DNA of 32,000 nt from Pseudomonas aeruginosa (GCF_001457615.1 NZ_LN831024.1:2430001-2462000), one strand, 5' to 3'; shown: positions 1-32,000, counted from the stretch's first letter. Notes: generated from the sequence alone by a model not told the origin. Numbers and translations are program-made.

Positions 1-593
1 GGCACGAACGCCAGGCACAGGCCGAGGCCGGCGAGGTACTGCAGGGGCAGGGTGCCCAGCGGGTTCTCGCGGATGCCCTTCTGCATGATCGAGCCGCCGG
101 TGACGCCGGCCAGCGCCAGCAGTGCGCAGAGGATGCCGGCCGTGGACATCCCGGCCAGGCCGATGCCCTGGTAGACCACCAGCACCAGGCCGGCCAGGCC
201 CAGCAGCAGGCCGAACAGGCGCGCCGGCGACTGCCGGCGTTCGAGGATGACGGCGGTGAGGATCGGTTGCACGCCGAGGATGGTCGCCATCATGCCGGGA
301 GTGACCTGCAGCTTCAGCGAGAAGATATAGAAGATCGGATAGATCCCCAGCATCACCAGGCCGGTGAGCAGGGCCTTGCCGCGCTCACGCGCGCTGCGCG
401 GCGCGCGCAGCCTGAGCAGCGGGGCGAGCGGCAGCAGGCAGGCCAGGGCGATGCCGAAGCGGAACACCAGGAAGGCGAACGGCGAGGAGTGCGCCAGGCC
501 CCATTTCGAGGCGATGGCCCCGCTGCTCCAGAGCAGGACGAAGAGGCTGGTGCTGGCCAGGCCGGCTAGCGCGGATTTGTTCAGTGCAAACAT
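1..593 (-). CDS. EamA/DMT-superfamily membrane permease, N-terminal ~197 codons (3' end lies beyond the window start)
   Basis: ATG at 593-591 on the minus strand opens a frame that stays open to position 1. It is absent from the ORF track because it runs off the edge. My translation MFALNKSALAGLASTSLFVLLWSSGAIASKWGLAHSSPFAFLVFRFGIALACLL... is a series of hydrophobic helices typical of EamA-domain transporters. Confidence 0.7.
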   Translation of the reverse strand, partial: MFALNKSALAGLASTSLFVLLWSSGAIASKWGLAHSSPFAFLVFRFGIALACLLPLAPLLRLRAPRSARERGKALLTGLVMLGIYPIFYIFSLKLQVTPGMMATILGVQPILTAVILERRQSPARLFGLLLGLAGLVLVVYQGIGLAGMSTAGILCALLALAGVTGGSIMQKGIRENPLGTLPLQYLAGLGLCLAFV

Positions 594-971
594 GGATCTG
601 CCACCTTGTAGTCGGGCATGCCGCGGGCTCGGGCCGGCGGCGGACGGCACGCCTCGGCAGCGGATGGCGCTGCTTGCGGCGGGCTGTGGAAGAGAGTTGG
701 GGCGCTACCGCGCTCGTCAGGGACTGACGCCCGGCGGCGGGCAGGCGGCCGAACCGGGAGGGGGAGGCGGAGGCGAGGCGACTACAGGAGGGGAAACGCA
801 GCCCAGGCTGGCGCACGGCTGGAGCGCGCCGACCTCGCCGGTGGCTACCGGAAGGGCGGGGAGCGAGCTGTGCGAGCGCTGGTTCATGGAGGCTATCCGG
901 TCGATGAAGACAACGAGAGGGACTATAGCGGGCCGTCCGGGATTTGACGAGCCTGTGGGCGAGCCTTGCGC

Positions 972-1012
972 TAAAACGCCAGCCCGGCGACAAACCGGGC
1001 CGGCGCCGGGCT
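972..1012 (-). terminator. Probable intrinsic terminator of the polyamine-binding-protein gene
   Basis: Immediately after the stop at 1013-1015. Arms AGCCCGGCG (981-989) and CGCCGGGCT (1004-1012) are perfectly complementary. On the minus-strand RNA they are followed by GGCGUUUUAG (A-run 973-976 on the plus strand). Confidence 0.5.
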
Positions 1013-2104
1013 TCACTTGCCGGTCTTCACCGTGTTCCAGGTGCGCGTGCGCACGCGGTCGATCTTCTGCGGCATGGATTCCAGGGCGAACAGCTTGGCC
1101 ATCTTCTCCTGCGGCGGGTAGATCGCCGGGTCGGTCTTGATCTCGGCGTCCACCAGCGGGTCGGCGGCCAGGTTGCCGTTGGCGTAGTGCACATGGTTGC
1201 TGATCGCGGCCATCACCTCGGGACGCAGCAGGTAGTTCATGAAGGCGTAGCCGGCCTTCTCGTCGGGCGCATCGACCGGCATCGAGACCATGTCGAACCA
1301 CAGCGGCGAGCCTTCCTTCGGCGTCGAGTAGCGCACTTCCACGCCGTTGTTGGCCTCCTTGGCGCGGGTCGCGGCCTGCAGGATGTCGCCGGAGAAACCG
1401 ACCACCATGCAGATCTCGCCGTTGGCCAGGTCGCTGACGTACTTCGAGGAGTGGAAGTAGCGGATGTACGGGCGCACCTTCAGCAACGCCGCCTGGGCCT
1501 GCTTGTAGTCGTCGGCCTTCTGGCTGTGGTGTGGCAGGCCGAGGTAGTTGAGGGTGATGGGCAGCAGCTCGGGGCCGTTGTCCAGCACCGCCACCCCGCA
1601 CTTGCTCAGTTTCTGCATGTATTCGGGCTTGAAGAAGATATCCCAGGAGTCCAGCGGCGCGTCGTCGCCGAGCACCGCCTTGATCTTCGCCGGGTTGTAG
1701 CCGATGCCGGTGGTGCCCCAGAGGTAGGGGAAGCCGTACTGGTTGCCCGGATCGTTGACCTCCAGGGCCTTGAGCAGCACCGGGTTGAGGTTCTTCCAGT
1801 TGGGCAACTGGGACTTGTCCAGCTTCTTCAGGGCGCCGGCCTGGATCTGCTTGGCCATGAAGTGGTTCGACGGGAATACCACGTCGTAGCCGGATTGGCC
1901 GGTCATCAGCTTGCCGTCGAGGGTCTCGTTGCTGTCGTAGACGTCGTAGGTGGCCTGGATGCCGGTTTCCTTGGCGAAGTTCGCCACGGTTTCGGGAGCG
2001 ATGTATTCGGACCAGTTGTAGATCTTCAGGTTGTCCGCGGCGAGGGTTGCGCCGCTGCCGCAAGCGAGGGCGAGGAGGGTGAGGGAAGCGATGCGGGTCT
2101 TCAT
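1013..2104 (-). CDS. Periplasmic putrescine/spermidine-binding protein (PotF/PotD/SpuD family ABC substrate-binding protein), 363 aa
   Basis: Sits within ORF 1013..2272. The start is taken at the ATG at 2104-2102 (MKTRIASLTLLALACGSGATLAADNLKIYNWSEYI...), giving a signal peptide followed by the LKIYNWSEYI motif typical of PotF/PotD. The similarity pattern runs the full length (GFPYLWGTTGIGYN, ANGEICMVVGFSGD). The 56 codons further upstream are R/P-rich and look non-coding. Confidence 0.9.
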   Translation of the reverse strand: MKTRIASLTLLALACGSGATLAADNLKIYNWSEYIAPETVANFAKETGIQATYDVYDSNETLDGKLMTGQSGYDVVFPSNHFMAKQIQAGALKKLDKSQLPNWKNLNPVLLKALEVNDPGNQYGFPYLWGTTGIGYNPAKIKAVLGDDAPLDSWDIFFKPEYMQKLSKCGVAVLDNGPELLPITLNYLGLPHHSQKADDYKQAQAALLKVRPYIRYFHSSKYVSDLANGEICMVVGFSGDILQAATRAKEANNGVEVRYSTPKEGSPLWFDMVSMPVDAPDEKAGYAFMNYLLRPEVMAAISNHVHYANGNLAADPLVDAEIKTDPAIYPPQEKMAKLFALESMPQKIDRVRTRTWNTVKTGK

Positions 2105-2302
2105 TGTTGTAGGTGTCCTGTCGGCTGACGACAGCGTCGGCGACGGACTGGTTCGCCGCCGGCGCTCAGGGGGCGCCGGCAACGCTGGCCGGCACCCGGG
2201 TTTTATCCCGCGTTGCCGGAAGCGAGGAAAGGGGCGGCTTTTACCTGCGGGCCCGCAGACAGGCGCCGGCACCGCAGCGGGGCGTCGCTCCGCCCGCCTG
2301 CC

Positions 2303-2917
2303 TCAACTCAGGGCGACCTTGACCCCGAGGGCGATCAGCAGGCCGCCGAGCAGCTTGTCCACCACCCCCTGGGCCCTGGCCAGGCCGCGGCGCACCACCG
2401 CGCTCTGGATCAGCACCACCAGCAGCGGCCACCAGAGTGCGGCGAGGCCGACGATGATGCCGGCGTACCAGAGCTTCTCGGCGAAGCTGGAGTCCAGGCT
2501 CAGCACCTGGGTGAACACGGCGAGGAAGAACAGCGTGGCCTTGGGGTTGAGCAGGTTGCACAGGTAGCCCTGGAGGAACGCGCTCCAGTGGCCGACGCGC
2601 TGCACGCCGCCGACCGCCAGGTCGAGCGTGCCGCCGCCGCGCGAGCGCAGGGCCTGGATGCCGATCCAGATCAGGTAGACCGCGCCGGTGTACTTCAGCG
2701 CGTTGAACAGCCACGGCGTGGTGGTGATCAGCACCGCCAGGCCGGCGACGCAGTAGGCCATGTGGGTGGCCACGCCGAGGATCACCCCCAGCGAGGTCAT
2801 CATCGCCGCCGAGCGCTGGTAGCGCGCCGCGTTGCGGATGATCAGGAAGAAGTCCGGGCCGGGCGAGAGCATGCCCAGGGTGGCGAGGGTGGCTACGAAG
2901 AGCGAGGTTTCCAGCAT
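2303..2917 (-). CDS. LysE/RhtB-family amino-acid exporter
   Basis: ORF 2303..2938. N-terminus MLETSLFVATLATLGMLSPGPDFFLIIRNA carries the LysE-family SPGP motif, and the protein has about six hydrophobic helices. I prefer the ATG at 2917 over the TTG at 2938. Confidence 0.85.
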   Translation of the reverse strand: MLETSLFVATLATLGMLSPGPDFFLIIRNAARYQRSAAMMTSLGVILGVATHMAYCVAGLAVLITTTPWLFNALKYTGAVYLIWIGIQALRSRGGGTLDLAVGGVQRVGHWSAFLQGYLCNLLNPKATLFFLAVFTQVLSLDSSFAEKLWYAGIIVGLAALWWPLLVVLIQSAVVRRGLARAQGVVDKLLGGLLIALGVKVALS

Positions 2918-2975
2918 GATTCGATACGCCTGGCGCAAGGCGGCGCCGGTTCGCTGCGGCGCCGCGGGTCGGTGG

Positions 2976-3950
<975 letters not shown>

Positions 3951-4070
3951 GATGGTGTCCTTGTCGCATGGAGAAAGATCAATCAGCCTATTCCGCCCCC
4001 GCCCGCGCGTCCAGACGCGTTCGAACCAGCGGCGCGCCGCGCGTGTCCACTGTCCAGGAGGGCCGTACCG

Positions 4071-5156
4071 ATGAAGAAACGCTATGCCATTCCCCTGGGC
4101 AGCCTGGCGGCGCTGCTTCTGTTGTTGCTGGCGCTGCACCTGGCGCTGCCGTACCTGGTGCGCGACTACCTGAACGGCAAGCTGGCCGACATGGGCGACT
4201 ACCGTGGGCACATCGCCGACGTCGACCTGGCGCTCTGGCGCGGCGCGTATCGGATCGACGGGCTGAGCATCGTCAAGGACAACGGCAAGGTGCCGGTGCC
4301 GTTCCTCGACGCGCCGAGCATCGACCTGTCGGTGAGCTGGCAGGCGCTCTGGGATGATCACGCAGTAGTGGCGCGGGTGGTCTTCGAGCGTCCGCAGCTC
4401 AACTTCGTCGATGCCGGCGGCGACCGCGACGCCTCGCAGACCGGTGCCGGCACCGACTGGCGCGAGCAACTGGACAAGCTGCTGCCGATCACCCTCAACG
4501 AGGTGCGGGTGGTGGACGGCACCCTGCGTTTCCGCAACTTCACTTCGAAGCCGCCGGTGAACCTGCACGCCTCGGCGCTCAACGCCAGCATCTATAACCT
4601 GACCAACGTGGCCGACGCCCGGGGCGAGCGGCCGGCGCGTCTCGAAGGCACGGCGCGGATACTCGGCCAGGCGCCGCTGGAAGTGGCGGCGCATTTCGAC
4701 CCGCTGAGCGACTTCGAGGACTTCGACCTGCGCCTGCGGGTCACCCGCGTCGAGCTGAAGCGGCTCAACGACTTCGCCAGCGCCTATGGCAAGTTCGACT
4801 TCAATGCCGGCACCGGCGACCTGGTGCTGGAGGCCCAGGCTAAGCGCGGTCAGCTGGATGGCTACATCAAGCCGCTGCTGCGCGACGTGGACGTATTCAA
4901 CTGGCGGCAGGACGTGGAGGATGGCGACAAGAACCTGTTCCGCTCGGTGTGGGAGGCGCTGGTCGGCGGTGGCGAGACGGTGCTGAAGAACCAGCGCAAA
5001 GACCAGTTCGCAACCCGTGTGAGCCTGAGCGGTAATATCCACCAGCGGGACGTCAGCGCGTTCCAGGCGTTCCTCGGGATTCTCCGCAACGCGTTCGTCG
5101 AGGCGTTCAACGCTCGTTTCGAGCGTTCCCCGGCGACGCGCGACGACGACGGCTGA
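4071..5156 (+). CDS. DUF748-type (AsmA-like) membrane-anchored protein, 361 aa
   Basis: Same frame as ORF 2832..5156. The start is taken at ATG 4071 ([39 protein letters not shown]...), giving an N-terminal TM anchor and then a soluble beta-rich region. The family call is from recollection of DUF748 N-termini. The part upstream of 4071 is antisense to cysK. Confidence 0.75.
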
Positions 5157-5190
5157 AGACGCGGGCGGAACGGCGGGTCGCGAGGTGGCC

Positions 5191-5214
5191 GGGCATTCAG
5201 TGACTGAATGACCC
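5191..5214 (+). terminator. Stem-loop downstream of the DUF748 gene (no U-tract)
   Basis: GGGCATTCAG-TGA-CTGAATG(A)CCC: 7 perfect bp plus a GGG/CCC extension with one bulged A. It lies 35 nt after the stop. Confidence 0.35.
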
Positions 5215-5318
5215 GTCTGCGTTCACAGTGCGCTTGTCCCCGCGTTATAGTCGGGTTTTCAAACAATACTGAACTGCCCGGTTTTCCAGCCAGGGCGTTA
5301 CCGTTCGAGGATTTCCTG

Positions 5319-6164
5319 ATGAAGTTCGAAGGCACCCAGTCCTACGTCGCCACCGACGACCTCAAGCTCGCGGTCAACGCCGCCATCACCCTGCAGCGGC
5401 CGCTGCTGGTGAAGGGCGAACCGGGCACCGGCAAGACCATGCTCGCCGAGCAGCTGGCCGAGTCCTTCGGCGCCAAGCTGATCACCTGGCACATCAAGTC
5501 CACCACCAAGGCCCACCAGGGCCTCTACGAGTACGATGCGGTAAGCCGCCTGCGCGATTCGCAACTGGGCGTGGACAAGGTCCACGACGTGCGCAACTAC
5601 ATCAAGAAGGGCAAGCTCTGGGAGGCCTTCGAGGCCGAGGAGCGGGTGATCCTGCTGATCGACGAGATCGACAAGGCCGACATCGAGTTCCCCAACGACC
5701 TGTTGCAGGAACTCGACAAGATGGAGTTCTACGTCTACGAGACCAACGAAACCATCAAGGCGAAGCAGCGCCCGATCATCATCATCACCTCGAACAACGA
5801 GAAGGAACTGCCCGACGCCTTCCTGCGCCGCTGCTTCTTCCACTACATCGCCTTCCCCGACCGCGAGACGTTGCAGAAAATCGTCGACGTGCACTACCCG
5901 AACATCAAGCAGTCGCTGGTCAGCGAGGCGCTGGACATCTTCTTCGACGTGCGCAAGGTGCCCGGCCTGAAAAAGAAACCTTCGACTTCCGAGCTGGTCG
6001 ACTGGCTGAAGTTGCTGATGGCCGACGAGATCGGCGAAGCGGTGCTGCGCGAACGCGATCCGACCAAGGCGATCCCGCCGCTGGCCGGCGCCCTGGTGAA
6101 GAACGAGCAGGACGTGCAGCTTCTCGAGCGCCTGGCGTTCATGAGCCGCCGCGCCAGCCGCTGA
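5319..6164 (+). CDS. MoxR-family AAA+ ATPase, 281 aa
   Basis: Within ORF 5208..6164. ATG 5319 is preceded by GAGGA. Walker A GEPGTGKT, Walker B ILLIDEIDKA and the sensor region IIIITSNNEKELPDAFLRRCFFHYI are typical of the MoxR/AAA_5 class. Confidence 0.9.
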   Translation: MKFEGTQSYVATDDLKLAVNAAITLQRPLLVKGEPGTGKTMLAEQLAESFGAKLITWHIKSTTKAHQGLYEYDAVSRLRDSQLGVDKVHDVRNYIKKGKLWEAFEAEERVILLIDEIDKADIEFPNDLLQELDKMEFYVYETNETIKAKQRPIIIITSNNEKELPDAFLRRCFFHYIAFPDRETLQKIVDVHYPNIKQSLVSEALDIFFDVRKVPGLKKKPSTSELVDWLKLLMADEIGEAVLRERDPTKAIPPLAGALVKNEQDVQLLERLAFMSRRASR

Positions 6165-6171
6165 GTGCGTC

Positions 6172-6193
6172 GGCCCTTTCCGGGGAAAGGGCC
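6172..6193 (+). promoter_or_regulatory. Perfect 10-bp stem-loop between the MoxR and GFA genes
   Basis: GGCCCTTTCC-GG-GGAAAGGGCC begins 8 nt after the MoxR stop. There is no U-tract, so it is more likely an attenuator or mRNA-stability hairpin than a full terminator. Confidence 0.45.
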
Positions 6194-6228
6194 GCGGGGC
6201 GGCACGCCAGACAGCGGAGGAACATCCC

Positions 6229-6624
6229 ATGCTCAGCGGAAGTTGCCTGTGCGGCGCGGTACGTTACGAGATCGACGCGCCCATCGAATCGGCCAGCCAT
6301 TGTCATTGCAGCCAGTGCCGCAAGGCCCACGGCGCGGCGTTCGCCACCTACGGCAAGGTGCGTCGCGAGGCGTTCCGCTATGTCGCCGGGGCGGACGCGG
6401 TGGCCGAATACCACTCGTCGCCAGGCGTCACCCGTACCTTTTGCCGCCACTGCGGATCGAACCTGCAGTGGCTCGGCGGCAACGAGGACCCGACGTACAC
6501 CTCGATCGCCCTCGGCACCCTCGACTCGCCGCTGCCGTCGGTAGCGCAGCGCCACATCTACGTGGGTTCGAAAGCCGACTGGTACGTCATCGCCGACGAC
6601 TTGCCGCAGGAACACCAATACTGA
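6229..6624 (+). CDS. GFA/CENP-V-family zinc thiol-lyase-like protein, 131 aa
   Basis: MLSGSCLCGAVRYEI...HCHCSQCRKAHGAAF...FCRHCGSNL matches the cysteine pattern of the glutathione-dependent formaldehyde-activating (GFA) fold. GGAGGA SD upstream. Confidence 0.85.
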   Translation: MLSGSCLCGAVRYEIDAPIESASHCHCSQCRKAHGAAFATYGKVRREAFRYVAGADAVAEYHSSPGVTRTFCRHCGSNLQWLGGNEDPTYTSIALGTLDSPLPSVAQRHIYVGSKADWYVIADDLPQEHQY

Positions 6625-6672
6625 CCGGCGCCCGCGCGCCGGGATCAACGGACAACAGACGAGGTCGCAGCC

Positions 6673-7854
6673 ATGCTGCTCAACCTGTTCAACGAAATGC
6701 GCGCAGCCAAGGTGCCGGTGTCGGTGCGCGAGCTGCTCGACCTGATCGATGCCCTGAAGCACCGCGTGGTGTTCGCCGACATGGACGAGTTCTACTACCT
6801 GGCGCGCACCATCATGGTCAAGGACGAGCGCCACTTCGACAAGTTCGACCGGGCCTTCGGCGCCTACTTCAAGGGCCTGGAGAAGCTCGACGACCACCTC
6901 AAGGCGCTGATCCCCGAGGAATGGCTGCGCAAGGAATTCGAGCGCCTGCTGACCGACGAGGAAAAGGCGCAGATCCAGTCCCTCGGCGGCCTGGACAAGC
7001 TGATCGAAGAGTTCAAGAAACGCCTCGAGGAACAGAAGGAGCGCCATGCCGGCGGTAACAAGTGGATCGGTACCGGCGGTACCAGTCCGTTCGGCTCCGG
7101 CGGCTTCAACCCGGAGGGCGTCCGCGTCGGCGACGCCGGCAAGCGCCAGGGCAAGGCGGCCAAGGTCTGGGACCAGCGCGAATACAAGAACCTCGACGAC
7201 CAGGTCGAACTGGGTACGCGCAACATCAAGATCGCCCTGCGGCGCCTGCGCAAGTTCGCCCGTGAGGGCGCGGCGGAGGAGCTGGACATCGACGGCACCA
7301 TCGACCACACCGCGAAGGACGCCGGGCTGCTCAACATCCAGATGCGCCCGGAGCGGCGCAACACGGTGAAGCTGTTGCTGCTGCTGGACATCGGCGGCTC
7401 GATGGACGCCCACGTCAAGGTCTGCGAGGAGCTGTTCTCGGCCTGCAAGACCGAGTTCAAGCACCTGGAGTATTTCTACTTCCACAACTTCATCTACGAG
7501 TCGGTGTGGAAGAACAACCTGCGCCGCAGCAGCGAACGCACCGCCACCTTCGACCTGCTGCACAAGTACGGTCCGGACTACAAGGTGGTGTTCGTCGGCG
7601 ACGCGGCGATGGCGCCCTACGAAATCACCCAGGCCGGCGGCAGCGTCGAGCACTGGAACGAGGAAGCCGGTTACGTCTGGATGCAGCGCTTCATGGAGAA
7701 GTACAAGAAGCTCATCTGGATCAACCCCTATCCGAAGGACACCTGGAACTACACGGCGTCCACCGGCCTGGTCCGCGAACTGGTCAAGGAACAGATGTAT
7801 CCGTTGACCCTGAGCGGCCTGGAGGAGGGCATGCGCTTCCTCTCGCGCGGTTGA
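6673..7854 (+). CDS. VWA-domain protein of the CoxE / MoxR-partner type, 393 aa
   Basis: ORF 6673..7854. The C-terminal region LLLLLDIGGSMDAH... carries a MIDAS-like DxGxS motif, followed by VVFVGDAAMAPYE. The general architecture matches CoxE-like VWA proteins that pair with MoxR ATPases. Confidence 0.8.
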   Translation: MLLNLFNEMRAAKVPVSVRELLDLIDALKHRVVFADMDEFYYLARTIMVKDERHFDKFDRAFGAYFKGLEKLDDHLKALIPEEWLRKEFERLLTDEEKAQIQSLGGLDKLIEEFKKRLEEQKERHAGGNKWIGTGGTSPFGSGGFNPEGVRVGDAGKRQGKAAKVWDQREYKNLDDQVELGTRNIKIALRRLRKFAREGAAEELDIDGTIDHTAKDAGLLNIQMRPERRNTVKLLLLLDIGGSMDAHVKVCEELFSACKTEFKHLEYFYFHNFIYESVWKNNLRRSSERTATFDLLHKYGPDYKVVFVGDAAMAPYEITQAGGSVEHWNEEAGYVWMQRFMEKYKKLIWINPYPKDTWNYTASTGLVRELVKEQMYPLTLSGLEEGMRFLSRG

Positions 7855-7967
7855 GCCAACTGCCTGCGGGACCGGCGACAGGCGCGGCGGCACGCAACTT
7901 GCCTACCCTGTGTATCCCGTCCGCGCGGTAACAGCGCGGCGCGGCCACCGGTAACGATGGGCACGCC

Positions 7968-8987
7968 ATGATCGACTCGACCTTCTCCCGCGCCACCTGG
8001 CTCAACTCGCTGCACATGTCGACCCTCACTCTCTCGCTGCTGGAGAAGGAAGGGTTCGCCCGCGAGCAACTGCTCGAAGGCAGTGGCATCACCCCCGCCG
8101 ACCTGCTCGACCTGCGGCGCCTGATCAGCCCCTGGCAGGAGCAGCAGGTGTTCGCCAACGCCTGCCGGCTCAGCGACGAGCCGGCCCTCGGCCTGCGCCT
8201 GGGACTGCGCACGCGGATTTCCGCCTACGGCCTGCTCGGCTACGCGCTGCTCTCCGCGCCGACCCTCGGCGAGGCGCTGCGCATCGGCCTCAGCTATCCG
8301 GTCTTGCTCGGCACCTACTTCCACCTGTCGCTGGAAGTCGCCGACGGCCGCGCCTGGCTGGTGGCCACCGGCTACGGCGAGGACGAGGCGCTGCGGCCAT
8401 TCAACACCGAGCTTTGCCTGGGCTCGCTGAAGGTCACCTGCGCCGACCTGCTCGGCCAGCCGCTGCCCTTGCTGGAAGCGGCCTTCGACTATGCCGGCGA
8501 CGAGGCGATGGCGCGGGCCTACGCCGAGGGTTTCGCCTGCGAGTTGCACTTCGAACGCGAGCGCAGCGCCATCGGCTTCGCCGCCGAATGGCTGGAGCGC
8601 CCGTTGCCGCTGGCCGACCCGGTGACCCACCGGGAGATGCTGGAACAGTGCCGGCGGCAGAACATCGACCTGGCCGCGCGTCGTGCCTGGCTGGACAAGG
8701 TCCGGGCGATCCTCGCCGAGCGCTTGCAGGACCCGCCCGGCCTGGAGGAACTGGCCAGGCGCCTGAACTGTTCGTCGCGCAGCCTGCGCCGGCACCTTCA
8801 GCAGCAGCGCACCAGCTACCAGCAATTGCTCGACGAGTTGCGCTTCGCCCGCGCCAAGGAGTTGTTGCAGAGCGGCGACATGCCGATCTACCGGATCGCC
8901 GAGGAACTCGGCTTCAGCGAGACCGCCAGCCTGCGCCATGCCTTCCAGCGCTGGAGCGGCCAGCCGCCGAGCCATTTCCGCGCCTGA
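7968..8987 (+). CDS. AraC-family transcriptional regulator with an N-terminal AraC-binding-like sensor domain, 339 aa
   Basis: C-terminal double HTH (LEELARRLNCSSRSLRRHLQQQRTSYQQLLDELRFARAKELLQSGDMPIYRIAEELGFSETASLRHAFQRWSGQPPSHFR). Confidence 0.85.
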   Translation: MIDSTFSRATWLNSLHMSTLTLSLLEKEGFAREQLLEGSGITPADLLDLRRLISPWQEQQVFANACRLSDEPALGLRLGLRTRISAYGLLGYALLSAPTLGEALRIGLSYPVLLGTYFHLSLEVADGRAWLVATGYGEDEALRPFNTELCLGSLKVTCADLLGQPLPLLEAAFDYAGDEAMARAYAEGFACELHFERERSAIGFAAEWLERPLPLADPVTHREMLEQCRRQNIDLAARRAWLDKVRAILAERLQDPPGLEELARRLNCSSRSLRRHLQQQRTSYQQLLDELRFARAKELLQSGDMPIYRIAEELGFSETASLRHAFQRWSGQPPSHFRA

Positions 8988-8995
8988 GCGCTCGC

Positions 8996-9220
8996 TCAGG
9001 CGGAGGGGCTGGTGTCGGCGTGGCGCCGTCGCCGTTCGTCCGCCACCTCGCCCAGGGATTTTGCCGCGCCGTCGCCAATCCAGGCCATGAAGGCACGATC
9101 GAAGCGGAAGTCGGCGCCGCACAGCCCGACGAGGAAGCGCCGTACGTCCTGGGCGTTGCGCTAGTCGCGGCACACTGCGGTGTCGCGGGTGATGGTGTCG
9201 CCGTGCCAGCCGAAGACCAT
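8996..9220 (-). pseudogene. Possible decayed remnant of a SAP/DUF6434-like small protein gene, interrupted by an in-frame TAG
   Basis: My translation of the minus strand from ATG 9220 gives MVFGWHGDTITRDTAVCRD, then a stop (TAG at 9163-9161), then RNAQDVRRFLVGLCGADFRFDRAFMAWIGDGAAKSLGEVADERRRRHADTSPSA and a final stop (8998-8996). The GxITxDT...C...R.F...G.xFxF...F..W pattern resembles the C-terminal half of that family as I recall it. The N-terminal half is missing. Confidence 0.3.
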
Positions 9221-9247
9221 CTGTCGTTTCTCTGCGCGCGCTGGAGC

Positions 9248-9271
9248 GGGCAGGCCAACGATGGCCTGCCC
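9248..9271 (-). terminator. Stem-loop terminating the toxin-immunity bicistron
   Basis: GGGCAGGCC-AACGAT-GGCCTGCCC, a perfect 9-bp stem, begins 9 nt downstream of the tsi2 stop. There is no U-tract. Confidence 0.5.
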
Positions 9272-9279
9272 ACGGGCCG

Positions 9280-9513
9280 TCAGGATGCCGGCTCTTCGAT
9301 CAGCCGGTCATAGGGCGGCAGGCCGCTGTATTGGCCCAGGGCTTGCTCGTAGGCGTTCTTCAGGTCGTCGGCGGCGAGGTCGTAGCCGACCAGCAACTGT
9401 TCGAGTTCAGCGGCGTTCTGCGGGTCGTCGTTCTGCAACTGCGCGTCGAGTTCGCGGGTGCGCGCGGCGACGCACTGGATCGCCACCATCAGGGTCTGGG
9501 GTTTCAGGTTCAT
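9280..9513 (-). CDS. tsi2: Small acidic immunity protein for the upstream toxin (Tsi2), 77 aa
   Basis: ORF 9280..9513: MNLKPQTLMVAIQCVAARTRELDAQLQNDDPQNAAELEQLLVGYDLAADDLKNAYEQALGQYSGLPPYDRLIEEPAS. It is rich in D/E/Q/L, has helical/coiled-coil character and has no signal peptide. Its start lies 9 nt after the toxin stop, with an AGGAG overlapping that stop. I recognise the sequence as P. aeruginosa Tsi2. Confidence 0.9.
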   Translation of the reverse strand: MNLKPQTLMVAIQCVAARTRELDAQLQNDDPQNAAELEQLLVGYDLAADDLKNAYEQALGQYSGLPPYDRLIEEPAS

Positions 9514-9522
9514 GGTTCACTC

Positions 9523-9999
9523 CTAGAGCCCGCGGGCTTTTTCCCATTGGCGGCGGATGGCGTTGCGCACGAAGTTGTCCAGTTGGCCCATGAGGACCTC
9601 CCGGTACATCGGCTTGGCCGGCATGATGGTGTAGTGGGTGGCTTGCAGGCGCTTGTTGTAGCTGTCCTGCTTCACCTTAAGGTCCGGCGGGATGTCGGTG
9701 CCGTCGGGTATCACGAAGTCGCCGTCGGCGCGGCGCAGCACGCCGGCGCGGTCGAACACCGAGGTGCCGCCGGTGTCCGGGGCGTAGAGGCCGTCGCGGC
9801 CGGCGACGATGTCCGGCGCGCGGGCGGGGACGCCAGGGGTGTTGGGGCTGTCGAAGGTCGGATGCAGCAGCGGGGCGACTTCCGCAGCCTCGGCGAGTTC
9901 CTTGTCGGGACGCAGGTAGCGACCGACGTCGCCGTCGTAGTTGGCCTTGAATACCGCCCGGTAGAGGGTGAGGCTGGTTTTCTCGTAGTCGTAGGACAT
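9523..9999 (-). CDS. tse2: Type VI secretion exported toxin Tse2, 158 aa
   Basis: 3' part of ORF 9523..11472. The real start is ATG 9999-9997, preceded by AGGGAAG (10013-10007). MSYDYEKTSLTLYRAVFKANYDGDVGRYLRPDKELAEAAEVAPLLHPTFDSPNTPGVPARAPDIVAGRDGLYAPDTGGTSVFDRAGVLRRADGDFVIPDGTDIPPDLKVKQDSYNKRLQATHYTIMPAKPMYREVLMGQLDNFVRNAIRRQWEKARGL. No signal peptide or TM segment. I recognise it as Tse2 (PA2702). Confidence 0.9.
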   Translation of the reverse strand: MSYDYEKTSLTLYRAVFKANYDGDVGRYLRPDKELAEAAEVAPLLHPTFDSPNTPGVPARAPDIVAGRDGLYAPDTGGTSVFDRAGVLRRADGDFVIPDGTDIPPDLKVKQDSYNKRLQATHYTIMPAKPMYREVLMGQLDNFVRNAIRRQWEKARGL

Positions 10000-10145
10000 G
10001 CGTGGACTTCCCTGTGGGTTGCGTTCGCGGCGCCGCGGGTGCGCGGCATCGCTACCGGCCACCGTCCTTGTGGCGCCATCGGCGAGCAGGATAACAGCCG
10101 TGGGCGGATCCGCCAGGGGCAGGCGACGACCGTCGCCCGGGAGGC

Positions 10146-11735
10146 TCAAGGCCTGGCCGCGCCGTGCAGGTAATGGCGGATGCGCACCTCCACGCCGGCG
10201 CTCTGGAAGCGCCGGGCGGCGGCCTCGACCCGCAACTCGCCGCGGGTCACCCGCTGGTGGTGGCGCAGGTGCTCCAGCCAGGATTCGTCGATGAAGAACT
10301 CCAGCCACAGGCGACGGTTGCCGCTGTCCTGGACCAGCCCCCAGGACACCGCGCCGTTGCGCCGACGCATGGCGCGCACCTCGACCATCGCCGCCTGGAA
10401 TGCCGCGGCGTCCTGTGGGTCGATGTCGTACTCGAGGGTGACCATCACCGGGCCGCGTTCCTGGTCCACCTCTTCGTCGACAAGTGGTGCCGGCCAGTGC
10501 AGCGACGGCGCGAGGTCCTCGGCCTCGGTGACCGGCAGCCGGCAGCGCAGCGACGCGAACAGGCCGAGCAGCAGCGCGGCGCTGGCGCAGAGCAGGGCGA
10601 AGGTGATCGACAGGTGGCTGGCGACCAGACCCCACAGGGCGCCGCCGGCGGCCATGCTGCCGAAGAACACCAGGATGTAGACCGCCAGCGCGCGGGCGCG
10701 GACCCAGGCCGGCACGGAGGTCTGCGCGGCGACCTGCAGGCTGGAGAGCACGGCGATCCATGCCGCGCCGCTGAGCAGCATCACCGGCACCAGCAAATAG
10801 AGGTTGCGCAGCAGCGCCAGGGCCACCAGCACCAGTGCGTAGAGCACGCTGGAGAGCAGCACCAGGCGGTCGCTGCCGAGGCGTTCGCGCAGGCGCGGCA
10901 GGAACGCGGCGCCGAGCACCGCGCCGACGCCGACGCTGCCCAGCAGCAGGCCGAAGTCCATGGCGTTGCCATGCAGTTCGCCGCGCACGATCAGGGGCAG
11001 CAGCGACATGCCGGCGCTGGCGCCGAGGAAGAACGCCACCGCACGCACCAGCACCGATTGCAGTGGCCTCGAGCTGCGGCTGTAGCGCCAGCCGGCGCGC
11101 AGGGCGCCGAACAGGCGTTCCGCCGGCAGCACCGAGGGCACGGCCTCGCGTTTCCAGGCCAGCAGCACGGCGATCACCGCGAAGAAGGAGAGGGCGTTGA
11201 GGGCGAAGGTCAGCCAGGGGCCGACCAGGCTCACCAGCACCCCGGCGATGGCCGGTCCGACCGCCCGCGCCAGGTTGACCCCGACACTGGACAGCGCCAC
11301 CGCCGCCGGCAGTTCGTCCTTGCCCACCAGTTCCGGAGTGGTGGCGCTCCAGGCCGGCATCATCAGCGCGGTGCCGATGCCCATGCACAGGGTCAGGCCG
11401 AGCAGCAGCCAGACGCTGGTCAACTGGAGCAGGGTGAGGCCGGCCAGCAGGGTGGCCACCAAGGCCATCCACAATTGCGCGCCGAGCAGGTAGCGGCGCT
11501 TGTCGACGATATCGGCGAGGGCGCCGGCCGGCAGGGCCAGGAAGAACATCGGCAGCGATCCGGCGACCTGCACCAGGGCCACGTTCAGCGGGCTGGCGGA
11601 GAGCGAGGTCATCAGCCAGCCGGCGCCCACCTCATGCATCCAGGTGCCGATGTTCGAGGCGATGCTGGCCAGCCATAGCCAGCGGAAGGTGGCTTGGCGC
11701 AGGGGACTCCAGGGTGAGGCGGCGGGTGCGGTCAT
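10146..11735 (-). CDS. MFS transporter of the MFS_3/EntS-like (DUF894) type with a C-terminal ABM-like cytoplasmic domain, 529 aa
   Basis: ORF 10146..11735. N-terminus ...LRQATFRWLWLASIASNIGTWMHEVGAGWLMTSL is typical of the enterobactin-exporter-like MFS_3 family, with about 12 TM helices. The last ~130 aa are soluble (see findings). Confidence 0.9.
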   Translation of the reverse strand: MTAPAASPWSPLRQATFRWLWLASIASNIGTWMHEVGAGWLMTSLSASPLNVALVQVAGSLPMFFLALPAGALADIVDKRRYLLGAQLWMALVATLLAGLTLLQLTSVWLLLGLTLCMGIGTALMMPAWSATTPELVGKDELPAAVALSSVGVNLARAVGPAIAGVLVSLVGPWLTFALNALSFFAVIAVLLAWKREAVPSVLPAERLFGALRAGWRYSRSSRPLQSVLVRAVAFFLGASAGMSLLPLIVRGELHGNAMDFGLLLGSVGVGAVLGAAFLPRLRERLGSDRLVLLSSVLYALVLVALALLRNLYLLVPVMLLSGAAWIAVLSSLQVAAQTSVPAWVRARALAVYILVFFGSMAAGGALWGLVASHLSITFALLCASAALLLGLFASLRCRLPVTEAEDLAPSLHWPAPLVDEEVDQERGPVMVTLEYDIDPQDAAAFQAAMVEVRAMRRRNGAVSWGLVQDSGNRRLWLEFFIDESWLEHLRHHQRVTRGELRVEAAARRFQSAGVEVRIRHYLHGAARP

Positions 11736-11737
11736 GG

Positions 11738-13045
11738 TCAGAGCGAGCCTTTGAGTGGGTATTCGACGATCAGGTAGAGGCGGTCGATGTCGTCGCCGGC
11801 CTGGGCCGCGTTGGCCCGGTGGCTGAGGTGCGAGACGTTCAGCGAGAGGTCCTTGAACGGGCCCGAGGCGAACAGGTAGCGCAGGTCGAGGTCGCGCTCC
11901 CAGTGCTTGCCGCCGCTGCCCTGCAAGGGCCGGTAGCGGCCATCGGCGCCCAGCGGGTTGTAGGCGCCGCCGGCCGGCGCATGGCTGCCGTCGATGGCGC
12001 GGCCGCTGACGTAACGCGCCATGAAGCTCAGCCCCGGCAGGCCGAACGGGGCCAGGTCGAGGTCGTAGCGGGCCTGCCAGGAGCGTTCGCCCGGACCGTT
12101 GAAATCGGCGTACTTGATCGAGTTGGCGAGGTAGATGGAGTCACCTCCGACGAAGTCGAACGGCGTATCCCCATGGACACGCTGGTAGGCCAGGGAGAAA
12201 CCCTGCGCGCCGACGCGGTACTTCAGTTGCAGGCTGTAGGCCAGGGTGTCGATCGCGCCGGCCCGGCTGCGGCCCTGGTCGCGCGTGCGATAGAGGTTGC
12301 CATCCAGGCTGAACGCGGCACGTTGCAGGTTCATGTTGAGATAGACCTGGCGCCAGACGTTGTCCAGTTGCGCGGCGAACAGCGAGCCGCTCAGGTTGTC
12401 GCTGGCCGCCAGGCTGGCGCCGGCGAAGCCAATGGCGCTGCCGGCGGTGCTCGCGCCGTAGCCGTCGAAGTCGCCATGGCCGGAGCTGGAGGCCTGTTCC
12501 TTGAAGGCGGTGAAGCGCCCGGCCTGGATCCGCACGCGGTCGAGGTCGTCGCTCTGCAGGAAGAAGCCCCTGGCGTACTGGGGTTGCAGGCGCTTGTCGC
12601 TGGTATCGAAGACCGGGGTCTCGACGGTCATCTCGCCGACCTTGAGCAGGCTCTCGCCGAGCCGCAGCTTGAGTGCGGCGCCGGCGTCGGAATACTCGCT
12701 GGCGTTATCGCCGGATGAGTCCAGCGGCAACAGGCCGGTGCCGGCATGGCCACGTCCGCCGTCGAGCTTGAAGCCGGCGAAGCCGTGGAGATCGAGGCCG
12801 AAACCGACGCGGCCGGGAGTATAGGCCGACTCCAGGTCGACGATCAGGCCGTGTGCCCATTCCTTGCGGTAGCCGCGCCCGGCGTCCGCGCGGCGATAGT
12901 CGTTGTAGAGGAAGTAGTTGCGGTTGAGCAGGCGCCACTCCAGGTAGTCGGGTGCCTTGGCTTCCTCTGTCGCGGCGTGGCACGGCGAGGTGCCGCCCAG
13001 CGCCAGGAAAAGGGCCAGGCGGCCGACCGGTCGAACGCGGATCAT
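11738..13045 (-). CDS. opdB: OprD-family substrate-specific outer-membrane porin, 435 aa
   Basis: ORF 11738..13045 with a signal peptide. Shows the OprD-family hallmarks EWRLLNRNYFLYNDYR, alternating beta-strand pattern and C-terminal ...LYLIVEYPLKGSL. The stop is 2 nt before the MFS start, indicating an operon. The symbol is from memory of the PAO1 locus. Confidence 0.88.
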   Translation of the reverse strand: MIRVRPVGRLALFLALGGTSPCHAATEEAKAPDYLEWRLLNRNYFLYNDYRRADAGRGYRKEWAHGLIVDLESAYTPGRVGFGLDLHGFAGFKLDGGRGHAGTGLLPLDSSGDNASEYSDAGAALKLRLGESLLKVGEMTVETPVFDTSDKRLQPQYARGFFLQSDDLDRVRIQAGRFTAFKEQASSSGHGDFDGYGASTAGSAIGFAGASLAASDNLSGSLFAAQLDNVWRQVYLNMNLQRAAFSLDGNLYRTRDQGRSRAGAIDTLAYSLQLKYRVGAQGFSLAYQRVHGDTPFDFVGGDSIYLANSIKYADFNGPGERSWQARYDLDLAPFGLPGLSFMARYVSGRAIDGSHAPAGGAYNPLGADGRYRPLQGSGGKHWERDLDLRYLFASGPFKDLSLNVSHLSHRANAAQAGDDIDRLYLIVEYPLKGSL

Positions 13046-13093
13046 CGGGAAAACTCCGGGCGAGGCGGGCCTCGAAGGGCCCGCCCGGGTACG

Positions 13094-15073
13094 TCAGAAA
13101 GCGAAGCAGGAACAGCCGAATGCGCCCCAGAAACCCTGGAAGTCGCTCACCGGTACGTTGGAGTGGCGCGCGCGGTTGTGCTCGTGGGCGTGTACCGCGC
13201 AGGCACCGACGCACTGGTGGACCTGGGCGGTCAGCGGCGCGCCTTGCCGCCAGTGGCCGGGTACCTTGGCCACCGGCGACCAGTCCGGCAGCACCGGCGG
13301 CGCCGGCGGACCGAGCTTGTCGAACTCGGCGGCGGCATAGACGACCTTGCCGTCGACCACCGTGAGCACCGACTCGATCCACTTGATGGCCTCTTCCTCG
13401 ACGCCGAAGAAGTCCGCCGACAGCGCCGCCAGGTCGGCGAGCTGGCCAACCTTGATCTGTCCTTTCTTGCCCTGCTCGCTGGAGAACCAGGCGCTGCCGT
13501 GGGTGAACAGCTGCAACGCGGTTTCCCGCGGCAGGCCCTGCGGATACAGGGCCATGCCGCCGACGGTGCGGCCGCTGACCAGCCAGTACAGCGAGGTCCA
13601 GGGGTTGTAGCTGGAGACCCGGGTGGCGTCGGTGCCGGCACCCACCGGCACGCCCTCGGCGAGCATGCGCTGGATCGGCGGCGTGGCCTCGGCGGCCTTG
13701 GCACCGTAGCGGTCGACGAAGTACTCGCCCTGGAAGGCCATGCGGTCCTGGATCGCGATGCCGCCGCCGAGTGCCCGCACCCGCTCGATGTTGCGCGGGG
13801 TGATGGTCTCGGCGTGGTCGAAGAACCAGGGCAGGCCGTTGAACGGAATGTCGCGGTCGACCTTCTCGAACACGTCGAGCATCCGCGAGATCGATTCGTC
13901 GTAGGTGGCGTGCAGGCGGAACGGCCAGCGCTGCTCCACCAGGTGGCGGACCACAGGCTCCAGCTCCTGCTCCATGGTCTGCGGCAGGTCCGGGCGCGGT
14001 TCGAGGAAGTCCTCGAAGTCGGCGGCGGAGAACACCAGCATCTCGCCGGCGCCGTTATGGCGGAAGAAATCGCTGCCCTGGCCGTACTTGACGCTGCCGG
14101 TCCAGTTCTTGAAGTCGGCGAGTTCTTCCTTCGGTTTCTGCGTGAACAGGTTGTAGGCGATGCGTACGGTGAGCTGGCCCTGGTCGGCCAGTTCGCGAAT
14201 CACCTGGTAGTCGTCCGGGTAGTTCTGGAAGCCGCCGCCGGCGTCGATCGCGCTGGTCAGGCCGAGGCGGTTGAGTTCGCGCATGAACTGGCGGGTGGAG
14301 TTGACCTGGTATTCCAGCGGCAGCTTCGGTCCCTTGGCCAGGGTGGCGTAGAGAATCATCGCGTTGGGCCGGGCGATCAGCATGCCGGTGGGTTCGCCGC
14401 TGCTGTCGCGGACGATCTCGCCGCCGGGCGGGTTGGGCGTGTCCTTGGTGTAGCCGACCACGCGCAGGGCGGCGCGGTTGAGCAGGGCGCGATCGTACAG
14501 GTGGAGGACGAACACCGGGGTGTCCGGCGCGGCCTTGTTCAATTCCTCCAGGGTCGGCATGCGCTTCTCGGCGAACTGGAACTCGTTCCAGCCGCCGACC
14601 ACCCGCACCCACTGGGGGCTGGGCGTGCGTTCGGCCTGGTTCTTGAGCATGCGCAAGGCGTCGGCCAGGGAGGGCACGCCTTCCCAGCGCAGCTCCAGGT
14701 TGTAGTTGAGGCCACCGCGGATCAGGTGCAGGTGCGAGTCGTTGAGACCGGGGATCACGGTGCGCTTCTGCAGGTCGATCACCTGGGTGGCGCTGCCGCG
14801 ATGGAGCATCGCCTCGGCGTCGTTGCCGACGGCAAGGAACTTGCCGTCCTTGATCGCCACGGCGGTGGCGGTGGGGTTGTCGCGGTCCACGGTGTGGAAA
14901 CGGCCGTTGTGCAGGATCAGGTCGGCGGTCATGGAACCTCCTGGGTTGCTTGCGGGAGAAAGGCTGGCGGCGTTGGCGAAGGGCAGGGCGGACCACAGGA
15001 CTCCGGCGGCGCCCAGCACCGAACTGGTAGTGAGGAAATGGCGGCGGTCCTTGCTCGGCGGATCGTGGCTCAT
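13094..15073 (-). CDS. Tat-exported amidohydrolase (Amidohydro_3 / YtcJ-like metal-dependent hydrolase), 659 aa
   Basis: ORF 13094..15073 with AGGAG SD. Twin-arginine leader SKDRRHFLTTSSVLGAAGVLWSALPFANA. Metal-binding PGLNDSHLHL motif near the N-terminus of the barrel and a late DATRV region. C-terminal Cys/His-rich extension. Confidence 0.88.
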   Translation of the reverse strand: MSHDPPSKDRRHFLTTSSVLGAAGVLWSALPFANAASLSPASNPGGSMTADLILHNGRFHTVDRDNPTATAVAIKDGKFLAVGNDAEAMLHRGSATQVIDLQKRTVIPGLNDSHLHLIRGGLNYNLELRWEGVPSLADALRMLKNQAERTPSPQWVRVVGGWNEFQFAEKRMPTLEELNKAAPDTPVFVLHLYDRALLNRAALRVVGYTKDTPNPPGGEIVRDSSGEPTGMLIARPNAMILYATLAKGPKLPLEYQVNSTRQFMRELNRLGLTSAIDAGGGFQNYPDDYQVIRELADQGQLTVRIAYNLFTQKPKEELADFKNWTGSVKYGQGSDFFRHNGAGEMLVFSAADFEDFLEPRPDLPQTMEQELEPVVRHLVEQRWPFRLHATYDESISRMLDVFEKVDRDIPFNGLPWFFDHAETITPRNIERVRALGGGIAIQDRMAFQGEYFVDRYGAKAAEATPPIQRMLAEGVPVGAGTDATRVSSYNPWTSLYWLVSGRTVGGMALYPQGLPRETALQLFTHGSAWFSSEQGKKGQIKVGQLADLAALSADFFGVEEEAIKWIESVLTVVDGKVVYAAAEFDKLGPPAPPVLPDWSPVAKVPGHWRQGAPLTAQVHQCVGACAVHAHEHNRARHSNVPVSDFQGFWGAFGCSCFAF

Positions 15074-15489
15074 GGCGTGCTCCTGGCAGCGGGGCGGAAT
15101 CGGTCAGCGAGGGCGGCGGCGAGAGAGGCCACCGGACAGGATAGGTGCGGCGGAAAACGTACGGGACGAAAGAGCGGTTTTCCCGAATGACGCATCCTCC
15201 TGCAAGCGCAACTTGCTGGTGGTCGATAGCAAGTAAGGCGCGAGACATGTCCTGAACTTCATGGGGGCTTTTTCTTATAGGGCGGACTGTCGATTCTGCT
15301 AGCTGGTAATCCTTCTTTTATTGTCTCTGTGTGCGCTTTTTGTATGGATGTGTCGAATATTTTGAATATCGCCGTTCAAATTTATCCAGGGCCGAAGTTC
15401 AGTGATTTATTTTCTCGAAAAGTTTGTTTTTTCCAATATTCATGCTTCATAGTCTGGCCGGCCACGGGAAATTATCTGTTGGCCCGCGT

Positions 15490-15507
15490 GCTGTTGTGCG
15501 CAACAGC
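15490..15507. promoter_or_regulatory. Perfect inverted repeat GCTGTTG-TGCG-CAACAGC, candidate operator upstream of the isochorismatase-family gene
   Basis: Read directly from the sequence. It lies 33 bp upstream of ATG 15540, at the GC-rich edge of an AT-rich divergent intergenic region. Confidence 0.35.
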
Positions 15508-15539
15508 TGGAATTCATCGTTCGTTGTCAGGAAACAATC

Positions 15540-16220
15540 ATGAGCCACTATCTCGAAGTTCTAACTCCGCAGAACAGCCAGATCATCTTCATCGACCAGC
15601 AGCCACAGATGGCATTCGGTGTACAGTCCATCGATCGCCAGACGCTGAAGAACAACGTAGTGGGCCTGGCCAAGGCGGCGAAGGTATTCGACATCCCGGT
15701 CACCATCACCACGGTGGAAACCGACAGCTTCTCCGGCCCAACCTATCCGGAGCTGCTGGCGGTGTTCCCCGAGCAGAAGATCCTCGAACGCACCTCGATG
15801 AACTCCTGGGACGACCAGAACGTGCGCGACTCGCTGGCCGCCGCGGGCCGCAAGAAGGTCGTGGTCGCCGGGCTGTGGACCGAGGTCTGCAACACCACCT
15901 TCGCCCTCTGCGCCATGCTCGAGGGCGGCTACGAGATCTACATGGTGGCCGATGCCTCGGGCGGCACCTCCAGCGACGCCCACAAGTACGCCATGGACCG
16001 CATGGTCCAGGCCGGCGTGGTACCGGTGACCTGGCAGCAGGTCCTGCTGGAGTGGCAGCGCGACTGGGCCCGCCGGGATACCTACGACGCCGTGATGGCC
16101 ATCGCCAAGGAGCATTCCGGGGCCTACGGCATGGGCGTGGACTACGCCTACACCATGGTGCACAAGGCGCCCGAGCGGGTGACCCACGGCGAACGCATCG
16201 GCCCGAATCCGGCCAAGTGA
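15540..16220 (+). CDS. Isochorismatase-family hydrolase (YcaC-like), 226 aa
   Basis: ORF 15540..16220. Pattern IIFIDQQPQM...VVVAGLWTEVCNTTFALCAM, with the catalytic Cys in the TEVC context, is typical of YcaC-type cysteine hydrolases. Confidence 0.88.
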   Translation: MSHYLEVLTPQNSQIIFIDQQPQMAFGVQSIDRQTLKNNVVGLAKAAKVFDIPVTITTVETDSFSGPTYPELLAVFPEQKILERTSMNSWDDQNVRDSLAAAGRKKVVVAGLWTEVCNTTFALCAMLEGGYEIYMVADASGGTSSDAHKYAMDRMVQAGVVPVTWQQVLLEWQRDWARRDTYDAVMAIAKEHSGAYGMGVDYAYTMVHKAPERVTHGERIGPNPAK

Positions 16221-16276
16221 ATGCCGGCCGTGCCGCTCCGGTCCGCCGGGCGGCACGGCCGCGAAGGAGAACGAAG

Positions 16277-16558
16277 ATGAAGCTCTACGTATTGTCGCTG
16301 GGCGCCGGACTGTTGGTGGGGATCGTCTACAGCCTGCTGCAGGTGCGTTCGCCGGCTCCGCCGCTGGTGGCGCTGGTGGGGTTGCTCGGCATCCTGCTCG
16401 GCGAGCAGGTCATCCCGGTCGGCAAGCAATTGCTCGGCGGTTGCGCGTTCGCCTCGGCCTGCGACAAGGCGGGTTCGGTCGGCCATGTGCTGGGGCAACT
16501 ACCGGGTCGGCATCGCCTCGACCAGGCCGCTGGCCCGTCGGAAAAGGAAAAGGGTTGA
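16277..16558 (+). CDS. XapX-domain (DUF1427) small membrane protein, 93 aa
   Basis: ATG 16277 is preceded by GAAGGAGA. MKLYVLSLGAGLLVGIVYSLLQVRSPAPPLVALVGLLGILLGEQVIPVGKQLL matches the XapX motif as I recall it. It is in frame with the spurious long ORF 15329..16558. Confidence 0.6.
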   Translation: MKLYVLSLGAGLLVGIVYSLLQVRSPAPPLVALVGLLGILLGEQVIPVGKQLLGGCAFASACDKAGSVGHVLGQLPGRHRLDQAAGPSEKEKG

Positions 16559-16709
16559 GCGTTATATCATCGAGTAACAGCGCAGTAATCTGGTAGTTAT
16601 CTTCGTCGGTTAGATTTCCCCGGAACGGCTCCCTCGGATTAATCTCTGGGGGAGCTTTCGTGCGTCGTTTTTCGCGTCGAGAGAAAAGTGTCACGAGATC
16701 ATCAGGCGC

Positions 16710-17621
16710 ATGGAATCAGGGGGAGTCATGACTGTTGCCATAGACAGAACAAAGGGCGACCAATCCACGCCAGGGAACATCATAAGGGGAGAAGGGTACG
16801 CCTTGATTCGCAATAGTGAGGCGACTCCCGATCCGGACAAGGTGATCCATATTCCTTGTGCCGATTCGTTTTCCGTCATCGTGCAGTTGCGCGATTTCAA
16901 TTCCCATCGTCTCTGGAATGGAAACAAACTGGTTTTCGATGGCGGACATCCACGGAAAAGTATCTCCATCGCCTATCTTGGCGATGAAATAAAGTGCCAG
17001 CACCGGACAACTTACGACAATGTCCGCTTCATGTTGCCGCGCGCTTCGATAAAGGAGTTTCTCTACGAAGAAGGGCAACGCGCGTCCGCCGAGCCGGAGC
17101 GGATCATCGGTGTCGACGATCCGGTGGTCTATCACCTGGCGCTGGCGCTGCTGCCCAGCTTCGCCAGGGCGGGCGAGCGCAACGAACTGTTCATCGAGCA
17201 GGTCATGCTGGCGCTGTTGACCCACGTTCAGGATCGCTTCGCTTCGACCCAGGTCCCGGTCTGCACCGGCAAGGGCCTGGCGCCCTGGCAATTGCGCAGG
17301 GCCAAGGAGCTGATCGCCGGGCATCTGGCCGAGGGCGTGTCGGTGGCGCGCCTGGCCGAGGAGTGCGGGCTCTCGCGCAGCTATTTCACCAAGGCCTTCA
17401 AGTGCAGCACCGGTGTTTCGCCCCACGAATGGCTGATGCGCATGCGCGTCGACCGGGCCAAGGAGCTGATGCTGGGCAGCGACGAACCGCTTTCGCAGAT
17501 CGGCGTCGCCTGCGGCTTTTCCGACCAGCCGCATTTCTCGCGGATCTTTCTCCGGCTGGCCGGCGCCTCGCCCTCGACCTGGCGTCGGGTCAAGCGGCAG
17601 CGCACCGACGCAGCGCTGTGA
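16710..17621 (+). CDS. AraC-family transcriptional regulator
   Basis: ORF 16710..17621, with an alternative start at ATG 16728 behind GGGGGAG. C-terminal HTH pair VARLAEECGLSRSYFTKAFKCSTGVSPHEWLMRMRVDRAKELMLGSDEPLSQIGVACGFSDQPHFSRIFLRLAGASPSTWRR. Confidence 0.85.
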   Translation: MESGGVMTVAIDRTKGDQSTPGNIIRGEGYALIRNSEATPDPDKVIHIPCADSFSVIVQLRDFNSHRLWNGNKLVFDGGHPRKSISIAYLGDEIKCQHRTTYDNVRFMLPRASIKEFLYEEGQRASAEPERIIGVDDPVVYHLALALLPSFARAGERNELFIEQVMLALLTHVQDRFASTQVPVCTGKGLAPWQLRRAKELIAGHLAEGVSVARLAEECGLSRSYFTKAFKCSTGVSPHEWLMRMRVDRAKELMLGSDEPLSQIGVACGFSDQPHFSRIFLRLAGASPSTWRRVKRQRTDAAL

Positions 17622-17734
17622 ACCGCGACCGTGCGTGACGGACGGTACGGAAGCCGCCGGATGCTCGGCTAGAATGCCCTGGCTTCGGCGGTCGCCATCG
17701 GCCGCCCACTTCGCAACGGAACAGGGAATCGCAG

Positions 17735-18838
17735 ATGAAAGCAGTACGCCAGGGTCGCGGCGTAACGGGGTTGCTCATGCTCCTGGCGCTGGCCGGGTGC
17801 AGTTCGCGGTCGGCGGAGCCGCCGCCGCCCAACCCCGACGAAGTACGGGCGAAGATCGTCCGCCTGATGCCGGCCACGGTGCGCGATCGCCAAGGGTGGG
17901 CCAGCGATATCTACGCGGCCTTTTCCGCCCAGCAGATCTACCCCAGCGACGAGAATCTCTGTGCGGTGCTGGCGGTGACCGAGCAGGAGTCCACCTACCA
18001 GGTCGACCCGCCGGTGGCCGGCCTGGGCAGGATCGCCACCCGCGAGGTCGAGCGTCGTGCCGACAAGCTGCACGTGCCGGCGTTCCTGGTCAGCTCGGCG
18101 CTGAATATCAAGTCGCCCGATGGCCGCACCTACAGCCAGCGCCTGGCCGCGGCGCGCACGGAGAAGGAACTGAGCGAGACATTCGACGATTTCATCGCCA
18201 TCGTGCCCATGGGCGGCAAGCTGTTCGGCGGCTTCAACCCGGTACACACCGGCGGGCCGATGCAGGTCAGCATCGCTTTCGCCGAGCAGCACGCGGACGG
18301 CTATCCCTATCCGCTGGACGGCAGCATCCGCCGCGAGGTGTTCAGCCGGCGCGGCGGCATGTATTTCGGTATCGCCCACCTGCTTGGCTATCCGGCGGAC
18401 TACCCGGCGCCGCTGTACCGCTTCGCCGACTTCAACGCCGGCTGGTATGCCAGTCGCAACGCCGCGTTCCAGAGCGCGGTGAGTCGCGTCTCGGGGATTC
18501 CGCTGGCGCTGGATGGCGATCTGATCCGCTACGGCACGCGCACGCCGGGCTCCACCGAACTGGCCGTGCGCAGCCTCGGCAAGCGCCTGGACATGAGCGA
18601 CGCGGCGATCCGCCGGGCGCTGGAGCAGGGCGACAGCCCGGAGTTCGCCGACAGCGCGCTGTACCGCAAGGTCTTCGCCCTGGCTGAAAGCGCCACCGGC
18701 AAGACATTGCCCCGCGCCGTGCTGCCGGGGATCACCCTGGAGAGCCCGAAGATCACCCGCAAGCTGACCACCGCCTGGTTCGCCAAGCGCGTCGACGAAC
18801 GCTACCAGCGCTGCATGGCGCGCGTGCGGAAACGCTGA
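17735..18838 (+). CDS. DUF1615-type lipoprotein, 367 aa
   Basis: ORF 17735..18838 with lipobox LLALAGC. The conserved AVTEQESTYQ segment and the overall sequence recall the DUF1615 family. Confidence 0.8.
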   Translation: MKAVRQGRGVTGLLMLLALAGCSSRSAEPPPPNPDEVRAKIVRLMPATVRDRQGWASDIYAAFSAQQIYPSDENLCAVLAVTEQESTYQVDPPVAGLGRIATREVERRADKLHVPAFLVSSALNIKSPDGRTYSQRLAAARTEKELSETFDDFIAIVPMGGKLFGGFNPVHTGGPMQVSIAFAEQHADGYPYPLDGSIRREVFSRRGGMYFGIAHLLGYPADYPAPLYRFADFNAGWYASRNAAFQSAVSRVSGIPLALDGDLIRYGTRTPGSTELAVRSLGKRLDMSDAAIRRALEQGDSPEFADSALYRKVFALAESATGKTLPRAVLPGITLESPKITRKLTTAWFAKRVDERYQRCMARVRKR

Positions 18839-18903
18839 GTCCATCGTCGCGCGGGTCGAACCTGGCGCCGCCGCGGGAGTCTGCCGTCCTGTCAGCCAAG
18901 CTC

Positions 18904-19245
18904 ATGGAGAAGCAGCGTATGAAGACCCGATACAGCGCCGAGGCACCGGCGCGCGACGAACTGGACCGGCTCGCCGGTCCGACGCTGGTGGAGTTCGGTA
19001 CCGACTGGTGCGGCCATTGCCAGGCCGCCCAGCCGCTGCTGGCGGAAGTATTCGACGACTATCCGGAGGTCGGCCACCTGAAGGTCGAGGACGGTCCCGG
19101 GCGCCGCCTGGGGCGCTCGTTCCAGGTCAAGCTGTGGCCGACCTTCGTCTTTCTTCGCGACGGCCGGGAGGTGGCGCGGGTGGTCCGCCCCGGCAGCGCC
19201 AGCGTGCTGGAAGAAGCGTTCGAGAGCCTGGTCGGCGAGGGCTGA
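18904..19245 (+). CDS. Thioredoxin-fold protein with WCGHC active site
   Basis: ORF 18904..19245: VEFGTDWCGHCQAAQPLL. ATG 18919 (MKTRYSAE...) has the better SD (GGAGAA) and may be the true start. Confidence 0.85.
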   Translation: MEKQRMKTRYSAEAPARDELDRLAGPTLVEFGTDWCGHCQAAQPLLAEVFDDYPEVGHLKVEDGPGRRLGRSFQVKLWPTFVFLRDGREVARVVRPGSASVLEEAFESLVGEG

Positions 19246-19248
19246 GGA

Positions 19249-19266
19249 CCCGGCCCGCGGGCCGGG
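19249..19266. terminator. Bidirectional GC stem-loop between the convergent thioredoxin and thioesterase genes
   Basis: CCCGGCCC-GC-GGGCCGGG is a perfect 8-bp stem in the 27-bp gap between the two stop codons. Confidence 0.5.
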
Positions 19267-19272
19267 CGGCGT

Positions 19273-19773
19273 TCAGGCCGGCATCGCGTGATCCACCTGT
19301 TCGCGGATCTCCTGGTAGCGCAGTTCCATCAGCTTGCGCTGCTCGCGCCGGGCCAGGGCCTGGGCGTAGCGGCGTTTCTCGATCGCGGTCTCCGGTTCCA
19401 GCGGACGCACCGCCACCGGCCGGCGCTGGTCGTCCATCGCCACCATGGTGAAGAAGCAACTGTTGGTATGGCGCACGGTGCGCTCGTGGATGTTCTCGGT
19501 CATCACCTTCACCCCGACCTCCATCGAAGTGCGCCCGGTGTAGTTCACCGAGGCGAGGAAGGTCACCAGTTCGCCGACATGGATCGGCTCGCGGAAGATC
19601 ACCTGATCCACCGACAGGGTCACCACGTAGCGTCCGGCGTAGCGCTTGGCGCAGGCAAAGGCCACTTCGTCGAGGAGCTTGAGCAGCGCGCCGCCGTGGA
19701 CGTTGCCGGAGAAGTTCGCCTTGTCGGGGGTCATGAGCACGCTCATGGTCAGTTGGTAGCTGCCAGGTTCCAT
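19273..19773 (-). CDS. Hotdog-fold acyl-CoA thioesterase (YciA/acyl-CoA hydrolase type), 166 aa
   Basis: ORF 19273..19773. LTMSVLMTPDKANFSGNVHGGALLKLLDEVAFACA is the typical 4HBT/YciA active-site region. Confidence 0.88.
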   Translation of the reverse strand: MEPGSYQLTMSVLMTPDKANFSGNVHGGALLKLLDEVAFACAKRYAGRYVVTLSVDQVIFREPIHVGELVTFLASVNYTGRTSMEVGVKVMTENIHERTVRHTNSCFFTMVAMDDQRRPVAVRPLEPETAIEKRRYAQALARREQRKLMELRYQEIREQVDHAMPA

Positions 19774-19943
19774 CGTTCACCTATCACGCAAGTTGGTCAC
19801 GGGCCATTGCAGTGGGCCGGCGGCCGCTCTGCGGCGGCCTCTGGCGATAGGGTAGGGAGAAACGCCGGCGCGATTAGCACCGCAGTCGACAATGGTGTTT
19901 TCCGCGAAACGGGCTTGCGGCGCCGCTCCGTATGCGCCAAGGG

Positions 19944-20468
19944 CTAGTCGCGGGAGCCGCCGCGTCCTTCCCGGCTGGCATCCATCCAGCGCAGCACTTC
20001 TTCGCCGAACTCCGGTGGCGCGATACGCCCCACCCGGCGTACCAGGTCGAGGATGGTCTGCTGGGCCAGCGCTTCTTCCATGCGCTTCTGCGCGGTGAGC
20101 ATCACCGCGTGGATCGAGCAGGTGTTGCGGGTCGCCCAGGAAGGCGGGTTGCCTTCGAAAATCGCGCAGCGCTCGCGGACCTCGCGGCATTCGAAGATCG
20201 ATTTGTCGCCGTCGATGGCGCGGACCACGTCGAGCACGCTGATTTCGTTGGCCGGCCGTGCCAGGCGGAAGCCACCGCGCACGCCTTCGGTGGCAGCCAC
20301 CAGGCCGGCCTTGGCCAGGCGGGTGAAGACCTTGGCCAGCAGTTCCGGCGGCACGCCCTGCAACTCGGCGAGGGTACGTACGCTGGACTCGCGGCTGTCG
20401 CCTTTCTCGTCGGCGAGGAACAACAGGCAGTGGATGCCGTATTCGACGCCGGCGCTATAGAGAGCCAT
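19944..20468 (-). CDS. Rrf2-family transcriptional regulator, 174 aa
   Basis: Within ORF 19944..20495. The start is taken at ATG 20468, preceded by GGAG. MALYSAGVEYGIHCLLFLADEKGDS...LAELQGVPPELLAKVFTRLAKAGLV is an Rrf2 winged helix. Later cysteines sit in FECREVRERCAIF...CSIH. Confidence 0.88.
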   Translation of the reverse strand: MALYSAGVEYGIHCLLFLADEKGDSRESSVRTLAELQGVPPELLAKVFTRLAKAGLVAATEGVRGGFRLARPANEISVLDVVRAIDGDKSIFECREVRERCAIFEGNPPSWATRNTCSIHAVMLTAQKRMEEALAQQTILDLVRRVGRIAPPEFGEEVLRWMDASREGRGGSRD

Positions 20469-20657
20469 CACTAACTCCGACAGAAATATTCGCAATATTC
20501 TGCGCGGTTTTCAGGTCGCTCACAAGGACAGGTCGTTCGCTGTCTTCCGCCTCGAAGCGCTCTATCTCCGATCCTTTTCGTATGTTTTCGACGTCTTCTC
20601 CTCTCTTTCACGGCGAGGGGCGATTGCCTGTCGGAACGCTTTTCGGGGATTGATCTT

Positions 20658-20688
20658 CGTAACTACGACAAATATAGTCGTAGTTACG
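20658..20688. promoter_or_regulatory. Perfect 12-bp inverted repeat CGTAACTACGAC-N7-GTCGTAGTTACG, candidate Rrf2 operator
   Basis: Read directly from the sequence. It lies in the 268-bp divergent region and ends 48 bp upstream of ATG 20737. Confidence 0.5.
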
Positions 20689-20736
20689 GAGAGGCTTTTC
20701 TCCGGATATCCCGTCCTTTCCCTCCAGGAGCCCCCA

Positions 20737-21942
20737 ATGAAACAACGTATCCTGATCGTCGGTGCCGGATTCGCCGGCATGTGGAGCGCGCTGAGCGCAG
20801 TGCGCCAGCTCGACCGCCAGGGCCGCGACGACGTCGAGGTCGCGGTGCTCGCGCCGCAGCCCGAGCTGCGCATCCGCCCGCGTTTCTACGAGCCTGACGT
20901 GCAGCGCATGGCGGCGCCGCTGGGCGAATTGTTCGCCGCGGTCGGCGTGCGTTTCGTGCAGGGCAGCGCGCAGCGCATCGACGTGGCCGGCAAGTGGGTG
21001 GAGTACCGCGATGCCGAGGGCACGCTGGCGCAACTGGACTACGACCGCCTGGTGCTGGCGGCCGGCAGCGGCGTGTGGCGTCCGGCGAGTGTCGTCGGCA
21101 TCGACGCTGCCTTCGATGTCGACCAGTTGGAAGACGCCCTGCGCCTGGAGGCACACCTGCATGCCCTGCGCGACTTGCCGGATTCACCGGCACGCAACAC
21201 CGTGGTGGTCGCCGGCGGCGGCTTCACCGGCATCGAGACCGCCACCGAGATGCCGGCGCGCCTGCGGGCGATCCTCGGCGAGAAAGCGGCGCTGCGAGTG
21301 ATCGTGGTCGACCGCGGCGCCGCCATCGGCGCATCGATGGGCGCGGACCTGAGCGGCTTGATCGCCGAGGCCTCGGCGGAACTGGGCGTGGAGTGGTGCC
21401 TGGGGCGTTCGGTGGCGGCGGTGGATGCCGAGGGCGTGACGCTCGACGACGGCCAGCGGATCGAGGCGAAGACCGTGGTCTGGACCGTGGGCGTGCGGGC
21501 CAGCACCCTGACCGGGCAGATTCCGGGCGAGCGCGATGCCCAGGGTCGCCTGCATGTCGACCGCAACCTCAAGGTGCTCGGTCTCGACGATGTCTACGCC
21601 ACCGGCGACGTGGCCCGCGCGGCTACCGACGACCTCGGCAACCATGCCCTGATGACCTGCCAGCACGCCATCGCCCTGGGTCGCTCGGCCGGCAATAACG
21701 TGGCCGCCGACCTGCTCGGCGTCGAGCCGATTCCCTACAGCCAGGTGAAATACGTGACCTGTCTCGATCTCGGCGGCTGGGGCGCGGTGTTCACCGAGGG
21801 CTGGGACCGCCAGGTACGGTTCGTGCGCGAGGAGGGCAAGAAGATCAAGACCGAGATCAATGGCGTGTGGATCTACCCGCCGGCGGCGGACCGCGCCGTG
21901 GCGCTGGCGGCGGCCGACCCGCTGATTCCGGTGGTAGCGTAG
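20737..21942 (+). CDS. FAD-dependent pyridine-nucleotide-disulfide oxidoreductase, NDH-2-like, 401 aa
   Basis: Within ORF 20650..21942. ATG 20737 lies behind CAGGAG. It has an N-terminal Rossmann motif ILIVGAGFAGM, a second dinucleotide motif VVVAGGGFTGIE, and ATGDVA near the C-terminus. Confidence 0.88.
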   Translation: MKQRILIVGAGFAGMWSALSAVRQLDRQGRDDVEVAVLAPQPELRIRPRFYEPDVQRMAAPLGELFAAVGVRFVQGSAQRIDVAGKWVEYRDAEGTLAQLDYDRLVLAAGSGVWRPASVVGIDAAFDVDQLEDALRLEAHLHALRDLPDSPARNTVVVAGGGFTGIETATEMPARLRAILGEKAALRVIVVDRGAAIGASMGADLSGLIAEASAELGVEWCLGRSVAAVDAEGVTLDDGQRIEAKTVVWTVGVRASTLTGQIPGERDAQGRLHVDRNLKVLGLDDVYATGDVARAATDDLGNHALMTCQHAIALGRSAGNNVAADLLGVEPIPYSQVKYVTCLDLGGWGAVFTEGWDRQVRFVREEGKKIKTEINGVWIYPPAADRAVALAAADPLIPVVA

Positions 21943-21964
21943 GGCGATTTTCCCTCACCCCAAC

Positions 21965-21986
21965 CCTCTCCCGCAGGCGGGAGAGG
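21965..21986. repeat. REP-like palindrome CCTCTCCCGC-AG-GCGGGAGAGG
   Basis: Perfect 10-bp inverted repeat between convergent genes. The CTCACCCCAACCCTCTCCCGC...GGGAGAGG context resembles extragenic palindromes that recur in Pseudomonas genomes (from memory). Confidence 0.45.
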
Positions 21987-22040
21987 ATGCCGTGCAGCGT
22001 AGAGGGATGCAGCGGCGCGCGGATGCCTGGCTTCCGGTAG

Positions 22041-22069
22041 GGCGAATAACCGCGAAGCGGTTATCCGCC
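22041..22069. repeat. REP-like palindrome GGCGAATAACCGC-GAA-GCGGTTATCCGCC
   Basis: 13-bp arms with one mismatch, in the same convergent intergenic gap. Confidence 0.45.
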
Positions 22070-22100
22070 GTTGCCTCGGTTCTCTTGGGAGCGTGCGTCT

Positions 22101-23027
<927 letters not shown>

Positions 23028-23034
23028 TTATGGC

Positions 23035-25275
23035 TCAGAACGACGCGGTCAGGCTGGTATAGAAGGTCCGTCCGGGCTCGTTGTAGGTCGCCGCGCCGGC
23101 CCCGTCGATGCCGACCACGCCCTGGGCATTGCCGGCGCGGAACAGGCGCTTGTCGAACAGGTTGTCGACGCCGGCGCCGAGGCTCAGGTTCTTGCTCAAC
23201 CGATAGGTGCCGCCAAGGCCGGCGATGGCGTAGGGCGAGAGCTGGTCGTTGGCGCTGCCGGTGACACGGTCGCCGTGATAGTCGTATTTCTTCGGCTTCT
23301 GCTTGCCATACCAGGTGACCGTGGCTTGCAGCGAGAGGTCGTCGGTGGCCTGCCAGTCGAGCATCGAGTTGAGGGTGTAGCGCGGCGTCACCGAGAGCAC
23401 GTCGCCGGTTTCCTTGTTCTTCGATTGCAGCATGTAGGTGAAGTTGTTGCTCCACTTCAGGCCGTCGGCCAGGGGCAGGGTCAGGGTGCCTTCGAGGCCC
23501 TCGACCACCGCCTTGGGCACGTTCTCCCACTGGTAGATCGCCGCGTTGGCGTAGTCGCCCTTGCCGCCGCTGGCGTGGTCGACCGGTGACAGGCCGGATT
23601 CGATCTTGTTCTTGTAGTCGTTGCGGAAGTAGGTCAGCCCCGCTACCAGGCCGTCGTGGCTGTACTCGATGCCCAGTTCCTTGTTCACGCTGGTCTCGGC
23701 CTTGAGGCCGTCGTTGCCGCGCAGGTAGCAACTGGTGCTTTGCCCGTAGCAACCCTGGCCACGGCTGTAGAGCAGGTAGTCGGGGTTCAGCTGGTACAGG
23801 TTGGGGGCCTTGTAGGCGCGGGCGATACCGGCCTTCAGGGTGACCCGCTCGGTGAGCGCGTGGGACAGGTTCAGCGATGGGCTCCAGTTGTCGCCGACGA
23901 TGTCGTGGTGGTCCCAGCGCAGGCCTGGGGTGAGCATGGTGCCGGGCATCAGCTCGATGTTGTCCTCGGCGAACAGCGAGAAGATCCGCGCTGAGGAACT
24001 GCTGCTGCGGTTCTTTCCGGCGAGACCGGGGATCGAGCCGCCTTCCTCGGTGTTCTGGGTGTTGGAGCTGGGGTCGTCGAGCTTCTGCTCGGTCCACTCG
24101 CTGCCGAGGGTCAGGGTCTGCTCGTAGCCCAGGTGCAGCGGCAGGTTGACCTCGCCGTGGGCGGTCAGGTCGCGCAGGGTGGCGGTGTAGAAGCCGGCGT
24201 TGTTGGGGTCGAAGATACCTTCGGTGCCGCCGGCCAGGCCTTCGTTGATCCGGCTGTTGCGGGTCTTCTCGTACTGCAGGTAGGCCAGCGAGCTGCCGAA
24301 GTCCCATTCGCCGCGATGGGTGACCGAGTAGGTCTCGCGGTACATGCGGTTGGTCTCGTGGCCGAGCATCTGCTTCACGTAGTTGTTGCTGTTGGTGTTC
24401 TGCGTGTCGCCGGTGTAGATGTTGCCCTGGCGGCTGAAGCCGGCCTCGAACTCGAGGGTCTGCTCGGGCGTCAGGCGCCAGCTGAGCAGCCCGTCGATGT
24501 CCTTGTTGCGCACGCCTTCGCGACCGGCGGGGAGGGTGCCGGCCTGCTTGCCGGTGCGGTTGGATTCGTGGCCGGCGTTGATGTCCCAGTCGTCCGAGTC
24601 GGTCTTGGCGATGTTGCCGTAGACGCGGTAGCTGAGGTTTTCCGTGAGCGGCCCGTTGAGACCGAAGCTCATCCGTTCGCTGGCGCCTTCGGCCTTGTGT
24701 TGCGGGAAATTGCTGTAGACGCTGAGATTACCGTGGGTTTCCGCGCCGGCCTGCTTGGTGATGATGTTCACCACGCCGCCCGCCGCGCCGTTGCCGTAGC
24801 GCGCCGCCGCCGGGCCGCGGATCACTTCGATGCGCTCGACCTGGTCGGCCGGCACCCAGTTGGTGTCGCCGCGGCTGTCGCGCTCGCCGCGCCAGCCGTA
24901 GCGCACCGAGTTGCGCGAGCTGACCGGCTTGCCGTCGACCAGGATCAGGGTGTTCTCCGGGCCCATGCCGCGGATGTCGATCTGCCGGTTGTTGCCACGC
25001 TGGCCGCTGGAGCTGTTGCCGGTCAGGTTGACCCCCGGCATGGTCCGGATGATCTGCGACAGGTCGTTGCTCGGCGGTCGCTTGGCGATGTCCTCGGCGG
25101 TGATGATGGAAACCCCCGGCGCCTGCTTGGTTTCCTCCTGGGCGGTGGCGACCACGGTTTGCTCGCCCAGCTCGATGACGGAGCCGTCGCCCTGGCCGGC
25201 GGCGTGTACGGCGTTGGCGAGCAGGCAACTGGACAGCAGCAGGAAGGGAACGGCGGGAAGGGCGCGTGAGGACAT
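23035..25275 (-). CDS. pfeA: TonB-dependent ferric-enterobactin outer-membrane receptor, 746 aa
   Basis: ORF 23035..25275. It has a signal peptide, the TonB-box/plug region (TVVATAQEE...ISIITAEDIAKRPPSNDLSQIIRTMPGVNL), and the FepA-like barrel ending ...TFYTSLTASF. Confidence 0.95.
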   Translation of the reverse strand: MSSRALPAVPFLLLSSCLLANAVHAAGQGDGSVIELGEQTVVATAQEETKQAPGVSIITAEDIAKRPPSNDLSQIIRTMPGVNLTGNSSSGQRGNNRQIDIRGMGPENTLILVDGKPVSSRNSVRYGWRGERDSRGDTNWVPADQVERIEVIRGPAAARYGNGAAGGVVNIITKQAGAETHGNLSVYSNFPQHKAEGASERMSFGLNGPLTENLSYRVYGNIAKTDSDDWDINAGHESNRTGKQAGTLPAGREGVRNKDIDGLLSWRLTPEQTLEFEAGFSRQGNIYTGDTQNTNSNNYVKQMLGHETNRMYRETYSVTHRGEWDFGSSLAYLQYEKTRNSRINEGLAGGTEGIFDPNNAGFYTATLRDLTAHGEVNLPLHLGYEQTLTLGSEWTEQKLDDPSSNTQNTEEGGSIPGLAGKNRSSSSSARIFSLFAEDNIELMPGTMLTPGLRWDHHDIVGDNWSPSLNLSHALTERVTLKAGIARAYKAPNLYQLNPDYLLYSRGQGCYGQSTSCYLRGNDGLKAETSVNKELGIEYSHDGLVAGLTYFRNDYKNKIESGLSPVDHASGGKGDYANAAIYQWENVPKAVVEGLEGTLTLPLADGLKWSNNFTYMLQSKNKETGDVLSVTPRYTLNSMLDWQATDDLSLQATVTWYGKQKPKKYDYHGDRVTGSANDQLSPYAIAGLGGTYRLSKNLSLGAGVDNLFDKRLFRAGNAQGVVGIDGAGAATYNEPGRTFYTSLTASF

Positions 25276-25313
25276 CGGTGATCTCCGGGCAATGCAGCGA
25301 AATGCAAGAGATC

Positions 25314-25338
25314 ACGAATGATATTGATTGTTATTTGA
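25314..25338 (-). promoter_or_regulatory. Fur-box-like sequence in the pfeA promoter region
   Basis: ACGAATGATATTGATTGTTATTTGA. Two overlapping registers each match 12/19 positions of GATAATGATAATCATTATC by my hand alignment. It is the only AT-rich patch in the 98-bp pfeS-pfeA gap. Confidence 0.5.
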
Positions 25339-25373
25339 GAGTAAAGCGCATTAACTTTCTAAACACTTCGCCC

Positions 25374-26714
25374 TCAGGCGGCCGCCGGCAGCCAGAGGTG
25401 CAGGCACAATCCGGGCTTGCCGTTGCTGGCCCAGAGCCGGCCGCCCTGTAGCTCGATGGCGCGCCGGGCGATCGCCAGGCCGAGGCCAAAACCTTCGCCG
25501 GCGCTATCGTCCAGGCGCTGGTAGGGGAGGAAGATGCGTTCCAACTGGTCTTCCGCCACGCCAGGGCCCTGGTCCTGCAGGCGCAGGTGCCAGAAGTCGC
25601 CCTCGCGCTCGCCGTCGAGGCTGACCGTGCCGTCCTCGGGCGAGTGACGGATGGCGTTGCGCAGGAGGTTTTCCATGGCCTGGGCCAGGCTGTCCAGGTG
25701 TACCTCGACGCGACAGTCGACGCCCAAGCGGCAGGGTAGCCGCGCCGGGTCCCAGCCGCTTTCGAAACAGGCGTCCTCGCGCAGCGCTTCCCACACCGAC
25801 AGCGCCAGCACCGGCTCGGTGGGCAGTTGCGGGCGCTCGGTGTCCATCCAGGCGAGGTCGAGGGTGTCTTCCAGCAGTCGTTGCATGTCGCCGATTTCGC
25901 GATCCAGGCGCTGGCGCAACTGTTCCGGCGGTAGCTCACTGTCGTGGGCGATGCGCAGGCGCGCCAGCGGCGTGCGCAGTTCGTGGGACAGGGTGCGCAG
26001 CAGCAGGCGCTGCTGGGCGAGACTCAGGCGCAGGCGCTCGGCCATGTGCTCCAGGGCCTGGGCCAGCTCGCCCAGTTCGTCGCGGCGGGCCGCCAGCGGT
26101 GCGGCGAGGGGAGTGCTTTCCAGTTCGTCGGCGCGCAGGGCGTCGGCGCGATCGCGCAAGCGGTTCAGCGGCACCACCAGGTGGCGATAGAGCAGCAGGC
26201 CGAGCAGGGCGGCCAGCAGGGTCGGGACTATGCCGTGGGTGACCAGGTGGGTCCAGGGGGTCAGCCCGCCGGGCAGCAGGCGCTCCGGTAACTGGATTAC
26301 CAGCCGGCCCTGCTCGGGATGTCCGGGGAACTCGATGCTGACGTACGGCAGTTCGTCCTGCAGGCGCCGGCTCATCGGCCAGTCGAGCTTGCGCATGAAG
26401 GTCAGGTGGCTCGACTCCTCGGTGCTTAGCGGCGTGCTGCCGAGGCTTTCCAGGTGCGGTCCGACCAGCGCCACCCAGGTATCTTCCTTCGCCGACAGTT
26501 CCTTGCGGAAGCGTTCGGCGCCCGCGGCACCCTCGCTGTGCCAGGCATCCTCCGCCTGCCGCGCGTAGTCCGCCAGGTAGCTGCGGTCGGCCGGGGCGAG
26601 GAAGTAGGTGCTGCGCTCCACCGACAGGCCCCAGGTGTAGATCAGCCAGGTCAGCAGCAGGCAGAAGCCGACCTGCAGCAGCGCCAGTTTCCATAACAGC
26701 GGGTGCCTGCGCAT
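25374..26714 (-). CDS. pfeS: Sensor histidine kinase of the enterobactin-responsive two-component system, 446 aa
   Basis: ORF 25374..26714. It has two TM helices flanking a periplasmic domain, the H-box LSHELRTPLARL, and N/G boxes (LLRNAIRHSP, DQGPGV, GFGLGLAI). Its ATG shares one base with the pfeR stop (TGATG). Confidence 0.93.
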   Translation of the reverse strand: MRRHPLLWKLALLQVGFCLLLTWLIYTWGLSVERSTYFLAPADRSYLADYARQAEDAWHSEGAAGAERFRKELSAKEDTWVALVGPHLESLGSTPLSTEESSHLTFMRKLDWPMSRRLQDELPYVSIEFPGHPEQGRLVIQLPERLLPGGLTPWTHLVTHGIVPTLLAALLGLLLYRHLVVPLNRLRDRADALRADELESTPLAAPLAARRDELGELAQALEHMAERLRLSLAQQRLLLRTLSHELRTPLARLRIAHDSELPPEQLRQRLDREIGDMQRLLEDTLDLAWMDTERPQLPTEPVLALSVWEALREDACFESGWDPARLPCRLGVDCRVEVHLDSLAQAMENLLRNAIRHSPEDGTVSLDGEREGDFWHLRLQDQGPGVAEDQLERIFLPYQRLDDSAGEGFGLGLAIARRAIELQGGRLWASNGKPGLCLHLWLPAAA

Positions 26715-27631
26715 CAGGGGTGTTCCGTCTCCACCAGTAGGTAGCCCTGGCCGCGTACCGCCTGGATCTGCAGGTGACGGACGGCGACCGCGGCGAGTTT
26801 GCGCCGCAGGTTGCAGACGTGCACGTCGAGACCGCGGTCGAGGCGCGTGTAGCTGCGGTGCAGCACGCTCCGGTAGAGGAACGGCTTGCTCAGCGCCTCG
26901 CCAGCGTGTTCGCGGAGCGTCGCCAGGAGGCGGTACTCGGATGGCGTCAGCCCCGCCGGAAGGCCCTGGTGGAGCACATCCTGGGCCTGGTCGTCGAACA
27001 CCAGCCGGGTATCCCGCCGCTGCGCCGACGGCAGGCGGTCCAGTCGTACGCGGCGCAGCAGGGCGTCGGTGCGGGCATCCAGCTCGGCCAGGCTGAACGG
27101 CTTCGGCAGGTAGTCGTCGGCGCCGCGGGTGAAGCCGCTGATGCGATCCTGTTCGGCGCCCAGGGCCGACATCAGCATCACCGGCGTGGCCTGCTCGCGG
27201 CGCAGCGACTCCAGCAGGGCCAGGCCGTCGAGGCCGGGTAGCATGATGTCCAGCAACACCAGGTCGAACGCTTCGCGCCCGGCGGCTTCCAGTCCGTGCG
27301 AGCCATCGCCGCAGACGGTTACGCGGAAGCCGCGCCGGCGGAAATGCGCGTCGAGATCCTCGCGTAGGCGTGGGTCGTCTTCGACCAGCAGCAGGCGGGG
27401 AGATGGGATTGAAATATGAGAATGATTCACGTTCGTGAATATCTCATTTTTGCCGGGTATCGGGCAATGGGCCAATGCGCCGCAGCGTGCTCGGAGCGGA
27501 AATACTTTTCGACAAAGCCGTCGTTGCTTCGGCTTTGGTTCTGGCTTAGGGTCGGCGGGTCCGCAGGAGGCGGGCAGGAGTGTCGTGGCTATTGGCCAGC
27601 CTTTCGCGACGGCACTGGGTTGTACGATCAT
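26714..27631 (-). CDS. pfeR: OmpR-family response regulator (start uncertain: 305 aa from ATG 27631, or 238 aa from GTG 27430)
   Basis: ORF 26714..27631. The receiver domain starts at RLLLVEDDPRLREDL...DLVLLDIMLPGLDG, and there is a winged-helix output domain (...GLDVHVCNLRRKL...VRGQGYLL). The first ~77 codons of the long ORF have no response-regulator similarity. Confidence 0.9.
   Translation of the reverse strand: MIVQPSAVAKGWPIATTLLPASCGPADPKPEPKPKQRRLCRKVFPLRARCGALAHCPIPGKNEIFTNVNHSHISIPSPRLLLVEDDPRLREDLDAHFRRRGFRVTVCGDGSHGLEAAGREAFDLVLLDIMLPGLDGLALLESLRREQATPVMLMSALGAEQDRISGFTRGADDYLPKPFSLAELDARTDALLRRVRLDRLPSAQRRDTRLVFDDQAQDVLHQGLPAGLTPSEYRLLATLREHAGEALSKPFLYRSVLHRSYTRLDRGLDVHVCNLRRKLAAVAVRHLQIQAVRGQGYLLVETEHP
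27411..27452. promoter_or_regulatory. AT-rich imperfect palindrome (core ATTCAC-GTTC-GTGAAT), candidate Fur/PfeR operator of pfeRS
   Basis: GAAATATGAGAATGATTCAC GTTC GTGAATATCTCATTTTTG. The arms align with two gaps, and the best Fur-consensus match I found by hand is only 10-11/19. It is the only AT-rich element between pfeR and vgrG. Confidence 0.35.
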
Positions 27632-27695
27632 CTGGCGCGCTGCTGGCGCGTTGTTCGGGCCGCCCGCCGCAGGTGACTATCAAGGAAGATTCCCC

Positions 27696-29765
27696 ATGCT
27701 GTTCTCCCAACACACCCGCCTGGTACACGTGGACTCCCCGCTGGGACCCGAGGTCCTGCAACTGCAACGGCTGGAGGGTCGCGAAGAGCTGGGCCGGCTG
27801 TTCAGCCACGAGCTCGAACTGGTCTCGAGCAATCCCGCCTTGCCTCTGGATGCCCTATTGGGCAAGCCGATGAGCCTCGCGCTGGAACTCCCCGGCGGCA
27901 GCCGGCGGTATTTCCACGGCATCGTCGCGCGCTGTAGCCAGGGCGCCGGCGCCGGCCAGTTCGCCAGCTACCAGGTCACCCTGCGGCCCTGGCTGTGGCT
28001 GCTGACGCGCACCTCCGACTGCCGCATCTTCCAGAACCAGAAGGTCCCGGACATCATCAAGCAGGTGTTCCGCGACCTTGGCTTCTCCGACTTCGAGGAC
28101 GCCCTGAGCCGCTCCTACCGCGAGTGGGAATACTGTGTGCAATACCGCGAGACCAGCTTCGATTTCGTCAGCCGGCTGATGGAGCAGGAAGGCATCTACT
28201 ACTGGTTCCGCCACGAAAAGAAGCGCCACATCCTGGTGCTCTCCGATGCCTACGGCGCGCACCACAGCCCGGCCGGCTACACCAGCGTGCCCTATTACCC
28301 GCCGAGCCTCGGCCATCGCGAGCGCGACCACTTCTTCGACTGGCACATGGCGCGCGAGGTCCAGCCCGGCTCGCTGAGCCTCAACGACTACGACTTCCAG
28401 CGTCCCGGCACCCGCCTGGAAGTGCGCTCCAATGTCGGGCGCGCCCATGCCGCGGCCGACTACCCGCTCTACGACTACCCTGGCGAGTATGTGCAGAGTC
28501 AGGACGGCGAACACTATGCACGGACCCGCATCGAGGCGATCCAGACCCAGTACGAGCGAGTTCGCCTGCGGGGATGCGCCAGGGGTATCGGGGCGGGCCA
28601 TCTGTTCCACCTGAGCAACTACCCGCGCCTGGACCAGAACCGCGAATACCTGGTGGTTGGCGCCGAGTACCGGGTAGTCCAGGAACTCTACGAGACCGGT
28701 AATGGCGGGGGCGGCGCGCAGTTCGAGAGCGAGCTGGACTGTATCGACGCCGGCCAGGCTTTCCGCCCCTTGCCGTCGACCCCGGTGCCGGTGGTGCGCG
28801 GCCCGCAGACCGCGGTGGTGGTCGGGCCCAAGGGCGAGGAGATCTGGACCGACCAGTATGGCCGGGTCAAGGTGCATTTCCACTGGGACCGCCACGACCA
28901 GTCCAACGAGAACAGCTCCTGCTGGATGCGCGTCTCGCAGGCCTGGGCCGGGAAGAACTGGGGCTCGATCCAGATCCCGCGGATCGGCCAGGAAGTGATC
29001 GTCAGCTTCCTCGAAGGCGACCCGGACCGGCCGATCATCACCGGGCGGGTCTACAACGCCGAGCAGACGGTGCCCTACGAGCTGCCGGCGAACGCTACCC
29101 AGAGCGGCACCAAGAGCCGTTCGAGCAAGGGCGGCACGCCGGCCAACTTCAACGAGATCCGCATGGAGGACAAGAAGGGCGCCGAGCAGTTGTTCATCCA
29201 TGCCGAGAGGAACCAGGACATCGAGGTCGAGAACGACGAGACCCACTGGGTCGGCCACGACCGGACCAAGACCATCGACCACGACGAGACGGTGCATGTG
29301 AAGCACGATCGCACCGAGACCGTGGACAACAACGAGACCATCACCGTGCATGCCAACCGCAGCAAGACGGTCGACCGCAACGAGACGGTCAGGATCGGCA
29401 TGAACAAGACGGAAACCATCCTCATGGCCTCGTTGCAGAACGTCGGCATGGGGCGCATGGAAAACGTCGGGCTCGGCTACAGCCTGAACGTCGGCATGAT
29501 GATGAACACCGTGGTCGGGCTGAACCAGAGCACCCAGGTGATGAAGAAGAAGACCTTGTCGGTGGGCGATAGCTACGAAGTGAGCGTGGGCGGCAGCGAC
29601 GATGGCTCGAAGATCACCCTGGACGGCCAGAGCATCACCCTCGGCAGCCAGCGCATCGAGCTGACCGCCGACCGCGAGATCCTCTTGCGCTGCGGCCAGA
29701 GCACGATCCGCCTGACGCCGGGGGAGATCGAGATCCTCTCGCCCAATGTCGATATCAACTGTTGA
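27696..29765 (+). CDS. vgrG1c: Type VI secretion spike protein VgrG, 689 aa
   Basis: Within ORF 27435..29765. ATG 27696 lies behind AAGGAAG. It has a gp27-like N-terminal domain (MLFSQHTRLVHVDSPLG...EELGRLF...YFHGIV), a gp5 OB-fold (GPQTAVVVGPKGEEIWTDQYGRVKVHFHWDR), and beta-helix repeats (ETVHVKHDRTETVDNNETITVHANRSKTVDRNETVRIG). Confidence 0.95.
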   Translation: MLFSQHTRLVHVDSPLGPEVLQLQRLEGREELGRLFSHELELVSSNPALPLDALLGKPMSLALELPGGSRRYFHGIVARCSQGAGAGQFASYQVTLRPWLWLLTRTSDCRIFQNQKVPDIIKQVFRDLGFSDFEDALSRSYREWEYCVQYRETSFDFVSRLMEQEGIYYWFRHEKKRHILVLSDAYGAHHSPAGYTSVPYYPPSLGHRERDHFFDWHMAREVQPGSLSLNDYDFQRPGTRLEVRSNVGRAHAAADYPLYDYPGEYVQSQDGEHYARTRIEAIQTQYERVRLRGCARGIGAGHLFHLSNYPRLDQNREYLVVGAEYRVVQELYETGNGGGGAQFESELDCIDAGQAFRPLPSTPVPVVRGPQTAVVVGPKGEEIWTDQYGRVKVHFHWDRHDQSNENSSCWMRVSQAWAGKNWGSIQIPRIGQEVIVSFLEGDPDRPIITGRVYNAEQTVPYELPANATQSGTKSRSSKGGTPANFNEIRMEDKKGAEQLFIHAERNQDIEVENDETHWVGHDRTKTIDHDETVHVKHDRTETVDNNETITVHANRSKTVDRNETVRIGMNKTETILMASLQNVGMGRMENVGLGYSLNVGMMMNTVVGLNQSTQVMKKKTLSVGDSYEVSVGGSDDGSKITLDGQSITLGSQRIELTADREILLRCGQSTIRLTPGEIEILSPNVDINC

Positions 29766-29814
29766 GCGGCGGGCGGATGTCCTGTCGCGGCTTTTCCCAA
29801 GGAAGGATGGATAG

Positions 29815-32000
29815 ATGAGCGGCCTACCGGTTTCCCATGTCGGCGAGAAAGTCTCGGGAGGGGTTATCTCCACCGGCTCGCCCACCGTGCACGTCGGCAG
29901 CAGCGCGGTCGGCCTGGCCGACCGGGTGTCCGCCTGCGTGCCGTTGGTGGGCAAGCCGGTCAACCCGATGCTCGGCAGCAAGCTGCTGCCGGAAGAGGTC
30001 GATTTCGCCCTGGCGGCGCCGGACACCTTCACCTTCGCCCGTGGCTACCTGTCGAGCAACCCCCGTATCGGCCGGCTCGGCCGGGGCTGGTGGCTGCCGG
30101 GCGAGAGCATGCACCTGGAACTGAGCGAAGACGCCTGCGTGCTGGTCGACGCCCAGGGCCGCCGGATCGGCTTTCCTGCGCTGGCTCCCGGTGCCCAGCA
30201 TTATTCCGGCAGCGAGGAGCTGTGGCTGCGCCGTGGCGGTTCGAGCGGCGGCGAAGCGCAGGCCTGGCGCGGGCGCTGGGCGGCGGTGCCGGCCGAACTG
30301 CAGACGCAGGAGGGCTCCGTGCTGGTGCTGTCCGGCCACAGCTACCTGCATTTCCAGCGTTGCCCCGACGGTATCTGGCGCCTGCAGGCCAGCTTCGGCC
30401 GCGCCGGCTACCGCACCGAGTTCCGCTGGAGCGGACGTGGCCTGCTCACCGGCGTGCGCGACAGCGCCGGGCGCAGCTATGCGCTGGTCTACCAGCAAGC
30501 CTGCGAGCCGAGCGAGGGCGACGACGGCCTGCGTCTGTTCGGCGTGATCCTGGCCAGCCACGACGGACCGCCTCCGGACTACATCGATCCGCAGAGCCCG
30601 GGGCTCGACTGGCTGGTGCGCTACCAGTTCAGCGACAGCGGCGATCTGATCGCCGTGCGCGACCGTCTTGGCCAGGTGGTCCGGGTATTCGCCTGGCGCG
30701 AGCACATGCTGGTCGCCCACGGCGAACCGGGCGGGCTGGAGGTTCGCTACGAGTGGGATGTCCATGCTCCGCACGGGCGGGTCGTGAAGCAGATCGAGGC
30801 GGGCGGCCTGACCCGTACCTTCCGCTACCTGCGCGATGCCACCGAGGTCAGCGACAGCCTCGGCCGCGTCGAACGCTACGAGTTCGCCGGCGAGGGCGGG
30901 CAGCGGCGCTGGACCGCGCTGGTCAGGGCCGACGGCAGCCGTAGCGAGTTCGACTACGACCTGTTCGGCCGCCTGGTCGCCATGCGCGATCCGCTGGGAC
31001 GGGAGACGCGGCGCCGGCGCGATGGCCAGGGGCGGATGCTCGAGGAGGAGTCGCCGGGCAAGGCGCGCTATCGCAAGCGCGTCGACGAAGAGACCGGGCT
31101 GCTGGTCGAGCTGGAGGACGCGATGCAGCGCCGCTGGACCTTCGAGCGCGACGAACGGGGCAATGCGACGACGGTGCGCGGCCCGGCCGGCAGCACCCGC
31201 TACGCCTACGAAGACCCGCGCCTGCCCGACCGGCCGACGCGAATCGTCGACCCGCGCGGCGGCGAGCGGCGCCTGGAGTGGAACCGCTTCGGCCTGTTGG
31301 CCGCGTTGACCGATTGTTCCGGCCAGGTCTGGCGTTACGACTACGACAACGAAGGACGTTTGGTCGCCAGCAGCGACCCGCTGGGACAACTGACCCGGCG
31401 CCGCTACGACCCGCTGGGGCAACTGATCGGCCTGGAATTGGCCGACGGCAGCGCCCTGAGCTATGAATACGACGCCCTTGGGCGGCAGACCCGTATCGCC
31501 GATGCCGAGGGGCACGCCACGCTGTTTTCCTGGGGGCACGGCGATCTGCTGGTGCGGGTTTCCGACGCCGGCGGCGGCGAATTGTCCTACCTGCACGACG
31601 AAGCCGGCAGGCTGGTCGCCCTGACCAACGAGAACGGCGTCCAGGCGCAGTTCCGCTACGACCTGCTGGACCGTCTGGTGGAAGAGACCGGCTTCGACGG
31701 TCGTCGCCAACGCTATCGCTACAACGCCGCTGACGAACTGATCGCCCGCGAGGATGCCGACGGTCGCGAGACCACCTATGCCTACGACCGCGACGGCCGC
31801 CTGGCGAGCATCCGGGTTCCCGCCACCGAGCACGCACCGGCCCTGGTCGAGCGTTACCGCTGGTTGGCCGACGGCCGCCTGGCCAGCGCCGGCGGGGCGG
31901 ATTGCGAGGTGCGCTATACGTACGACGAGGTCGGTAACCTGCGCCTGGAAAGCCAGGTACATGCCGACGGTTGGGTCTACAGCGTCGAGCACAGCCACGA
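29815..32000 (+). CDS. tse5: PAAR-like/Rhs (YD-repeat) polymorphic toxin, N-terminal ~728 codons (continues past the window end)
   Basis: ATG 29815 lies behind GGAAGGATGG, and the frame is open to 32000 (not in the ORF track because it runs off the edge). My translation begins MSGLPVSHVGEKVSGGVISTGSPTVHVGSSAVGLADRVSAC (PAAR-like). It is followed by many YD repeats (YEYDALGRQTRIADAEGHATLFSW, YRYNAADELIAREDADGRETTYAYDRDGRL...). The symbol is from memory of the PAO1 locus (also called rhsP1). Confidence 0.9.
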   Translation, partial: MSGLPVSHVGEKVSGGVISTGSPTVHVGSSAVGLADRVSACVPLVGKPVNPMLGSKLLPEEVDFALAAPDTFTFARGYLSSNPRIGRLGRGWWLPGESMHLELSEDACVLVDAQGRRIGFPALAPGAQHYSGSEELWLRRGGSSGGEAQAWRGRWAAVPAELQTQEGSVLVLSGHSYLHFQRCPDGIWRLQASFGRAGYRTEFRWSGRGLLTGVRDSAGRSYALVYQQACEPSEGDDGLRLFGVILASHDGPPPDYIDPQSPGLDWLVRYQFSDSGDLIAVRDRLGQVVRVFAWREHMLVAHGEPGGLEVRYEWDVHAPHGRVVKQIEAGGLTRTFRYLRDATEVSDSLGRVERYEFAGEGGQRRWTALVRADGSRSEFDYDLFGRLVAMRDPLGRETRRRRDGQGRMLEEESPGKARYRKRVDEETGLLVELEDAMQRRWTFERDERGNATTVRGPAGSTRYAYEDPRLPDRPTRIVDPRGGERRLEWNRFGLLAALTDCSGQVWRYDYDNEGRLVASSDPLGQLTRRRYDPLGQLIGLELADGSALSYEYDALGRQTRIADAEGHATLFSWGHGDLLVRVSDAGGGELSYLHDEAGRLVALTNENGVQAQFRYDLLDRLVEETGFDGRRQRYRYNAADELIAREDADGRETTYAYDRDGRLASIRVPATEHAPALVERYRWLADGRLASAGGADCEVRYTYDEVGNLRLESQVHADGWVYSVEHSH

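Follow-up and report, generated by a model that had tools for sequence, protein, structure and literature searches.

The vgrG1c-tse5 locus of Pseudomonas aeruginosa: a spike and Rhs toxin pair without an intervening adaptor gene, whose effector begins with a single PAAR-like repeat

Delivery of Rhs effectors on VgrG spikes

The closest described system is that of P. aeruginosa PAO1/PAK, where VgrG1c (PA2685, also known as VgrG4), the Rhs effector Tse5 (PA2684 or RhsP1) and Tsi5 belong to the H1 type VI secretion system (H1-T6SS). In this system, vgrG1c is contiguous with rhsP1/tse5, killing depends on both VgrG1c and the H1-T6SS, the C-terminus of Tse5 is toxic and RhsI1/Tsi5 is the immunity gene (PMC4067218). 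Tse5 forms pores, leading to depolarisation (PMC9637101). The protein consists of three fragments, resulting from cleavage at K47/P48 and L1168/I1169, with D1141/D1164 as protease residues; purified Tse5 was solved by cryo-EM as a single, non-trimeric particle, with residues 30-47 inside the Rhs shell and residues 1-29 disordered in the map (PMC10684867). In addition, a tse5/tse6 double deletion mimics a vgrG1c/vgrG1a double deletion, which points to a structural role in assembly (bioRxiv 10.1101/2022.09.14.507963).

Other cases of Rhs toxins associated with VgrG spikes have been reported. Class I prePAAR Rhs effectors (P. protegens RhsA-EagR1, PDB 7Q97; Serratia Rhs1/Rhs2) share with Tse5 the VgrG-loaded cage and the self-cleaved C-terminal toxin, and their plug-entry region is homologous, RhsA residues 237-411 corresponding to residues 40-203 of Tse5 in the alignment. 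Unlike these effectors, which combine a full (split) PAAR domain with a prePAAR motif and a transmembrane region and have an eag gene linked to them, Tse5 has none of these features. Rhs1 and TseI require cleavage at the N-terminal site, whereas Tse5 remains toxic without it (PMC10684867).

A second group is that of the VgrG-Rhs fusions, such as AHG65567 of Advenella mimigardefordensis (PDB 8QJA), in which a VgrG part some 690 residues long can be aligned with residues 7-683 of VgrG1c. In these fusions (AHG65567; P0031), VgrG is followed by a GxPVNPxLGxK plug entry and an Rhs cage as in Tse5, but the connection is covalent and lacks a PAAR repeat, the match to Tse5 beginning at residue 33. That vgrG1c-tse5 could be a split version of the 8QJA fusion was considered and dropped, as a chimeric query joining the VgrG1c C-terminus to the Tse5 N-terminus did not match 8QJA at E<=0.01. 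Finally, Rhs proteins starting with MSGKPAARxGD, an N-terminus that we take to be that of the classical E. coli Rhs proteins, resemble Tse5 in having a one-repeat N-terminus of about 47 residues right before the plug entry; they keep P-A-A-R where Tse5 has P-V-S-H, and their C-terminal toxins differ from that of Tse5.

The vgrG1c-tse5 locus

The window, i.e., the whole 32-kb stretch of P. aeruginosa DNA analysed here, ends within an Rhs gene. Its last part, positions 27696-32000, is almost certainly the vgrG1c-tse5 operon, an accessory effector island of the H1-T6SS, and contains the same genes as the PAO1/PAK system, with which it shares pfeR/pfeS/pfeA upstream, a 689-aa VgrG and the K47/P48 boundary. 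Its main features are:

27696..29765 (stop included), + strand: vgrG1c (PA2685, also vgrG4), T6SS spike protein of 689 aa (ORF, Pfam, VgrG1a structures)
29397..29762, + strand: VgrG1c C-terminal extension, residues 568-689, ending in SPNVDINC (beyond the matches to solved VgrG1a chains)
29766..29814, + strand: 49-bp gap; ribosome-binding site of tse5, AGGAAGGA, at 29800-29807 (ORF list, sequence)
29815..32000, ending at the window edge, + strand: 5' part of tse5/rhsP1 (PA2684), codons 1-728 of 1317 (match to PDB 8CP6)

The vgrG1c gene starts at ATG 27696, preceded by a Shine-Dalgarno-like AAGGAAG, and stops at 29763-29765; the longest ORF in this frame, from GTG 27435, would give 776 aa, but the Shine-Dalgarno-like site and the onset of the VgrG1a match at residue 5 favour the ATG. 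The protein displays, in the order expected of VgrG/TssI and all above cut-offs, the Pfam domains Phage_GPD (residues 29-330, 364 bits), Phage_base_V (386-453, 54 bits) and Gp5_trimer_C (470-576, 156 bits), and its residues 5-567 are matched by the VgrG1a structures 4MTK/4UHV. It is furthermore identical to a TssI/VgrG [Pseudomonas] protein found on at least 1000 contigs. Its length and its position, immediately 5' of tse5 and next to pfeR, are those of VgrG1c, and Pfam domain sets identify pfeR/pfeS/pfeA directly upstream, presumably the same neighbours as at PA2684-PA2688. In the C-terminal extension, residues 645-683 weakly resemble DUF2345 (23 bits versus a cut-off of 30.7). Invariant columns among orthologues amount to 93% for VgrG1c residues 561-600 and 89% for residues 681-689.

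The tse5 ORF starts at ATG 29815 and cannot extend further upstream because of an in-frame TAG at 29812-29814. When aligned with PDB 8CP6/9I9Y, residues 1-47 correspond to chain A and residues 48-728 to chain B of 8CP6, with a single mismatch visible in the printed alignment with Tse5 of 8CP6, V versus A in HGDLL[V/A]RV. Following the N-terminal repeat described below, this part of Tse5 comprises:

29902..29958, + strand: Tse5 residues 30-47 and the N-terminal autocleavage site K47/P48, codons 29953-29958 (PDB chain boundaries, PMC10684867), 8CP6 chain A ending at K47 and chain B beginning at P48
29950..30174, + strand: DUF6531, Tse5 residues 46-120, N-terminal plug of the Rhs cage (Pfam, 54.9-57.8 bits; PMC10684867)
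30175..32000, + strand: YD/RHS-repeat shell, Tse5 residues ~121-728, continuing past the window (Pfam, YD-shell structures)

Eleven RHS_repeat stretches (219 bits, Pfam) together with the DUF6531 plug place the protein among the Rhs/YD-repeat polymorphic toxins, and the shell also matches Rhs and teneurin YD-shell structures in the PDB. The 3' 45% of tse5, with the cleavage motif and the toxin, as well as tsi5, fall beyond position 32000. Protein records other than the window give a length of 1317 aa for complete P. aeruginosa Tse5, which carries the aspartyl-protease motif PxxxxDPxGL, as PTLAYDPTGL, and the C-terminal toxin. Five related loci likewise encode a PSVAYDP[TS]GL motif and a conserved C-terminal region, with an overlapping ORF of 67-85 aa that has two hydrophobic stretches, like Tsi5.

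These data are in line with the sequence-only reading, which had described a 689-aa VgrG followed after 49 bp by a large ORF, as the ORF list and translations confirm, and a YD-repeat Rhs shell running past the window end, where Pfam finds the repeat stretches and the frame is open at 32000. Its recognition of the locus as the VgrG1c and Tse5/RhsP1 pair of the H1-T6SS is borne out by the match to Tse5 in the PDB, the exact VgrG match and published gene order (PMC4067218). As the pair is already well studied by genetics, biochemistry and cryo-EM, this re-identification is correct but ordinary.

Absence of an adaptor gene

Adaptor genes are common at vgrG-rhs loci. It had been noted that none separates spike and toxin here, and this holds: the gap at 29766-29814 contains neither an ORF nor a terminator-like site and, at 49 bp, is too short for an eag gene. 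The adaptor-free order is kept in five related Pseudomonas loci (65-90% identity, gaps of about 45-140 bp). No sigma-70-like promoter or terminator was found between vgrG1c and tse5, which is consistent with, but no proof of, their co-transcription.

An adaptor or chaperone of the Eag/DUF1795, Tap/DUF4123 or DUF2169 type could instead be required by Tse5 and encoded elsewhere in the genome, given that the examined DNA covers 32 kb only and that adaptors are frequent at such loci. We consider this very improbable. Among the 26 probable genes scanned in the window, none matched an adaptor or chaperone family, DUF1795 (eag) included, and the conservation of the adaptor-free order across species also speaks against it. 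Moreover, Eag chaperones recognise a prePAAR motif plus a transmembrane segment (PMC7773334), and Tse5 offers neither: it has no prePAAR motif (AARxxDxxxH) and no N-terminal transmembrane segment, its maximum KD19 being 1.25 versus 2.1-2.6 in prePAAR controls. The missing adaptor gene is therefore unsurprising, and Tse5, in which motif, transmembrane segment and linked DUF1795 gene are all absent, falls outside the prePAAR/Eag-dependent effectors. In agreement with this, a 2016 review lists "direct VgrG-targeting for Tse5" and gives EagT6 for Tse6 only (PMC4899435).

A single PAAR-like repeat at the N-terminus of Tse5

The element presumed to dock Tse5 directly onto VgrG1c lies at the very start of the protein:

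29818..29907, + strand: Tse5-NT single PAAR-like repeat, residues 2-31, GLPVSHVGEKVSGGVISTGSPTVHVG, presumed VgrG1c-docking element (HMM, hhalign)

Residues 2-31 score 35.3 bits against a single-repeat HMM built without Tse5, and the repeat aligns only with the third repeat of the three-repeat PAAR domains of related Rhs proteins (hhalign 94.6%, E 7e-8). Three PAAR repeats in one chain were not found, Tse5 having one repeat only. PF05488 reaches 12.6-15.4 bits on the Tse5 N-terminus, below the Pfam gathering cut-off of 27, and PF13665 (DUF4150/Tox-PAAR-like) does not match it at E<=10. A profile of the N-terminus searched against PDB sequences retrieved only Tse5 and none of the solved PAAR proteins, and AlphaFold2, run without an alignment on residues 1-130, returned a mean pLDDT of 37, too low for interpretation. 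Residues 1-80 are nonetheless the most conserved part of Tse5, with 80-82% invariant columns among orthologues versus 28-68% elsewhere.

Judged by these profile comparisons, the Tse5 N-terminus is one third of a canonical PAAR domain, not a full cone. The earlier suggestion that the first ~40 residues look like a PAAR-type cone is hence upheld for the PAAR-repeat homology (hhalign, HMM), but not for the cone as a whole, there being one repeat and a PF05488 score below cut-off; the PAAR/DUF4150 profile comparison proposed with it is positive for the third PAAR repeat by hhalign, and negative for the PF05488 threshold and for PF13665. Many related Rhs proteins share such a one-repeat N-terminus, which is present in 48 of 76 representative relatives. 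In the literature searched, we found no paper that states the one-repeat nature of these N-termini or tests the stoichiometry.

The missing repeats do not seem to come from the spike. The VgrG1c C-terminus (…SPNVDINC) was considered as their source and rejected, as the single-repeat HMM, even when run unfiltered, detects no PAAR-repeat-like segment in VgrG1c or in its orthologues.

Stoichiometry at the spike tip

No structure of a VgrG1c-Tse5 complex was found and, because the cryo-EM map does not resolve the disordered residues 1-29, the docking mode has to be inferred. The reading that we favour, as a probable one, is that a single Tse5 docks asymmetrically, its repeat either prolonging the VgrG1c tip on one face or binding the C-terminal extension, so that the spike is only partly capped. 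For PAAR-Rhs proteins, the established rule is a single effector on each spike, and the conserved 122-residue extension of VgrG1c could provide additional contacts. Against this reading, a single repeat offers little contact surface next to that of a canonical PAAR domain.

Alternatively, three Tse5-type proteins, each contributing one PAAR repeat, might form a PAAR-like cone in trans, the VgrG1c trimer then carrying three cages (a "megaspike"). In favour of such an arrangement are an N-terminus that corresponds to the third repeat only, the lack of a PAAR-like repeat in VgrG1c itself and the disorder of residues 1-29 in monomeric Tse5. In addition, the three repeats of P0089 score alike against the single-repeat model (31.9, 38.8 and 33.3 bits), so each position of a cone could be filled by such a repeat, and VgrG-Rhs fusions assemble in solution with a 3:3 stoichiometry and a mass of about 691 kDa (bioRxiv 10.1101/2024.02.26.582050). 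Before these fusions, however, the known VgrG trimers all bound one PAAR-Rhs monomer (bioRxiv 10.1101/2024.02.26.582050). Furthermore, no linker separates the Tse5 repeat (2-31) from the shell-buried segment (30-47), and three 126-kDa cages would therefore crowd the tip; the recovery of purified Tse5 as a single particle also argues against a trimer. On balance, we regard the cone in trans as unlikely, and the same low probability applies to its extension, namely that spike tips with Tse5 or MSGKPAAR-type Rhs proteins may form from three N-termini rather than from one PAAR domain, so that each shot would deliver three toxins from three cages.

The pathway is very probably as follows. VgrG1c forms the trimeric spike, and the Tse5 cage cuts itself into three pieces that stay associated, i.e., the N-terminal fragment (1-47), the shell (48-1168) and the C-terminal toxin (1169-1317). 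Tse5 docks directly on the VgrG1c tip via its short N-terminus, an adaptor or chaperone gene being very probably dispensable since there are no N-terminal transmembrane segments to shield, and spikes loaded in this way aid assembly of the apparatus. [quoted passage not shown] Protection of the producer comes from Tsi5, a small protein with two transmembrane segments whose ORF overlaps the 3' end of tse5. The dependence on VgrG1c, the self-cleavage, the pores and the immunity are published findings, whereas the docking role of residues 2-31 is deduced from the present comparison.

Significance for T6SS biology

Re-identifying vgrG1c-tse5 adds nothing new to T6SS biology, but serves as a check on the reading of raw sequence. 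What sequence comparison does bring out is a presumed docking element equivalent to one third of a PAAR domain, which Tse5 has in common with many other Rhs toxins. If this means that the tip is non-canonical, built from three N-termini in trans or capped asymmetrically by one, the payload per firing would have to be counted differently for this widespread class of Rhs effectors.

The vgrG1c-tse5 locus

The ORF list and translations bear out the arrangement described in the sequence-only reading, in which a 689-aa VgrG is followed after 49 bp by a large ORF. The vgrG1c ORF extends from ATG 27696 to the stop codon at 29763-29765; in its longest version the frame opens at GTG 27435, but ATG 27696 is to be preferred, given that an AAGGAAG ribosome-binding site lies upstream of it and the match to the solved VgrG1a begins at residue 5. 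Neither an ORF nor a terminator-like site was found in the gap of exactly 49 bp (29766-29814), and vgrG1c and tse5 are, for this reason, presumed to be co-transcribed. The tse5 gene starts at ATG 29815, preceded by AGGAAGGA (29800-29807) and an in-frame TAG (29812-29814), and remains open for 728 codons up to the window end, i.e., to codon 728 of 1317, with no signs of decay seen in this part.

VgrG1c displays the full VgrG set of Pfam domains (Phage_GPD, 364 bits; Phage_base_V, 54 bits; Gp5_trimer_C, 156 bits), and at least 1000 contigs carry its exact sequence, recorded as TssI/VgrG of Pseudomonas. Since it matches the P. aeruginosa VgrG1a structures over residues 5-567 only, it is a VgrG1a paralogue, and the 122-residue C-terminal extension is its own. 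The second ORF encodes DUF6531 (residues 46-120) and 11 RHS repeats (219 bits); the YD-repeat shell runs past the window. Among PDB sequences it matches 'Toxin protein Tse5' (8CP6, 9I9Y), residues 1-47 corresponding to chain A and 48-728 to chain B, with one visible mismatch (V vs A, HGDLL[V/A]RV); the two chains meet at K47|P48, which is known as a self-cleavage site. This match and the contiguity of vgrG1c (PA2685) with PA2684/rhsP1 (Hachani et al., 2014; PMC4067218) confirm the proposed identification as VgrG1c plus Tse5/RhsP1, a locus whose identity and biology are already known.

Many 1317-aa Tse5 proteins share the 90%-identity cluster of the 689-aa VgrG, and one of them is its representative (P0160). 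As the two proteins are unrelated, this is likely a bridging artefact, e.g., a rare gene call that runs through the 49-bp gap as a fusion or frameshift.

A CAAGGAAG motif is found just 5' of both start codons, at 27682-27698 for vgrG1c (tatCAAGGAAGattccccATG) and at 29797-29817 for tse5 (tccCAAGGAAGgatggatagATG). We take these GGA-rich sequences to be candidate RsmA/CsrA binding sites, which they resemble and which would presumably fit RetS/Gac-Rsm control of H1-T6SS genes.

Directly upstream of vgrG1c, on the opposite strand, lie genes for an OmpR-type response regulator, a sensor kinase, a TonB-dependent receptor and an esterase, presumably pfeR, pfeS, pfeA and pfeE of the PAO1 map. The pfeR ORF (26714-27631, minus strand) encodes 305 aa from its ATG, with about 75 residues ahead of the receiver domain (Pfam residues 81-187), and a 255-aa ORF is listed in its place in P. 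paraeruginosa. The true pfeR start is probably internal, in which case pfeR and vgrG1c would be separated by a divergent promoter region of about 290 bp instead of 64 bp. A second H1-T6SS effector/immunity pair (9280-9999) is located about 18 kb upstream of vgrG1c:

9280-9513, minus strand: tsi2, 77 aa, T6SS_Tsi2-like (154 bits)
9523-9999, minus strand: tse2, 158 aa, ADP-ribosyltransferase-like toxin starting MSYDYEKTSL (PF18648, 56 bits); the mechanical ORF call is longer (9523-10173)

ARAGORN additionally reports a 98-nt 'tRNA-Trp' (8535-8632, minus strand) within the ORF of an AraC-type regulator (7968-8987, plus strand); its length and its position in a high-GC3 coding region make it a probable false positive.

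Toxin, immunity and delivery

VgrG1c and the H1-T6SS are required for killing by RhsP1, and VgrG1a cannot replace VgrG1c; the toxin is the 149-aa C-terminus following PTLAYDPTGL, and immunity is conferred by a non-annotated 76-aa ORF with two transmembrane segments that overlaps the rhsP1 3' end (PMC4067218). Target cells are depolarised through ion pores made by Tse5-CT (González-Magaña et al., PMC9637101). In the 2.45 Å cryo-EM structure, Tse5 consists of NT (1-47), Shell (48-1168) and CT (1169-1317) fragments, residues 1-29 being disordered and 30-47 anchored within the cage; toxicity requires C-terminal cleavage by D1141/D1164, while N-terminal cleavage is dispensable (González-Magaña et al., PMC10684867). 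Functional coupling of vgrG1c and tse5 has been shown in the literature: VgrG1c trimers carry Tse5, which remains assembled after self-cleavage, and Tsi5 protects the producer. Moreover, according to a preprint, tse5/tse6 and vgrG1c/vgrG1a double deletions impair H1-T6SS assembly alike (10.1101/2022.09.14.507963), and Tse5 is therefore a structural spike load.

Full-length P. aeruginosa Tse5 records (1317 aa) contain PTLAYDPTGL and the CT domain. Five related loci were compared, from P. paraeruginosa (90% identity), three Pseudomonas species and one Phytopseudomonas species (65-72%). All five encode an Rhs protein of 1312-1319 aa with PSVAYDP[TS]GL, in which the CT is conserved, and have an overlapping Tsi5-like ORF of 67-85 aa that contains two hydrophobic stretches. 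The P. paraeruginosa ATCC 9027 locus (L001) also shows a second vgrG-like match at 22329-23108 (30% identical to VgrG1c residues 40-307); it lies where the retrieved locus ends, some 8 kb further downstream than the tse5 orthologue.

Absence of an adaptor

That no adaptor gene separates vgrG from rhs holds beyond this genome: in all five related loci the Rhs gene has a VgrG1c orthologue (77-96% identity) immediately 5' of it, and gaps of about 45-140 bp leave no room for any adaptor gene. The 26 probable genes scanned in the window yielded no match to adaptor or chaperone families. In prePAAR effectors, Eag chaperones attach to the N-terminal transmembrane segments (PMC7773334); the AARxxDxxxH (prePAAR) motif was not found in Tse5 residues 1-262, where 19-residue hydropathy peaks at 1.25, vs 2.1-2.6 in related Rhs proteins with the motif, so that a missing adaptor is to be expected. 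A 2016 review likewise refers to 'direct VgrG-targeting for Tse5', mentioning EagT6 for Tse6 only (PMC4899435). The absence is real and conserved, and no anomaly.

A single PAAR repeat at the Tse5 N-terminus

The first ~40 residues had been read as resembling a PAAR-type cone. The sole Pfam family to touch the Tse5 N-terminus is PF05488, which at 12.6-15.4 bits stays below its cut-off of 27. Residues 1-130, as the query of an exhaustive phmmer search, returned 261 cluster representatives, whose N-termini fall into clear-cut groups. In many of them the start coincides with that of Tse5, and MSGKPAARxGDxVxxGxIxxGSxTVLIG stands in place of the MSGLPVSHVGEKVSGGVISTGSPTVHVG of Tse5; a further set is longer by about 60 N-terminal residues, which contain two additional PAAR repeats. 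One representative, a VgrG-Rhs fusion, aligns from Tse5 residue 33 onward, and still others have DUF4150-like or prePAAR-plus-transmembrane N-termini. An HMM built from 24 single-repeat N-termini, leaving out Tse5 and its orthologue, scores Tse5 residues 2-31 at 35.3 bits. Applied to 76 N-termini (that of Tse5 and those of the 75 representatives that reach 400 aa and show a recognisable GxPVNPxLGxK plug entry), it assigns one repeat to 48 and three to 6, while 2 N-terminally truncated records receive two and the other 20 receive none; PF05488 scores are 66-142 bits for three-repeat and 18-31 bits for single-repeat N-termini. In a profile-profile comparison, Tse5-orthologue residues 2-30 align with columns 62-91 of the 93-column three-repeat alignment, i.e., with the third repeat only (hhalign probability 94.6%, E 7e-8). 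These counts and this alignment, for an ORF that the in-frame TAG keeps from extending upstream, argue that Tse5-NT is PAAR-derived yet only one third of a cone: the PAAR origin stands, as one repeat (2-31), and the full cone does not.

Residue 47, preceding the N-terminal cleavage site, is K in P. aeruginosa and P. paraeruginosa, whereas the four more distant orthologues have Q (…VGQ|PVNPMLG; 29815-29955 vs L002-L005); P48-V-N-P-M-L-G is invariant across the orthologues compared. In a 113-aa public record, P0021, the Tse5 N-terminus is systematically altered by substitutions (P->L, S->F, H->Y, A->V, T->I, R->W) that are all C-to-T at the DNA level; it looks like the translated assembly of bisulfite-converted or deaminated reads.

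Docking on VgrG1c

From these comparisons, residues 2-31 would be the docking element on VgrG1c, and their high conservation among orthologues (80-82% invariant columns in residues 1-80, the most conserved part of Tse5, vs 28-68% elsewhere) fits an interface role. No PAAR-like repeat able to complete the cone was found in VgrG1c. Spikes are established to carry one PAAR-Rhs each (10.1101/2024.02.26.582050), which makes asymmetric docking of one Tse5 the default reading. Three Tse5 N-termini could instead build a PAAR-like cone in trans, as VgrG-Rhs fusions form 3:3 complexes (10.1101/2024.02.26.582050) and the three repeats of P0089, a natural three-repeat domain, are all about equally like the single repeat; this is improbable, given that the repeat adjoins the shell-buried segment without a linker and that purified Tse5 is a single particle (PMC10684867).

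In the literature searched, the Tse5 N-terminus is labelled 'PAAR-like' or 'cryptic PAAR-like' (including PMC10684867 and PMC9637101), and neither its single-repeat nature nor docking stoichiometry data were found there. The N-terminus is the only part of the locus where this analysis adds anything, and its one-repeat composition is a modest refinement of known Tse5 biology.
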